Below are positions 1-64,000 of a DNA stretch of 64,000 bases, piece after piece (position 1 is the stretch's first letter; each line of letters opens with the position of its first letter). The notes beneath the pieces were generated by a model, which worked only from the letters and a program-made list of their open reading frames with translations, had not been told where the DNA came from and made no database searches. The position numbers were made by a program, and so were the translations under genes. The DNA comes from Roseibacillus sp. GTDB lineage: Bacteria > Verrucomicrobiota > Verrucomicrobiia > Verrucomicrobiales > Akkermansiaceae. The stretch lies in the NCBI GenBank assembly GCA_965242925.1, contig CBDEUM010000030.1:128001-192000 (forward strand), in the 5' to 3' direction.

Positions 1-65
1 TCCGGCTGTCAATGATCACAGCACCTGAATGACCGGACCTTCCGGCTCCATCACGGCAGGATTTC

Positions 66-1463
66 CTACCCGGAGTAGGAGGATTCCACCCGCTGGGCGA
101 CGTCCCGGTAACCGTAGTCCACCTCGTAAATCTGCTTGAAGCAGTTGAGAGCCTCGTCCTTGCTCTCCACCTTCTCATGAATGAGACCGAGTTCATAGAG
201 AACCTCCTTCTTGGTCTTGTCCATCACCGTCAATTCAGCATTGGCATCCGCAAGCTGCTTGATGGCCATGTCACTCATCCCCTTGGCGTCAAAGGTGCGC
301 CCCAGGAGCAGGAGCACCCTGGTCCGAATATGCGGGTTCCGGGTGGCCTGCTGAAGGTGCGGAATGGCATCGCTGTATTCCCCGGCATGATAGAGCGCCT
401 GACCGAGGTCGTAGCGAAGCTGGGGATCCGTCGGGTTCTGTTCCACCCGCTTCCGGCGCTCCTTCACCTGAGCGACCGCCCTCGTCTGTTGAAACTCTTC
501 CAGGGCGGCATGAGCTTCCTCGTCGTCAGGGTTCTCCGACACCCGGGCCTCAAGACTTCTGATCTCCTCATCCCCGGCACGGTCCTTCATGTTGTTGGCC
601 TTCATCTTGAGGGCCGCATCTCCGGCTGAGAGGGTGTAGGCCCACTCATACATCTGTTGCGCCATCGCCCAGTCTTCCATCTGCTCGTAAATGGCAGACA
701 ACTCCTTGGCCACATCGAAATCGTTAACATCCTCGTTGTACTTGAGGACGAGCTGGTCCCGTTTCTCCTCAAGTTGATCCTGGGTCATGGCAGACCGGGA
801 GGCCTTTTCAAGGGCGAGGGTTTCCTCATCATCCTTCTTCACAAGAGCCCCGGAAGAATCCTGACTGCGCGCCATGGAGGCCCTCGCGGTCATGTCCTTC
901 TCGCCCTTGACCGCATCGGTATCGGTCGGGTCCGCCTTGACGATGTCCTTGTAGACCCCGGCTGCCTCTTCCGGCATGTCACGATTCTCGTAAAACTGAG
1001 CAAGCTTGTGGAGGAGCTTGGTGTTGTCCGGCGTGGCCCTCCGGATGGTCTCCAGCGCGAAGGCTGCGGTATCAAGCATGTTGACGCTGAAGGCCACGTC
1101 GTGAAGCAACTCGTTGAGCGAAGCGTTGTAGGGATCCTTCGCTAGTTCTTTCTCAATCTCATCGATAACCCCCACTGGATCCTTCTTGGCCTTACCCTTC
1201 AATTTCCCGGCACCCCCTCCTCCAAAGAGTCCCTTCTTTTTGGGTGGACCGGCGATCTTCATCTCCGCCGCACGCAGTTTCTTGCGACCCTCGATGAATC
1301 CGGGCTCCGCCTTAAGCACGGAAATCAGCAACTTCACGGCATAGGCCAGGTTGTTCTGTTCAATGGCGGCATCCGCCTTGAGAACAAGATCACTCAGGTT
1401 CTTGGGAAGGCCTTCGACTCCGATTTCGGTGGGCCTTGCTTCTTCAATGGATTCTTCGACCAT
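66..1463 (-). CDS. Tetratricopeptide-repeat protein
   Basis: 465-aa ORF with repeated TPR-like helices (e.g. LRYDLGQALYHAGEYSDAIPHLQQA, VLYELGLIHEKV). Confidence 0.8.
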   Translation of the reverse strand: MVEESIEEARPTEIGVEGLPKNLSDLVLKADAAIEQNNLAYAVKLLISVLKAEPGFIEGRKKLRAAEMKIAGPPKKKGLFGGGGAGKLKGKAKKDPVGVIDEIEKELAKDPYNASLNELLHDVAFSVNMLDTAAFALETIRRATPDNTKLLHKLAQFYENRDMPEEAAGVYKDIVKADPTDTDAVKGEKDMTARASMARSQDSSGALVKKDDEETLALEKASRSAMTQDQLEEKRDQLVLKYNEDVNDFDVAKELSAIYEQMEDWAMAQQMYEWAYTLSAGDAALKMKANNMKDRAGDEEIRSLEARVSENPDDEEAHAALEEFQQTRAVAQVKERRKRVEQNPTDPQLRYDLGQALYHAGEYSDAIPHLQQATRNPHIRTRVLLLLGRTFDAKGMSDMAIKQLADANAELTVMDKTKKEVLYELGLIHEKVESKDEALNCFKQIYEVDYGYRDVAQRVESSYSG

Positions 1464-1587
1464 GACGGTGGGATTTTGCGTGCGGCGCTAATGAAGCGGC
1501 TTCCGCCCGACATGGCAAGCGCCCCGTTGGCACAGCGAAAATAGGCCCACTCAGTCGAACGCACCAGTGATTCTGTCCTGTTTCCTG

Positions 1588-4296
1588 CTAGCGGCCCTGC
1601 TTGTTGCGCATGGCGCGGTGGACCGGAGAAGTCATGAGCGAACCACGGGAGGCCTTGGAGGTTTCCTGCACCGGAATCGCCTGACCCGCACCCGCATTCG
1701 GGTTATCCGCCTGGTTGGACTGCAGGGCCCCTCGCGGGGGCAGGACTCCCTGTCCGACCGAGGCCCGGGCCCGGGGAGCAACATCACTTCCTGCATCGTA
1801 ATCCTGTTGGTAACGCTTCAGCTCCGTTTGGCTATTCAGGATGGAGGGATGAATGAGAATGACCAACTCCTCCCGCTGGATGTCCTTGCTGTTGACCCCC
1901 AGGAACTTGCCAAGGAAGGGGATGGAACTCAGGAAGGGCATTCCCGAGCCGGTCCGCGTATCCGACTCGGTGATGAGCCCGCCCAGCACGATGGTCGAAC
2001 GGTTGGGCACGGTCACCCGGGTCGAGATCTCGTCTGTGTCGATGTCGGGCACTTCCCCGAATCCCTGGATGGCACGGTTATCCCCGATATTGTCCCTTAC
2101 CAGGGAAATCTCGAGAGTGACCTCGTCTTCCGAGTTCACCAGCGGTCGCACTTCCAGTTCGAGCACGATATCGCGAAACTCCACGTTGGTGGAAAATCCT
2201 GTCTGCGTCCCCCCCTGAAAGGTGCTGGTGGGCACCGCAATCCGCGATCCGGAACTGATCCGCGCAACCCCGTTGTTGGTGGTGAAGATCGTAGGCCGCG
2301 AAATGGCCGTGAAGTTCCGGTTCGTCTCCAGCGCATTCACGAACACCCCGAAATTGTCTCCGATCACGGCATAGGCCGAAAGGCCGCCCGCGGCAGCACC
2401 TGGCGCTCCCAGCAGTGAATTGAAGTCGAGCAGGGTATTAGGATCGATCACGGAGGGCACGCCATTACGGTTCTGCACGGCCCCTCTGAAGTCAGTGTCA
2501 CCGGTAAGCAACCGGGCCAGGTCCACTCCGAAGCTCCGGTCCTTCCCGAGGTCGTAGCGGGCAAAGACCGCCGTGATGGCCACCTGTTCCGACGGTTGGT
2601 CCAGTTCATCCACGAGAGACTGCACGATCTCGATATGGTGCGGCGGGCCATTCACCACGATGCTGTTGGAAATGTTGTCACCCACCAGCAGGGTCTTGCC
2701 GATAAGGATCGACTCGGGTGCGGTCTGGATGTTCTGCTGGGCAAGCTGCGCGCGCGAACCACCGCCGGTTCCACCCGTTCCACCCGTTCCCAAGCTGGTG
2801 CGACCGGTTGTCCTCGAACCGGTAGTCCTGCCACTGCTCGTGCCGCTTGTCCGTCCGGTCACCCCCGTGGGGCTGCGACGAGCGCTTCCCCCTCCCCCGC
2901 TGGAGGTTTCCAGAGTGCGCTCCAGCGCATCGGCCGCCACCGGGATGAACTCAGTCACCGGCAGGTAGCGCAGCTTCTTACGCAGGAAGTTCCGCTTGGA
3001 ACTGGGCGCATCAAAATCTGCGATGAGGCCTTCCACGAAAATGATATCCACAGGGCGTCCCATCAGGAAGATGCGACTCGTCCGCGGCTGCGCAATAATA
3101 TTGATGGGGGTATCCTCCCCGGATGACGAGCCTCCTCCGGCGGCATTCGCCGCATTCGCCGCATTCGCCGCACCGGGGGTGTTTGGCAGCGGGGGCGCAG
3201 TCGGATTGCCGGTGTTGGCCGGCGTCGTGTTCCGTCGCACCCCGGCCGTGGCATTCGTCTGCCGCTGGTTGTTGAAGATCTCATTGAGACGAGTGGCCAG
3301 ATCCTCCACGTCAGCGAAGGTCACCTCCACGAACTTGGTTCCTACCTGCGCGGAGGGAACGTCGATCCGCTCCTTCAGTTCCACCAGCATGCGCACGAGC
3401 GGCAAATTGCCCGAGATCACCACCGATCCGGCATTTGGAATAGCCGCTACCGTCCCGGCTGAACCAAACTGCTGCACCACCGACTGGAAAGCGCGCAACG
3501 CGTCGTCAGGTTTGAGATACTGCAGGGCCATCACGTAGGTCACGAAGCCATCGGCAGAGACCTGTTTCTCCAGATCGTCAATGTCGTCACCCACCGGAGG
3601 GCCCAGGGGCTTTGGACCGCTGGTCTGGGAGTTGGCGAGAACCAGTTTCACAAAGCTCGGATCGTCATCGTCGGGAATGATCTCAAGGCCTTCCATCACA
3701 AGGCGTTTCTCAATCACCTTGGCGGCTTCGGCATAGGTCATCTGTCCCGGCACAATAAAGGAAACTTCCGCTGCGGAGGCTTCCTGGCTCACCAGAACCT
3801 TTCTGCCCGTGTAGGTATGGTACAGGTCCGCGATATCCTGTCCGTTAAGGTTGGCAGCATTTAACTGGGCTGGCAGATTTGGATCCGGGGCGTTGGGTGC
3901 CGCCACGGGAGCGCGCCCGGGAAGAGGATCCTGCGGTTCAGGGTTAGCAGGATTATCGCCAGGCACCGGGGGAACCAGTCCAGGAGGTGCAGGCACCGGA
4001 GCCGGGGCCGGCGGATCTACAGGGTTGGCAGGATTCTCCACAGGGGCCGCAGGGTTCTCCGCTGGCGCGGCAGGAGCCGGGGGCGCAGCAGGATTCTCCA
4101 CAGGGGCCGCAGGATTCTCCGCGGGCGCCGGAGGGGCCGGGGGCGCAGCAGGATTCTCCGCAGGGGCCGCAGGGTTCTCCGCGGGCGCGGCAGGGGCCGG
4201 GACGGGAGGTTTCCCAGGCGCGGGAGGTTTGTTTTCCTGGGCGGCCAAAGGCAGCGCGAGGGTGAGCAGGAAGCAGAATGCAGTCGTTGGTCTCAT
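1588..4296 (-). CDS. gspD: Type II secretion system secretin with Pro/Ala-rich N-terminal linker
   Basis: Signal peptide, N-domains, secretin motifs (RPTIFTTNNGVARISSG, VPNRSTIVLGGLI, PFLSSIPFLGKF, ELVILIHPSI); last gene of the pseudopilin operon. Confidence 0.92.
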   Translation of the reverse strand: MRPTTAFCFLLTLALPLAAQENKPPAPGKPPVPAPAAPAENPAAPAENPAAPPAPPAPAENPAAPVENPAAPPAPAAPAENPAAPVENPANPVDPPAPAPVPAPPGLVPPVPGDNPANPEPQDPLPGRAPVAAPNAPDPNLPAQLNAANLNGQDIADLYHTYTGRKVLVSQEASAAEVSFIVPGQMTYAEAAKVIEKRLVMEGLEIIPDDDDPSFVKLVLANSQTSGPKPLGPPVGDDIDDLEKQVSADGFVTYVMALQYLKPDDALRAFQSVVQQFGSAGTVAAIPNAGSVVISGNLPLVRMLVELKERIDVPSAQVGTKFVEVTFADVEDLATRLNEIFNNQRQTNATAGVRRNTTPANTGNPTAPPLPNTPGAANAANAANAAGGGSSSGEDTPINIIAQPRTSRIFLMGRPVDIIFVEGLIADFDAPSSKRNFLRKKLRYLPVTEFIPVAADALERTLETSSGGGGSARRSPTGVTGRTSGTSSGRTTGSRTTGRTSLGTGGTGGTGGGSRAQLAQQNIQTAPESILIGKTLLVGDNISNSIVVNGPPHHIEIVQSLVDELDQPSEQVAITAVFARYDLGKDRSFGVDLARLLTGDTDFRGAVQNRNGVPSVIDPNTLLDFNSLLGAPGAAAGGLSAYAVIGDNFGVFVNALETNRNFTAISRPTIFTTNNGVARISSGSRIAVPTSTFQGGTQTGFSTNVEFRDIVLELEVRPLVNSEDEVTLEISLVRDNIGDNRAIQGFGEVPDIDTDEISTRVTVPNRSTIVLGGLITESDTRTGSGMPFLSSIPFLGKFLGVNSKDIQREELVILIHPSILNSQTELKRYQQDYDAGSDVAPRARASVGQGVLPPRGALQSNQADNPNAGAGQAIPVQETSKASRGSLMTSPVHRAMRNKQGR
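4020..4200 (-). repeat. Imperfect 21-nt tandem repeats encoding P(A/V)ENPAA in the secretin linker
   Basis: Repeated gcagg(a/g)ttctcc(a/g)caggggcc units; protein PAENPAAPAENPAAP...PVENPAA. Confidence 0.8.
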
Positions 4297-4325
4297 TGAT
4301 CTGAAGTCGTAAGTTGATGGAACCT

Positions 4326-4928
4326 CTAGCGGCTGGGAGGATTTGGAATGCGGCGAACGCTTGGCTTGCGGGCGGAGGACGAAGGTTTCGATGATGGGCG
4401 GGACGGCGGGGTTGGACCGCGACTGCTCGAGGGACGTTGTCCCGGCCTCGTGGTCGGTTTCGTGGTCGGCTTTCTGCCTACGGGAGCCTTCGGAGTGGCC
4501 TTCTTGAGCACGATGAACTTCTTGTCATACTCCACCGTGCCGATCTTGCCGCTGCGATTCTTGATCTCGACCTTCGTATCCATGAACCCCTTGCCCCGAT
4601 CCACATTCACCACCTCGAAACCCTGATCGTTCTCTTCCTCGGGACGCAGGCGGATGCGCTTGTCACGCTCCTTCTTGTTGATCAGGACCACGAACCAGCC
4701 TCCTTTCACCTCGCAGGTTCCGGCCAGGGTGTAGTCATCAAGGGGATTGTCCTCTTCCGCCACCACCTCCGGCGGCGGTGGTGGCACGGTGAAGGCGGAC
4801 TTGGTCCACAGTTCACTGTAGCGGGCCAGCGGCGTCTTGGTGGGAACGTCGGAAAACGCCGGGAGCACTGCAACCGCAAACAGGGCGGCGGCGCAAGGGA
4901 CGGTCAGGATTTGAAGGGATCTCATCAT
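4326..4928 (-). CDS. Exported T2SS-associated protein (GspC/PilP-like position)
   Basis: Signal peptide, small beta-rich domain and basic low-complexity tail; lies directly upstream of gspD. Confidence 0.55.
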   Translation of the reverse strand: MMRSLQILTVPCAAALFAVAVLPAFSDVPTKTPLARYSELWTKSAFTVPPPPPEVVAEEDNPLDDYTLAGTCEVKGGWFVVLINKKERDKRIRLRPEEENDQGFEVVNVDRGKGFMDTKVEIKNRSGKIGTVEYDKKFIVLKKATPKAPVGRKPTTKPTTRPGQRPSSSRGPTPPSRPSSKPSSSARKPSVRRIPNPPSR

Positions 4929-4953
4929 GGCTTAAATCTGATTGGAGAGGGCT

Positions 4954-5511
4954 TCAGTTAATATTCACGGTTTCATCTCTTCCCTCGGGAACGAACCACT
5001 GCTCAAGCACCACCGCACAGTCGACCTGGGTATCATCATCCTTTTTAGGATTGATTCGCAGACTGGTGGCGGTCCGCAGGTCCGAGGGAGAATTCAGGCG
5101 GTCGATCCACTGGAAAAGAACCTGCTCCCGTCCGCTCACTTCAATTTCCACCCGGGCACGGGAAAATTCGAGCTTCCCGCCCTCGATCCCGGTCATGGGT
5201 TTGACCCTCTTCACGGTCAGCCCCCGCCGCTTTGCCTCCCGGTTGGCCAACGCCTCCAGGTCTGCAAGGGCCTTCTGCGAGCTCTTGATCTGCTTCTGCT
5301 CATTGCGTTCAAGCCACTCGATCTCGGCCCGCTTGGACTCCTGGGCAATCAGGTCGTCCATGGCCTCGCCTTTCATTCCCTCAAAATCCTTTTTCTGCTT
5401 CACCGCTTCCTCTTTCCTGGGCGCGTACCACACGTTGTAGGCTCCGATGTTCAGAACCACGAACACGAGGATTCCCACGAGGATAATCAGTTTTTTTTCT
5501 CGATCGCTCAT
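4954..5511 (-). CDS. T2SS inner-membrane platform protein, GspM/PilO-like
   Basis: MSDREKKLI start followed by a TM helix and coiled coil; operon position after the GspL-like gene. Confidence 0.7.
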   Translation of the reverse strand: MSDREKKLIILVGILVFVVLNIGAYNVWYAPRKEEAVKQKKDFEGMKGEAMDDLIAQESKRAEIEWLERNEQKQIKSSQKALADLEALANREAKRRGLTVKRVKPMTGIEGGKLEFSRARVEIEVSGREQVLFQWIDRLNSPSDLRTATSLRINPKKDDDTQVDCAVVLEQWFVPEGRDETVNIN

Positions 5512-5513
5512 CC

Positions 5514-6824
5514 TTACTGTTCCTCCGGCCCCCTGAGTCTTGCTTCATACTGAAAGGACCACTTGTCTCCCTTGGCCTGGGGCGGCGGCGTGGTCCACTG
5601 GTAGTCGTTCAGTCCCCTCTCCCCCTTGAGGGCCTCGTCAAAGGCCGTGGCCTGCCCCAGTTCATCGGACTTGCCCTGGAGTCGGATGCTCCGAATAAGG
5701 GTCAACTCGCCTTCGGAGTCTACCTGGAGCTGGTTGGTAATATCAGCGCGGTCAAGGCGCACCCCTTCTTCGCCCCCCCGGGCCCTCATGCAATGATAGA
5801 GCAGTTCCACCGTGTTGTGATCCTGTTCCACCACCGGTTGGAGCTCTCTCCACTTCTGCTCATGCCGCTTCCCGTCTTCGTAGATGTCTTCAAACGGGGT
5901 GTATTCCACAAGAGCCTTGTCTGCATTCTTCCTGGCCTTCGCAAGGCTGCTCCACAGGCCTCCTAGCACCCCCAGATAGACGACTACCGCCGCAGCCGAG
6001 GCAATCACGATCTGCTGCTTCTTGCGCCTGGCCACGCGCTCTGCGCGCACATCTGCCGGCAGTAACTGGGTGGACCGGGCCGGAATGACCGGGGCCGGCT
6101 TGGCTGCTACCGTGGCCGGTCCACTGAGGCCGATACCCGCCCCCAGGGCTGCAAGTTCCTCTGCTCCGGGAGGCGCTTCCTCATCGCCGACCCATACGAA
6201 ACAGTGCCGTGGCAGGGAATCGATCAACCCCTGCATTTCCAGCTGCATGAGCGTGAGGCGAATCTCCCGGCCCGCGTCTTCGCCAAGCTGGTTGGATGCA
6301 AGGGCCTCGAACTCCAGCGCCTGGCCTTCTTCGGACAGGGCGAAGACCCATCGGCCAAGCTCCCGCCAGACCACGAGCCCATCAGCAGGCAAGGGCAGGC
6401 ATCGGGCTGATATGTCGAAGTGTTGCGGCGAGCGCCGGGGCAGATGACCCTCCATGGGCGGAGCCAGTACCACCGGCACCACCAGGCTCTCCTCCCCCCG
6501 GGTTCCCACCTTGAACACGTCGCTCAACACCCCGGCGTCGATCCCCGGGCGCATCCCCATCCGCTCCAGGTGCATATCAGCCAGGTCACTGAGCAGGGCA
6601 TCATCCGAGGTGGGTGCTCGAAAGGGCAGGGCCGAAACGTCGCGCACAGGAAACGCCATGGTCAGTTCCCCGGAGGGGATGCCCCCCACGTCCAGGACGC
6701 GCGTGGTCCCCGAACGCAGGGCGAGATCGAGCCCGGCACCGTTCAGGCTCGTCCAAGCCTCCCACCCATCAGCTCCGGGCAGCAGGAGAACCTTCTCACC
6801 TTTCTTTTTTGCCTTTGGAATCAT
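5514..6824 (-). CDS. T2SS protein GspL-like (PilM/PilN-like)
   Basis: Cytoplasmic domain, LLP motif, basic patch and TM helix, periplasmic tail; operon context. Confidence 0.7.
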   Translation of the reverse strand: MIPKAKKKGEKVLLLPGADGWEAWTSLNGAGLDLALRSGTTRVLDVGGIPSGELTMAFPVRDVSALPFRAPTSDDALLSDLADMHLERMGMRPGIDAGVLSDVFKVGTRGEESLVVPVVLAPPMEGHLPRRSPQHFDISARCLPLPADGLVVWRELGRWVFALSEEGQALEFEALASNQLGEDAGREIRLTLMQLEMQGLIDSLPRHCFVWVGDEEAPPGAEELAALGAGIGLSGPATVAAKPAPVIPARSTQLLPADVRAERVARRKKQQIVIASAAAVVVYLGVLGGLWSSLAKARKNADKALVEYTPFEDIYEDGKRHEQKWRELQPVVEQDHNTVELLYHCMRARGGEEGVRLDRADITNQLQVDSEGELTLIRSIRLQGKSDELGQATAFDEALKGERGLNDYQWTTPPPQAKGDKWSFQYEARLRGPEEQ

Positions 6825-7828
6825 GGTACTTGCTCCACTTTACGCTCCAGGATGGACGGACGACCCGTCCGATTCCGTACGATCAGGGTGATCCGACGCT
6901 TGATCTGCGATCCGCCGAGGCCCGACCAGCCGGTTGATTCGATTCGAGTGGTCGGGTCGTTGGCCGTGAGGCGGGGCTCGACGATCATCCGTTGGATGTC
7001 CGGGACTCCTAGCAAATCGAGGACCTCTCCGCTATTATTAAAAGGCTGATCGTCTTCCGTGCCCCGGATCATGTCCGCCCCCAGCACCCGGTCCCGGATG
7101 GCTGAGGCCTCATCGATGGAGACTTCCGCCGCCCGGGCCAGTTTTTCCGGGTCCGCTTCGTTGACATCCAGTCCCCCGCTACTCCAGATCGTGAACCAGT
7201 TACGCCAGTTGGGATAAATTCGTTCCAGGTCCTCCATCCCCCGCACCAGCCTCATCTCATCCAGGGAGTAGAAGGGGCGATTATAAGGCCGGTTCAGAAA
7301 ACCCAGTCCCTCGTAATAGGGGAACTCTGCTCCATTAAGTTCCTCCAGTTCATTCTCGTCCACCCAGTCCACGAGGGCGTCCACCACTTCCTGGGCGAAC
7401 TCCTCCTCGATCCCCCATTCCACGAACATTTCACGCAGCAGGGCCTTGTCGGGATCGGCCCCGTCCCCACGGTTCATGAGCAGAGAGTTGATATTGAAGC
7501 GGGACCCCTCCGATTCGATGCTGGCCGAGAAGCCCACCTCCCCAGGGAAGCGTTGTTCCAGGAGGAGATAATCCGAGCGCTCCACCACCGGGTTGCAGGC
7601 CACCGAGATTCCCATCTCGGCCATCTGGGTCGCCCGGACTCCCTCCACCTGGCCGGAGACCAGGCGGTCCTCGTAATCCAGCAACTGGATCGCAGTGAAG
7701 ATATAGAGGGCCATCACACTGATAAGCCAGAACACTGCCACCATGGTACTGCCCCGCCTTCCCCGCACACGGAAGCGCACGGTCGTCCCGACCGTCATCC
7801 CTCCCTGCACTGGAACGTTTGCTTTCAT
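6821..7828 (-). CDS. gspK: Minor pseudopilin GspK
   Basis: RRG-STMVAVFW leader; EGSRFNIN, DALVDWVD, GAE, NRPFYSLDEMRLVRGM and LDVNEA motifs. Confidence 0.9.
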   Translation of the reverse strand: MKANVPVQGGMTVGTTVRFRVRGRRGSTMVAVFWLISVMALYIFTAIQLLDYEDRLVSGQVEGVRATQMAEMGISVACNPVVERSDYLLLEQRFPGEVGFSASIESEGSRFNINSLLMNRGDGADPDKALLREMFVEWGIEEEFAQEVVDALVDWVDENELEELNGAEFPYYEGLGFLNRPYNRPFYSLDEMRLVRGMEDLERIYPNWRNWFTIWSSGGLDVNEADPEKLARAAEVSIDEASAIRDRVLGADMIRGTEDDQPFNNSGEVLDLLGVPDIQRMIVEPRLTANDPTTRIESTGWSGLGGSQIKRRITLIVRNRTGRPSILERKVEQVP

Positions 7829-8715
7829 CTTCCTGGGGCTCCCGGCCCTGGTGGGCCAGGGCGGCTACCGCCTCCGGGCGTAGGAGGTGCCGACCTCGTT
7901 CGTGAACTGCCACCACCCCCCCGGCGATCCCCTCCTCCGTCCCGTCCCCGGCCGCTATCGCGCCCGGAAGATCCCCGGCCGCCTGCCGCCTGGCGCTGCT
8001 GCGGGGCCGCCCGCCGCTGGGATCTCATGACCGTTTCCGGGTTCAACTTGGGCGGGAGCCAGAAATGATGAACGATCTCATCGGAGTTTTCATCGAACTT
8101 CACCCGCAATTCCATCTGAATCGGCAGGCGTCCCTGCACGTCCCAAGTCTCGGTATAACCCTGATCTTCGTCATTCACTGCCCGACCGTCCCGCGCCCAC
8201 CATTCGAACCAGAAGACGTCCCGCAGGAGAATGATCTCCGCCACAGGCTCGGCATTCACATTGGCGGTCGAGTCGCTGTCATCGAGGATGGCCTCCTCAT
8301 AATAACGCAGGACCACATCGAGATCTCCGCTACGCGTAGGAACGGTGGAAATCTGGACGGCCTCCGCCGAGAGGGCCTGGCCGGACCATGAAAAGGAAGT
8401 GGGAACGTTCTGAAAGGTGAGATCGCTCAGGAAATGCGAGCCTGCATCATTCCGGAGGAGTTCCATCTCCGCATTCCCCGGCAACTGGCTGAAGTTTCTG
8501 CCCAGGAAGGCAATGAGAGCCTCCTGGGTCATGTGCTGCCGCCCGTCGTCGGCCATCTCGTTTGACATCTCCAGGGCTCCGTCCACGATCCACATGATCG
8601 TAACCAGCAGAATCCCGGCAATGGCCAGGGCAAGGACCGCCTCCAGCAGGAGGATTCCCCGCCGGGAACGCCGGACACGCCGTCTCCCGTGGTTACTGTT
8701 GGTAAAGTCTCGCAT
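7825..8715 (-). CDS. Minor pseudopilin GspJ-like
   Basis: Class III signal RRG/ILLLEAVLALAIAG; start placed at ATG 8715; Gly/Arg-rich tail. Confidence 0.75.
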   Translation of the reverse strand: MRDFTNSNHGRRRVRRSRRGILLLEAVLALAIAGILLVTIMWIVDGALEMSNEMADDGRQHMTQEALIAFLGRNFSQLPGNAEMELLRNDAGSHFLSDLTFQNVPTSFSWSGQALSAEAVQISTVPTRSGDLDVVLRYYEEAILDDSDSTANVNAEPVAEIILLRDVFWFEWWARDGRAVNDEDQGYTETWDVQGRLPIQMELRVKFDENSDEIVHHFWLPPKLNPETVMRSQRRAAPQQRQAAGGRGSSGRDSGRGRDGGGDRRGGGGSSRTRSAPPTPGGGSRPGPPGPGAPGR

Positions 8716-9130
8716 AGCGCCAGGTTTCAGCGATTCGCTCATGCCACATGAGATCCTCATACCAGGTCCCGATGACCTGCACGTGGTACATCTGCTGCAT
8801 GAGCCGTCCCTTTTCCGTCGTCATCCGCTGTTCTTCCACCACGTCCTCCAGCGGACGGATAACGACCTGAATCTCCAACTCGTTTTTCTCCTCGAGGGGA
8901 TACGATTCCTCCAGTTCCTCGATCTCCGGCAAGCTGGCATACTTCATCAGTTCGCTGTGAAGGATACGCCCCATCTTGGCGTCCCTCCGCAACTCGCGCA
9001 GGATCTCCGCGATGTCATTGAGGGCTACCATGTAGGACACTCCCACCATCGAGAAGACCGTGAGGGCAATCATGACCTCCAGCAGGACGAATCCGCCGCG
9101 CCGACGCGCTCTGGTAACACCCTTCTTCAT
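8693..9130 (-). CDS. Minor pseudopilin GspI-like
   Basis: RRRGG/FVLLEVMIAL prepilin cleavage motif. Confidence 0.8.
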   Translation of the reverse strand: MKKGVTRARRRGGFVLLEVMIALTVFSMVGVSYMVALNDIAEILRELRRDAKMGRILHSELMKYASLPEIEELEESYPLEEKNELEIQVVIRPLEDVVEEQRMTTEKGRLMQQMYHVQVIGTWYEDLMWHERIAETWRYARLYQQ

Positions 9131-9723
9131 TGCATGATCACGGCCTCCTCCTCATCAATCCGTGCCGTCAGCGGGTTCATGTGCATGATGATGTAACTGT
9201 CTTCCCTTTCCACCCGGATCGAAACCGGCTCACACAACCCGGTACTTTGAAACTGCCAGATCACTGACTCTCCCTTCTCGGGCCGGATCCAGGCATCCTC
9301 CTTGGTCCCCCAGCGGCGAATTGTAACCACCGCTTCTCCCGCCTCCAGGGTGTCGTAGATCTCCTCGTTGCTCTCGCTGAATTCCCCGTCCTCCGTCAAT
9401 CCCGGGAGGGCATCCGGATCGACCAGATCCTGGCTTCGCACATCCGCCCCGGCAAGGACCACCTTGTCGTGCTCGATGCGGAGCCAGAACGGCTTCTGGT
9501 GCAGCACCGACATGGCGTGGCCGCGGGAAGACATCGCCTCGATCTTCACGCTGGCCTTGCGGAGCAGTTCCTTGTCCTGGGAGTTAAACTGGTAGGTCAG
9601 GCCAACGCTGATCACAATCAGAATCACGACCATTGCCAGAATGGTCTCCAGCAGAGTCATGCCTCTCCGCCGTCCAGAATGCCAGGCTCTACTATTCCGT
9701 ATCCTGACTGCTGAGGTCGTCAT
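9127..9723 (-). CDS. Minor pseudopilin GspH-like
   Basis: RRRG/MTLLETILAM prepilin motif. Confidence 0.8.
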   Translation of the reverse strand: MTTSAVRIRNSRAWHSGRRRGMTLLETILAMVVILIVISVGLTYQFNSQDKELLRKASVKIEAMSSRGHAMSVLHQKPFWLRIEHDKVVLAGADVRSQDLVDPDALPGLTEDGEFSESNEEIYDTLEAGEAVVTIRRWGTKEDAWIRPEKGESVIWQFQSTGLCEPVSIRVEREDSYIIMHMNPLTARIDEEEAVIMQ

Positions 9724-10144
9724 CGCTGCCGAGTTCGCCGTCCTTTCCTTTCGAGATCACTTCCGGATAGCTCCGGTCCTTGGAGCCGGGATACTTGTAG
9801 ACGAACTCCTGATCCCAGCCATCCTTCGGGAGCGTCTTGAAAGTCGGTTCCCAGCTCCGGGGCTCCGGGGCGGTCGTCGGCTTCTCGACGAGAGCCATCA
9901 CGCCCTGTGACTCCGAGGGATAGTTTCCCGCCCGGTGCCGGTACATCGTGAGGGCACTGTTGATCCGCTGCAGTTTGCTCTTGGTCTGGACCTCCCGTCC
10001 AAACCCGGTGAACCCACCACTCAGTCCGATCGCGGCCCCAAGAATCAAGCCAATGATCCCGAGGACGATAACCATCTCAAGGAGGGTGAATCCCTGCGCC
10101 CCCCGGACTTGGGCACTGTCACGACGTTCAAACTTCACTTTCAT
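9692..10144 (-). CDS. gspG: Major pseudopilin GspG
   Basis: G/FTLLEMVIVL motif; YPSESQGVMALVEKP, LPKDGWDQEFVYKYPG, SKGKDGELGSDDD C-terminus. Confidence 0.93.
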   Translation of the reverse strand: MKVKFERRDSAQVRGAQGFTLLEMVIVLGIIGLILGAAIGLSGGFTGFGREVQTKSKLQRINSALTMYRHRAGNYPSESQGVMALVEKPTTAPEPRSWEPTFKTLPKDGWDQEFVYKYPGSKDRSYPEVISKGKDGELGSDDDLSSQDTE

Positions 10145-10667
10145 TAAGTAGATACTTGTTTTGCTTGGTAAGTTACAGGGATGGTAGCGCCTTTCGACTG
10201 AAAAATTGTCCGCTGAAAACGGGAAATCACCGGAATTTCAAGCCACGAGAACCGCGCCCTCGGTCGTGTATGCGGAAAATGAACGGAATATCCGCAAATT
10301 CGCATGTTTTCTTTCCAGCATACCGCCCCCAACAAACCTCACCGCCATCGGTTATCGGGAACCTGGAAGCTGTCTACCCTCTCGGGTTTGAGACCGCCCT
10401 CACTTCCTTTGACGCAACCAGGCCGGGTGCTCGACCTTCACGGCCTCCCACCGCGGATTCCCGACCATGCTGCGCCACTCGTGAGGATGAATCATTTAAG
10501 CGTAAAGTTCCTCCGATCCGTCCCAACGCCGCACAAATCACCATCCTCTCCGGGAAAGCTCAGGAGCAGGGCTGGCTCGCGCCACACCGCCGTCGCCGAG
10601 CCAGATCGTGCCCCCCGATTTCAGAGTCGAAGTGAACAATTGGCCCCCATCCGACACTAAGTAGCTG

Positions 10668-11615
10668 ATGTCTCGCGATGCCAAGCACCTCTTCTCCAGC
10701 ACCCTGCTTTGGCTTTCGGTGGTCGCCCTGGCTGGGGCAACCCTCCTCTCCCTTCTCGGCCGCCTTCACTGGTCCTTCGAACTCTTCACTCACTTCCCCC
10801 TCCAGATTGCGAGCGGACTCCTCGTCGTGATTCTCGCCACGCTGCTCTTCCGTCGCTGGATTCCTGCGGCGTTCGGACTCCTCTGCCTCCTCCCGCATCT
10901 CGTCGCCCTTTCGCATTACTATCCATCCCACGAGTTCTCGACGAAGCCTTCAGACTTCCGGGTTCTGTCATTCAATGTCCTCACCTCGAACCAGTCCCAT
11001 GACACGGTTCTTGCCTATCTTTCGGAACGCGACGCGGACGTGATCTTCCTGACGGAGATCAATCCGGACTGGGTCGAGGCGCTCTCTCCTCTTGATTCCG
11101 ATTACCCTTACCGCGTCAAATTTCCCCGCCATGACAACTTCGGAATGGCTCTTTACAGTCGCCACCCCTTCGCCTCGCACGAGATCCGTTTCATCGAGGG
11201 CACCCGAGTCCCCTTGGTCCACGCGGTGATTGATCTCGGCGGCCACGAATTGGAGGTCATCGGCTGCCACCCGGTTCCGCCAATGGGATCCCCCCAGGCC
11301 TCCGCTCGAAACGATTACCTCGCCGGCCTTGCCGAGATTGCCACAATCAACACTCTTCCTGCGGTCATCTTCGGCGACTTCAATGCCACGGTGTGGTCGC
11401 CCCATCTGCGAGATTTCATCAAGACCACATCGTTCAAGGACAGCGGTCGCAAGCGTGGGTTTCAATCGACGTGGAGACGCCTCAATCCCTTTTTCTCCAT
11501 TCCCATCGATCACATCTTTCACAACGCTGCTCTTACATGTACCAGTCGCCAGATTGGACCGGCCCTGGGCTCGGATCACCGACCCGTGATCGCGGAGTTC
11601 GCGCTGACCCCGTAG
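10668..11615 (+). CDS. Membrane-anchored endonuclease/exonuclease/phosphatase (EEP) family protein
   Basis: Three N-terminal TM segments; SFNV, LTE, GDFN, IDHIF, SDH motifs. Confidence 0.9.
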   Translation: MSRDAKHLFSSTLLWLSVVALAGATLLSLLGRLHWSFELFTHFPLQIASGLLVVILATLLFRRWIPAAFGLLCLLPHLVALSHYYPSHEFSTKPSDFRVLSFNVLTSNQSHDTVLAYLSERDADVIFLTEINPDWVEALSPLDSDYPYRVKFPRHDNFGMALYSRHPFASHEIRFIEGTRVPLVHAVIDLGGHELEVIGCHPVPPMGSPQASARNDYLAGLAEIATINTLPAVIFGDFNATVWSPHLRDFIKTTSFKDSGRKRGFQSTWRRLNPFFSIPIDHIFHNAALTCTSRQIGPALGSDHRPVIAEFALTP

Positions 11616-11907
11616 GATTTTCCATGGGGAACAGCAGCAGGAACCGGACGGGAGCGCACCTCTCAGCGCGTGAGGGATCTTCACCGCTTTTTGACCAGGT
11701 CCCGGAACCCAACATTCCAGCTGGCCCGGAAAGGCTGCCCCAATCAGAGCGTTAGTCTGCCTTCTCCCACGATTCTGCGGCGACCTCCCACCTGTCGCGA
11801 TGCGGATTTTCGCGATCGGCAATGAGAGCGTCAGGGTCTTCTGCGTTGCGCCGTGCAAGAGCCGGGAAATCGCGTCGACTCTCGTGGGCCCCGTTAATCA
11901 ATTCAAA

Positions 11908-11936
11908 TTGACAGACGAACGCGCAAAATTTAGGTT
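11908..11936 (+). promoter_or_regulatory. Sigma70-type promoter TTGACA-N17-TAGGTT
   Basis: Perfect -35 at 11908-11913; TAnnnT -10 at 11931-11936; in-frame ATG 6 nt later. Confidence 0.7.
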
Positions 11937-11942
11937 GTGCTC

Positions 11943-13448
11943 ATGGTAGTGCCGCCATCTGGAACGTCATCCAGTTCCGCTTCGCTGGCTGCCCCTCCGG
12001 CACGCGCCCCAGTGATCAGGAAGGCCCTTTTTATCTACGGCCCGACAGGTTTGTTCATGCGGGATGACCGCTGCCAGGCACCGGTCGAGGGCATGACCGC
12101 TCAGCCCAATCGCGCGCCTTTGGATCTGGCCTACATGGCCGCCATGCTGGAGCGCATGAAGATCAGCTGCAAGATCACCGACTATGCTGCCGAGAAACTG
12201 GAATGGAAGAACTTCGAAGATGACTTGAAGGAGTTCCAGCCGGATCTCCTGGTTCTCAGTGTGACCACGCCGACATTGCTGCGTGATCTGGCTGCTTGTG
12301 AATTGGCGAAAAGGAATTGTCCAGACATCCTCACGGTGGCCAAGGGGGCCCATTTCACGCCCAAGGATGAAGAGGCCATGCTGGCCCATCACGATCTGGA
12401 TCTGGCCATTCGCGGAGAGTCGGAACATGCCGTCGCCGAGATTGCTGAGCGTCGTGACTACAAGGACATTCTTGGCCTCACCTATCGCAAGGATGGAAAG
12501 CTTCATCAGAATCCAACGCGACCTTATATCGAGGTCGATGATCTGGACAGCTTGCCATTTCCGGCGAGGCATCTGATCAACAATGACCTGTATCTCACCC
12601 CGGATACAGGGGAACCCATCACCATGATCAACATGGGGCGGGGCTGCCCGCACAAGTGCATTTATTGTGCCGTCACGGTGGCTTCCGGCTACAAGCTCAA
12701 GGTCCGCTCACCCAGGAGTGTCGTGGACGAAATTGAAGAGTGTTCGACGAATCTGGGGATCAAAAACTTTTTCTTCAGGGCCGACACCTTCACCTGGGAT
12801 GAGAAGTGGACGGTCGAGGTATGCAAGGAGATCCTGGCTCGCAAACTTGAGGTGCGATGGGGATCCAACAGCCGGGTGGATACAATCTCCGAGGAGCGAC
12901 TGAAGTGGATGAAGAAAGCCGGTTGCTGGGTGATTGGCTTTGGGGTGGAGAGCGGCAATCAGGAGAACCTGGATCGCATGAAAAAGCGCGCCACTCTGGA
13001 CCAGGCGCGCAATGCCATCGCCTTGTGCCGGAAGCACAGGATCAAGTCCTACGGGCTATTCCTGATTGGGCTTCCCTGGGAGACCAAGGCCATGGTCGAA
13101 GACACCATGCGCTTCATGAAAGAGATCAACCCGGATTTTGTTGACCTCAATATTGCCTACCCCCTGCCTGGGACGGAGTATCACAGGATCGCTCTCGAAT
13201 CAGGCCTGTTCACCGAAAAGGAGTTACAGGACGGCGATTATTCCAAACCCATCGTTCGGACGGTCGAACTGTCGACGCAGGACTTGATTCGCTCTCGCAG
13301 GAAAGCGCTCCTCTCATTTTATCTAAGGCCGTCCTACATCGCGCGCACCTTGCTGGGAGTGCGTTCCCCCAAGGTCCTGGGCAACTACCTCAAGTCTGGC
13401 CTCCGTTTGCTCAAGACTCACGCCTTTACGTCCTCCGCCGCGGATTAG
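11943..13448 (+). CDS. Cobalamin-binding radical SAM enzyme (class B methyltransferase-like)
   Basis: N-terminal B12-binding-like domain (PLDLAYMAA, GAH, RGESE), RGCPHKCIYC CxxxCxxC motif, FGVESG, IGLPWET; start refined to ATG 11943. Confidence 0.9.
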   Translation: MVVPPSGTSSSSASLAAPPARAPVIRKALFIYGPTGLFMRDDRCQAPVEGMTAQPNRAPLDLAYMAAMLERMKISCKITDYAAEKLEWKNFEDDLKEFQPDLLVLSVTTPTLLRDLAACELAKRNCPDILTVAKGAHFTPKDEEAMLAHHDLDLAIRGESEHAVAEIAERRDYKDILGLTYRKDGKLHQNPTRPYIEVDDLDSLPFPARHLINNDLYLTPDTGEPITMINMGRGCPHKCIYCAVTVASGYKLKVRSPRSVVDEIEECSTNLGIKNFFFRADTFTWDEKWTVEVCKEILARKLEVRWGSNSRVDTISEERLKWMKKAGCWVIGFGVESGNQENLDRMKKRATLDQARNAIALCRKHRIKSYGLFLIGLPWETKAMVEDTMRFMKEINPDFVDLNIAYPLPGTEYHRIALESGLFTEKELQDGDYSKPIVRTVELSTQDLIRSRRKALLSFYLRPSYIARTLLGVRSPKVLGNYLKSGLRLLKTHAFTSSAAD

Positions 13449-13513
13449 GGGTCCGGTTGAAGCTCTCCGGTGCCTCGCCCCGGGTCACACTCCTGCCGCC
13501 TTGAACCCATCGC

Positions 13514-15274
13514 TCACGGTCGGGACCGGCCCAACTCGTAGACCTCCGCCAACTCATCTTCACAGACCCGCTTGATCCAATATCTGCCGAGAGTCGCATC
13601 TCGTGGAGGAGCGCCCTTTGGATTGTCCGGGCTTCGTTGGACGACGATGAATTTGACATTGCTCTTGTAGAGTTCTCGCAGGATTTCCGGGGTTGGGAAT
13701 CCCGCCAGGATCTTCCCTTGCAAGATTCTGTTCTCCTCCGGAGAGTGAGTGGAGTAGCCATTAACGAGCGGAACACCGTGAAACGATCCCAGATACATCC
13801 ACTCGCAGGTCAACAGATAGTCCTGAATTCGGCCCGTGGACGGGAACGGCAGACAGGCAATCCCATAGCCCGGAGGGGTCTTCTCGCGCACGTATTCCAC
13901 CCAGACCTTGTGCTGGTTGACATCCGTCACGGTGGCATGCTCCCCCCGTTTGGGATACACCTCGAAAAGGGCCGTTAAGGCGAGGAGGACAAACCCCGCC
14001 TGCAAGGCGGCTCGCAAGCGGGAACTCTTCACGCGATCGCGGCAGGTCTGATAAAGCCCGGTCACGCCCAGGGCGGCGAAAATGACGACGGCCATTTGGA
14101 CAAAGAAGGCGAAGCGGAGGACAGATCTGACTTGCTCAAACCCCGGAACGAGTTCGGTGAGGGTCCACCAGGGCTGCCAGGTGCCCAGCCTCAGGTTGGG
14201 GCCAAAGGACAGCAGAAAGGCCAGGAGCGCCATCACCAGAATGAAGGACGCCCACCGCCGGGTGTCGAGACGAGTCAGCCCGTAATAGACGCCGACGAGA
14301 GCCAGCAGGAACTTGATCACGCCCGACGAGAGCATTCTCCAGCTCTCTGTCTCCGGGCTGATATCGATGAGCTGGCCCCCGTAGGCCCGAAGATAGTCGC
14401 CTGGAGTGGCCGAGAGGTAGGTAACCAATTCCCGTTCCAATGCAACCGCGTGCTCCTGCGAGACTTGACGAAGTTCGTAGGCAAAGGGGGCTGCGACAAG
14501 CAGGGCGACGAAGACCGCCAGAAGCCAGTGAGGGAGCTCACGATATTTGATCCATTGCCTCCACAAGGTGGGCGCCGCCCCCACCAGGAGAAGGGCGAAG
14601 AACAGTCCCTGGTGCATGGAGGTGACAAGGCTGATCCCAACGGCCACTCCAAGCTCCAATCCCCTCCAGCGCGTGGGTTGGCGGCAGAGTCGTTCAATGG
14701 CCGACCAGGTCCAGAGAATGCCCCACAGTGGAACCAGGTGACTGATGCCCAGTTGCCAATGCACGATCGGCAGCAGGACCATCGCGGTGCCCACCCAAAG
14801 CCCCGTCCACGGCCCCATTCCATACACTTTAGCGAGTCGCTGCGCGAAAACCCCATTCAAGATCAGGGAGAGCCAGAGGAAAACGTTGTAGGCGAGAATG
14901 CGCGATCCCGTGAGCCAGACAACGGGAGCGACCAGCAGAGTGGTCGGTTGGGGCTCATTCATCGCCAGTGCCCCCGGAGAAGGAAAATAGATAGGGGCGT
15001 TCCAATAGCCCCCAAACCCCGGAATCACTTGATGAGCGTTCCACCACAGGATCCAGACGTTCGACAAGGCAACCGTGGCAATGGGTTCCGAACCGAGTGG
15101 CAACTGAGACAGGGGAGATGAAATGACGGGCCACGTCAGCCCCAGGGCGAGCACGAGGTAGACGAAGACCCCCCCAAGGATCCACCGCTGCTGATAACAT
15201 TGAGCGGATAGCGCCTTTCGCGCGTTCTGGAATTTACTCCCCGAAACGCGGTCTGCACTATCGCCAGAACTCAT
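13514..15274 (-). CDS. Polytopic membrane protein, YfhO/GT-C glycosyltransferase-like
   Basis: About 11-13 TM segments; WNAPIYFP, VRSVLRF and LVNGYS motifs; downstream of a GT2 gene; start refined to ATG 15274. Confidence 0.6.
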   Translation of the reverse strand: MSSGDSADRVSGSKFQNARKALSAQCYQQRWILGGVFVYLVLALGLTWPVISSPLSQLPLGSEPIATVALSNVWILWWNAHQVIPGFGGYWNAPIYFPSPGALAMNEPQPTTLLVAPVVWLTGSRILAYNVFLWLSLILNGVFAQRLAKVYGMGPWTGLWVGTAMVLLPIVHWQLGISHLVPLWGILWTWSAIERLCRQPTRWRGLELGVAVGISLVTSMHQGLFFALLLVGAAPTLWRQWIKYRELPHWLLAVFVALLVAAPFAYELRQVSQEHAVALERELVTYLSATPGDYLRAYGGQLIDISPETESWRMLSSGVIKFLLALVGVYYGLTRLDTRRWASFILVMALLAFLLSFGPNLRLGTWQPWWTLTELVPGFEQVRSVLRFAFFVQMAVVIFAALGVTGLYQTCRDRVKSSRLRAALQAGFVLLALTALFEVYPKRGEHATVTDVNQHKVWVEYVREKTPPGYGIACLPFPSTGRIQDYLLTCEWMYLGSFHGVPLVNGYSTHSPEENRILQGKILAGFPTPEILRELYKSNVKFIVVQRSPDNPKGAPPRDATLGRYWIKRVCEDELAEVYELGRSRP

Positions 15275-15479
15275 CGGCGCGACGGTATGGAGGCCGATCA
15301 GGGGAGGCAAGGAGGAAGACGGTGTCAGGCGGCCTTCCAACAGAGGCACACAGAGACCCGCCGAACACGGACGACGGACCAGAGAGCCTTCACCGAGATT
15401 CTCCAAACGGCTCTCTCAGAAATTTGAGAAACCCAGTGGGAGGGGATCTCCCGGACGTTTTCGAATCGCAACGTTCTGC

Positions 15480-16637
15480 CTACTCAAGCGTCTTTTCCAG
15501 GTCCAGAAAACTCATATAGAAAGAAGTGAAAATGAATTGGATTCCGATCATGACGATGAAAATCGATGCGATCGCAAGCTGGGTGTAGGGGATATTGACG
15601 TAGGACAGATTGTTGGCGAACTTGTAAATCAGGAACAGCGTCGTGATGCCTGCAATTCCGCCGAGAGCCACAAGAATTCCGCCGACCACGAGACCGCGCT
15701 CAAGGGTGAAATGTTTCCTGAAGAAGGAGCTCATCTTGTCGTCTTTGATGAGTCCCTTGGCGCTGTTATATGTGATGCAGTGGATTCCAAACAGGACGAC
15801 TTGAATGCCGATGAAAAACAGAGCCCCGGCAAAGGAAGAAGTTGAAATGCCCGGGGACTGCCCGAAAATTCGAAACCAGTCAAACTGCATCAACCCAAGT
15901 AACACCAGGGCAGCGGCTGAAAGAACAAGGCCAGGGTAAACAAAGAGGAACTTGGGACAAAGTGCCAGCATGACTCGCAGGTGTCGCCAGCCATCCCGGA
16001 GCGGATGAAGGTGAGGGATCCGTCCTTCCGGGTTTGGGTAAAGACTGATCGGGATTTCCTTGATGACCAGTTCTTCAAGGGTTGCCTTGATGAGCATTTC
16101 CGAGGCCAGCTCCATTCCGTTACACCTGAGATTCAAGCGTTGCATGGGGTCGCGTTTGAAGGCCCGCAGGCCACAGTTGATATCGGAGACCTTTGATTTG
16201 AAGAAGATCCGCATCACCAGGGTCAATACGGGTGTTCCGACAAGTCGGTTCAGGAAAGGCATGGCTTTCCTGTGAATCTTTCCACCATAGCGGTTTCCCA
16301 TCACAAGATCAGCACCCGTTCCTTCGCGCAATCGGCGCATGAGGTTTCCGATTTCACCAAAGTCATACGTGTCATCGGCATCCCCCATGATCACAGCATC
16401 CCCATGAGCTGATTCAATCCCGGTGCGGATGGCGCTTCCGTAGCCCTTGACCTCTGCGTGGACAATTCGAGCTCCGGCGGCTTTTGAGATTTCGATGGAG
16501 CGATCCGTGGAACCGTTATCGACAACGACAACCTCTCCCTCAAGACCGCTCTCTTCAAGTGCGCGCAGGGATTTCTCGACACAAATGCCTACCGTGTCTT
16601 CTTCATTGAGACAGGGAATAATAACGCTGACGTCCAT
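15480..16637 (-). CDS. Glycosyltransferase family 2 (polyprenol-phosphate sugar synthase-like)
   Basis: VSVIIPCLNEE, VVDNGSTD, GYGSA, DAD, SDINCGLRAF motifs; C-terminal TM helices. Confidence 0.92.
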   Translation of the reverse strand: MDVSVIIPCLNEEDTVGICVEKSLRALEESGLEGEVVVVDNGSTDRSIEISKAAGARIVHAEVKGYGSAIRTGIESAHGDAVIMGDADDTYDFGEIGNLMRRLREGTGADLVMGNRYGGKIHRKAMPFLNRLVGTPVLTLVMRIFFKSKVSDINCGLRAFKRDPMQRLNLRCNGMELASEMLIKATLEELVIKEIPISLYPNPEGRIPHLHPLRDGWRHLRVMLALCPKFLFVYPGLVLSAAALVLLGLMQFDWFRIFGQSPGISTSSFAGALFFIGIQVVLFGIHCITYNSAKGLIKDDKMSSFFRKHFTLERGLVVGGILVALGGIAGITTLFLIYKFANNLSYVNIPYTQLAIASIFIVMIGIQFIFTSFYMSFLDLEKTLE

Positions 16638-16651
16638 AACGAGGGCGGTCT

Positions 16652-18085
16652 TCAGCCTCCGGGTGAGGGGTTGGGGCGGGCGGACTGCAGGAACTCCACG
16701 AGGGTGGCCGCAACCACCCGGTGCCCGTCGGGAGACCAGTGCGTGTCATCTGGATAATAGAGCATCCGCCCCGTCTTCGCCGCCTCCCTGAGAGACGGAG
16801 TAAGGTCGAGAACTGCGATGGCCGGAGAGTGCTTCTGAATCGAACTCAGGAGGATTCCGGGCAGGCGGTTCACCTCCCAGGTCTTGACGCAAGATCCCGC
16901 CTCGAAGCGGCAGAGATCCCCATAGACCCGGAATTTCGAGGGAGCGAAGGCCACCACGAGCTGGATATCGTTTTCCCTGCAGAGGTTGCCCGCAATGGAC
17001 AAGGCCTGCAGGGTCACCTCCAGTCCCTCGACCTCCCGCTTCATCTCGGGCGTGAAAGGCCCACTCGCATATCCGAACCAGATCTTCTCCTCGCCGTTTT
17101 CGGTCGGCAGGTAGCCCAACCGGTCCCGGCCGTCTGGAGGAGGCACGCGTTCGAAGCGCTTCGCTAGCCAGACAAATGCGTTACTCGTGAAGGCACGGCA
17201 CGTCCACGACGAGTGATTGCGCTCGATCATTGGCCAGTTTTCTATGAACCCCTGGTAGCGCCAGGTGTCCGAGAGGTCGTTGGCCTCAAAGAAGACCCAC
17301 ACGCAGACACGAGGCTTCAAGGGCAGGCCAAATCTGTCCAGGACGTGCAATTCCTGTTGGGGCCCATAGTAACTCTGGCCGAGATTGACCACGGTCGCTC
17401 CCATCATCTCCGACATCTTCGTGGTAAACATGTCCCCGGCGAGGACCCCGCCGGCCTCCACGAAGGAGTCTCCAATCACGACGTAGTCGGCCTGCTCGTA
17501 GTCCTCCTCATTGCGAAACCCATTGCGGTCATACCTCAGGTCGTAATCGAAGGTCGTCACCGGCGGCGTATTGTACCAGAAGGCCACGTCCCCCCCGATC
17601 ATCTTTCCGCGCTCCTGGTAGTGGGGACGGCGGATGTGGATGAGCTTATCATCCAGAACATTCCGAGTGTCCTGCCAAGCGGGCACCCGTAGCCCGAGGA
17701 CGCGACGGAAGTCCAGCCCGCTGAAAGCCACTACGAGTTCAATCAAGCCGACGGCAAATACGATGGACCCATTGGCAGCAATGAATCGCACCGCCTTCTG
17801 CCGCCAGCTCCGGGAGGAGAACACCCAATACGGCGCCCAGCAGGCCAGGTATGCGATCCCCGTCACATAAACGAGCGGCATTGATGGGAGAGCAGGCCGA
17901 CTTTCTCCCGGGTGTGGCACATCCTCAGCCCTGATTCCATACACCCACAACTGAACCACCACCACGATCCAGCACAGGCCGACGAGCCCCGCCACTGCGA
18001 CCGGTATCAACCTGGCCTCTTTCGGACGGGCAGCCCCTCCCTCCGGGCGTGACGTGGCGGAATCTTGTTCGCTGCTGGATACCAT
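16652..18085 (-). CDS. SGNH/GDSL hydrolase-like, AlgJ/AlgX-type O-acetyltransferase domain with TM anchor
   Basis: GDSF, VVNLG, ANDL and DDTHWSPDGH (DxH) motifs. Confidence 0.75.
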   Translation of the reverse strand: MVSSSEQDSATSRPEGGAARPKEARLIPVAVAGLVGLCWIVVVVQLWVYGIRAEDVPHPGESRPALPSMPLVYVTGIAYLACWAPYWVFSSRSWRQKAVRFIAANGSIVFAVGLIELVVAFSGLDFRRVLGLRVPAWQDTRNVLDDKLIHIRRPHYQERGKMIGGDVAFWYNTPPVTTFDYDLRYDRNGFRNEEDYEQADYVVIGDSFVEAGGVLAGDMFTTKMSEMMGATVVNLGQSYYGPQQELHVLDRFGLPLKPRVCVWVFFEANDLSDTWRYQGFIENWPMIERNHSSWTCRAFTSNAFVWLAKRFERVPPPDGRDRLGYLPTENGEEKIWFGYASGPFTPEMKREVEGLEVTLQALSIAGNLCRENDIQLVVAFAPSKFRVYGDLCRFEAGSCVKTWEVNRLPGILLSSIQKHSPAIAVLDLTPSLREAAKTGRMLYYPDDTHWSPDGHRVVAATLVEFLQSARPNPSPGG

Positions 18086-18595
18086 CGGTTTATCAGGGGG
18101 GAAGGAAGGATGGCCGCGGGCAAGTTTCACCCATCGCTCGGGATTGTCCGGACAACGCAGGGTTCTTCAAGTCTAATGTAGACATCGGGGCGCAGCGTTC
18201 GTCCAGCCAGGACGCTCCAAAGCCCGCCCCCGTGGACTCAATCGCGACACCACCGTTGACGCCTCCGGGTATTGCGGTGGCTGGGCTGAAGAATCACGGG
18301 GCAGCAGCGGCCACCTCTTCATCCTCAGATGACCTCGATGGCTTACTCCGTATGGGTGCCCTTCCTTGCTTCCTTTGTCCGTGCAGGGAGGAGAGCCAGC
18401 AAGAAACAGATGGCGAAAAATCCGAAAGAGAGAGATCGCAAAAAGGAATCCATTTCCTCAATTTTGCGCTGGTGGTCCCAACCCTCTTTTTGCAATGATT
18501 TCCTGTCATAGGAGCAGGAAGGGAGATTCCGTTCGCCTTCATTTCGATCCCCTTTCGCAACCCAACCATTTTTCGCCCAATCCACAGAAACCAAG

Positions 18596-21500
18596 TTGAT
18601 GATCACGAAGAAGAAAAATCTGGAACTTCTTATCCTGGCCTCGGGAACGCTCGCTCTGGCCACCACCTCAGCGCACTCCGGCACTGTCCCAACCTGGAAC
18701 TTCGGAAATAATGGTGACGGCACGACCCAGGGATGGACGGTGACGAGTGGCCATTTCGCTAATGATGGCAACGGTATTGAGCCCGCTCAGGCCAATGGCA
18801 ACAGGGCTCACGACGCCGCTCACCCGGTTGCGGTCCTGACCTCCCCGACCATCAATTTCGGCAGTGTGCATGCGAGCGACAGTGTGATCGATATTCTTTG
18901 GGAAGGGGGACGGGGAAACCAGCAAGACTCCGCCGACCCTGCGAACCTGGCTGCGGTGATGAACTATAACGGCGGCAACACGAACAACACCGGCCAGAAA
19001 GGGGTTGGCTTTCGCAACCTGACCACCGGGGCCTATGATCTTGTCGATTACGACCCCCAAGACGGTGGCGGTATTCAGACCGGTTCATACACCTTGGCTG
19101 ATCTGACCGCAGCGGGCATCGATGTCGGCGCCAGCTACCAGTTGGATTTCTTCACCACCGACGATGGTGGTTGGGGTTGGACTCGATTGAACGAGGTCAA
19201 CCTCGATGCAAATGCGATCGCTCCCGTGGATCCGCCGTCGACAGACAACGACAACGACACCCTCCGCGACACCTGGGAGCAGGCCCAGACAGGCAACCTG
19301 ACCGACCTGGACGGAACGGCCTGGGACGGCAATGGCGTGACCCCCGGACCCGGCGCGGCAACAGGTGACTTTGATGGAGATGGCAGCAGCGACAGCCAGG
19401 AGCAGGACGAGGGAACCGATCCCGCCAATGCCGATAGCGACGACGACGGCTCCAGTGACGGCGAGGAAGCTGACCTTGGCACCAACCCGCTCAATGCCGA
19501 CAGCGATGGAGATGGCCTGCTCGACGGGGTGGAGACCGGCACCGGCACCTTCGTCAGTGCCAGTGACACCGGCACCGATCCCCTCAATCCCGACACCGAC
19601 GGAGACAATGCCTCCGACGGGACCGAGGTCACCCAGAACACCGATCCCAACGATGCCGCCAGCAGCTCCTGTCCGTCCACGCACTTAACCCTGGCACTGT
19701 GCCAACCTGGAACTTCGGAAATAATGGTGACCGCACGAACCAGGGATGGACGGTGACAGTGGCCATTTCGCTAATGATGGCAACGGCATTGAGGCCGCCC
19801 AGGCAAATGGCAACAGGGCTCACGACGCCGCTCACCCGGTTGCCGTCCTCACCTCCCCGACCGTCAATTTCAGCCTCCTCAATGTGAGCGGGACCGGCAA
19901 TGTGATCGATATTCTCTGGGAAGGGGGACAGGGAAACCAGGACGGCATTTCCCCCGACCCTGCGAACCTGGCGGCGGTGATGAACTATAACGGCGGCAAC
20001 ACAAACAACGCCGGTCAGAAAGGCCTCGGGTTCCGTAACCTGACCACCGGGAACTATGATTTTGTCAGTTACGACTCCGAGAACGGTGGCGGAATTCAGA
20101 CGGATTCATTCACCCAGGCCGATCTGGTCGCCAATGGCATCGATCCCGGCGCCAGCTATGAATTGGATTTCTTCACCACCGACGATGGTGGTTGGGGCTG
20201 GACTCGATTGAACGAGGTCAACGTCCATCCCGGCGCAATCGCTCCCGTGGATCCGCCGTCGACAGACAACGACAACGACACCCTCCGCGACACCTGGGAG
20301 CAGGCCCAGACAGGCAACCTGACCGACCTGGACGGAACGGCCTGGGACGGCAATGGCGTGACCCCCGGACCCGGCGCGGCAACAGGTGACTTTGATGGAG
20401 ATGGCAGCAGCGACAGCCAGGAGCAGGACGAGGGAACCGATCCCAGCAATGCCGACAGTGATGATGACGGCCTCACCGATGGGGAGGAAGCTGACCTTGG
20501 CACCAACCCGCTCAATGCCGACAGCGATGGAGATGGCCTGCTCGACGGGGTGGAGACCGGCACCGGCACCTTCGTCAGTGCCAGTGACACCGGCACCGAC
20601 CCGCTCAATGCTGACACCGACGGAGACAATGCCTCCGACGGGACCGAGGTCGTCAATAACACCGATCCCAACGATCCCGCCAGCAGCCCTGCCCGTCCAC
20701 CACTTACCCCTGGCACCGAGCCAACCTGGAACTTCGGAAATAATGGTGACGGCACGATCCAGGGATGGACGGTGACCAGTGGCCATTTCGCTAATGAGGG
20801 CAACGGCATTGAGGCCGCCCAGGCAAATGGCAACAGGGCTCACGACGCCGCTCACCCGGTTGCCGTCCTCACCTCCCCGACCGTCAATTTCAGCCTCCTC
20901 AATGTGAGCGGGACCGGCAATGTGATCGATATTCTCTGGGAAGGGGGACGGGGAAACCAGCAAGACGCCGCCAACCCTGCGAACCTGGCGGCGGTGGTCG
21001 ACTATAACGGTGGCAACACGAACAACGTCGGCCAGAAAGGCCTCGGGTTCCGTAACCTGACCACCGGGAACTATGATTTTGTCAGCTACGATCCCCAAGA
21101 CGGTGGCGGAATTCAGACGGATTCATTCACCCAGGCTGATCTGGTCGCCAACGGCATCGATCCCGGCGCCACCTATGAATTGGATTTCTTCACCACCGAC
21201 GATGGTGGCTGGGGTTGGACTCGATTGAACGAGGTCAACGTCCATCCCGGCGCAATCGGCCCATCTCTCCCGCCGACAGACGACGACAACGACACCCTCT
21301 TCGATACTTGGGAACAGGCCCAGGCAGGCAACCTGACCGACCTGGACGGAACGGCCTGGGACGGCAATGGCGTGACCCCCGGACCCGGCGCGGCAACAGG
21401 TGACTTTGATGGAGATGGCAGCAGCGACAGCCAGGAGCAGGACGAGGGAACCGATCCCACCAATGCCGATAGTGATGATGACGGCCTCACCGATGGGGAG

Positions 21501-23021
21501 GAAGCTGACCTTGGCACCAACCCGCTCAATGCCGACAGCGATAGAGATGGCCTGCTCGACGGGGTGGAGACCGGCACCGGCACCTTCGTCAGTGCCAGTG
21601 ACACCGGCACCGACCCGCTCAATGCTGACACCGACGGCGACAATGCCAGCGACGGGTTTGAGGTGGGCGAAAACACCGATCCGACCGATGTGTTCAGCAC
21701 TCCGGGCCCCCCCGATTTTCTCGGGGTTTGGAACTTCGGAAATAATGGTGACGGCACGACCCAGGGATGGACGGTGACCAGTGGCCATTTCGCTAACGAT
21801 GGCAACGGCATTGAGGCCGCCCAGGCCAATGGCAACAGGGCTCACGACGCCGCTCACCCGGTTGCGGTCCTCACCTCCCCGACCATCAGTTTCAGGAATT
21901 CAAGCATGGCCTCTCCGGTGATCGAAATTGATTGGGAAGGTGGACGGGGAAACCAGCAAGGCTCCCCCAACCCCACGAACCTGGCGGCGGTGATGAACTA
22001 TAATGGAGGCAACACAAACAACATCGGTCAGAAAGGCCTCGGGTTCCGCAACTTGAACACCGGGAACTATGATTTTGTCAGCTACGATCCCCAAGACGGT
22101 GGCGGCGTTCAGACTGAGTCATTCACCCGCTCTGATCTGGTCGGCGGCGGTATCGACATCAACGCCCCCTATGAATTGGATTTCTTCACCACCGACGATG
22201 GGGGTTGGGGCTGGACCCGATTGAACGAGGTGAGGGTCGATGCCACCCTTAATCCCCGGCCCCTGCTCCGTCCCCAGCTACGCATCACGCAGAGTGGCGC
22301 GAACCTCACCTTCGAGTGGGACAGCGAGGCCGGCATGATCTACAACCTGCGCAGCGACGCCGATCTCCAGCCTGAGCCGGCGCTATGGCCCATTCACGGG
22401 ACGAACGAGAACATCGACGCTACACCCCCCCTGAACACCCTCACCATTCCCCTGCCTGACGCCAATGAGCTATTCTTCGTGATCGAGGGATTCCCCAAAC
22501 CTCCGCTGGTACTTTTCGAAGATAACTTCGAATCAGGTGTGGGTGACTGGGTCACGGTTGTCAATGACCCCAGCCGCAATACCCTCTGGGAACTGGGCAC
22601 GCCTTCCGGCAGCACGGGACCGCTCACGGGCGCCGACGGCTCGGCCAACGCCTGGTCCACCAACCAGGGGGACTACGGACCAGACTCGGATATTTCCCTC
22701 CTCTCTCCGCCCATCGACTTCAGCGGGTTGCCGAGCGCGGAGTTGACCTTCGAGGTCTTCCGGGATGCCGACGGATTCGCAGACACCTCGACTGTCCGCT
22801 TCCGCCGGGTCACTGACGGTGTGCAACTGGGGCCGGACAATGCCTTGGACATGGCTCTCTTCGATATCGACTACGAAACCGAGATTATCCAGGTTCCGAT
22901 CGAGGTCCTTAACGAGACCGAGAATGTTCAAATCGAATTCAACTTCGTGAGCGACAGCAGCCTGGATGGCTACAGCGGCCTCTCCATCGACAACGTGAAA
23001 GTGGAAGGCGTCGATCCCTGA
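18596..23021 (+). CDS. Giant secreted repeat protein (~1470 aa if joined): 4 copies of an unknown ~175-aa domain alternating with 3 thrombospondin type-3-like Ca-binding blocks, plus C-terminal domains; frameshifted at ~19668-19758
   Basis: ORFs 18596-19756 and 19746-23021 join when aligned to the intact repeat at 20680-20790; signal peptide; DSDDDGLTDGEE and DTDGD repeats. Confidence 0.8.
18695..22245 (+). repeat. About 1.0-kb internal tandem repeat (3 full units plus a fourth domain)
   Basis: WNFGNNGD codons start at 18695, 19708, 20727 and 21729; long near-identical nucleotide stretches. Confidence 0.95.
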
Positions 23022-23497
23022 TGGCTCCTCAATTTGAAACCGTTGGGTAACCCTCAAGTTTCCTTCGGAGCTTCCTGTTGATGAACTGTCAATCGGCCGG
23101 ACTTTGTCCAGTCCCTCCTCTTAACGGCGGCCCGAATACAACGACCTCACTCGGTCATCTCTCAACTCGTTCGGGAAGTCCTGGTTGAACCAAGGCGGCA
23201 GTTTCGCTCTCTTCGATCTTACCGTGCTTGGGAGGGTGACACCCGAAGCGGAAACCTGCGGGGCACTTTGCTGGCGGGCGGGGAGATTGCATGGAGAGAT
23301 TTTGCTCCTTCGACAAACAGCTTAGTGGCGATGAACCTTCGACGCCCGGTGTCAAATCACAGTCCAGGGCGTCCCAGGGCGAACTGCGCACTGCCATTGC
23401 CTGCTCTCTGCGTTCACAGCTTGCCCGCCGAGCCCCTGAGACAACGTCAGATAAGAACGCCACCTGGGAAGCGGATCACAGAGCCCCGTCTCCTCTT

Positions 23498-26400
23498 CTA
23501 CTTGGGAGGCGCACCATTTCCTTGGGCGATCATGCCCCGGACGACGGTCAGATTCCGCCGGGCATCTTTGTGGTCGGGTTGAACCTCGAGGGCATACTCA
23601 AGATAAGTAACTGCGCGAGCGAGTTGCCCTTGTTGGGCAAGCGTCATTCCGAGGAGGGCATTGAAATTGGCCGAGTGGGGATTCTCCGCCACCGCCTTTT
23701 CCAAGCAGGCTTGGGCGTCGGCCCATCTCTTCTGTGCGATCAAAAGACCGCTCAATATTTTGTGGTTCTTCTCCTCTCGCGGATTGCTCTTAATGGCCTG
23801 CTCGAGATGGCCCGCAGCCTCGCCAGTCTTTCCCTTCTCGATAAGAAGGGTAGCCAGATTGGTGTGGGATCGGGCGTGATCAGGCTGAACACGCAACGCC
23901 TCACGGAAACTGGCTTCGGCCAGCGCGTGTTTCTTCTGGGAGATATAGGAAATTCCCAGATTGTTATAGGGCCCGGCATTCTCGGGAAACATCTTGATCA
24001 GTTCCTGATTCTCGGCGGCGGCAGATTGAGCGTAACCGCGCTGTTGCAGGTAGGTTGCAAAACGATATCGTGCCTCGAATTGGTTGCGTCGGCGCGCCAC
24101 GGTTGGCACTGGCAGGATGCGTCCAGGGACCGCAGCCGAGCGGGCAAACCGTTCACGCAGGGTGCCTTTCGAATGCTGGGTGTCGGCCGCAAGGTCGTCG
24201 ACATTCAAGCGCCCCTTGTAGATGACGGAGATGCGGCCATTGCCGTCGATCAGGAAACTGACCGGAACCGGCAAGGGCTGCGAGCTGGTGATCAGGTCAT
24301 TGTGGATCTTCTGGAGGTAGGCGATCAGCTTCCTGGGAGCTTGACCGGTGGTGAAGGGCAATTTGAGACGTTTGGCAAGTTTGCGGGCGACCGATGCGTC
24401 CACGGAGTCATCCAGCTGATCAACCGCCAAGGCGAGGACCTCAATGCCTGCGTCACGAAGCTCGTCATTCCGCTCGGACAGTTCCTCCAATTCGCCCACA
24501 CACGGCGTGCACCAACTGGCCCAGAGATTCAGTAAGATCGATTTCCCCTTCCCGGTTGGGAACTTCCGCACCTCACCGGAGAACGTCTGGTAGCTCAAAT
24601 CCGCCATCGGAAGCAAGGTCGCGAGCGGAATGCGGGCCGTGCTGTCCGGGTCAGGCAGGGTGACAGGCACGGGCGAAATTGCGGTCTCACGGCGTTTGGT
24701 GGCTGCTGGCACCGCCACCCCGCTGCCCTGAACCAGCCGATGGCGTCGATCGATTTCCAGACCGGTGAATGTTTCGATCTCGCCGCCCGGCCATCGCACA
24801 CGCACCAATTCGATCTTCTCTGCTCTGCCCAGCCCGAAATGCATCCACTTGGTGGATTGGGAGAGGAAGGAATCGCCGGCTCGCAGCGTCTTGCTCAGCG
24901 CCGGTCGCGTTGAATTACTCGAAGATCCGCCGGCCAGGACGACCTCCACCCGCGCGCCAATCGCGTCCCGGTTTGTGGTTCCGCCAGCTCCCTGCAGGCG
25001 CAGGGCGAGATGGTGGTTCTCCGACGGGACATCGTTGCGGAAAAATCGGAGCCGCGGGGCGTTGCGATTGGAAATCCACACGTCAAGGTCGCCATCGTGA
25101 TCCCAATCGACGGTGATCAGCGCTCGTCCATCATCCGGCAAATCGATTCCCGATGTCGCCGAGATGTTGGCGAATCGAGCGACAGGTGCTGCGCCCGCCA
25201 CAGTCGAAGCCGTGGTCGTGTTCAGGAAGCAGCAATTCCGCTCCCTGCCACTGTAGGAGCGCCCACGGCGAATCATTTCGCCAAATGTGGCGTTGGCCCG
25301 ATCCAATTCACTCGATCGCACTTCGTTGACATCGTTCAGGGAGCGCGACACGACCTGCCGCCAGTAGAAACTTCACAAGTCATCCGGATCGTCGCCGGTA
25401 ATATTCCCGTTGGCCACTGCCAGGTCCTCCCATCCATTGTTATTGATATCGATAAAGCTGGTCCCCCAGGCCCAGCGGGCCCTGGCCACGCCGGCCTCCT
25501 CGCTCACGTCCTCGAACGGGCCGTTATCGAGATTCTTCAGCAGAGTGCTGCCACGCGCAAAACGTTGAAGCCGCGTCCGGACCTCCGGTGATGCATTCGG
25601 TTTAAACTGCTCCTGAAAGGTGATTCGGTTGCCGGCCGACGAGAACATGTTGCTGATGTAGACGTCCATCCAGCCGTCGCGATTATAGTCACCCCAGGTA
25701 ACCGCCATTCCCGAAGCGCTGTCCTCGACGTCGGCTTCGCCAGCAACGTCTACAAACTTGCCCCCGTTGTTACGGTAGAGGCAATTCCGTCCGAAGTCAT
25801 TGGCGACGTAGAGATCCTGGTCGCCGTCGTTGTCGTAATCTTCCCAGGCCGCGGCCAAACTCCAGCGCCCGTTGTTGCTGTCCAGCCCGACCTCGGCAGT
25901 CACCTCACGGAAGCTCCACTTGCCTTGATCTGTTGTTTCATTGCGGAACAGGCTGTTGTAGCCGCCGACGTTGGAATCGTGATAGACAAACCGTCCTGTA
26001 ACGACGCCTCTCGATTCCGACTCAGGACCCGCCGAGCCATTGCGCCAATAGGTGCAGACGTAAAGATCCAACCGGCCATCCTGGTCGTAGTCCGCTGCAC
26101 TCAGAGACATCAGATCGTGGGCGGTCGGCAACAACGTCCGATAATCAAAACGGCCGTCGCCGCGGTTGGCGGCCAGCACGATGCCCCCCATAATTGCGAC
26201 CGCGAGGTCCTGGTCCCCGTCGTTGTCCAGGTCCACCAGGAGGGCACTGCGCGATCCCTCGAGCCAATTCACGCCCGCCACTTTTCCGATTCGTCGCGCA
26301 GGGTGCCGTCGGCGTTCTGAACATAAAGCCTGTTAGGCAGGCCATCCTCCTGACAGAGATAGAGATCGTCCAATCCATCACCGTTGACATCACCAAGCGC

Positions 26401-27288
26401 CACCCCCGGAATGCCGAGCCAGAAAAAATATTGCGTATCCTGAGTGCGGTGCAGCCAGTGACTGAAACCACGGCCAATCTGTTGCTGGTAGGAGGCGTTG
26501 GATCCCAATACCGACTGAGTGCAATCGGAAAACAGGGTTCGCCCGCCGGTGCGGGAAGTCACCTGCTCGACATCGCTCACGTCGAGCTGCAGGAGCAGCG
26601 GCCGCGAGTCGCCGGCACTCATGGCCCAACGCGCACGCCACGTCGCGTGCTGTTCGATGACGCCCATTTCCGTGATCCCGGAAATCGCCACATACTGCTG
26701 GGTGGTAAACGATTCGATCTCCTGCTGGACCCGGAAAACCTTCACCTCGAATCGCAGTTCTGCGGCGCCTTCAAGAAGGGTTCCGATCTCGCCAATTGCG
26801 GCCTCGATCTCTGCGATACCTCGTCGGGGGGCTGCATCCGGTTGGGCCGCCATGCGTTCGACGGTGAGGGTGGAATCCGTATAGACCACCTCAGATCCCT
26901 TCGGTTGCAGCCCATTAAAAGAAAAGCCCTCCGCGACGATTTGTCTCAGAGCCGCATCATCCATTTGCCCGGGATGCAGAATCATCTTACCGAGGCGCTT
27001 GAGTTGCTCCTTGGCATGTTCACTGAGCGCCTCGCTGGGCCATCCGTCGGCGCTGGGATCATCCAAACGTTCCATCGGAACGCTGGGCGGTGAGGGCACC
27101 TGGTACAATTGGCCGGTTGAGGCACCGGATTCCAAGACTTCATCCGAGCGATTGGCCAGAATCATTACTATGATTGCCGCCACCGCCAAAACAGCGATGG
27201 CGACTCCGACGAGCACCCGGCGTCCCTGCTTCGATGAGCGAAGATTGGGTTCGGATTGTTGAGTGATGCGGTTATCCGACGATTTCAT
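23498..27288 (-). CDS. Membrane-anchored FG-GAP/CRTAC1 - ASPIC/UnbV - TlpA-like thioredoxin - TPR protein; in-frame TGA at 25375-25373 (candidate selenocysteine) and a frameshift near 26283
   Basis: Three consecutive ORFs: TM anchor, DxD/NxDG FG-GAP repeats, NRDAIGARV and HFGLG ASPIC motifs, WASWCTPC, C-terminal TPRs. ORFs 25373-26281 and 23498-25351 are in the same frame, separated only by TGA plus 7 sense codons. Confidence 0.8.
25345..25361 (-). promoter_or_regulatory. Candidate bacterial SECIS hairpin
   Basis: GCGGCA-GGUCG-UGUCGC (6-bp stem including one G-U pair; loop starts with G), beginning 11 nt after the UGA. Confidence 0.6.
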
Positions 27289-27468
27289 GGCAGGATCCTC
27301 AGAAGAGAGCCCTGATAGCTCTCGGGACGAAAAATGCGAGGACGTTTCCTTCTTATTACCTGTCGATCACTCTCGTTATCTCATTAACGCTTACGGCACG
27401 GCCCGAGGCACCTGAAAGAGCGATGGGCAGGAGGAACCCAGAGGATGCAGAATAAAGATCTGCCACCC

Positions 27469-27489
27469 GCCAAGGAAAGTTTCCTTGGC
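27469..27489. promoter_or_regulatory. Perfect inverted repeat GCCAAGGAAA-G-TTTCCTTGGC, possible operator (copy at 28843-28861)
   Basis: 10-bp arms with a 1-nt spacer, ~180 nt upstream of the FG-GAP gene start. Confidence 0.35.
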
Positions 27490-27528
27490 CCCTCCCCCTC
27501 ATTCAGGTTCAGCCCCCCTTTTTGGCAC

Positions 27529-27564
27529 AAAAAAACCGGGGCGGCCTGTGAAAGCCGCCCCGGT
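27529..27564 (-). terminator. Rho-independent terminator of PEP-CTERM gene 1
   Basis: accggggcggc/gccgccccggt stem followed by a U-tract on the minus strand. Confidence 0.9.
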
Positions 27565-27592
27565 GTAAAATATCGTCAACGCTGTCCGGCCA

Positions 27593-28285
27593 CTAGCGGC
27601 GGCGGCGGAGCAAGGCGAGTCCGCCCAAGGCCAAGAGGGCCATGGCAGATGGCTCGGGAATTGCACCGATCGCATTTGCATCAAGGTTGACCTCGTTCAA
27701 GCGAGTCCAACCCCAACCACCATCGTCGGTGGTGAAGAAATCCAACTGGTAGCTGGCGCCGGCATCGATGCCCGCTGCGGTCAGATCAGCCAAGGTGTAT
27801 GAACCGGTCTGAATACCGCCACCGTCTTGGGGGTCGTAATCGACAAGATCATAGGCCCCGGTGGTCAGGTTGCGAAAGCCAACCCCTTTCTGGCCGGTGT
27901 TGTTCGTGTTGCCACCGTTATAACCGGTCACCGCAGCCAGGTTCGCAGGGTCGGCGGAGTCTTGCTGGTTTCCCCGTCCCCCTTCCCAAAGAATATCGAT
28001 CACACTGTCGCTCGCATGCACACTGCCGAAATTGATGGTCGGGGAGGTCAGGACCGCAACCGGGTGGGCGGCGTCGTGAGCTCTGTTGCCATTGGCCTGA
28101 GCGGGCTCAATGCCGTTGCCATCATTAGCGAAATGACCAGCTGTCACCGTCCATCCTTGGTTGGTGCCATCTCCGTTATTTCCGAAGTTCCAAGTCTGCA
28201 CTGTCGCACCGTTCGCGGATACAGACAGAAGAGCAATGGTTCCCGCCGCGAGGGCGATGCCTTTTGTAAGTGGGTTCTTAATCAT
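27593..28285 (-). CDS. PEP-CTERM surface protein 1 (230 aa)
   Basis: Signal peptide, one copy of the repeated domain, IPEPSAMALLALGGLALLRRRR sorting signal. Confidence 0.93.
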   Translation of the reverse strand: MIKNPLTKGIALAAGTIALLSVSANGATVQTWNFGNNGDGTNQGWTVTAGHFANDGNGIEPAQANGNRAHDAAHPVAVLTSPTINFGSVHASDSVIDILWEGGRGNQQDSADPANLAAVTGYNGGNTNNTGQKGVGFRNLTTGAYDLVDYDPQDGGGIQTGSYTLADLTAAGIDAGASYQLDFFTTDDGGWGWTRLNEVNLDANAIGAIPEPSAMALLALGGLALLRRRR

Positions 28286-28563
28286 TTCTTTGGGTAATAA
28301 TGGGTCGGTGCATTCAAGCGGTGACGGCCCTTTTTTAAAGCGGGAGGGGTTCCAGACAAGACTTTTCTTACGAGAATTTCAGTCCACCGCCATGCCTTGG
28401 TATCTAGATGTTCTTTTGAACAGAGTTCTGCCCCCTCATTTTGAATGAATTTGCGGTGCATACCATACACAGAGAGACTGGAAAACGGCTTTCCACTCCT
28501 GATTTATTGGAAGCCCAGGGGCGAGACCAAGCCATCCACCCGAACAAGGGGAAAGGAACCAGT

Positions 28564-28690
28564 CCTCTCATCGCTTTTCCCGGAACTCAGGATTCGGCTT
28601 CATGGCCTCCGCTTCCACCCTTGCAGGACTTCGTTCAACTCGTTCACCAGCTTCGTCTCCTTCGCCGCCAGGTTCCTTTTCTCCCCGATA
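28564..28690 (-). pseudogene. Decaying duplicate of the sulfatase 3' end
   Basis: Matches 29940-30078 but with an internal deletion of ~13 nt. Confidence 0.85.
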
Positions 28691-28901
28691 GCTCTCGGGA
28701 CGAAAAATGCGAGGACGTTTCCTTCTTATTACCTGTCGATCACTCTCGTTATCTCATTAACGCTTACGGCACGGCCCGAGGCACCTGAAAGAGCGATGGG
28801 CAGGAGGAACCCAGAGGATGCAGAATAAAGATCTGCCACCCACCAAGGAAAGTTTCCTTGGCCCCTCCCCCTCATTCAGGTTCAGCCCCCTTTTTTGGCA
28901 C

Positions 28902-28937
28902 AAAAAAACCGGGGCGGCCTGTGAAAGCCGCCCCGGT
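28902..28937 (-). terminator. Rho-independent terminator of PEP-CTERM gene 2
   Basis: Same hairpin and U-tract as at 27529-27564. Confidence 0.9.
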
Positions 28938-28969
28938 GTAAAATTATCGTCAACGCTGTCCGGCCACTA

Positions 28970-29662
28970 CTAGCGGCGGCGGCGGAGCAAGGCGAGTCCG
29001 CCCAAGGCCAAGAGGGCCATGGCAGATGGCTCGGGAATTGCACCGATCGCCATTTCATCAACGCTGACCTGGTTCAAGCGAGTCCAACCCCAACCACCAT
29101 CGTCGGTGGTGAAGAAATCCAACTGGTAGCTGGCGCCGACATCGATGCCGTTGGCGACCAGAGCAGACAAGGGGTATGAACCGATCTGAAGTCCGCCACC
29201 GTTCTCCCAATCGTAATCGACATGATCATAGGCCCCGGTGGTCAGGTTACGGAACCCGAGGCCTTTCTGGCCGGCGTTGTTCGTGTTGCCGCCGTTATAA
29301 CCGGTCACAGCAGCCAGGTTCGCAGGGTCGGCGGAGCCTTGCTGGTTTCCCTGTCCCCCTTCCCAGCTAATATTGACCACAAAGTCGCTCGCATGCACAC
29401 TGCCGAAATTGATGGTCGGGGAGGTCAGGACCGCAATCGGGTGGCCGGCGTCGTGAGCTCTGTTGCCATTGGCCTGAGCGGGCTCAATGCCGTTGCCCTC
29501 ATTAACGAAATGACCAGCTGTCGTCGTCCATCCTTGGTTGGTGCCATCTCCGTTATTTCCGAAGTTCCAAGTCAGCATTGTCGCACCGTTCGCGGATACA
29601 GACAGAAGAGCAATGGTTCCCGCCGCGAGGGCGATGCCTTTTGTAAGTGGGTTCTTAATCAT
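28970..29662 (-). CDS. PEP-CTERM surface protein 2 (230 aa)
   Basis: Paralog of 27593-28285 with identical signal peptide and PEP-CTERM tail; start ATG 29662. Confidence 0.93.
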   Translation of the reverse strand: MIKNPLTKGIALAAGTIALLSVSANGATMLTWNFGNNGDGTNQGWTTTAGHFVNEGNGIEPAQANGNRAHDAGHPIAVLTSPTINFGSVHASDFVVNISWEGGQGNQQGSADPANLAAVTGYNGGNTNNAGQKGLGFRNLTTGAYDHVDYDWENGGGLQIGSYPLSALVANGIDVGASYQLDFFTTDDGGWGWTRLNQVSVDEMAIGAIPEPSAMALLALGGLALLRRRR

Positions 29663-29942
29663 TTCTTTTGGTAATGTTGGGTCGGTGCATTCAAGCGGTG
29701 AAGGCCCTTTTTTAAAGCGGGAGGGGTTCCAGACAAGATTTTTCTTACGAGAATTCCAGCCCACCGTCATGCCTTGGATTATGCTGTTCTTTTAAACAGA
29801 GTTCTGCCCCCTCGTTTTGAATGAATTTGCGGTGCATCCCCTACACCGAGAGACTGGAAAACGGCTTCCCACTCCTGATTTATTGGCAGCCGAGGGCGAG
29901 ACCAAGCCATCCACCCGAACAAGGGGAAAGGAACCAGTCCTC

Positions 29943-31352
29943 TCATCGCTTTTCCCGGAACTGAGGATTCGGCTTCATGGCTTCCGCTCCCACCCTGCGC
30001 TTCCACCCTTGCAGGACTTCGTTCAACTCGTTCACCAGCTTCGTCTCCTTCGCCGCCAGGTTCCTTTTCTCCCCGATATCATCTTCCAGGTCATACAACT
30101 CAAATTCTTCGCGTTCAAGGCACTCGATGAGCTTCCACTTTCCTCTCCGCACGATCGACACTGGCGCACTCTGGGGATGCTTGTTGTAGTGCGGGTAGTG
30201 CCAAAACAGCTCCTTGCGCCTGATATTTCCGGAAGCCTTGACAATCGGGGCCAGGCTGACCCCGTCCACGTGCTGGTGCGGGCGGGAGGGCAGTCCCAGC
30301 ATCTCAAGAATGGTCGGATAGAGATCGTTCGTGATCACGGGGGTCTCGCTGACCCTTCCTTCCCCCTTCACCCCTGCGCCCGCCACGATCAAGGGCACCC
30401 TGATCCCTCCCTCGTAGTGTGAACCCTTGTTGGCGCGCAGCGGATCATGCCTCGTGGCACCGGCGAACCCCCCATTGTCGGAGGTGAATATCACGAGGGT
30501 ATTCCCCGCCAGTTTCAGTTCCTCCAACTTCTCCATCACCCGTCCCACGCTCTCATCCACGCTTGCCACCATGGCGGCATAGACCGGACTTCCCTGCCGC
30601 TCATTCTTGGGAACCTTGTTGAAGCGGGAGACCAACTCCTTCCTGGCCTGCAGAGGCGTGTGTACGGCATAGTAGGGAAAGTAGAGAAAGAACGGTCGAT
30701 CCCTGTTCTTCTCGATCAGCGCCAGGGACTCGGTAGTCAGGCGGTCGGTGAGGTATTCCCCCTCCCTGCCATCCGGCAGGGTGATTTTCTGCACCCGTTC
30801 CCCGGTGGTCGGGATCTTCCAGCTCCCCTTGTAGGGATAAAAATAATGCCCGGGCGCCCCGTGTTCACTTCCGCCCACATTCACCTCAAACCCGTGGTGG
30901 GCCGGCAACGAAAAGGGCGGACCTCCCAGATGCCATTTCCCCACATGCAACGTCCGGTAGCCGGCCTCGCGCAGGGCCTCGGCCAGGGTCACCTCCTCCA
31001 GCGGCAGGCTACGCAGGAAACGGCCTTCGCGCATCCGGTGTCCGCTTGCACTCCAACGACCAGCCGGCAGCCACTGGGTCATCAGGTTCCGGGCCGGATA
31101 CTTTCCCGTCATGATGCTGGCCCGCGTGGGCGTACACACCGCGCAGGCCGCGTAGGCGTCGGTGAACCGGATGCCACGGGCCGCGAGTCGGTCGATATTG
31201 GGGGTGCGATAGTAGGTGCTCCCCTGGCATCCCAGGTCCCTCCAGCCGAGATCATCGACCAGAAAGAGGATCACGTTCGCCCTCTCAGCCGCCATTACGG
31301 CCGCTGGCTGCAGAAACAGACAGACGGCAACAAAGAGAACTGCACGCGCCAT
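29943..31352 (-). CDS. Formylglycine-dependent (S1) sulfatase, secreted
   Basis: NVILFLVDDLG, CTPTRASIMTG (CxPxR), GKWHLG, FTSDNG, EGGIRVP; signal peptide from ATG 31352. Confidence 0.95.
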   Translation of the reverse strand: MARAVLFVAVCLFLQPAAVMAAERANVILFLVDDLGWRDLGCQGSTYYRTPNIDRLAARGIRFTDAYAACAVCTPTRASIMTGKYPARNLMTQWLPAGRWSASGHRMREGRFLRSLPLEEVTLAEALREAGYRTLHVGKWHLGGPPFSLPAHHGFEVNVGGSEHGAPGHYFYPYKGSWKIPTTGERVQKITLPDGREGEYLTDRLTTESLALIEKNRDRPFFLYFPYYAVHTPLQARKELVSRFNKVPKNERQGSPVYAAMVASVDESVGRVMEKLEELKLAGNTLVIFTSDNGGFAGATRHDPLRANKGSHYEGGIRVPLIVAGAGVKGEGRVSETPVITNDLYPTILEMLGLPSRPHQHVDGVSLAPIVKASGNIRRKELFWHYPHYNKHPQSAPVSIVRRGKWKLIECLEREEFELYDLEDDIGEKRNLAAKETKLVNELNEVLQGWKRRVGAEAMKPNPQFREKR

Positions 31353-31411
31353 CACCTCGCAGCCTGCACGGTTCCTGCCCTCTTGCCACTCCAAAGGATC
31401 CAGCTCTCCGC

Positions 31412-32590
31412 CTACCAGTCGCGCAACAGTCTCCAGCAATACCACTGCATCCGGGGGAGGTGAAACGGCCCCTTGAAATGATTGCCTTTGGCCGGGTTGG
31501 AAATCCTTCCGTCGCGGTGCACATAACCGAACCACTCCCCGTGTTCGCGATCGGCAAAGGTCCGGTGAGCATAGTCATGCACCAGACGATGCCACTCAGC
31601 ATAACGATCTTCTCCCGTCATCTGGTAAGCCAGCAGGGTGGCAGTGATGGCCTCGCAGTGCGGCCACCAGAACTTCATGTCGTGCCAGTATTCCTGGACC
31701 GGCTTGCCATGCACATCAACGAAGTAGAACAACCCGCCGTGTTCCTCGTCCCATCCCCGCTTCCACATGTAGTCAAGCATCCGGCACCCGAGCGCTGTGA
31801 GCTCCGCGTCTCCTCCCCGCCGCTTTGCCTCGTGCAGGATGAACCAGGCCGCCTCGATCGCGTGCCCGGGATTGAGGGTCCGCCCGTCCACATGATCGCT
31901 CAATGAACCATCCGGCCCGACCTGCTCGAAAACGCACTCGAGATCATCATTCACGAAGAGACGGATCTCCCCGATGAACTCGTCGATCACTTTCTCGGCC
32001 AACTCATCACCCACGGTCTCCGCCAATTGCTGGGCAACATGCAGGAAAATCATGGGAACCCCGAGCGAGCGGGTCGAGCGCTCCTCCGTCCACTTTGCTT
32101 CCCCGGTCGGCAGGCGCCCCTCGATATACTCCAGGCACAGGCGGAACAGTTGCCGGGCCTGCTCCGTCGAGTCCCCGCAACCCGCGGCCGCCCCGTAGGA
32201 AGCCAGGGCCATGACCGCGAAGGCCTCGGAAAAAAAATAACGCCTTTTGCGAAGCGGCTTTCCCTCCCGCGTGACCAGGAAAAACATGCGGTCATCCTCG
32301 TCAAAACAATGATCGCGCAGGAAATCGACTCCGCTCCGGGCCCCCTCCAACCACTCCGACCGGGGCTCCACCGTCCGATGCAGCGTCGACAGCAGCCAGG
32401 AGAAGCGACCCTGGAACCAGACCGGCTTGTCATCATCGAGCAGGGCCCCGTCCCGTTCCCGCATGGTCAGGTAGCCCCCGTGCGTGGTGTCCAGCGCCCG
32501 GGGCAACCAGAACGGCAGGGTGTCCTCCAGCAGGCTCGTTCGATAGAACGCCCCAAGCTCGCTGAGTTCCTCCTCTTGATATCCCCTCAT
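31412..32590 (-). CDS. N-acylglucosamine 2-epimerase (AGE family)
   Basis: KPVWFQGR, NPGHAIEAAWF, KFWWPHCE, KGPFHLPR motifs. Confidence 0.93.
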   Translation of the reverse strand: MRGYQEEELSELGAFYRTSLLEDTLPFWLPRALDTTHGGYLTMRERDGALLDDDKPVWFQGRFSWLLSTLHRTVEPRSEWLEGARSGVDFLRDHCFDEDDRMFFLVTREGKPLRKRRYFFSEAFAVMALASYGAAAGCGDSTEQARQLFRLCLEYIEGRLPTGEAKWTEERSTRSLGVPMIFLHVAQQLAETVGDELAEKVIDEFIGEIRLFVNDDLECVFEQVGPDGSLSDHVDGRTLNPGHAIEAAWFILHEAKRRGGDAELTALGCRMLDYMWKRGWDEEHGGLFYFVDVHGKPVQEYWHDMKFWWPHCEAITATLLAYQMTGEDRYAEWHRLVHDYAHRTFADREHGEWFGYVHRDGRISNPAKGNHFKGPFHLPRMQWYCWRLLRDW

Positions 32591-32639
32591 CACTTCTTGG
32601 GATCCTGAGTGGCCGGGACGCAGGAATACCCCTTCCCCC

Positions 32640-35387
32640 CTATCCTTCGGTTCTCCCCCCGTGAACGGAAAGTTCCTCACCCTGCCCCGTTCCCCCTCCC
32701 GTCGCCAGACTCACGAGATAACCCACCACCAGGCAGGAAGCGAAACCGATGAAGGCATTCAGGATTCCTGCAACCTGAATCTTCTCCCCTACCAGGCCCA
32801 GTTTGTCTGCGAATTTGATGAAGGCAACGATGCTGATTCCGACCACCGCCCCGGCCATCGCTCCCATTCCATTCCCGCGCTTCGTAAAGATCCCCAACGC
32901 GAATATTCCGCCCAACGACCCAGTCGCCAATCCGATGATTCCCATGAAGGTATCAAAGGCGTTCTGGATGTTGGCTGCTGCCACCAGCGCCGCTCCCCCG
33001 ATTCCCAGGAGACCCACGATGATGACGACCCACTTCGCGGACTTGAGATAATCCTCGTCGCTGGCGTCCGGACGGATCAGGCGACCGTCTACATCCTTGG
33101 TCCAGGCCGTGGCGATACTGTTGAGGGAGCTCGAGATCGATGACTGGGAGGCCGCAAAGACCGCCGCAATGATGAGGCCCGCCACCCCCACCGGGAGCTG
33201 CTGCATGATGAAGAAGGGGAGAATCCCGTCGTTCCGCTCCATCGCCGGATCCAGCAGGGCTGGTTGGGTCTTGTAGAAAGCGTAGAGGGCGGTCCCCAGC
33301 AGGAAGAATACAATCGAAAAGCAGACCGACATCCACATCGTGGTCCAGAGCGACTTCCGCGCCCCTCCGATATCCTTCGTGGTGACATAGCGCTGCACCA
33401 CATCCTGGCCCGAGGTGTACTGGATCAACGAGTTGAACCCGAAGGCGAGGAAGATCACCAGGCCAGCCTTGGTCCCATCCTTGATGTCCCACTCCAGGGT
33501 CAGGTTCTGCAGCAACTTGGAATCACTGTTCGCAATCGAGAACAATTCCCCTAATCCCCCCTCGAGCCGGGTCACCACCAGGATGAAACAGAGGATCGCC
33601 CCACCCAGCAGGACCACCGCCTGGATGGCATCGGTCCACACCACCGCCTCGATCCCTCCCATCACGGTGTAGACCACGCACAGCAACCCGATGATGATAA
33701 TGGCGGCGTAGATATCGATATTGGAAACCGCGGACAGGGCCACTGCCGGCAGGTAGAGCACAATCGCAATCCGTCCGATATGCGCGAAGATGAACGAAAA
33801 GCTACCGAAGAGGCGCACGCCCAGGTTAAAACGCCTCTCGAGATAAAGGTAGGCACTGGTGAGATCGAGCTTCCGGAAGAAGGGCAGGTAGAAGCAGACC
33901 ACCACCGGGATGAGGATCAGCATCGCCAGTTGACCGATGTACCAGGTGATATCCGTTCCGTAGGCCCGCGCCGGGATGCTCATGAAGGTGATCGAACTGA
34001 GGACCGTCGCGAAGATCGAGAGGCCGGCCACCAGGAAGGGAATCTTCTGCCCTCCGCGGAAGTAGGCCTCCGTGGTAGCGGCCGCCTTGCGTCTCATGAA
34101 CCAGTAACCGATCCCCACCATCCCCGCGAGATAGACCCCCACCACGATCCAGTTCACCAACCCCAGCCTGGAATCAAGCTTCTGGACCTGAGCCATGATT
34201 ACCTGAGGAGAACGGATACCCGGCTTGATCTCGCCGGTGGGAACGATGAACTTCCCCTTCCACTCCACCACCGGGGTAGTCACCGGAACTGAGATCGGAA
34301 GATCACCCGCCGATTCCGGCAGGTTGCCGGTAGCAGCCCAACTGTCCGTAATCGCATCGTAAGCCCAGAGCGTACGTTCAAACCCGGGATGCTCTTCCCC
34401 GGCCCCATTCAGTTCCGGGCGGTCCTCAAACTGTTGCCGCCAGTAGTCCGCCGAGACCCCACCCAGCATGAGGAGATGCGAAACCCCCACCGGCAGGGCG
34501 GCCGAAGGTGCCGCACTCATCCCCTGCGGTAGATCTACCAGACGCTTCCAAACCGGCTTTTCCCCCTTCATGTTGAGCACGTAACAGTCAGGCAGGATAT
34601 CGAGCTTCTCCTGGTGCACCCTCCCGGGTGCGGGATCTGCCGAGTCGGCATAGTCACGTCCCCCGAACATGTAGAACTGGTCTGACCGCACCCCGGCAAC
34701 CGCATAAGCGCGCCCCCGGGCCATCTCGTCCTTCCCGGTCTCCGGCCAGGGGAGAGGCTCCCACTTCCACTCTCCCTCCTCCTTGCTCGTGTCGAGCATG
34801 TAGGCCTCCTGCGCCGTCCTGAATCCGCCTCCCCCCTTGTTGGTCGCTCCCCCCACCACGATCACCGTCTCTCCCACCACTCCGGCCACACCCTCCACGA
34901 TGGGCAGGGGATACTTGAGCCGTGGGCTGAAGGTCAGTTTTCCCGTCCCATCAACGGTCACCTCCCACACCGCATCGGTGGCGGCCTTCTCCTTGCCCCC
35001 GATGAAAAGAGTCGATCCCCGACTGGGAAGAGTGACCGACATCCCGTAGGCCACCCGCTGTCCAAGCGGACCCTCCAACTTCTCCCACACGGCATCCCCG
35101 GACCCCAGCTCCAGCTTGAAGGCGAGGTCATAGTAGACCTTCACCGGATTCTTTTCCTTCTCCCACGGCCGACCTTTCGGAAAGTTGGCCCCCCCGGCCA
35201 CCACCAGGTAGTCCTTCTTTGTCTCCTTGCTGGTCACGATCCCGGCAAAGGTCCCCGCGAATCCTTCCTCGTCGGGAAGGGCGGGCAGGTGATTCCAGGA
35301 CAACGGGCCCTTGGCGGTCTCTTCAGAGAGGAGGGAGGGACCGCACAGAGCAACGGACAAGGCGAGGACAGGAATGAATGACTTCAT
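32640..35387 (-). CDS. Fusion of a Kelch-type sialic-acid mutarotase-like domain and a sodium:solute symporter (SiaT-like)
   Basis: Signal peptide, AGGANFP and GEIKPGIR Kelch motifs, then SSS motifs (YFRGGQ, LSSITFMSIP, GGIEAVVWTD, QDVVQRY, AASQSS). Confidence 0.9.
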   Translation of the reverse strand: MKSFIPVLALSVALCGPSLLSEETAKGPLSWNHLPALPDEEGFAGTFAGIVTSKETKKDYLVVAGGANFPKGRPWEKEKNPVKVYYDLAFKLELGSGDAVWEKLEGPLGQRVAYGMSVTLPSRGSTLFIGGKEKAATDAVWEVTVDGTGKLTFSPRLKYPLPIVEGVAGVVGETVIVVGGATNKGGGGFRTAQEAYMLDTSKEEGEWKWEPLPWPETGKDEMARGRAYAVAGVRSDQFYMFGGRDYADSADPAPGRVHQEKLDILPDCYVLNMKGEKPVWKRLVDLPQGMSAAPSAALPVGVSHLLMLGGVSADYWRQQFEDRPELNGAGEEHPGFERTLWAYDAITDSWAATGNLPESAGDLPISVPVTTPVVEWKGKFIVPTGEIKPGIRSPQVIMAQVQKLDSRLGLVNWIVVGVYLAGMVGIGYWFMRRKAAATTEAYFRGGQKIPFLVAGLSIFATVLSSITFMSIPARAYGTDITWYIGQLAMLILIPVVVCFYLPFFRKLDLTSAYLYLERRFNLGVRLFGSFSFIFAHIGRIAIVLYLPAVALSAVSNIDIYAAIIIIGLLCVVYTVMGGIEAVVWTDAIQAVVLLGGAILCFILVVTRLEGGLGELFSIANSDSKLLQNLTLEWDIKDGTKAGLVIFLAFGFNSLIQYTSGQDVVQRYVTTKDIGGARKSLWTTMWMSVCFSIVFFLLGTALYAFYKTQPALLDPAMERNDGILPFFIMQQLPVGVAGLIIAAVFAASQSSISSSLNSIATAWTKDVDGRLIRPDASDEDYLKSAKWVVIIVGLLGIGGAALVAAANIQNAFDTFMGIIGLATGSLGGIFALGIFTKRGNGMGAMAGAVVGISIVAFIKFADKLGLVGEKIQVAGILNAFIGFASCLVVGYLVSLATGGGTGQGEELSVHGGRTEG

Positions 35388-36316
35388 GAGACTTCAGTAT
35401 CTTGCAGGTTGACCCACTCAAACCAGCCCATTGCCTCGAGCTGGCGGCGGAGTTCGGAAAGCTGCTCGCTGGTGGCAGGCTCGATGGGGCGACGAGCGGG
35501 ACCGCAATCGATTCCCACCATCGACATCATCGCCTTCAGGCTGGCGCGCCCGCAGGTGCCCAGCATGGCCTCCAGCATTTCGAGGGCCCGGGCCTGCCAG
35601 ATCCTCGCCCCGGCAAGGTCCCCTGTCTCGAAGGCCTTCCGCACCTGGTGATAAAGCGGAGCAGCATAATTATAGGTGCTCCCCACCGCTCCCTCATAGC
35701 CCTGCGCCAGGGACTGAATATAAGCCTCATCCGTTCCGCTCAGGAACTCAAGGCCCGGCCCCGCCTTCTGGAGAGCAGACAGGTTATAGGAGGTCCCCGC
35801 ATCGGTGTACTTGATTCCACAGAAGGTCGGGATCGCCTCCACTGCCAGCTCCGTGAAGCGCATTGGATTCATGGAGGCCCCGGAGAGAGCCGGGATGTGA
35901 TAATAATAAAACGGGGTGGCCGGGGCCCCTTCCGCGATGGCAGCCATGAACTCCACCAGTCCACGCTCCCCCTCGGCCTGGAAGTAACCGGTCGGAGTCG
36001 CCGAGATGGCATCGGCTCCGCTGGCTTGCGCGTGGGCCGCCAGCGCAGCCGCCGCCTTCATGCTGTTGTGCCCCACCTGCACCACCGCCTGCATCCGTCC
36101 CTGGCAGTACTGGAGATAGGCTTCCGCCACCGCCATCCGTTCCTCATCGGTCAGGGACATCCCTTCCCCCGTGCTCCCCGCAATATAGACCCCGGCGATT
36201 CGGTTGCGTTCCAGGTGGTCCACGATCTCGGGCACCAACCCCAGGTTGAGCTCCCCGTCATCGGTCATCGGGGTCACCACCGCGGCCACCAGGCCCTGCA
36301 TTCCAAGAGGCTTCAT
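35384..36316 (-). CDS. nanA: N-acetylneuraminate lyase (DHDPS family)
   Basis: GSTGEG, YYYHIPALSG, GIKYT, GAVGSTYN; sialic-acid cluster context. Confidence 0.85.
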   Translation of the reverse strand: MKPLGMQGLVAAVVTPMTDDGELNLGLVPEIVDHLERNRIAGVYIAGSTGEGMSLTDEERMAVAEAYLQYCQGRMQAVVQVGHNSMKAAAALAAHAQASGADAISATPTGYFQAEGERGLVEFMAAIAEGAPATPFYYYHIPALSGASMNPMRFTELAVEAIPTFCGIKYTDAGTSYNLSALQKAGPGLEFLSGTDEAYIQSLAQGYEGAVGSTYNYAAPLYHQVRKAFETGDLAGARIWQARALEMLEAMLGTCGRASLKAMMSMVGIDCGPARRPIEPATSEQLSELRRQLEAMGWFEWVNLQDTEVS

Positions 36317-36465
36317 TCCAGGTTCGTCACTTGCGGAAAGAGCGAGCTTGGCGGGGTGAGGAAACATTTCAAGTCATTCGACCGCCCCCTTCATCCGGGA
36401 GGACCGCACAAGGATGATCCTTCTTTCTCGGCAGGCAGCCCCTTGTCCCTACAGTGACTCCCGCC

Positions 36466-37374
36466 ATGAAACGACGCACCTTCTGCCAGCTCGCGGGGGC
36501 CACCGCCCTCACCGGGCCCGTTTACGCCGGGAAGGCAAAGCAATCGTTCAAGCTCAACTATCTCGTCTCCTCCGCCATGTACGGGACCACCGCCCTCGAC
36601 AAGGTCCTGCCCGAGATCCGGAAGGCCGGGACCAACTTCATTGACATCTGGCCCCGGCCGCACGCCAACCATCGCGAACAGGTCGCCATGATGGGTCTCG
36701 AGGCCTTCGAGGAACTCCTCGCCAGACATGAGGTCAACCTGGGGGTCCTCACCCAGTATAAACTCGGACCCTTCGGGCTCGCACCCGAACTGCCGGTGGC
36801 CCGGCGCTTCGGTTGCCGGATCATTGTGTGCGGGGCAAGCGGCAACCGCAGGGCCACCGGCCCGGCCCTCAAGGCCGAGGTGAAGAAATTCACCGAGGAG
36901 ATGAAACCCCATGCCGATGCCGCCGCCGAGCACGGCGTCACCATCGCGGTGGAAAACCACAGCGGACAGATCCTCGCCACTCCCGATGGCATCAGGTGGT
37001 TTGCCGAACTGGCCACCCACCCTCATCTCGCTCTCGCTTTCGCCCCCCACCATCTTGCCCAGGATGGCGAACTGCAGGGCGACCTCCTTGCCGGTCTCGG
37101 CAGCAAGGTGGCCTTCTTCTACGGACAGCAGCATGGAGCAGGATCAAGCCGGAAGCAACCGCGCGAAAAGGAACTGCTGCAGATGCCCGGTCGCGGCCCT
37201 CTCGACTTCACCCCTCTCCTGCGTGGACTGAAGAAGATCAACTTCACCGGCTTCACCGAGCCCTTCATGCACCCCTTTCCCCGCGGCATTCCCATCCACG
37301 ACTCCACCGCCGGGGTAACGACCGAGATCAACCGCTCCCGGGTTTACCTTGAGAAGTGCCTGCACAACCTTTGA
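36466..37374 (+). CDS. Tat-exported sugar-phosphate isomerase/epimerase (xylose isomerase-like TIM barrel)
   Basis: MKRRTFC twin-arginine signal; AVENH and PGRGPLDF motifs. Confidence 0.85.
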   Translation: MKRRTFCQLAGATALTGPVYAGKAKQSFKLNYLVSSAMYGTTALDKVLPEIRKAGTNFIDIWPRPHANHREQVAMMGLEAFEELLARHEVNLGVLTQYKLGPFGLAPELPVARRFGCRIIVCGASGNRRATGPALKAEVKKFTEEMKPHADAAAEHGVTIAVENHSGQILATPDGIRWFAELATHPHLALAFAPHHLAQDGELQGDLLAGLGSKVAFFYGQQHGAGSSRKQPREKELLQMPGRGPLDFTPLLRGLKKINFTGFTEPFMHPFPRGIPIHDSTAGVTTEINRSRVYLEKCLHNL

Positions 37375-37448
37375 TCCCGGCAACATGATCGCATCCCGCG
37401 CTTTACACCCGTTGGTGAAGTGATCCACTAGTCTCCACCCACTCCACC

Positions 37449-38021
37449 ATGTCCCAGGTCCTCCTCATCGTCGGTGACGCCACCGAAACCGTCGACACCC
37501 TCTACCCCTACTACCGCCTCATCGAGGGCGGCTTCCAACCGGTGGTGGCCGCCCCGGAAAAACGCCGCTACCAGATGGTCCTGCACGAGGTCCAGCCGGG
37601 CTGGACCATCACCCGCGAATGGGAAGGCTACTCCATCGAGGCCGACGTGGCCTTCAGCGAAATCGACCCCGCTGACTACCTCGGCATCTTCTTCAGTGGA
37701 GGCCGGGCCCCGGAATACATCCGCTACGACGAGGACCTCGTCCGCATCACCCGGCACTTCTTCGAGGAAAATAAACCGGTCGCCTCCGTCTGCCACGGGG
37801 TTGAGATCCCCGCCTTTGCCGACTGCGTCCGGGACCGCCGGATGGCCACCGTTCCCAAGTGCCGGTTCGACCTCGAGGTCTGCGGGGGCGTTTTCGTCGA
37901 TGAGCCCTGCGTGGTGGACGGAAACCTCATCAGCGGCCGCACCTACCACGACAGCGGACACTTCGTCGGGAAGTGGATCGCTCTTCTCGAGGAAGCCCGG
38001 GCCTCCGCGGCCACCGGCTGA
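37449..38021 (+). CDS. DJ-1/PfpI family protein
   Basis: GGRAPEY, SVCHG, VVDGNLISG motifs. Confidence 0.92.
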   Translation: MSQVLLIVGDATETVDTLYPYYRLIEGGFQPVVAAPEKRRYQMVLHEVQPGWTITREWEGYSIEADVAFSEIDPADYLGIFFSGGRAPEYIRYDEDLVRITRHFFEENKPVASVCHGVEIPAFADCVRDRRMATVPKCRFDLEVCGGVFVDEPCVVDGNLISGRTYHDSGHFVGKWIALLEEARASAATG

Positions 38022-38085
38022 AACCCTCCCATTCCGGACTAGAATCCCCCCTTCCCCTTCCCCTGAATCCCTCTACACTCCCGCC

Positions 38086-38784
38086 GTGAAAACCATGCGC
38101 TTATCCCTCATCCTCACCACCTTTGCCCTCTCTCTCGCCCTCCCGGCCCACGCCGACAAGGAACTGCCTGTCATCCACAAGGAAGACTTCTCCAAGGATG
38201 CCAGCGCCTGGCAGACCACTGACGACAGCAAGTGGAAACTCACCACCGTGGAGGGCAACCAGGTCTTTGAACTCCTCGGCGTCTCCAAGTATCGTCCCCC
38301 CTTCCGCAGTCCCCACAGCATTGCGCTCCTGAAGGACAGGATCGTGGGTTCCTTCGTCCTCACCGCCCGGATCCAGACCACCCAGACCTCCCGGGGGCAC
38401 CGTGACCTCTGCTTCTTCTTCAACTACCAGGATCCCTCCCACTTCTACTACCTCCACCTCGGAGAAAAGCCCGACCCCAACTCGAGCCAGATCTTCATCG
38501 TCAACCATGCCGCCCGCAAGAACCTCATCCTCACCAAGGAAGGCATCCCCTGGAAGAACGGCCAATTCCACGACCTCAAGATCGTGCGCGACGTCGAGAG
38601 TGGAAAAATCGACGTCTACTTCGACGACATGGAGAAGCCCGTGAAGTCGGCGGTGGACAAGACCTTCACCTGGGGACAGGTCGGCATCGGCTCCTTCGAC
38701 GACAGGGGCTACTTCGACGACATCGTCCTGCGCGGGGTCAAGATCAAGAAGGGGAAGGCCGAGGGCCTGCATCCCAAGAAATGA
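38086..38784 (+). CDS. Secreted beta-jelly-roll protein (DUF1080/LamG-like)
   Basis: Signal peptide; GQVGIGSFDD...FDDI C-terminal motif; start GTG 38086 or ATG 38095. Confidence 0.65.
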   Translation: MKTMRLSLILTTFALSLALPAHADKELPVIHKEDFSKDASAWQTTDDSKWKLTTVEGNQVFELLGVSKYRPPFRSPHSIALLKDRIVGSFVLTARIQTTQTSRGHRDLCFFFNYQDPSHFYYLHLGEKPDPNSSQIFIVNHAARKNLILTKEGIPWKNGQFHDLKIVRDVESGKIDVYFDDMEKPVKSAVDKTFTWGQVGIGSFDDRGYFDDIVLRGVKIKKGKAEGLHPKK

Positions 38785-38831
38785 TCCACGCTTGCCACCC
38801 CCGCACCCCTGCGCTAAGTCTCCGCCCAGAT

Positions 38832-38906
38832 GCTCGGTTAACTCAGTGGTAGAGTGCATCCTTCACACGGATGAAGTCACTGGTTCAAATCCAGTACCGA
38901 GCACCA
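38832..38906 (+). tRNA. tRNA-Val (anticodon CAC)
   Basis: Acceptor stem GCTCGGT/ACCGAGC plus A-CCA; anticodon arm CATCC-TTCACAC-GGATG; GGTTCAAATCC T-arm. Confidence 0.97.
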
Positions 38907-39069
38907 TCTCTCCCCTGACGGACTGGACGCCCCCTGTCAGTTGAGCGTCCCGGGAGATATCGCCTCGCACCCTGCGGAAAACCACCAGCGGCCTAAATCC
39001 GTACTCTGTAAATTCGATTTCCCTTAGAAGGATTGTCTATATACCGTGGGGGTAGCGCTGCACATTACC

Positions 39070-41808
39070 ATGAACATACTCTCCTCCACTCATTCACCCG
39101 CCAGGCGGGTTGCCCTCTTCTCGATCCTCTGCCTCTGCCCGGTCGCAGCCACTCTACGTGCCGCCCCGGATTCAATCGTCCAGGAAGTGACCTTGGAAAA
39201 TGAGACTGTGACCATGCGCCTTACGCGGCAGGACCTCCGCGGCGCGCACTTCGACTACAGGTCACAGCAGGCCGGGGGCGGATTCCGTCGTCTCATTCCC
39301 GTTCCCGAGCGCTCCTACCTGGGGACCGTGGACGGGGCTCCGGGCGCCGTATCCTGTGGCATCCAACTTGACGACGGCACCTTCAAGGGCGCTATCCTGT
39401 TCGAACGGGGCACTACTTGGTACACCCTTGGCGAAAGCGTGATCCGAACCCAGGCGCTCCCCTACGAGAACTTTACCGATTACAGGTTTCCTGTCGGACC
39501 GACCGTCACCTCAGGCCAGGGAGGCTCCCGGATGCATGCCTTCGACCTCGCTGTTGACGTTTCCAGCAACTATTACACTCAGGCCGGGAACCAACCAGCA
39601 CCTGCCCTGGAGCGGGTGGAATTCACCGTGGCTCTCACGAGGGCCATTTACATGAGGGATGCTCTGATTCGTCCCTACCTGGGACGCGTCATCCTGCGGA
39701 CCGATGCCGGTCAGGATCCCTATAACGGCGCGCCCAATTTCTATAATATCGCGACCCGGGCGCGGGATGAATGGAATATCAATCAGGGCGATTCTGTCCG
39801 CCACCTCGTGGCAATCGTCTGGGGAGGAGGATCTCTATATGGGTGGTCCTGGAGAGGAGCGGTTGGAACAAATAATGGATATTCCGCCGTCCAGAGCGGC
39901 CCTGCGGGAGAATTTGATGACCTCCTGAGAAGACAACTTGGATACAACTGGAATTGCGCGCAAGACGCAGGAGGAAATCCTGAAGGCTTGGGCATCATGG
40001 GAAACGGCGGACCTGCCCGGATCAGCGGATGCGAAAACTACCTGATCCTCAATTATCGCAACCTCAGAGCCAATGCGGGCGTTATCCAGAGGGATCAAGA
40101 CGGTTACAGCGAGGTGGAGCTCCCACCATATGCAAGCATGGATACCGTCCAATTCCAGCGGCCAATGACTGGCTCCGTGCTGGTATCAGATAATCATCCC
40201 GTCCGAGTCCTCGTCCCCCATCGCAACCTCGGAGCTACGTGGCACGGCGGCAATGAGCCCTACAATGACCAGGCTTGGAATACCGGCGTGAATGGCGTGG
40301 GTTTCGAACGCAACCCCAACAACAACATCAATTACACCGCCTACATCAGGACAGATGTGAATTCTGAGATGGCAACCAACACGAGTTGTTTCATCCGCAT
40401 CCCCTTCACTGCAGATGAAGAAGGTCTTTCGACCTGGAACAGGATGACCTTTCAGATGCGATATGATGATGGATTCATCGCCTATCTTAACGGCAGAGAG
40501 GTTTTGTCCGTCAACGCCCCCCTGAACCCAGGCCATCTCTCTTCCGCAACGCAACTCAACGCAGACAGCTCAGCCATCAACTACCAGAGGTTCAACCTCA
40601 CAGAGCACCTCGATGTCCTGCAGGCAGGAGAGAACATGCTCGCCATCCACGGCCTCAATGAAAGCACCGGAAGCAGCGACTTTCTCATTCAGGCCAAACT
40701 GATTGCCGGGATCGATTCCGGATTGCCCTCCCCGCCAACAGCCATATCCCCGCTCAACAATGACCATGATGCCAACGGACAACTGCTCACCCTGTCCTCC
40801 TTCGAGGCCAACAGCGCTGCTGGTGGAACTGTAACACGGGACGGCAGTCGACTCGTCTACACGCCTCCCCTGACCCTCGCGGGAGAGGACTGGTTCCACT
40901 ACACGATCTCTGACACAGCTGGAAAAACAGGTCGAGGAGTGGTTCTTATTGATTCCACTCCTTTCCTCAACAACCTCGACCTCACTCCATCAAGTCGCTC
41001 GATTTCCGCATCCGGTGGTTCCTTTCACCTGGACGTCGAATCAAGAACCTCCTGGAATTGGCGCCGAAGGACGGAAACCAGTACGTGGCTCACGACCGGC
41101 GAACCCTTCACTCAGGTCGGCAATCAGATGTTTTCGTATAATGCCGCCATCAACCCTTCCCCCCTGCCGCGGACCGCACAGCTCATCTTCACCGAGGGCG
41201 ACACCATGCAGATTCACGAAATCACCCAGGCCGGCAACCCCGATATCCACGGCAATACCCGGGAGACCGCAGCCGTGCTCGAGGTTGATTCCCCCCTCTC
41301 AGCCAGCTTGGACAGTCCGGGCGATGTCGATTTCTTCAAAATAGAGGTCGCGGCCGAGAGCATCCTGACCCTGGGAACAACAGGCCAGACGGATACACTT
41401 GGCACATTGATGGATTCTTCGGGGAGAATCCTGATTCAGAATAACAATGGCATCAACGGCGGTGAGATAAACTTCCAGATCCTCTACCGCGCGAGACCCG
41501 GGACCTACTACCTCCGGGTCCGACACCCTCTGGCCAGCGGCACGGGACAATACGTCCTGACTGGTTCGCTGGCGTTCATTCCTTACCTGACCATCCGATC
41601 CACTGATAGCGAACAAGGGGAGACAATTGTCGATCTGGCTTTCACCAGTCAGACCGGGGAATCCTACCGGATCGAGAGTTCCGCTGACCTGGTCAATTGG
41701 GACACCGTCGAGGAAGGCTTGCTCGCAGAGAGCACGACTGTCGAACGCAGTTACCCTTTCAACACCACCGCGAGTCCAAGGCTGTTCCTTCGCGTGCGGC
41801 AGGAATAA
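39070..41808 (+). CDS. Secreted multidomain protein: degenerate M12/reprolysin-like domain, jelly-roll, Ig-like, BACON-like, PPC-like and C-terminal domains
   Basis: Signal peptide; RRQLGYNWNCAQD at the HExxHxxGxxH position followed by GIMG (Met-turn); RYDDGFIAYLNG; NDHDANG; DIHGNT...GDVDFF; start ATG 39070 or GTG 39046. Confidence 0.75.
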   Translation: MNILSSTHSPARRVALFSILCLCPVAATLRAAPDSIVQEVTLENETVTMRLTRQDLRGAHFDYRSQQAGGGFRRLIPVPERSYLGTVDGAPGAVSCGIQLDDGTFKGAILFERGTTWYTLGESVIRTQALPYENFTDYRFPVGPTVTSGQGGSRMHAFDLAVDVSSNYYTQAGNQPAPALERVEFTVALTRAIYMRDALIRPYLGRVILRTDAGQDPYNGAPNFYNIATRARDEWNINQGDSVRHLVAIVWGGGSLYGWSWRGAVGTNNGYSAVQSGPAGEFDDLLRRQLGYNWNCAQDAGGNPEGLGIMGNGGPARISGCENYLILNYRNLRANAGVIQRDQDGYSEVELPPYASMDTVQFQRPMTGSVLVSDNHPVRVLVPHRNLGATWHGGNEPYNDQAWNTGVNGVGFERNPNNNINYTAYIRTDVNSEMATNTSCFIRIPFTADEEGLSTWNRMTFQMRYDDGFIAYLNGREVLSVNAPLNPGHLSSATQLNADSSAINYQRFNLTEHLDVLQAGENMLAIHGLNESTGSSDFLIQAKLIAGIDSGLPSPPTAISPLNNDHDANGQLLTLSSFEANSAAGGTVTRDGSRLVYTPPLTLAGEDWFHYTISDTAGKTGRGVVLIDSTPFLNNLDLTPSSRSISASGGSFHLDVESRTSWNWRRRTETSTWLTTGEPFTQVGNQMFSYNAAINPSPLPRTAQLIFTEGDTMQIHEITQAGNPDIHGNTRETAAVLEVDSPLSASLDSPGDVDFFKIEVAAESILTLGTTGQTDTLGTLMDSSGRILIQNNNGINGGEINFQILYRARPGTYYLRVRHPLASGTGQYVLTGSLAFIPYLTIRSTDSEQGETIVDLAFTSQTGESYRIESSADLVNWDTVEEGLLAESTTVERSYPFNTTASPRLFLRVRQE

Positions 41809-41923
41809 TTTTCCTGCCTGCCCCCACTGAAGCCCTTCCTTCCAGAGACCACATTCACGGCAGGCGCAGACACGAATGGGTCTTATCGTCACAGCACCCA
41901 GTCGACCACGCTCCGTCCATCGC

Positions 41924-42760
41924 ATGAGAAACCCCTTTGTCCGGTTCCTCTTCCTGGCTTCCCTGGTCCCTCTCACGTCCTGCGGAGAACAGGCTCAGCC
42001 TCTCCCCCCGGACGAGGGACCCACCCCCCTGCTCCGCGCCCACGCCCACAACGACTACCGCCACAAACGTCCGCTTCTCGACGCGCTTGAGCAGGGATTC
42101 TGCAGCGTGGAGGCCGACATCTTTCTTCGGGGCGACAAACTCCATGTCGCTCACACCCGCTTGGGAATCCGCAAGGACCGCACCCTTGAGGAACTCTACC
42201 TCAAACCCCTGGCGAAACGCGTCCGTGCCAACGAGGGGAGTGTCTATCCCGGGAAGGAGCGCTTCATCCTCCTCATCGACATCAAGTCTGATGGGAACGA
42301 GACCTATCCCGTCCTCGACAAGCTCCTCACCCGCTACCAAACCCTTTTCACCGCCCACCTCAACGGCAGGGAGCGCCCCGGTCCCGTCACCGCAATCCTG
42401 AGCGGAGGGCGACCACGGGCCCTGGTGGAGTCCGACCTCACCCGCTACTGCGCCCTCGACGGCAGAGCCGGTGACCTCGGCGCCGGGACCCCGTCCCATC
42501 TCATCCCGCTGGTCAGCGATAAGTGGTCGAACCACTTCAAATGGCGTGGACGGGGCCCCATGCCAGTCGGGGAGAGAACCTCACTGGAGGAGTTCGTGAC
42601 CCGCGCCCGGAAGGACGGACGCCTCCTGCGTTTCTGGGCCGTTCCCGACCGGTCCGAGTGCTGGCAGGTCCTCCACGACACCGGGGTGGATCTCATCAAC
42701 ACCGACAAGCTCAAGGAACTGGCCCGGTTCCTCCGCAGGACCACCCCGGTCGCCCCGTAA
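41924..42760 (+). CDS. PLC-like phosphodiesterase (Aim6-like), lipoprotein
   Basis: LTSC lipobox; AHAHNDY, SVEADI, LIDIK, DLINTD motifs. Confidence 0.8.
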   Translation: MRNPFVRFLFLASLVPLTSCGEQAQPLPPDEGPTPLLRAHAHNDYRHKRPLLDALEQGFCSVEADIFLRGDKLHVAHTRLGIRKDRTLEELYLKPLAKRVRANEGSVYPGKERFILLIDIKSDGNETYPVLDKLLTRYQTLFTAHLNGRERPGPVTAILSGGRPRALVESDLTRYCALDGRAGDLGAGTPSHLIPLVSDKWSNHFKWRGRGPMPVGERTSLEEFVTRARKDGRLLRFWAVPDRSECWQVLHDTGVDLINTDKLKELARFLRRTTPVAP

Positions 42761-42782
42761 CCGCTCCCCGCACTCCCTCCTC

Positions 42783-44183
42783 CTAGAACTCCACCGTTTC
42801 CCCCAGCACACCCACGCTTACATCCCCGTCGTGCACTTCCTGCAGGGCCGTCCGGAAGGTCTCCGAGCGTTCCTGCTCCCCGTGCACGAGCCAGACTTTC
42901 CCGCGTGGTCCCGTCATGGCCCCGAAGTAGTCGAGCAGTTCGGAGTGATCGGCATGGCCGGAAAAGGAATCAAGTTCCTCCACTGCGGCCTTCACCTTGA
43001 AGGTCTCCCCGAAGATTCTGACCTCCTCCCAGCGTTGGCGGATTTTCCAGCCGAGGGTCTGCTGCGCACAATAGCCCACGAAAAGAACGGTGGTCCGGGG
43101 ATCCCCGATTCCATTGCGCAGGTGGTGCAGGATGCGTCCCGCCTCACACATACCGGAAGCGGAAATGATGATGGCCTGCCCTTCCTGCGCATTCAGGTCC
43201 TTCGACTTCTGCACTTCCCGGATGAGGGTCAGCCCGTCAAACCCGAAGGGGTTGCGTTTCTCGTGAAGAAAGCGGTGCACCTCCTCGTTGAAACACTCGG
43301 GATGCAGTCGGAAGATCTCGGTGGCATTCACCGCCAGGGGACTGTCGACGTAGACCGGGACCTCCGGAATGCGCTCCTCCTCGAAAAGTTGATGCAGGGC
43401 CCAGAGCAGGGCCTGGGTCCTCTCCACCGCAAAGGCCGGGATCAGGATCTTACCCCCCCGCTCCAGGGAACGCTCGAGAATCGCCACCAGCCGATCGTCC
43501 GCCCTGGTCGGCATCTCGTGCTCGCGCCCCCCGTAGGTGCTCTCCATCAGGAGAAAGTCGATCTCCCGGGCCACCGCCGGATCACGCAGGATATCATTGT
43601 CCCCCCGCCCCACATCCCCGGAGAAGAGGAAGCGTTTCTTCTCGCCGTCCTCCTGGTCCTCGATTTCCAGCAGGACCTGGGCACTGCCCAGGATGTGCCC
43701 GGCGTCCAGAAAGGTCAGAGACACTCCGTCAGAGATGGGCAACGGACGATCATATCCCACATTGACGAACTGTCGCATGCAGGCATCCGCATCCTCCACC
43801 GAATAGATTGGTTCCCGCAGGGGTTGGCCCTCCTTCTTCAGCCGTTTGTTGAGCCACTTCACATCACTGGCCTGGATCCGTGCGCAATCGGCCAGCATGA
43901 TCTGGCAGAGATCCCGAGTCGCGAAGGTGGCGTATATGTTACCACTGTAGCCCTTGCTGCAGAGATTGGGCAGGTTTCCGCTGTGATCGATGTGGGCATG
44001 AGAGAGCACCACCGCGTCGATGGAGGCCGGATCAAGGTGCGGGAAACAGCAGTTGATCTCGTACTCGTCCTGCCGTCGCCCCTGGTAGAGTCCACAATCG
44101 AGCAGGATTCTTTTCCCATTCACCTCCAGCAGATGCTGGGATCCCGTCGTGGTGCCGGCTGCTCCGCAGAATTTCAATTTCAT
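42783..44183 (-). CDS. Beta-CASP metallo-beta-lactamase RNA-processing nuclease
   Basis: HAHIDH, AGHILGS, SGDVG, ESTYG, SASGM, FSGHAD motifs. Confidence 0.93.
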   Translation of the reverse strand: MKLKFCGAAGTTTGSQHLLEVNGKRILLDCGLYQGRRQDEYEINCCFPHLDPASIDAVVLSHAHIDHSGNLPNLCSKGYSGNIYATFATRDLCQIMLADCARIQASDVKWLNKRLKKEGQPLREPIYSVEDADACMRQFVNVGYDRPLPISDGVSLTFLDAGHILGSAQVLLEIEDQEDGEKKRFLFSGDVGRGDNDILRDPAVAREIDFLLMESTYGGREHEMPTRADDRLVAILERSLERGGKILIPAFAVERTQALLWALHQLFEEERIPEVPVYVDSPLAVNATEIFRLHPECFNEEVHRFLHEKRNPFGFDGLTLIREVQKSKDLNAQEGQAIIISASGMCEAGRILHHLRNGIGDPRTTVLFVGYCAQQTLGWKIRQRWEEVRIFGETFKVKAAVEELDSFSGHADHSELLDYFGAMTGPRGKVWLVHGEQERSETFRTALQEVHDGDVSVGVLGETVEF

Positions 44184-44260
44184 AAGGATGCTGGCAGCAA
44201 TTTAGGAGCCTATCGTCGCAAAGTCCAAGACCGAAGGTCACAGACAGCACTGCCCGGAAC

Positions 44261-44974
44261 CTACCGCCGCAGGACCTTTCCCGCCACCCGCCGACCCACC
44301 TCCCTGGCGATCTTGCGCTCCATGTCCCGGCCCATGAGAATCTCGATCGCTCCCGGCACGGCCTGCCGGTAGGCCAGCGACTTGCAGGCCAGCACCACCG
44401 CCTCGCTCTCGCGCAGGCGGGGAAAGACATGAGACTCGTCGATAATAGTGGCCATCATCCTGGCCGCCTGCACCTCGACCTGCAGCGAGGACAGTGACAT
44501 CAGGCTGCCCGCCCCGAGAGCCGCGGCGGCCAGTGCAAGTCCCAGGCCGGCCGGAATTTTGGCCACCACCACGGCAAATATCAGCACCACCAGAGTGAAG
44601 ATGGGAAAGGCGAAGCTGAACTTCACCGCCCACTGGCGCCACTTGAGCAGATCCGGATTACTGGTGGCCACCAGAGCGTGCCCACACAGGAGGGCCACCT
44701 CGCCCAGGGCCAGAACGTTCTTCGCCCCCACCAGGCGTTTGGAGAGCATCAGCTTGACCGGTTTGCCCACCTTGACCTCTGCCCTGCGTTTCTCGATCAC
44801 CTCCACCTTGCCGGATATCCCTGCCTTGGAGAGGAGAAGATCCGCCAGTTCCCGCCCGGTCCGCGAGGTCTCCCCGTCGCCCGCCGAACGCACCCCACGA
44901 TCACAGAAGAGCTTCCTTACCACCACTGAGAGAATGATGGGAAGGAGTGAAATCAGAAGGATCACCCGTGACAC
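44261..44974 (-). CDS. YugP-like neutral zinc-metallopeptidase homolog with degenerate HExxH
   Basis: TG.ELA..LL..AGI motif, VALLCGHA at the AAHExGHA position, LQVE at the LPVE position, TM helices. Confidence 0.6.
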   Translation of the reverse strand: MSRVILLISLLPIILSVVVRKLFCDRGVRSAGDGETSRTGRELADLLLSKAGISGKVEVIEKRRAEVKVGKPVKLMLSKRLVGAKNVLALGEVALLCGHALVATSNPDLLKWRQWAVKFSFAFPIFTLVVLIFAVVVAKIPAGLGLALAAAALGAGSLMSLSSLQVEVQAARMMATIIDESHVFPRLRESEAVVLACKSLAYRQAVPGAIEILMGRDMERKIAREVGRRVAGKVLRR

Positions 44975-45032
44975 GATCGGACTCTACCCCAAATTCCCGG
45001 GAACCAACACCAAATAGACCGGGTTCTCCGTG

Positions 45033-47594
45033 CTACCTCCACTCATGCCTCGGATAGCGTCCCGCGAGATCCTTCTTCATCCGGGGGTAACCACTCACCC
45101 AGAAACTCTCCAGGTCCTGGGTCACCTGCCAGGGACGCTGGTTCGGCGCGAGAATCTGCACCTGTACCGGACGACCGGAAATGGCAGGGGTCTCCCTGAC
45201 GCCATACAGCTGCTGTACCCTGAGGGCGATGGAGGGATCCTTCCCGGCTTCGTATCCCACCTTCGCCCCCACCCCATTGGCCAGTTCAATCCGTTCCGGG
45301 GCATAACTCTCGAGGGCTGCGGACTGGGGGGCGGAGAGCCAGTCCCGGAGAACGGGCCAGACCTCGCGGTCCTTCACCTCCCGGTAAGAACGCGCCTTCC
45401 TGCACACCTGCGTGACAATCAGCTTCTTCTCCTCGTCACCAATGGGGCTGATTCCCAGCTCGGGCATGGATCGTGCAACAAAGGCCACCCGCGCGATCCA
45501 GCGCTCCACCTTGGCGTCCCATCGCTTGAGCAGGAGGGACCCGCTCACGATGTGATCCGCCAACAGGGCCGCCGCTTCCTCCTCACCCACTTCCCCCCCT
45601 TCCTTCTCCTCGATCACGAGATCATGGAACATCACCCGCCGGCGGACCACCACGCGCCGCGCCACTTCGTCAAAGACCGCTCCTGCCTCCTTCCGGAACC
45701 CCATCGGGAACAACTCCCGCAACCACTCCTCCTCCACTCGAACTGCATGCCTGAGATGGACCGTCATCTCCCGTCCCTGAACCTCCGTCATCCCGGTGGC
45801 CACCAACACCATCGCCTCCCGCGCCACGCTCCCCTCATCCAGTTTCCCGCGTCTCCCTCCGGCCACCCGACAGGCCAGCGATCCCCGGCTGGTCCGCACT
45901 GCCACGTGGTCCCCATAGGCTGCCAGCACGGCCCGGCCCAGGGGCACACGCAGTTCCTCCATCGCCACCTGGCCTGAACGAACCGATGGTCGACCCGCGA
46001 GGGCGCAAAGTTGCTTCCAGACCTGCAGGGTTTCCCTCGTCTGCCGGGCATGAATGGCAAACTCGCCGCAACGAACGGGATCGAAACGCATACTCTCCGC
46101 AGCCTCGCAGGCCCGCCACTGGGCCTCAAAATCAGATCGATCACCATCCCCCTGGAAGTGCCCCCGCTGGGCACGGGTGGCCTTTCTGGCAAACACTCCC
46201 TCGCTCTGGAGAACTGCCGCCGCAAAACAGGCCTCCGCCACACAGCCTTCCTCCTCGGCAGCTTCCAGAAGGCGTGCTGCGCGGGGATGCAACGGATAAC
46301 GCGCCATCGATGCTCCCACTTCCGTGATCGCTCCCTCCCCGTCCACCGCTCCCAGCATTTCCAGCAGACGCTCCGCCCGTCGGAGGGAATCCTCCTCCGG
46401 GGTATCCAACCAGCGGAACTCCCGCACCTCTCCCACCCTCCCGGCCTTCAGGTAGAGAACCGCCTCCGCCAGATCGACCCGGTGCACCTCAGGTCGCTCG
46501 AACTCCGGGCGCCGGGCGTGGTCCCGCTCGCTCCACAACCTCACGCACCGACCCGGCTCGGTTCTCCCCGCGCGCCCAGCCCGCTGCTGAGCCGCCGCCT
46601 GAGAAATCTTCCGGATGGTCAGGGTGTCGATCCCGCGCCGGGCATCGTAGGAAGCAATCCGTGCAAGGCCCGAATCAATCACCGCGATCACCCCGTCAAT
46701 CGTGATCGAAGTCTCCGCCACGTTAGTTGCCACGATGATCCGGGGCGTCTCACCAGGATCAATCGCTTCCGCTTGCGCGGCCGGAGAGAGGGCGGAATAC
46801 AGGGCTTTCACCTCCCAACCCCGCGCCCAACTGCTTCGCTCCAGCAGCTCCACCGTCCTGCGAATCTCATAGGCCCCGGGGAGAAAGACCAGCATCCTCT
46901 CTCCTCCACTGCCCCCGGATTCCCTTCCCTCGTTGCGCACGAGGATCTCTTCCCGGCAGGCCTTCCCCACCTGTTCCCAGACCGGCACGGTTTCCATCGC
47001 CCCGTGCCTCCCCCGCCTGGGAGGTGGAGGAGGTTGATGGAAAATCTCCACCGGATACATTCGCCCCCCTGCCTCCAGCACTTCGCAGGGATGCAGGTAG
47101 TCCGCCAATCCTGCTGTTTCCAGGGTAGCGGACATGACGAGAACCCGGAGTTTCGGCCGCCCGCCTTCCTGCAAATCGAGCACACGAGCCAGGGAAAGAT
47201 CGGAGGCCAGTCTCCGCTCATGAAACTCGTCGAAGAGCACCGCACCCACTCCCTCCAGTTCCGGGTCGTCGCGCAACCAGCGCTGCAATACTCCGTCCGT
47301 GACGTAGACGATCCTCGTCCGCTCGCCGTAGCAGGTGTCGAAACGCACCGCATAGCCCACCTCCTCCCCCAGCTTCACTCCGAGTGAGCGGGCCACGAAC
47401 CCGGCCAGCAGACGCGCTGCGATCCGGCGGGGCTGAACCACCACGATCATTCCCTCCACCTGGGAGGCCTGCAGGATCATGGCGGGCACCCCGGTCGATT
47501 TTCCCGATCCCGTGGGTGCCCGCAAAAGAATCCTCCCGCCTTGCCGCAGGCACTCCTCCAACTCCTCCCGGATCTCGAAAACAGGTAGAACCAC
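45033..47594 (-). CDS. hrpB: ATP-dependent helicase HrpB
   Basis: APTGSGKS, DEFHER, MSAT, TNVAETSITI, QRAGRAGR, GRYPRHEW C-terminus. Confidence 0.95.
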   Translation of the reverse strand: MVLPVFEIREELEECLRQGGRILLRAPTGSGKSTGVPAMILQASQVEGMIVVVQPRRIAARLLAGFVARSLGVKLGEEVGYAVRFDTCYGERTRIVYVTDGVLQRWLRDDPELEGVGAVLFDEFHERRLASDLSLARVLDLQEGGRPKLRVLVMSATLETAGLADYLHPCEVLEAGGRMYPVEIFHQPPPPPRRGRHGAMETVPVWEQVGKACREEILVRNEGRESGGSGGERMLVFLPGAYEIRRTVELLERSSWARGWEVKALYSALSPAAQAEAIDPGETPRIIVATNVAETSITIDGVIAVIDSGLARIASYDARRGIDTLTIRKISQAAAQQRAGRAGRTEPGRCVRLWSERDHARRPEFERPEVHRVDLAEAVLYLKAGRVGEVREFRWLDTPEEDSLRRAERLLEMLGAVDGEGAITEVGASMARYPLHPRAARLLEAAEEEGCVAEACFAAAVLQSEGVFARKATRAQRGHFQGDGDRSDFEAQWRACEAAESMRFDPVRCGEFAIHARQTRETLQVWKQLCALAGRPSVRSGQVAMEELRVPLGRAVLAAYGDHVAVRTSRGSLACRVAGGRRGKLDEGSVAREAMVLVATGMTEVQGREMTVHLRHAVRVEEEWLRELFPMGFRKEAGAVFDEVARRVVVRRRVMFHDLVIEEKEGGEVGEEEAAALLADHIVSGSLLLKRWDAKVERWIARVAFVARSMPELGISPIGDEEKKLIVTQVCRKARSYREVKDREVWPVLRDWLSAPQSAALESYAPERIELANGVGAKVGYEAGKDPSIALRVQQLYGVRETPAISGRPVQVQILAPNQRPWQVTQDLESFWVSGYPRMKKDLAGRYPRHEWR

Positions 47595-47734
47595 TGCCCC
47601 TTTCTTAGCCCTCCAGACCTGACATCCAAATCCTAATTCTCACCGGCAAATCCTTGTAATTACAGCAGAATCGGCCCTTATCAATACTGCTCCCCATCTC
47701 CCGGCAACCTCCGGTCCGGGCCCGCGTTATTTCT

Positions 47735-47763
47735 TTGCACCTCAGCCTAAACCAAATTAAGTT
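47735..47763 (+). promoter_or_regulatory. Promoter TTGCAC-N17-TAAGTT
   Basis: -10 element ends 6 nt before the tatA ATG. Confidence 0.55.
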
Positions 47764-47769
47764 ACTCTC

Positions 47770-48042
47770 ATGACAAACACCGTGGCGTTCATCGGTGGCC
47801 TCGGCGGTCCGGAGATCGCGGTCATCTTCATAATCGTCCTCCTTCTCTTCGGGGCCAAGAAAATCCCCGAGCTTGCCCGTGGACTTGGAAAGAGCATGGG
47901 TGAGTTCAAACGTGCCCGGGACGACTTTGAAGACGAAATCAGGATGGCTGAAATGGACACCTCCAACGAAACCGAGGAAAAAAAGGTCGCGACCGAGGAA
48001 GCCAAGCACAAGGAAGAAGCTTCGGCCTCCGAGGATTCCTGA
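47770..48042 (+). CDS. tatA: Twin-arginine translocase TatA/E subunit
   Basis: [25 protein letters not shown] signature. Confidence 0.95.
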
Positions 48043-49157
48043 TGCACCGCCTCCTCTCAAAATCCTCTTTCTTTCGCGCCCCGCAGCATGCCGGGGCGTT
48101 TCTTTTTCTCTTCTTTTCCCTTCTCCTGTCCGGTTGTGGCGACAAGGAGGAGTTTTCCGATTGGGAACGGACCGAAAAACCGCCCCCGGAAGAATCCGAG
48201 CTATCTACCACGTCTGAGCACGAGTCGGAATCCGCTGCGCTGGCGACCCCCCCTGCACCGGAGACCACGTCAGCTCCTCCTGACGGGAAGGACAACCAAC
48301 GGAGCACCCAGCTCCGCTTTCTCTCCTACAACGTCCGGAACTATCTCACCATGTCCCGTTTCGTCGACGGTGAACGCAAAGACCGGCGCAAACCTGCCCG
48401 GGAGGTGGAGGCCCTCGTCAGGATCATCGTGGAGGCCCAACCCGATGTCCTTGGCATCAGCGAAATTGGAACGGCGAAGGACCTCGCTGAGCTGAAGGAG
48501 AAGCTCTCCGAGGCGGGGCTCGCCTTGAAATACTCCGAGCATGCCGGAGGAGCCGATGAGACGCGCCGCCTCGCCCTCCTCTCCCGCTACCCCATCGTGG
48601 CCGTCAATTCGCAGGGAGCTGACGGCTCACTCGTCTACCAGTCGGTTGACGCCGACAACAACCCCAAGGAATTCGCCATGCAGCGGGGAATCCTCGACGC
48701 CACCATAGAAGCTGGCACCCGCAGGATCCGCTTCCTGGGAGTGCACCTGAAATCCAAGCGCGAAACTCCCGAGGGTCACCAGGATCTCATGCGCCGCCAC
48801 GAAGCCTACCTCCTGCGCAAACATGCCGACCGCATCCTGCAGGAGAGGCCCGGAACTCTCCTCTGCGTTTATGGCGATCTCAATGAGACACGCCGGGAGA
48901 GCCCCGTCCGCTCCATCCAGGGCCCCACCCAGTCAACACGCTACCTCGAACCGCTTTCCCACAAGGACTCTCGCGGCGAAGTGTGGACTCATTACTGGGA
49001 TTATCAGCACCTCTACTCCCGCTTCGACTACGTCCTCGCCAGCCGGTCCCTTCGACCACTCTTCAACCAGAAGGCCAGCCATATCATCGATGACCCCCGA
49101 TGGTCTGTCGCATCCGACCACCGTGCCCTGTTGAGCATATTCGACCTGGAGAAATGA
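48042..49157 (+). CDS. EEP family lipoprotein
   Basis: LSGC lipobox; SYNVRNY, HLKSKR, GDLN, FDY, SDH motifs. Confidence 0.88.
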   Translation: MHRLLSKSSFFRAPQHAGAFLFLFFSLLLSGCGDKEEFSDWERTEKPPPEESELSTTSEHESESAALATPPAPETTSAPPDGKDNQRSTQLRFLSYNVRNYLTMSRFVDGERKDRRKPAREVEALVRIIVEAQPDVLGISEIGTAKDLAELKEKLSEAGLALKYSEHAGGADETRRLALLSRYPIVAVNSQGADGSLVYQSVDADNNPKEFAMQRGILDATIEAGTRRIRFLGVHLKSKRETPEGHQDLMRRHEAYLLRKHADRILQERPGTLLCVYGDLNETRRESPVRSIQGPTQSTRYLEPLSHKDSRGEVWTHYWDYQHLYSRFDYVLASRSLRPLFNQKASHIIDDPRWSVASDHRALLSIFDLEK

Positions 49158-49164
49158 GCTTCTC

Positions 49165-50130
49165 CTAGGCCGCACCCCTGGCCTGCTCCGCCAGATCCGC
49201 CTCGATCGCCTCAAGCACATCTTCCTCCGGGTGGAAATCCGCAGCGTGATAAGAACTGCGTACCAGCGGCCCACTGGCGACATGTCGGAACCCCTTCTCC
49301 AGGGCCGCCTCCCGCAGTTTCTCAAATCGTTCGGGCGTAATGTAATCCACCACCGGAAGGTGCATCACACTGGGCCGCAGGTACTGCCCCATAGTCAAAA
49401 CCGTCACTCCATGCTCCAGGAGATCGTCCATGGCCTGCAACACTTCCTCCTCCCGTTCACCCAGGCCCAGCATGAGGCCACTCTTGGTTGCCACTTTCCC
49501 GTCAACGATGTCCTTGGCTTTCCTCAGGACGCTGAGCGAGCGCTGGTATTGTGCCCGACTGCGCACCAGGGGCGTAAGACGTTCCACGGTCTCAATGTTA
49601 TGATTAAAGATATGGGGGCGTGCCGCCATCACCAGTTCAAGGGCCCAGTCCTTGTCATTAAAGTCCGGCACGAGAACCTCGATGATGATCTTGGGATTAC
49701 AGGCGCGTACCGCCTCGATGGTGCGTTGAAAATGTTCCGCTCCGCCGTCCTTCAGGTCGTCCCTGGCCACCGCAGTGATCACGATGTGATTGAGATTCAT
49801 GCGCTTCGTAGCCTCCGCCACCCGCTCCGGTTCATCCTCCTCGAGAGCCTCTGGTCTGGCGGTCTTGACCGCACAGAAGCCACAGGCCCGCGTACATCTC
49901 TCGCCCGCGATCATGAAGGTGGCCGTGCCCTGCCCCCAGCATTCCCAGCGATTGGGACACTGCGCCTCCTCACAAACGGTAACCAGTTTCAGGTCGTTGA
50001 TGAGGGACTTCGTCGACCAAAAAGCCGGATTGTGAGGCAGCCGTACACGAATCCAGTCCGGCTTCTGCTCCCGGTGCAACCCAGGATCCATCAACATCTT
50101 TGGACCGCGATCAACACCACACCCGCTCAT
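49165..50130 (-). CDS. lipA: Lipoyl synthase
   Basis: CEEAQCPNRWEC, CTRACGFC, RSSYHA motifs. Confidence 0.97.
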   Translation of the reverse strand: MSGCGVDRGPKMLMDPGLHREQKPDWIRVRLPHNPAFWSTKSLINDLKLVTVCEEAQCPNRWECWGQGTATFMIAGERCTRACGFCAVKTARPEALEEDEPERVAEATKRMNLNHIVITAVARDDLKDGGAEHFQRTIEAVRACNPKIIIEVLVPDFNDKDWALELVMAARPHIFNHNIETVERLTPLVRSRAQYQRSLSVLRKAKDIVDGKVATKSGLMLGLGEREEEVLQAMDDLLEHGVTVLTMGQYLRPSVMHLPVVDYITPERFEKLREAALEKGFRHVASGPLVRSSYHAADFHPEEDVLEAIEADLAEQARGAA

Positions 50131-50200
50131 TACTTCGAAACGCTACGTCCCCATCCCGAAATACAAAATCATAATTTCAAGATTCTGAATCTCAGTAATT

Positions 50201-51266
50201 CTACTCACCAGGCGGGATCTTCAGGACTTCCCCCACCAGGATCCTGTCCGGATTTGTAATGCCGCTAGCCCTGATGATAGCCGCCACCGTCACCTTGTGA
50301 AAACGGCCAATCTCAGAAATGGTATCGCCCGGTTGCACAATATACTCCCTGAAATCATCCTGTGAACCGGACTCGGGGGCTGGTTCGGGGGCTGGTTCGG
50401 GGGCTGGTTCGGGGGCTGGTTCGGGGGCTGGTTCGGGGGCTGGTTCGGGGGCTGGTTCGGGGGCAGGTTCGGGGGCAGGTTCGGGGGCTGGTTCGGGGGC
50501 AGGGTCGGGGGCAGGGTCGGGGGCAGGGTCGGGGGCAGGGTCGGGGAGGGTCGGGGGCTGGGTCGGGGGCAGGGTCGGGGGCAGGGTCGGGGGCAGGGTC
50601 GGGGGCAGGGTCGGGGGCAGGGTCAGGGTCGGGGCAGGGTCGGGCGCAGGGTCGGGGACAGGGTCGGGGACAGGGTCGGGGGCAGGGTCGCAGGGTCGGG
50701 GGCAGGGTCGTCGGGGCAGGGTCGGGGACAGGGTCGGGGACAGGGTCGGGGGCAGGGTCGGGGGCTGGTTCGGGGGCAGGGTCGGGGGCTGGTTCGGGGG
50801 CAGGGTCGGGGGCTGGTTCGGGGGCAGGGTCGGGGGCAGGGTCGAGCGGCGTCGGTTGCTGAGTTCCACTTATCCTACTATGCAATCCTGCATGCCATGT
50901 CTCCGGACCTTCCACCTGGAGTGCTGTCAGAAACTTCTGGCGTTCCGCTTCCGGGAGCCCCTCAACCAGGGCGGCGAGCTCGGACGATTCCTGCTCACTC
51001 AGCTGGTTTTCCAGAGCCCCCAACCGTGCCTGTAGGGCCGCCAACCTGCTCTCCTCAGCCTGCACCGTGGACTCCAGACCGCTCACCACCACTGCACGCA
51101 GATTCATGTGCTCGTCGCGTAACTTCCTGAGCGCGAAAGCCACTGCAATCAGGGACATCAGGACGACCAGACCGATCAGAGTGGCGAGCACCCGGAAACC
51201 ACCAGTCACCGACGGCTTCACCTTCGGTGTATTGCGAAACATTCCGTGACTACTCTTTCCTGCCAT
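50201..51266 (-). CDS. LysM protein 1 with TM anchor, coiled coil and Pro-Asp/Glu stalk; frame disrupted within the repeat
   Basis: N-terminal frame (ORF 50355-51269) and C-terminal LysM frame (YIVQPGDTISEIG...ITNPDRILVGEVLKIP) are joined through a repeat with indels at ~50545-50715. Confidence 0.8.
50373..50845 (-). repeat. 12-nt tandem repeats (GACCCTGCCCCC / GAACCAGCCCCC) encoding DPAP/EPAP
   Basis: Directly visible array with no unique spacers. Confidence 0.95.
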
Positions 51267-51347
51267 CAACTACCATCAAGCATGTAACCAAAACCAACAC
51301 GGGGGTCGAGAATTGATGCCGCCCTTTTTACATTCTCTTATAGCACC

Positions 51348-52498
51348 TTACTCAACCGGGATCTTGATGATCCGACCCACCCTGATCCTGTTGGGATTGG
51401 TGATCCCATTGGCCCGCGCCAGAGCCCGGGCACTCACCTTGTATTCCTGAGCAATTCGGGAAAGCGAGTCCCCCGGCCGAATCCTGTATTCCTTGGATTT
51501 TGCAGAGGACCCACCGGCAGGGTCCGGGGCAGGGTCCGGGGCAGGGTCCGGGGCAGGGTCCGGGGCAGGGTCCGGGGCAGGGTCCGGGGCAGGGTCCGGG
51601 GCAGGGTCCGGGGCAGGGTCCGGGGCAGGGTCCGGGGCAGGGTCCGGGGCGGGGCAGGGGCAGGGTCCGGCACAGGGTCCGGCACAGGGTCCGGGTCCGG
51701 GTCCGGGTCCGGGTCCGGGTCCGGGTCCGGGTCCGGGTCAGGGTCCGGGGCAGGGTCCGGGGCAGGGTCCGGGGCAGGGGCAGGGTCCGGCACAGGGTCC
51801 GGGTCCGGGTCCGGCACAGGGTCCGGCACAGGGTCCGGCACAGGGTCCGGCACAGGGTTCGGCACAGGGTTCGGCACAGGGTCCGGCACAGGGTCCGGCA
51901 CAGGGTCCGGCACAGGGTCCGGCACAGGGTCCGGCACAGGGTCCGGCACAGGGTCCGGCACAGGGTCCGGCACAGGGTCCGGCACAGGGTCCGGCACAGG
52001 GTTCGGCACAGGGTCCGGCACAGGGTCCGGCACAGGGTCCGGGGCGGGGTCCGGCGCAGGGTTCGGCACAGGGTCTGGCGTGGGGTCACCAGATAATACC
52101 CCCTCACTGGTCGAAGGCCGGCCACCATCAAGAGCCCCCAGAGCTGCCAGGAGAGCCTCACGCTCCTCTGCGTTGCGGGAGGCCAGGAAACCCATGACCT
52201 CCAGTTCGGCTGGCTTGTGCCGATGCCATATCCCACTCAGGGTTCCCTTCACGCTGTGAAATTCCTTCCCGGTTTCCTGCTTCAGGGCCGCAAGCTCAGC
52301 GCTCAGGACCGCCATTTCCCCGGATTCCTCTTGCTCAAGGGAGCTTAGCTCGTCTTTCAGGCGCTCAAGGGATACCGCAATCCAGCCAACTGCCAGCAGG
52401 ACCGCCACCCCCATCACTCCGGCTACCACCCGGAATTTTCCTCCGTCCGCCGCCGGTTCGGCGTCCTGAAACAACTCTTGTCTCTTTTCCTCCGTCAT
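51348..52498 (-). CDS. LysM protein 2 with TM anchor and Pro-Asp stalk; 1-nt frameshift near 51651
   Basis: Manual translation of the third frame gives [47 protein letters not shown], stop at 51350-51348; N-terminus from ORF 51434-52498. Confidence 0.82.
51517..52085 (-). repeat. 12-nt and 6-nt tandem repeats (GACCCTGTGCCG, GACCCTGCCCCG, GACCCG) encoding [10 protein letters not shown]
   Basis: Directly visible array. Confidence 0.95.
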
Positions 52499-52593
52499 CC
52501 CGTCGCCATTTCCCTTTTAGACAAAGGTTCACCTCTTTGTCTAGTGAGGCCTTGAGGAAGTTCTCTCCGAGTCGGCCCCAGGCGGATTCTCTC

Positions 52594-53193
52594 TCACCGC
52601 CTTCCTTCAAAAGCACGCGACACGGTGAGCGCATCCGCGTGTTCCAAGTCGCCCCCTGCGGGCAACCCCTGGGCCAATCGGGTTGTCGAACAATCCTGCT
52701 CCACGAGCAGACCGTCCAGATAATTGGCCGTGGCCTCCCCCTCCACATCCGCGCTCAGCGCCAGAATAATCTCCACCTGCGGGAGACGTCCCATCCGCTT
52801 CAGCAACGATGCGATCCGCAGGTCGTCCGGACCGACATTGTCGAGGGGCGAGAGCTTGCCTCCCAGACAATGATACATTCCCTTGAAGGCCCCAGAACGC
52901 TCGATGGGAAGAACATCCGTAGCCTGCTCCACGACACAGAGCTGACCCGTGTCTCGCCCCTGAGCCGAACAGATCGGGCATCCCTCCACGGTGGCAAAAA
53001 AACCACACTCGGGACAGGAGGTGACCTGGCTGGCCGCTCCCTGGATCGATTCCGCCAGCCCATTGGGCTGAGCCTTGGGGCTCTGTAGCAACCACAGGGC
53101 TATCCTCTCCGCGCCGCGCGGTCCCACGCCCGGAAGACGTCTGAGTTCCTCAATTAAATCGCTGACTGGTTGCGGATAGTCGGCCCGGGCCAT
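52594..53193 (-). CDS. recR: Recombination mediator RecR
   Basis: LPGVGPRGAER, C4 zinc finger, LCVVE, YHCLGG, EGEATA, TRLAQGLP; start refined to ATG 53193. Confidence 0.96.
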   Translation of the reverse strand: MARADYPQPVSDLIEELRRLPGVGPRGAERIALWLLQSPKAQPNGLAESIQGAASQVTSCPECGFFATVEGCPICSAQGRDTGQLCVVEQATDVLPIERSGAFKGMYHCLGGKLSPLDNVGPDDLRIASLLKRMGRLPQVEIILALSADVEGEATANYLDGLLVEQDCSTTRLAQGLPAGGDLEHADALTVSRAFEGRR

Positions 53194-53261
53194 GAAGGAG
53201 AATAACGCCTCCATGCCCGGTTGTCAGCACAGTCCCGCCCGCCTGAAGAATTCTCTGCTCC

Positions 53262-53759
53262 TCAGCCCGTCCTGCGCCCCTGCTCCTTGGAGATCGAAAT
53301 GACCTTCCCCTCACCCGGCAAACCCACAATTTCACAAGGCATGGGATGCTGACGCGCCCACATGGCAGAGCAAAAGGCACTCCACCCTGCACAGAGCAGC
53401 GCAACCATGGGGCTCCAGAAGACACCCCAGAGCGCAACCACGGGGGAGGCCGCGGCCACGAGCACCAGAAAGGTTGCCGCCAGAAGAACCCGCCGAGCCA
53501 GGCCGGGCACCTCCAGAAGTACGAAAGCCAGTCCGTAAGTCAGAACCAGAAGCACCAGGATCGCCCACCACGGTTGCCCGCTTGCCTCCAGGGGGAACCC
53601 GGCTTCCTGATAGCTCACCAGAAGCGCCTTCTCTCTATCCACCAAAAGCCCGGAAACGCGTAGCACAAGGCCGACCGCCATTGCAAAACTGCCCACCACG
53701 GCCGTTACGGTGAGGGGATGGCGATGGGCCACGTATTGCTCTGTTGGGATGTCACCCAT
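53262..53759 (-). CDS. Hypothetical membrane protein (about 4 TM helices)
   Basis: Hydrophobic ORF whose start overlaps the clpX-like stop. Confidence 0.65.
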   Translation of the reverse strand: MGDIPTEQYVAHRHPLTVTAVVGSFAMAVGLVLRVSGLLVDREKALLVSYQEAGFPLEASGQPWWAILVLLVLTYGLAFVLLEVPGLARRVLLAATFLVLVAAASPVVALWGVFWSPMVALLCAGWSAFCSAMWARQHPMPCEIVGLPGEGKVISISKEQGRRTG

Positions 53760-55386
53760 CTTTGGAATCGCTGTCGTCCGGGGAATCTTCCGTTCCGGCG
53801 ACATCACCACGATAACTCCTGACCACCAGTTCACTCAAGTAATTGTCCGGATCCTCCACGGCCTCCGGGCCCAGCTCAAAGCACGCTCGGCCCGTGTTTT
53901 TCTGAATCAACTTCAGACCAAACTGCACATCTCGAAACCGCTGGCGGCACAACTGGAGAAGGCTTCTCCCCTGGCTGGCAGCCTCTTCCGCCAGCTGGGC
54001 AAGGGCCTCATCGGTCAGGGATAGTTCTACCCCATGCTCCTCCCGGAAGTCGCGACAGAACACCTCCAGCTCACGGGCAGCCTTCTCCACGTCCACCTGG
54101 CGCCCCAGCTCACGATACTGCTCAAGCAGTTCCTCCCGGCCGTCGATCAATCCGTCCGTGATCGTGAGCTCGGAGACCGAAGTCCCCGGCAACTCAAACT
54201 TGAAATCCCGCAGGAGACGTTCGCACACCGTCATGAGGGCCCGGGCACCGGTGTTCTCCTTCTCCGCCAGCTCGGCAATCCTCTCGATTGCGCTGTCTTC
54301 GAAACGGGCCCGGATTCCGTAGGCCTCGAACTCACGCTCATACTGCCGCAGGAGACTGCCCTCCGAAAACTTCATGATCTTCTTGAGGTCGGCCGCGTTC
54401 AACTTCTCGCATACCACCCGCACCGGCAGGCGTCCGATGAATTCCGCCTCAAACCCGAAATCAATGAAGTCCTGGGTCTCCACCTGATTGAAAAGTTCCC
54501 CGTCCATGGGACGTTCCACCGGATCCGCCCCGAAACCGATCTGCCCTTCGCTGAGACGCTTGCGCACCACCTTCTCCAACCCGGAAAAGGCTCCGCTCAC
54601 GATGAAGAGAATGTGGCGGGTATTGACCGTATCCCTGGCTGACTCACCACCCCGCTGCATGCTCATCATCGACTTCATCTGGCTCCGAATGTCCATCGGG
54701 TTGGTGAGCGGCACCTCGGTCTCTTCCATCAGTTTGAGCAGGGTCGTCTGCACCCCCCGCCCACTGACGTCCCGCCCGATCATTTCGCTGCGGGTGGCCA
54801 GCTTGTCGATCTCATCGATGTAGATGATCCCGAACTCAGCCAGTTCGACATCTCCCTCGGCCTTTTGCACCAGATCACGCACCAGGTCATCCACATCTCC
54901 ACCCACATATCCGGTTTCCGAGAACTTGGTGGCATCAGCCTTCACGAAGGGAACCCCGATCAACTCGGCAATGTGCTTGATCAGGTAGGTTTTCCCCACT
55001 CCGGTGGGTCCCACCACGATCACGTTCTGCTTCTGCAACTCGATCCCTTCCGGCAGCTTCCCGCGCTCGTTCTCCAGACTGCGGAGGTATTTGGCATGAT
55101 TGTAATGGTCGCACACCGCTATCGAGAGAGCCTTCTTGGCCTCATCCTGCCGAATCACAAAGCGATCGAGGTGCGCCTTGATGTCACGGGGAATGTAATT
55201 GAACTCAAAAACACTGTCAGCGGACCGCTCATCAGAAACCTCCGGCTCATCGTCCTCCACCTCCTGATTCATCCCAGGCATGGTCCACTGGACGTTGCCC
55301 ATCTTTCCGAAGAGCTCCTGTAGACCGCGCTGCAACTCCTCCGGAGTCGGACTTGTCCCCGGACTTTTCTTATCATCATCAGACAT
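53752..55386 (-). CDS. clpX: ClpX-like AAA+ ATPase lacking the N-terminal zinc finger, with a C-terminal extension
   Basis: GPTGVGKT, GYVG, IYIDEID, RDVSGRGVQ, IGF loop, EFIGRLP, GARAL. Confidence 0.85.
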   Translation of the reverse strand: MSDDDKKSPGTSPTPEELQRGLQELFGKMGNVQWTMPGMNQEVEDDEPEVSDERSADSVFEFNYIPRDIKAHLDRFVIRQDEAKKALSIAVCDHYNHAKYLRSLENERGKLPEGIELQKQNVIVVGPTGVGKTYLIKHIAELIGVPFVKADATKFSETGYVGGDVDDLVRDLVQKAEGDVELAEFGIIYIDEIDKLATRSEMIGRDVSGRGVQTTLLKLMEETEVPLTNPMDIRSQMKSMMSMQRGGESARDTVNTRHILFIVSGAFSGLEKVVRKRLSEGQIGFGADPVERPMDGELFNQVETQDFIDFGFEAEFIGRLPVRVVCEKLNAADLKKIMKFSEGSLLRQYEREFEAYGIRARFEDSAIERIAELAEKENTGARALMTVCERLLRDFKFELPGTSVSELTITDGLIDGREELLEQYRELGRQVDVEKAARELEVFCRDFREEHGVELSLTDEALAQLAEEAASQGRSLLQLCRQRFRDVQFGLKLIQKNTGRACFELGPEAVEDPDNYLSELVVRSYRGDVAGTEDSPDDSDSKDG

Positions 55387-55455
55387 CGGGGCGGAACATC
55401 GCCCCAAAATCGATCTTGTCAATGATTGCCGGTGGTGCGGATAACCTGCTTCCCC

Positions 55456-57822
55456 TTACTCCCCGAAATCCTCCAGGATCTGCTCCCACCGCCCCCGGAA
55501 ATCGGGCCGCCGATCGATCAACTCCCCGGCCATCCCACGGGCCTCGTCCTTCAGGTTGCCGAGCCATGCGAACGCCACAGCCTGCAGCAACCGGTCTCCC
55601 TTTTTCTCAACGGTGTTGGGATCGTCGATCAGGGCGCGATGCAGCACCAGCAGGGAAACCGGTTCGATCTCCTTCCAACGCAGGGAAAGCGCCGCGCCAT
55701 CCTTCTCAACCATCAGCCCCCCTTTCTGAGAACCGATAATCTGGGTGTAGCGCGTGCCAGTGCGCGTGTTGAGAATCACTCCGTTGGCCCCGGGACCAAG
55801 GGCGCGGGCCAATTCCTGGACGAAAACCTCCGCTTCCCCGCAGAAAAAGAGGAGGGCTGCCCGTTGATTCCGCTCCAGTCCGCCGGCCAACTCGATCTTC
55901 TGCAGCGCCTTGGCCCCTTCCGGAAATTGTGCATTCGCAAAGTATCTCTCGCCCACTTCCTCGAGCAGGACCCTCCAGTCATCCTGCACTTTTCGGGTTC
56001 GGAGGTATCTCAATCGCCCTCTCAATCCGCTCTGCCAGACCTTCACGTTGAAACGGGCCCGTCCCCGCGTCAGCAGGGAGGCATAGAGCTCGTCCAGTGC
56101 CTCGATACTGGCCTGCAGCTCAGCCCGGTTTTTTCCCTCGACCCCATAATCCGCCTTTCCCAGGAGCTTGTAATCCACGAGGTAGCGCCGGGCCAACTGC
56201 CGATAGGTGCCCATCCATTCAGCTTTCGGCCAGGGCCCGTTCCGTGAGAGCTTGCTGAACATCGCTTGCGCGCGTTCCAGTTCACCCTGCTCCCACATCT
56301 TCAACGCCATCGCGAAAAAGACCGTCGCTCGAAAGGGTTGATCCAGCACCTCGGGCACGCGTTCCTGTGGAACGAAGCGCAGATTGGTGAGGAGTTCCGC
56401 AGCCGACTGCAGTCGCCGCCCCATCACTGTATCCGCGGCCCGGCGCTCGCCGACAAAATCGTAGAGATCGGCCAGGTGCTGGCGGGCATCCGCACTTCGT
56501 CCGTCCAGAAAGGCCGCCACCGCTGCCTCGAAACCCGCCCAAGCCGCCGTCTCGGTGGGTGCCTGCTCCTTATGCCAGACCCGGAGGAACTGTTCCTCCG
56601 CCACCACAAAGTCATCATCGGCCAGGGCCTGCCGTGCACCTTCGTAGGCCTCGTTGATCTGCATCGCCACTTCCGGGTCCAGAGTGGGATCCCGTTCCGG
56701 ATCGAGGACAAGATGCGACCCCTTCGAATCCTCCTCTTCCGAATCCCCCTTCCCCACCCTGAAGAAATGGATGCTTCCCGCCACCAAGGCAGCGAACACC
56801 ACCGCCCACACGCCCAACGACCACACCCGGCGATGGACGTCCTGCCGCTCGCGGCGTTTGGCGCGGATTACGCCGTGCACGGGCACCTTTGTCCCCTTCG
56901 CCTTCAAGACCATTCGAGCCATTTCCAGGTCGGTCCGGAACTCCTCGTAGTCCTCGAATCGTCGGGCCGGATCATGCTTCATCGCTTGCTCCACGATCTG
57001 CACGATCTCGTTGGAGAGCCAGGGTGCCACTTTCTTCAGGGACGGAACCTCCTTCTTGGCCTCACCGGCGGCCTGATTGGTGATCTCCTTCAACTCCACC
57101 GGCGGAACACCCGCCAGGGCGTGGTAGAGCGTGGCCCCGAGAGCATAGATATCCGCCCGGTGATCTTCCTCGGCGTGCTCGAGCACCTCCGGGGCCACGT
57201 AGGTGGGGGTGGCCCAGATCTCGTCGGAGCGAACCGTTCCATCCTCCGTCAGCAACGACAGCCCGAAGTCCACCAGTTTGGCTGTCTCATCCTCGTCGAT
57301 GAGGATATTAGCCGGCTTGATATCCCGATGGATGAGCCCCGCACTCAGGGCAGCCCGCAATCCGTCCACAACCTGCAGCGCCAACCGGATTACCGCATCC
57401 TCCGGCAGAGCTCCGTGCACCGACATGCGCTCGTCCAGACTCTGCCCCGAGACGAGTTCCATTGCGATGAAGTAACGATCGAAGGCTCGTCCCACCTTGT
57501 AGACCCGTACCACATTGGGATGACTGACCGTGGCAGTGAGCCGGGCCTCGCTCTTGAACTGCTCTTCACGCTTCTCGTTCGCGGAAAACTTTTCGTTCAG
57601 CACCTTGACCGCAATGTCCCGGTCCAGGGTGAGATCGCGGGCCACGAACACCACGCTCATCCCCCCGAAGGCGATGCGCCGGACAAGGTGGTAGGACCCC
57701 ATCTCGGTCTTCACCCTCACCTCCTCCCCGCATTCCGGGCAGCGCACGCGGCTGTAGGGCCCCACGTCCGTCACATCCATCTCGCCCGAGCAATTCGGAC
57801 AGGTGGCCAGGTGCGTGCTCAC
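55456..57822 (-). CDS. Hanks-type Ser/Thr protein kinase with N-terminal zinc ribbon, TM helix and extracytoplasmic helical domain
   Basis: CPNC...CPEC, IAVK, HRDIKPAN, DFG, APE, DIYALG motifs; start GTG 57822. Confidence 0.93.
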   Translation of the reverse strand: MSTHLATCPNCSGEMDVTDVGPYSRVRCPECGEEVRVKTEMGSYHLVRRIAFGGMSVVFVARDLTLDRDIAVKVLNEKFSANEKREEQFKSEARLTATVSHPNVVRVYKVGRAFDRYFIAMELVSGQSLDERMSVHGALPEDAVIRLALQVVDGLRAALSAGLIHRDIKPANILIDEDETAKLVDFGLSLLTEDGTVRSDEIWATPTYVAPEVLEHAEEDHRADIYALGATLYHALAGVPPVELKEITNQAAGEAKKEVPSLKKVAPWLSNEIVQIVEQAMKHDPARRFEDYEEFRTDLEMARMVLKAKGTKVPVHGVIRAKRRERQDVHRRVWSLGVWAVVFAALVAGSIHFFRVGKGDSEEEDSKGSHLVLDPERDPTLDPEVAMQINEAYEGARQALADDDFVVAEEQFLRVWHKEQAPTETAAWAGFEAAVAAFLDGRSADARQHLADLYDFVGERRAADTVMGRRLQSAAELLTNLRFVPQERVPEVLDQPFRATVFFAMALKMWEQGELERAQAMFSKLSRNGPWPKAEWMGTYRQLARRYLVDYKLLGKADYGVEGKNRAELQASIEALDELYASLLTRGRARFNVKVWQSGLRGRLRYLRTRKVQDDWRVLLEEVGERYFANAQFPEGAKALQKIELAGGLERNQRAALLFFCGEAEVFVQELARALGPGANGVILNTRTGTRYTQIIGSQKGGLMVEKDGAALSLRWKEIEPVSLLVLHRALIDDPNTVEKKGDRLLQAVAFAWLGNLKDEARGMAGELIDRRPDFRGRWEQILEDFGE

Positions 57823-57935
57823 CGCACCAAGGTAGCGGTAGCGCCGAGGCGGTAGCAAGGAGCGTTCTGGGACGCGCGCCTCGCTCCGTCACCTCGTTAC
57901 TTGCTCCCTGCGGCGTCCTGCCCCACCCTCCGGCC

Positions 57936-58916
57936 GTGACCATCACCGTCCAGGGGGACAGCGGAGAACGACTCGATTTGTTCCTCGCCCGGGAACTCCC
58001 CGATCTTTCCCGCTCGCGCATCCAGGCTCTGCTGAAGGACGGTCACATCCTCCTCAACGGCGGCAGAACGAGGCCCAGAACCCCGGTCACGCCCGGTGAC
58101 TCCATCACCGTGAAGCTTCCAGACCTGCAACCGACGAACCTTGTCCCCCAAGACATTCCCCTCGATATCCTTCATGAGGACGAAGATATCATCGTCATCA
58201 ACAAACCGGTGGGGCTGGTCGTCCATCCCGCTGCAGGCCATCCCGACGGCACCCTCGTCAATGCCCTCCTTCACCATTGCCGGGGAGACCTGCCGGGAGT
58301 GGGTGGCGTGGAACGCCCCGGAATCGTGCACCGACTCGACAAGGAAACGAGTGGCTGTATCGTGACCGCCAGGACCGATCGCGGCCTCCAGTCGCTCCTC
58401 GGTCAATTCTCCGCCCGCCAGACCACCAAGCTCTACCTGGCGGTCACCGAGCGCTCCCCGGTGCAACCCTCCGGCTCTATCTTCACCCACATCGGACGCC
58501 ATCCCGTGAACCGCCAGAAGCAGGCTGTTCTCAATCCGGGGGCGGGATCGGGTCGACCCGCCATTACGGACTACCACATCCTTGCCAGAAACGAGACCCC
58601 TCCCTGGGCTCTTGTCCTCTGCCACCTGCACACCGGCCGCACCCACCAGATTCGCGTCCACATGAAACACCTTGGCTGTCCCCTTCTGGGCGATCCCGTC
58701 TATGCGAAACCCGGTCGACAACCGGTCGAAACCGGGCGTCTCATGCTGCATGCCTGGCGTCTCGGTTTTACCCATCCCGTCAGTGGTGAATTCAAAATCT
58801 ACGAGGCTCCCCTTCCCAGGGAGTTTGAGCCCTTCCTCCCCGACCCCGGGCGCCTCGAACTCATCCGCAAGACCAGCCCGGACGCTCTCGGAGCAGCCCT
58901 CCATCCGGACGCCTGA
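57936..58916 (+). CDS. rluD: RluA/RluD-family pseudouridine synthase
   Basis: S4 domain, NKPVGLVVHP, HRLDKETSG, TGRTHQIRVH, GDPVY, LHA. Confidence 0.92.
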   Translation: MTITVQGDSGERLDLFLARELPDLSRSRIQALLKDGHILLNGGRTRPRTPVTPGDSITVKLPDLQPTNLVPQDIPLDILHEDEDIIVINKPVGLVVHPAAGHPDGTLVNALLHHCRGDLPGVGGVERPGIVHRLDKETSGCIVTARTDRGLQSLLGQFSARQTTKLYLAVTERSPVQPSGSIFTHIGRHPVNRQKQAVLNPGAGSGRPAITDYHILARNETPPWALVLCHLHTGRTHQIRVHMKHLGCPLLGDPVYAKPGRQPVETGRLMLHAWRLGFTHPVSGEFKIYEAPLPREFEPFLPDPGRLELIRKTSPDALGAALHPDA

Positions 58917-58947
58917 CCTTCCCCCCGAACATCCAGCCACCTCCTTC

Positions 58948-59910
58948 GTGAACATCACCTTTCTCGATTCCTCCACTCTCACCCGCGGCGATATCGACTT
59001 CGGCCCCCTGGAAGCGATGGGCACCTTCACGCCCCATGAGCACACCGCCCCCTCCGAGGTCACCGCGCGTTGTCGCGGGGTGGAGGTTATTCTCACCAAC
59101 AAAGTCGTCCTCGATTCCAGGATCATCGAATCCCTTCCCGATCTGAAACTCATCCTGGTATGCGCCACCGGTGTCAACGTGGTCGATCTCGAAGCGGCCA
59201 GGAACCGGAACATACCGGTCTGCAACGTGGCCGGTTACTCCACCCCCAGTGTGGCCCAACATACTGCCGCCCTGCTCCTGGCCCTTGCCACCCGGGTGCA
59301 CCGCCTCGCCACCGAACATGACGAGTGGCCCCATTCCCCGATCTTCACCCGGCTCACCCATCCCGTTACTGAACTGTCCGGCCAGGCATGTGGTATCGTC
59401 GGCCTCGGAGAAATCGGGTCGGCCTTCGCCACCATCGCGGAGGCTCTCGGAATGAAGGTGCAGATCCTGGCCCGGAAGGGTTCCCCCAACACCAACCGGC
59501 CTGAGCTTCCCCGTCTCGCGGCCCGGGAGTTCTTCGCCACGTCGGACGTCATTTCCCTGCACTGCCCCCTCACCGTCGGAAACGAGGGCATGATCGACAG
59601 CGAAACCCTGGCTGCCATGAAGCCGGGGGCCCTCCTCCTCAACGTGAGCCGCGGCCCCCTCGTCGACGAGCTTGCCCTGGCCGGAGCCCTGCGCAGCGGC
59701 CACCTCGCCGGAGCCGGGCTCGACGTCCTCTCGACAGAACCGCCCCCGGCGGACCATCCCCTCCTCGCGGCCGACCTCGTCGACAGAAACCTCATCATCA
59801 CCCCCCACACCGCCTGGCTTTCCCTTCAATCACGACAGCGCCTCCTCACCGGGGTCGTGGACAACCTGGAGAACTGGTTGGCAGGAACCCCCTCCAACCG
59901 CGTTGCCTGA
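58948..59910 (+). CDS. D-2-hydroxyacid dehydrogenase (glycerate dehydrogenase-like)
   Basis: ATGVN, GLGEIG, SLHCPLT, NVSRG, LDV, TPHTAW; start GTG 58948. Confidence 0.92.
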   Translation: MNITFLDSSTLTRGDIDFGPLEAMGTFTPHEHTAPSEVTARCRGVEVILTNKVVLDSRIIESLPDLKLILVCATGVNVVDLEAARNRNIPVCNVAGYSTPSVAQHTAALLLALATRVHRLATEHDEWPHSPIFTRLTHPVTELSGQACGIVGLGEIGSAFATIAEALGMKVQILARKGSPNTNRPELPRLAAREFFATSDVISLHCPLTVGNEGMIDSETLAAMKPGALLLNVSRGPLVDELALAGALRSGHLAGAGLDVLSTEPPPADHPLLAADLVDRNLIITPHTAWLSLQSRQRLLTGVVDNLENWLAGTPSNRVA

Positions 59911-59915
59911 CGGCC

Positions 59916-60161
59916 ATGGACGATGGCATCGAACAACTGGTTCCCGCAGTGGAACAACAGCTGATCTCTCCGGAGACCCCTTACGTAGACGAAACCTACC
60001 AACGCCTCCTGCAGGATCCGGACATCGACGAAGAGGAAGCCAAGCTCATGATTGCGCTCTGTCTCGCTGACGAGTCGGAGTGCATGGTGGCCGGAAATCG
60101 TGAATTCGACGTCGCGCGCTACCGGACTCTTCTCACCCTCCTCCCCAAGCTGCCCGGATAA
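59916..60161 (+). CDS. Small acidic hypothetical protein
   Basis: 81-aa ORF fitting the operon gap, with typical codon usage. Confidence 0.7.
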   Translation: MDDGIEQLVPAVEQQLISPETPYVDETYQRLLQDPDIDEEEAKLMIALCLADESECMVAGNREFDVARYRTLLTLLPKLPG

Positions 60162-60180
60162 CCCCTCACTCCTTTGATCC

Positions 60181-60615
60181 GTGCTCAGAGCATTCCTTCT
60201 TGGATGCCGGAAGCGGTTCAGCCCGCTCCTCAACCGGCCCTGCCGCGCACTCGGCAACGACCATCTCGCGATCGGCGCGCTGGGTGAGAAAATCGCCTGT
60301 GCCCACCTGCGGGCCGAAGGCAGACGAATCCTTTACCGCAATTTCCGCGCTCCCGGGGGCGGTGAAATCGACGTCGTGGCACGGGACGGCAGAACCCTGA
60401 GCTTCGTGGAAGTAAAGACCCGCACCAGTGAAGAATTTGGTCGGCCCCTTGAGGCGGTCGATCACCGGAAGAAAAAGTTCATGCAACGCGGGGCCAACGA
60501 ATGGCTCCGCCTCCTCGGCACCCGTGAACTCCCCTGGCGCTTTGATGTCGTCGAGGTCATCCTGCCCGAGGGAGAAAAACCCCGCGTTAAAACAGTAGAA
60601 GATGTGACGGGGTAG
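60181..60615 (+). CDS. yraN: YraN family (UPF0102) endonuclease-like protein
   Basis: GALGE, GEIDVVA, FVEVKTR, RFDVV motifs. Confidence 0.93.
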   Translation: MLRAFLLGCRKRFSPLLNRPCRALGNDHLAIGALGEKIACAHLRAEGRRILYRNFRAPGGGEIDVVARDGRTLSFVEVKTRTSEEFGRPLEAVDHRKKKFMQRGANEWLRLLGTRELPWRFDVVEVILPEGEKPRVKTVEDVTG

Positions 60616-60639
60616 CGCAACCGGAGCATGCAACTTGAG

Positions 60640-61506
60640 TCACTCTCCGTCCCCAATCAGCTCACGCAACTGGCTGACCGGCACGCAGTTTTTGAAAACC
60701 ATCTGCAGGTTATTCTGCACGCCTTCCTTCTCGGTGTAATAGAGCGACTCGGTACTGGCTGCAATGCCCACCACTTGACCTTCCTCATTTAGCACCGGTG
60801 CGCCGCTTGAGCCCCTGCCAAAGTCGGCAGTAATCGCCATGGCCGGCACCGGCTTGCGATTTCGCTGCATTACAAAATACCGCGCCACCCGGCCCTCGCT
60901 CAGCGTGTAGAACTTACGGTTCGGATGGCTGAACAGGTTAACCTTGGCGCCGACCGGGGCTGGCAAGCCAAGCGCGATCGGCTTAATGCCCGTCTTTGGC
61001 AAGCGCAACACGGCAAGGTCATGTCGCTCGCTCGATGCTACCACATCTTCGACCATGAACATACGCCCATCGAAAAGCCGGACAGCCAAACCGGATCGCT
61101 CTGGATTTCCGGCGACGTGATAGTTTGTCACCACCAAGTCCTCAGCAATCAGGAATCCACTTGCCGGAGCAATATGCCAGCGCGGGCACCTTTTGCACTT
61201 GTAAACCCCACCGACCACAGCCACCGCCTTTTGCGCTTCGTCCACGCTTGACAGACTGGCATCAGGCAACTGCAGCTTGGCTTTAGGTTCTTTTTTTAAC
61301 TTCTCGATCAGCACCTTCATCTCCACGACCGAGCCTGAGTCCATCAACTCCGTTACCTTGGCCGTCATCTGCTCGATAATCTGCCGGTCATTAATTACCG
61401 CCGGCTCAGGTTGGCTCGGGGCTGGCACTTCCTCATTCGGAATCGAGGTGCACCCGCAAAGCACCAATCCTGCAATCACAACCGGCAATAGTTTGATCCA
61501 ATTCAT
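60640..61506 (-). CDS. Trypsin-like (S1) serine protease lipoprotein
   Basis: LCGC lipobox; TNYHV, DLAVL and GSSGAP catalytic triad motifs. Confidence 0.88.
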   Translation of the reverse strand: MNWIKLLPVVIAGLVLCGCTSIPNEEVPAPSQPEPAVINDRQIIEQMTAKVTELMDSGSVVEMKVLIEKLKKEPKAKLQLPDASLSSVDEAQKAVAVVGGVYKCKRCPRWHIAPASGFLIAEDLVVTNYHVAGNPERSGLAVRLFDGRMFMVEDVVASSERHDLAVLRLPKTGIKPIALGLPAPVGAKVNLFSHPNRKFYTLSEGRVARYFVMQRNRKPVPAMAITADFGRGSSGAPVLNEEGQVVGIAASTESLYYTEKEGVQNNLQMVFKNCVPVSQLRELIGDGE

Positions 61507-61758
61507 TATTACAAACTCATCTTAGAGAAGCTGTTGCGAGGCCACCAGCGATTAGTCGCGGCGGGGATGATCCTCCTGCTGAAAGAGCCCCATGGCGGGA
61601 CGCAAGCTGGCAGCTGAAGAAGAAACGAGCTGCATTCCATCTCGTAAGGAATTCGCAGGAAGCCCTCAACTACCGGAACAACCCGGACCAAGGCCCGGGA
61701 GAACATGAGTGTCGCCAGGTAAAGAAATCAGGGAAACTCAGAAGAGCGTTCTCCGTCA

Positions 61759-62364
61759 TCAGACCAACTCTGCCACCGGGGCGAAGGATCGGCGGTGCTC
61801 GCGACAGGGCCCGTGCCGCCTGAGAGCCTCCAGATGGGCCTTTGTCCCATAGCCCTTGTGCTTCTCGAACCCATAGACCGGAAATTCCTCCGCCAGTTCC
61901 TGCATCCGTCTGTCCCGGCTCACCTTTGCAATGATGCTGGCAGCTGCGATGGAAAAACTGATCCCGTCCCCCTTCACCACCCCGCGGGAGGCCAGGGGAA
62001 ACCGCGGCACATCCAGGCCGTCAATCAGGCAGAAGGCCGGACGGGATTCGAGGGCCAGGGCCGCCCGTCCCATGGCGGCATGCGTCGCGCGCAGGATATT
62101 GCGCTCGTCGATCTCGGGAACTTCCACGAAGGACAGCCCCCAGCAGATACCGGGATCGGTGGTGATCTCCTCGAAGAGGGCCTCCCGGCGCCTGGCCGTC
62201 AACTTTTTGGAATCATCGAGCAACTCGTGCCGGTAGCCGGAAGGCAGGATGACCGCGGCTGCTGCCACCGGACCGGCCAGTGGTCCCCGACCGGCCTCGT
62301 CGATCCCCGCAACCGGCTCCGTTCCGCTCTCGATCAATTCACGCTCCAGCCTCAGGTCCGGCAT
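61759..62364 (-). CDS. rnhB: Ribonuclease HII
   Basis: GIDEAGRGPLAGPV, DSKKL, IAAASIIAKV, HKGYGT, HRRSF motifs. Confidence 0.97.
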   Translation of the reverse strand: MPDLRLERELIESGTEPVAGIDEAGRGPLAGPVAAAAVILPSGYRHELLDDSKKLTARRREALFEEITTDPGICWGLSFVEVPEIDERNILRATHAAMGRAALALESRPAFCLIDGLDVPRFPLASRGVVKGDGISFSIAAASIIAKVSRDRRMQELAEEFPVYGFEKHKGYGTKAHLEALRRHGPCREHRRSFAPVAELV

Positions 62365-62421
62365 CCCCGCTTCCTAGCGTATGGGAGGCACAAACTCGAC
62401 CCGGAACTTCAACCTGGAAGG

Positions 62422-62904
62422 CTACCAACTGCGGTAGTCCTCCGGTTCATGCCGGCGCGTGGCGGCCAGCGAACACTTCATGTAGAGTTCACCCACCTCC
62501 GGAACCACGTTGCCTCCAAGCTGATAGGTTCCCCTCGAAGGGCACCGGGGAATTTCCGCGACGTACTTCCCCGGACCAACCAGTTCTTCCACAAGGTCTA
62601 CCGGAGGATTGGCCCAGGAGAGATCCTGCCCGGGCTGATAGGGGCTGGAATGGGTGTAGGAACGCATCGACACCTGCATGTGCCGGATCTGCATCACGCA
62701 AAACACCCGGTCCGATCCCGCCTTCCAGCTCCGGGCCGCAAACCACAACAGGGAAGTGAGCATCAGCAGAACGAAAAGGACGACCGAGATCTCAATCAGG
62801 GTCATGCCCCGGCGCAAGCCGGCACGCCGATTATGTGGCCCCGGGAGCGGTCTCCGGGAGCACAAGGCACCACGAACCCGGGGCGCGGAAGAGAACAGTT
62901 TCAT
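62422..62904 (-). CDS. Orphan type IV pilin/pseudopilin-like protein
   Basis: RRG/MTLIEISVVL class III signal; conserved Cys residues. Confidence 0.8.
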   Translation of the reverse strand: MKLFSSAPRVRGALCSRRPLPGPHNRRAGLRRGMTLIEISVVLFVLLMLTSLLWFAARSWKAGSDRVFCVMQIRHMQVSMRSYTHSSPYQPGQDLSWANPPVDLVEELVGPGKYVAEIPRCPSRGTYQLGGNVVPEVGELYMKCSLAATRRHEPEDYRSW

Positions 62905-63004
62905 GTTGGAAGGGCGAACCGGACGCTCGGCTCGAATGATTAGAGTATATTGATATTACACAATTCCAGCGGGATTCAACCGAAACCCGCCCATCCGGTA
63001 ATGA

Positions 63005-64000
63005 TTACCGCCTCGTGATTCCGCTTTCGCCGCCCCCACCCCTCTGCGCCAGGAAATAGATCACCAGTCCAACCACCAGAGTAGCAAGGCCCCAGAGAGT
63101 CTCCCCCGGTTTATCCCTGATGATGTAGACCACCATCCAGGCATTCACCGCCACGAAGAGAGCCGGGGTGAAGGGATAGCCCCAGGCCTTCACCGGGCGG
63201 GAGAGGTCCGGTTGCCGCACGCGCAACCAGAACACCCCTGCCACCGTCACCAGGGCAAAGAAAACGAGCAGAAGTTCAATGTAGACCAGGACCTGCTCGA
63301 AGGAACTGGTCAGGATCAGGACGAGCACCACCGCAGCCTGCAGGAAGATCGCGTTGGCAGGGATGCCCGAACGCGACTTCCGGGCAAGCACACTCAACCC
63401 ACGAAAGTCCTCTCCCATCCGCTGGGCCACCCGTGGTCCCACCCAGATCATGGCACTCAGTGCAGAGACCATCCCGAAACTGATCAGTCCCGCCATCACC
63501 CGGCCTCCCGTCTCACCCAGGACATGACCAGCTGCCACCTTGGCGACATCCATCTCACCCGCCATGCTTTCCATGGGAGCGCTGTAGAGAAAGGCCCCAT
63601 TGAGCAGGAGATAGAGCAGGGTCACGATGCCCGTCCCCACCAACAGGGCGCGCGGCACCGTCCGCTCCGGTTCCCGAACTTCATCGACGATGTAGGTTGC
63701 CGCGTTCCAGCCCGTGTAGGCATACATCACGAACACGAGGGCGATGGCGAATTCCGGGCTGAAGAGCAGTTTCAGGTCGCCCTTGCGGGGCAGGAAAGAA
63801 ACGTCCTGTCGCTCCCCCAGGAGGAAGCAGGCCAAAAGGAGGACCAGAATGAAGATCACCTTCAGGGCGGTGAAGACACTCTGGAAACGCGCTCCCAGCC
63901 CGATCGGTCTGAGATGAATGCCCGCCACTGCCAGCACCACGACTACCGACAGGATCCGTGGCCAGGTCTCTCCCCCGAGAGCCATCGCTCCGGAAAAATA
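63005..64000 (-). CDS. APC-family amino acid permease (5' end beyond the window)
   Basis: YAYTGWNAA, EVREPERTVPRA, RPVKAWGYP motifs; multiple TM helices. Confidence 0.9.
   Translation of the reverse strand, partial: YFSGAMALGGETWPRILSVVVVLAVAGIHLRPIGLGARFQSVFTALKVIFILVLLLACFLLGERQDVSFLPRKGDLKLLFSPEFAIALVFVMYAYTGWNAATYIVDEVREPERTVPRALLVGTGIVTLLYLLLNGAFLYSAPMESMAGEMDVAKVAAGHVLGETGGRVMAGLISFGMVSALSAMIWVGPRVAQRMGEDFRGLSVLARKSRSGIPANAIFLQAAVVLVLILTSSFEQVLVYIELLLVFFALVTVAGVFWLRVRQPDLSRPVKAWGYPFTPALFVAVNAWMVVYIIRDKPGETLWGLATLVVGLVIYFLAQRGGGGESGITRR

Follow-up and report, generated by a model that had tools for sequence, protein, structure and literature searches.

In E. coli fdhF, an in-frame UGA is followed by a short hairpin within the open reading frame (ORF), and the minimal fdhF SECIS is a 17-nt hairpin lying 11 nt past the UGA. 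The locus described here, on the minus strand of a 64,000-nucleotide stretch of a Roseibacillus sp. assembly (hereafter the window), has the same arrangement, with GGUC in the loop of its hairpin. It differs from the E. coli element in its 6-bp stem, its 5-nt loop and the lack of a bulged U, and we regard it as a candidate SECIS for which SelB binding is putative. The two hairpins have the letters GCAGGUC in common; the E. coli core named in an earlier note on this DNA matches the letters printed in PMC10945757. The window protein has no relation to formate dehydrogenase, and it is predicted to be exported.

The best structural match of a model of the ortholog L029 was murine CRTAC1 (9etn, chain 9etn_A; E 1.7e-27, TMt 0.72, 604 columns), which likewise combines FG-GAP repeats with an UnbV_ASPIC domain. 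Identity is only 17%, and CRTAC1 is a eukaryotic matrix protein without selenocysteine (Sec), a fused thioredoxin domain or TPR repeats. The C-terminal thioredoxin domain has the fold of ResA and TlpA (TMt 0.66-0.80, ortholog model) and their WCxxC motif, but its scores against the TlpA/ResA equivalog models of NCBIfam are far below the cut-offs (50.8 versus 230 and 50.5 versus 170), which makes it a relative rather than an ortholog, and it is one domain in a 1262-residue protein. ResA-like WAxxUGC selenoproteins (NCBIfam NF041054) are also an exported thioredoxin-fold family that uses Sec. The match of the window domain to that model is weak (30.8 bits against a cut-off of 300), so the protein is not a member; as the family name indicates, those proteins carry Sec inside the redox motif, whereas the window motif is CxxC and the Sec lies in the propeller, upstream of it by about 280 residues.

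Paper searches tying selenoproteins or selenocysteine to FG-GAP, ASPIC or UnbV returned nothing relevant. The one earlier record that we found is Table S9 of Kim et al. 2016 (PLoS One, PMC4807772), in which four rows list candidates whose domains are described in the same way and whose genes are each annotated as a pair. In the nearest database match given there, the residue at the site is not Cys but G, and bSECISearch detected a SECIS in three of the four. These candidates come from a different phylum and resemble the window family by description, not by sequence; neither ASPIC nor FG-GAP is mentioned in the main text of that paper. Term searches of two reviews (2022 and 2026) and of the deep-Sep paper returned no mention of the family. 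The earlier note did not recognize a characterized selenoprotein family here; this agrees with those texts but has to make room for the candidates in Table S9. The deep-Sep paper states that its own method may miss selenoproteins without Cys homologues, and a family that lacks the usual Cys homologues is such a case.

One reading frame interrupted by a single UGA

The minus strand around the site reads GAC TTG TGA AGT TTC TAC TGG CGG CAG GTC GTG TCG. An ORF encoding FG-GAP repeats (25376-26332) and an ORF encoding UnbV_ASPIC, AhpC-TSA/Redoxin and TPR domains (23498-25372) form one frame in which this TGA is the sole break, and frames and translations agree with the earlier note's claim that TGA 25375-25373 joins the two. 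Upstream of the codon lie the FG-GAP / VCBS repeats of a beta-propeller (25376..26332; Pfam FG-GAP_3, 2.9e-32, in four stretches, and FG-GAP, 2.6e-20), and downstream of it lies the UnbV_ASPIC domain (24740..24964; PF07593, 1.1e-16). All three matches are above Pfam cut-offs, and their union in a single chain depends on read-through of the UGA. The RNCC motif named in the earlier note was located by alignment at 25229..25240, where, by the ortholog's structure model, it opens the next propeller blade. The ResA/TlpA-like thioredoxin-fold domain follows (24227..24592; AhpC-TSA, 5.5e-12, and Redoxin, 9.9e-09, both above Pfam cut-offs, with Foldseek on the ortholog model in support) and contains the CxxC motif WCTPC, also named there, at 24500-24514. 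TPR repeats close the chain (23549..23968; TPR_1, TPR_2, TPR_16 and others). NCBIfam has no family-level model for the protein; only its TPR and thioredoxin models scored, all under their cut-offs.

The whole gene runs on the minus strand from an ATG at 27288 to a TAG at 23500-23498 (23498..27288) and comprises 1262 codons, one of them the Sec codon, once a 2-nt surplus at 26277/26280 is discounted. A protein of about 1260 residues with an N-terminal anchor, as the earlier note had it, agrees with this length and with a hydrophobic helix at residues 25-45 (27154..27216) that we read from the translation as a signal anchor; the note had, however, overlooked that this protein needs a further ORF (26269-27288), which as assembled is out of frame with the FG-GAP ORF and ends at a TGA. 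Several paralogs have lipoprotein-like signal peptides with a terminal Cys in place of the anchor, as read from their translations.

The frame changes at 26273..26285, where, relative to independent contigs, the assembly has extra bases at 26277 and 26280 and a G instead of a T at 26273. The two extra bases are absent from contigs of three DNA runs (X4, X6 and X13) from three independent metagenome studies, which restores the frame. The ortholog L029 has one uninterrupted read-through frame of 1256 aa, against which the window shows the 2-nt surplus in alignment, and a 100%-identical contig of another assembly (behind L028 and L057) ends at about this position, indicating an assembly problem. 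The frameshift is therefore most likely an assembly or strain artefact.

A different outcome would be that the window copy is a pseudogene within a genuine selenoprotein family; the frameshift would then be real, and translation would give no more than an anchored piece of about 340 aa. The frames as assembled fit this, as do the indel-variable nature of the position in natural populations (run X13 alone has three variants) and a second family copy in the genome, on contig C37, that is likewise frameshifted. We nevertheless consider it improbable, given that the contigs of all three DNA runs compared lack the two bases, that the ortholog is intact, that the identical contig breaks off at the same place and that the rest of the window gene has no further stops. 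As read from the sequence, the gene yields a single protein of about 1262 residues instead of two or three.

Conservation of the UGA codon

TGA was present in 13 of the 13 homologues in the same genome that keep the motif, and seven of nine close copies there are single read-through frames of 1176-1399 aa. Matches were found in 23 of 41 related genomes, with up to 21 family matches in a congener. Among the matches listed (150 rows), each row covering the site shows a single TGA, and the two rows without a stop fall short of the site. Across distinct segments the codon was TGA in 99 of 99 and TAA or TAG in none, so the mixed stops that the earlier note had named as evidence against Sec did not appear. 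In a set drawn from several phyla, TGA occupied the site in 79 of 80 genome_contigs loci, whose titles include Verrucomicrobiota, Planctomycetota, Lentisphaeria, Acidobacteriota and others. Within Acidobacteriota it was found in 26 of 31 matches (25 of 29 leaving out two unpublished genomes). On these sequence comparisons the family is large, old and multi-copy, with 13 TGA-bearing copies in this genome.

Since it is a single-base feature in a draft MAG with another defect nearby, the TGA might be suspected of being a sequencing error, or of having arisen lately as a nonsense mutation in a gene of the usual kind. The same codon recurs in 13 paralogs and well over a hundred homologues, and contigs from four independent studies span it unchanged; we give this reading next to no weight, and the base-call doubt raised in the earlier note can be set aside. 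Contigs of one RNA-library run (X15) also cover the site, although contigs do not show transcription.

A true stop could be argued from the annotation record. Two genes are what gene callers report (Kim et al. 2016, PMC4807772, S9 footnote 1), and a GTG is found eight codons past the TGA; the halves would then be separate, translationally coupled genes with a conserved split. This reading fails to account for the exclusive use of TGA, with no TAA or TAG, in 99 distinct sequences, or for the 1806 continuous homologues that have a sense codon at the site. The site also falls within the propeller fold and not between domains, as the CRTAC1 alignment runs across it and further blades come after it. 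A separate downstream half would moreover have no signal peptide, despite its ResA/TlpA-type domain. We consider a true stop very unlikely, and the split annotation that the earlier note had predicted is instead what a recoded UGA would produce; the database proteins that we saw were either halves or non-Sec relatives.

A hairpin downstream of the UGA

A spacer of 11 nt (25372-25362) separates the UGA from a 17-nt hairpin (25345..25361), in which the arms GCGGCA (25361-25356) and UGUCGC (25350-25345) enclose the loop GGUCG (25355-25351); position and pairing are as the earlier note described them. Folded singly, the hairpin does not stand out. A 27-nt piece takes the proposed fold at -8.9 kcal/mol, with z = -0.55 and 45 of 200 shuffles equally good; a 41-nt context gave z = 0.31 against shuffles, and in a 66-nt context the minimum-energy fold takes another pairing (z = 0.53). 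At all three lengths the hairpin was thus no better than shuffled sequence. Rfam, searched up to E = 10, returned no family match for the hairpin; its two hits, to a microRNA and a snoRNA, are due to chance.

Comparison between sequences shows that the hairpin is real. The covariation that the earlier note had left as a question is there: across 99 distinct sequences 97.8% of cells are paired, three pairs show double-sided changes and none of 500 shuffles scored as high. RNAalifold recovers five of the six pairs unaided. The fourth stem pair occurs as G-U, A-U, G-C, C-G, U-A and U-G, and distant copies with different amino acids retain the 6-bp stem and the GGUC loop. The flanking peptide SFFWRQVV is conserved in continuous homologues too, so that part of the nucleotide conservation is protein-driven. 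A control on non-Sec DNA had only three usable loci, with the hairpin lost in one, four of six pairs kept in another and a perfect hairpin in the third (L154, with Glu at the site). Three being too few, synonymous sites were used instead. These are frozen only near the UGA (Leu TTG, 87% versus 16% background; Ser AGT, 84% versus 12%) and in the hairpin (Val GTC, 89% versus 38%; Val GTG, 100% versus 36%; Ser TCG, 99% versus 22%), whereas neighbouring control codons are close to background. The case for a real hairpin rests on this comparison between sequences, not on the stability of any single one.

Selenocysteine machinery

The genome encodes a tRNA-SeC with anticodon UCA, a selB (287.5 bits) and a selD whose own active-site motif contains U. 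A selA was not found in it by TIGR00474 or PF03841; the assembly is 89.9% complete, and selA is present in 18 of 19 congeners. The Sec machinery that the earlier note had proposed to look for is therefore in place except for selA. Among related genomes, selA was found in 21 of 22 carriers of the family versus 4 of 18 non-carriers. In Acidobacteriota, where 100 of 121 sampled genomes have selA and the comparison is thus non-discriminating, it was present in 17 of 18 TGA carriers, the unpublished G094 left out.

We rejected a general reassignment of TGA to sense, since TGA terminates most paralogs and selD has a single in-frame TGA, located in its active-site motif.

The UGA could also be read through without Sec, by a near-cognate tRNA (Trp, Cys or Arg), with the hairpin a mere stimulator of read-through. 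The residue aligned with the UGA varies in continuous homologues, which implies that the site tolerates many residues, and we infer selenium in the protein from indirect evidence; both leave room for this. The family nevertheless tracks selA among relatives, the position of the hairpin and its GGUC loop are those of a SelB-type SECIS, and the UGA has persisted across deep divergence, although a sense codon would be the simpler solution. We judge read-through without Sec quite unlikely. Recoding of the UGA as Sec, directed by a SECIS within one CRTAC1-like protein of about 1262 residues, is very probably the best explanation. TGA conservation, hairpin covariation, Sec machinery and independent assemblies all support the earlier note's identification of the codon, and it is from these lines together that we infer selenium in the protein.

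Residues at the site and associated cysteines

In 55 aligned non-Sec rows, the residue at the site was N in 13, S in 11, D in 6, E, A and C in 5 each, G in 4, H in 3, R in 2 and Q in 1. Cys, which the earlier note had raised as a possible counterpart in continuous homologues, is therefore rare (5 of 55), most rows having Asn, Ser or others. Such scarcity is unusual for a selenoprotein. In the ortholog structure model (pLDDT 91.6), the Sec (residue 361) opens a helix (361-371) that follows a strand (356-359), with Cys408 and the CxxC at 639/642 further along the chain, and murine CRTAC1 aligns across the Sec site.

Other cysteines accompany the Sec. By alignment-based motif counts, the fused CxxC is kept in 28 of 28 Sec-type rows versus 17 of 55 non-Sec rows, and a Cys at RNC(C) is found in 24 of the 28, with 31% of non-Sec rows having Cys at the first of the two RNC(C) positions. 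At least eight changes between Sec and non-Sec labels are forced on the tree; once kinship is allowed for, the association of Sec with CxxC comes down to eight independent pairs and is not significant (median p 0.125). The presence of CxxC in all 28 aligned Sec forms suggests a putative redox relay.

Proposed mechanism and implications

During translation of the mRNA, the hairpin with its GGUC-containing loop would act as a bacterial SECIS and recruit SelB together with Sec-tRNA(Sec, anticodon UCA), and the ribosome would put in Sec at the UGA rather than terminate. The resulting chain would consist of an N-terminal membrane anchor, a CRTAC1-like FG-GAP propeller carrying the Sec, an UnbV/ASPIC domain, a ResA/TlpA-like CxxC domain and TPR repeats. 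Tentatively, and at a little under an even chance in our judgement, the protein may be an extracytoplasmic selenoenzyme. The Sec would be its reactive centre and would be recycled through the nearby RNC(C) Cys and the fused CxxC domain, which in turn would be reduced by a membrane reductant system. We hold with similar reserve, as possible but short of probable, that the family represents a new class of exported selenoenzyme, in which a Sec in a CRTAC1-type propeller, where relatives lack a conserved Cys, is serviced by an in-chain CxxC. Sec would then be ancestral and lost many times; upon its loss, varied residues would take over and the CxxC would often decay.

For the window itself, the practical outcome is that a single 1262-codon gene replaces three ORFs, the frameshift being a probable assembly error. 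More broadly, a big, widespread protein family is left out of selenoprotein catalogues. If the UGA encodes Sec, the large genes that gene callers cut in two number in the hundreds, spread over Verrucomicrobiota, Planctomycetota, Acidobacteriota and other phyla, and selenoprotein counts for those phyla would be far too low. Exported bacterial selenoproteins other than formate dehydrogenases are, to our knowledge, few. If the family is such a new class of selenoenzyme, its 13 copies here and up to 21 matches in a congener would by themselves put marine Verrucomicrobiales with the most selenoprotein-rich bacteria, and they would represent a hidden share of the demand for selenium in the sea, one that search methods built on Cys/Sec pairs fail to detect. 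A propeller Sec with a thioredoxin-type partner in the same chain would also provide a testable chemistry for CRTAC1-like proteins, whose function is, as far as we know, otherwise obscure.

A probable single gene read through an in-frame UGA

On the minus strand, the sequence GAC TTG TGA AGT TTC TAC TGG CGG CAG GTC GTG TCG places a TGA (25375-25373) directly between an FG-GAP ORF (26332-25376, 319 codons open; FG-GAP_3, 2.9e-32) and an ORF of 624 codons, from 25372 to a TAG at 23500-23498, that matches UnbV_ASPIC, AhpC-TSA/Redoxin and many TPR models. The sequence and the open frames on both sides bear out the earlier note's claim that this in-frame TGA joins the two. The note also proposed an N-terminally anchored protein of ~1260 residues. 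An N-terminal ORF (minus strand, ATG at 27288 to 26269, 339 aa) does encode a hydrophobic anchor, with the helix at residues 25-45, and paralogues begin with lipoprotein-like signals (both judged by eye); however, it and the FG-GAP ORF lie in different frames, a frameshift that had been overlooked.

The window has two surplus bases relative to L029, an intact orthologue from a congener that forms a single uninterrupted read-through frame of 1256 residues. When the window was compared over 25200-26500 with contigs of public runs from four studies, one run each, all three DNA runs had one base fewer at 26277, one fewer at 26280 and T instead of G at 26273, with additional 2-nt variants at 26282 and 26285 in run X13. 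The anchor and FG-GAP ORFs share one frame once two bases are removed, and a contig from another assembly, 100% identical, stops at about the frameshift position. Because L029, the three DNA runs and the end of the identical contig agree, we take the frameshift to be an artefact, of assembly or of strain, at a site prone to indel variation, and the gene to comprise 1262 codons. A real pseudogene in the source strain would account for the two frames as assembled but is unlikely, as the contigs of all three DNA runs lack the two extra bases and restore the frame. In natural populations the stretch 26273-26285 is an indel hot spot: one run has three short contig variants, all lacking 2 nt relative to the window but at differing positions. 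The same public contigs, one of them from an RNA library (no proof of transcription), bridge the TGA unchanged, which makes a base-call error very unlikely.

Directly upstream of the gene lies a tandem duplication with a unit of about 1.37 kb (27310-29268), comprising 262 nt at 99% identity (27310-27571 versus 28683-28944) and 300 nt at 89% identity (27592-27891 versus 28969-29268). On the minus strand of each unit, a small gene (27593-28285 and 28970-29770) encodes a PEP-CTERM sorting signal; the duplication may be genuine or may have arisen in assembly. One neighbouring gene (19746-23021, plus strand) encodes a protein of 1091 aa containing bacterial TSP3 repeats and another (29943-31535, minus strand) a sulfatase; the scanned ORFs adjoining the gene showed no DsbD, CcdA or other thiol-redox partner.

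The UGA is conserved across phyla

A tblastn scan of the window's genome found TGA at the site in all 13 homologues that keep the motif. Nine are close copies: seven form single read-through frames (1176-1399 aa), which leaves the window copy and a frameshifted twin near a contig end. Matches were present in 23 of 41 related genomes; 18 of the 19 congeners are among them, and each of these has 4-21 matches. Among the 150 matches listed from these genomes (67 further ones exist), every one spanning the site has exactly one TGA; two stop-free rows cover residues 2-145 or 175-296 only. Across 196 relatives (one genome per species), TGA occupies the codon in 79 of the best 80 loci, the other locus falling outside the search pattern. 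Record titles for these 80 span marine Verrucomicrobiales/Akkermansiaceae/Roseibacillus, Pirellulaceae, Phycisphaerae, Lentisphaeria, Acidobacteriota and Krumholzibacteriia, and the few unlikely organism labels are probably binning errors. In Acidobacteriota, 24 of 121 genomes had a match and 26 of 31 matches contained one TGA (25 of 29 without two genomes flagged unpublished), at the same codon as in the window, as confirmed in loci minus the unpublished ones. None of the TGA-form sequences examined has TAA or TAG at the site.

Selection on the RNA

The earlier note described a SECIS-like hairpin, GCGGCA-GGUCG-UGUCGC (25361-25345, minus strand), starting eleven bases past the TGA. By itself it is unremarkable: the proposed fold of a 27-nt piece (-8.9 kcal/mol) is equalled by 45 of 200 shuffles, and a 66-nt context prefers a different pairing (z = 0.53). 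The case therefore rests on sequence comparison. An alignment of 99 distinct 66-nt segments has the six pairs intact in 97.8% of cells, and both-sided changes occur at three pairs, with the observed values reached by none of 500 column shuffles. Pairing falls to 13-68% when partner columns are slid, and unaided RNAalifold predicts five of the six pairs. The fourth pair appears as G-U, A-U, G-C and C-G in these segments, and copies outside the set add U-A and U-G. In a subfamily whose peptide differs, KDT-U-SLFWRHVVA, the hairpin is GCGCCA-CGUGG-UGGCG, and distant copies, about 34% identical and with other residues, form another perfect 6-bp stem that carries a GGUC loop. In a continuous Acidobacteriota homologue (L154) with GAG (Glu) at the Sec position, the hairpin GCGCCA-GGUCG-UGGCGC is still perfect, which may reflect recent Sec loss or a stem kept by the peptide alone.

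Because non-Sec relatives conserve the flanking peptide too, synonymous sites were compared with codon usage in the same genes. Counting from the UGA, Val +8 is GTG in 100% (background 36%), Ser +9 TCG in 99% (22%), Val +7 GTC in 89% (38%) and Arg +5 CGG in 58% (24%), CGG and CGA together making up 94%. Leu -1 is TTG in 87% (16%) and Ser +1 is AGT in 84% (12%), never TCN; the controls Thr -4, Gly -3, Asp -2, Phe +2 and Phe +3 are near background. These frozen synonymous sites show that selection acts on the RNA itself at the UGA and hairpin. For the UGA-flanking codons (25371-25378), which have no established pairing partner, the constraint may reflect an influence of sequence context on recoding or termination.

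Metagenome assemblies contain numerous very short contigs (31-42 nt) stacked exactly on the UGA-plus-hairpin word (25345-25385), at a word depth of 45-117 versus 4-14 alongside; the word is common to very many paralogues and organisms, so assemblies break there. Several family copies in the window's genome sit at contig ends (C28, C37 and C29).

Position and replacement of the predicted selenocysteine

Residues 285-1045 of L029, modelled with U entered as C from an 83-row alignment, gave a mean pLDDT of 91.6 and pTM of 0.91. Sec is the first residue of a helix (361-371) directly after a strand (356-359), within a two-helix insert between propeller blades, with further blades downstream. The best Foldseek match, murine CRTAC1 (9etn_A; E 1.7e-27, TMt 0.72, 604 columns), spans the site, and the C-terminal domain matches ResA and TlpA. 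The model thus predicts that the TGA falls within a fold rather than at a domain boundary, and this speaks against two separate genes.

Searching with the orthologue's site region, restricted to proteins of 690-2198 residues, returned 1,806 continuous homologues of the same architecture. Cysteine does occur at the aligned position but is a minority: the best 120 have mostly Asn (56 matches) or Ser (16) and only 6 Cys, counts that rest on 109 pattern matches, a few spurious. The 55 non-Sec rows of an alignment have N 13, S 11, D 6, E 5, C 5, A 5, G 4, H 3, R 2 and Q 1. CxxC is kept in 28 of 28 Sec-type rows versus 17 of 55 non-Sec rows, and 24 of the 28 have a Cys in the RNC(C) motif. On a FastTree tree built without the site columns, Sec rows are scattered, with at least 12 label changes, 8 forced by well-supported branches; ancestral Sec with repeated loss would fit better than repeated gain, on an unrooted tree with biased sampling. 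Of 8 independent pairs, about 3.6 show the Sec-CxxC link in the same direction and none in the opposite one, without reaching significance (median p 0.125). These sequence patterns are suggestive of a redox relay that would run from Sec through Cys to CxxC.

Selenocysteine machinery and prior records

The window's genome encodes a tRNA-SeC (selC) with anticodon UCA, a selB over cut-off (287.5 bits) and a selD (C14:573853-574776; 1501-2424 of locus L009) whose single in-frame TGA falls within the N-terminal active-site motif, so SelD is itself a selenoprotein. However, two models did not find selA in this 89.9% complete assembly. It is present in 18 of 19 congeners, the near-identical G008 among them, and, among 40 other related genomes, in 21 of 22 family carriers (the lone exception is 70% complete) and 4 of 18 non-carriers. 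In Acidobacteriota, selA is too common to discriminate (100 of 121 genomes, and 17 of 18 carriers counted).

No relevant paper came up in full-text literature searches that paired selenoprotein or selenocysteine with FG-GAP, ASPIC or UnbV. Term searches found neither FG-GAP nor ASPIC in a 2022 review, a 2026 review and the deep-Sep paper, nor VCBS in the 2022 review and the deep-Sep paper; the latter states that selenoproteins without Cys homologues may be missed. The earlier note did not recognise a characterised selenoprotein family here, but Table S9 of Kim et al. 2016 (PMC4807772) contains four candidates of the same domain description, each annotated as two genes and with G at the site in the closest match. 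The main text of that paper does not mention these candidates. Collectively, our results support the selenocysteine reading. Recoding follows the known bacterial mechanism. The protein family, large, multi-copy and effectively missing from catalogues, is unusual in its scarcity of Cys counterparts.
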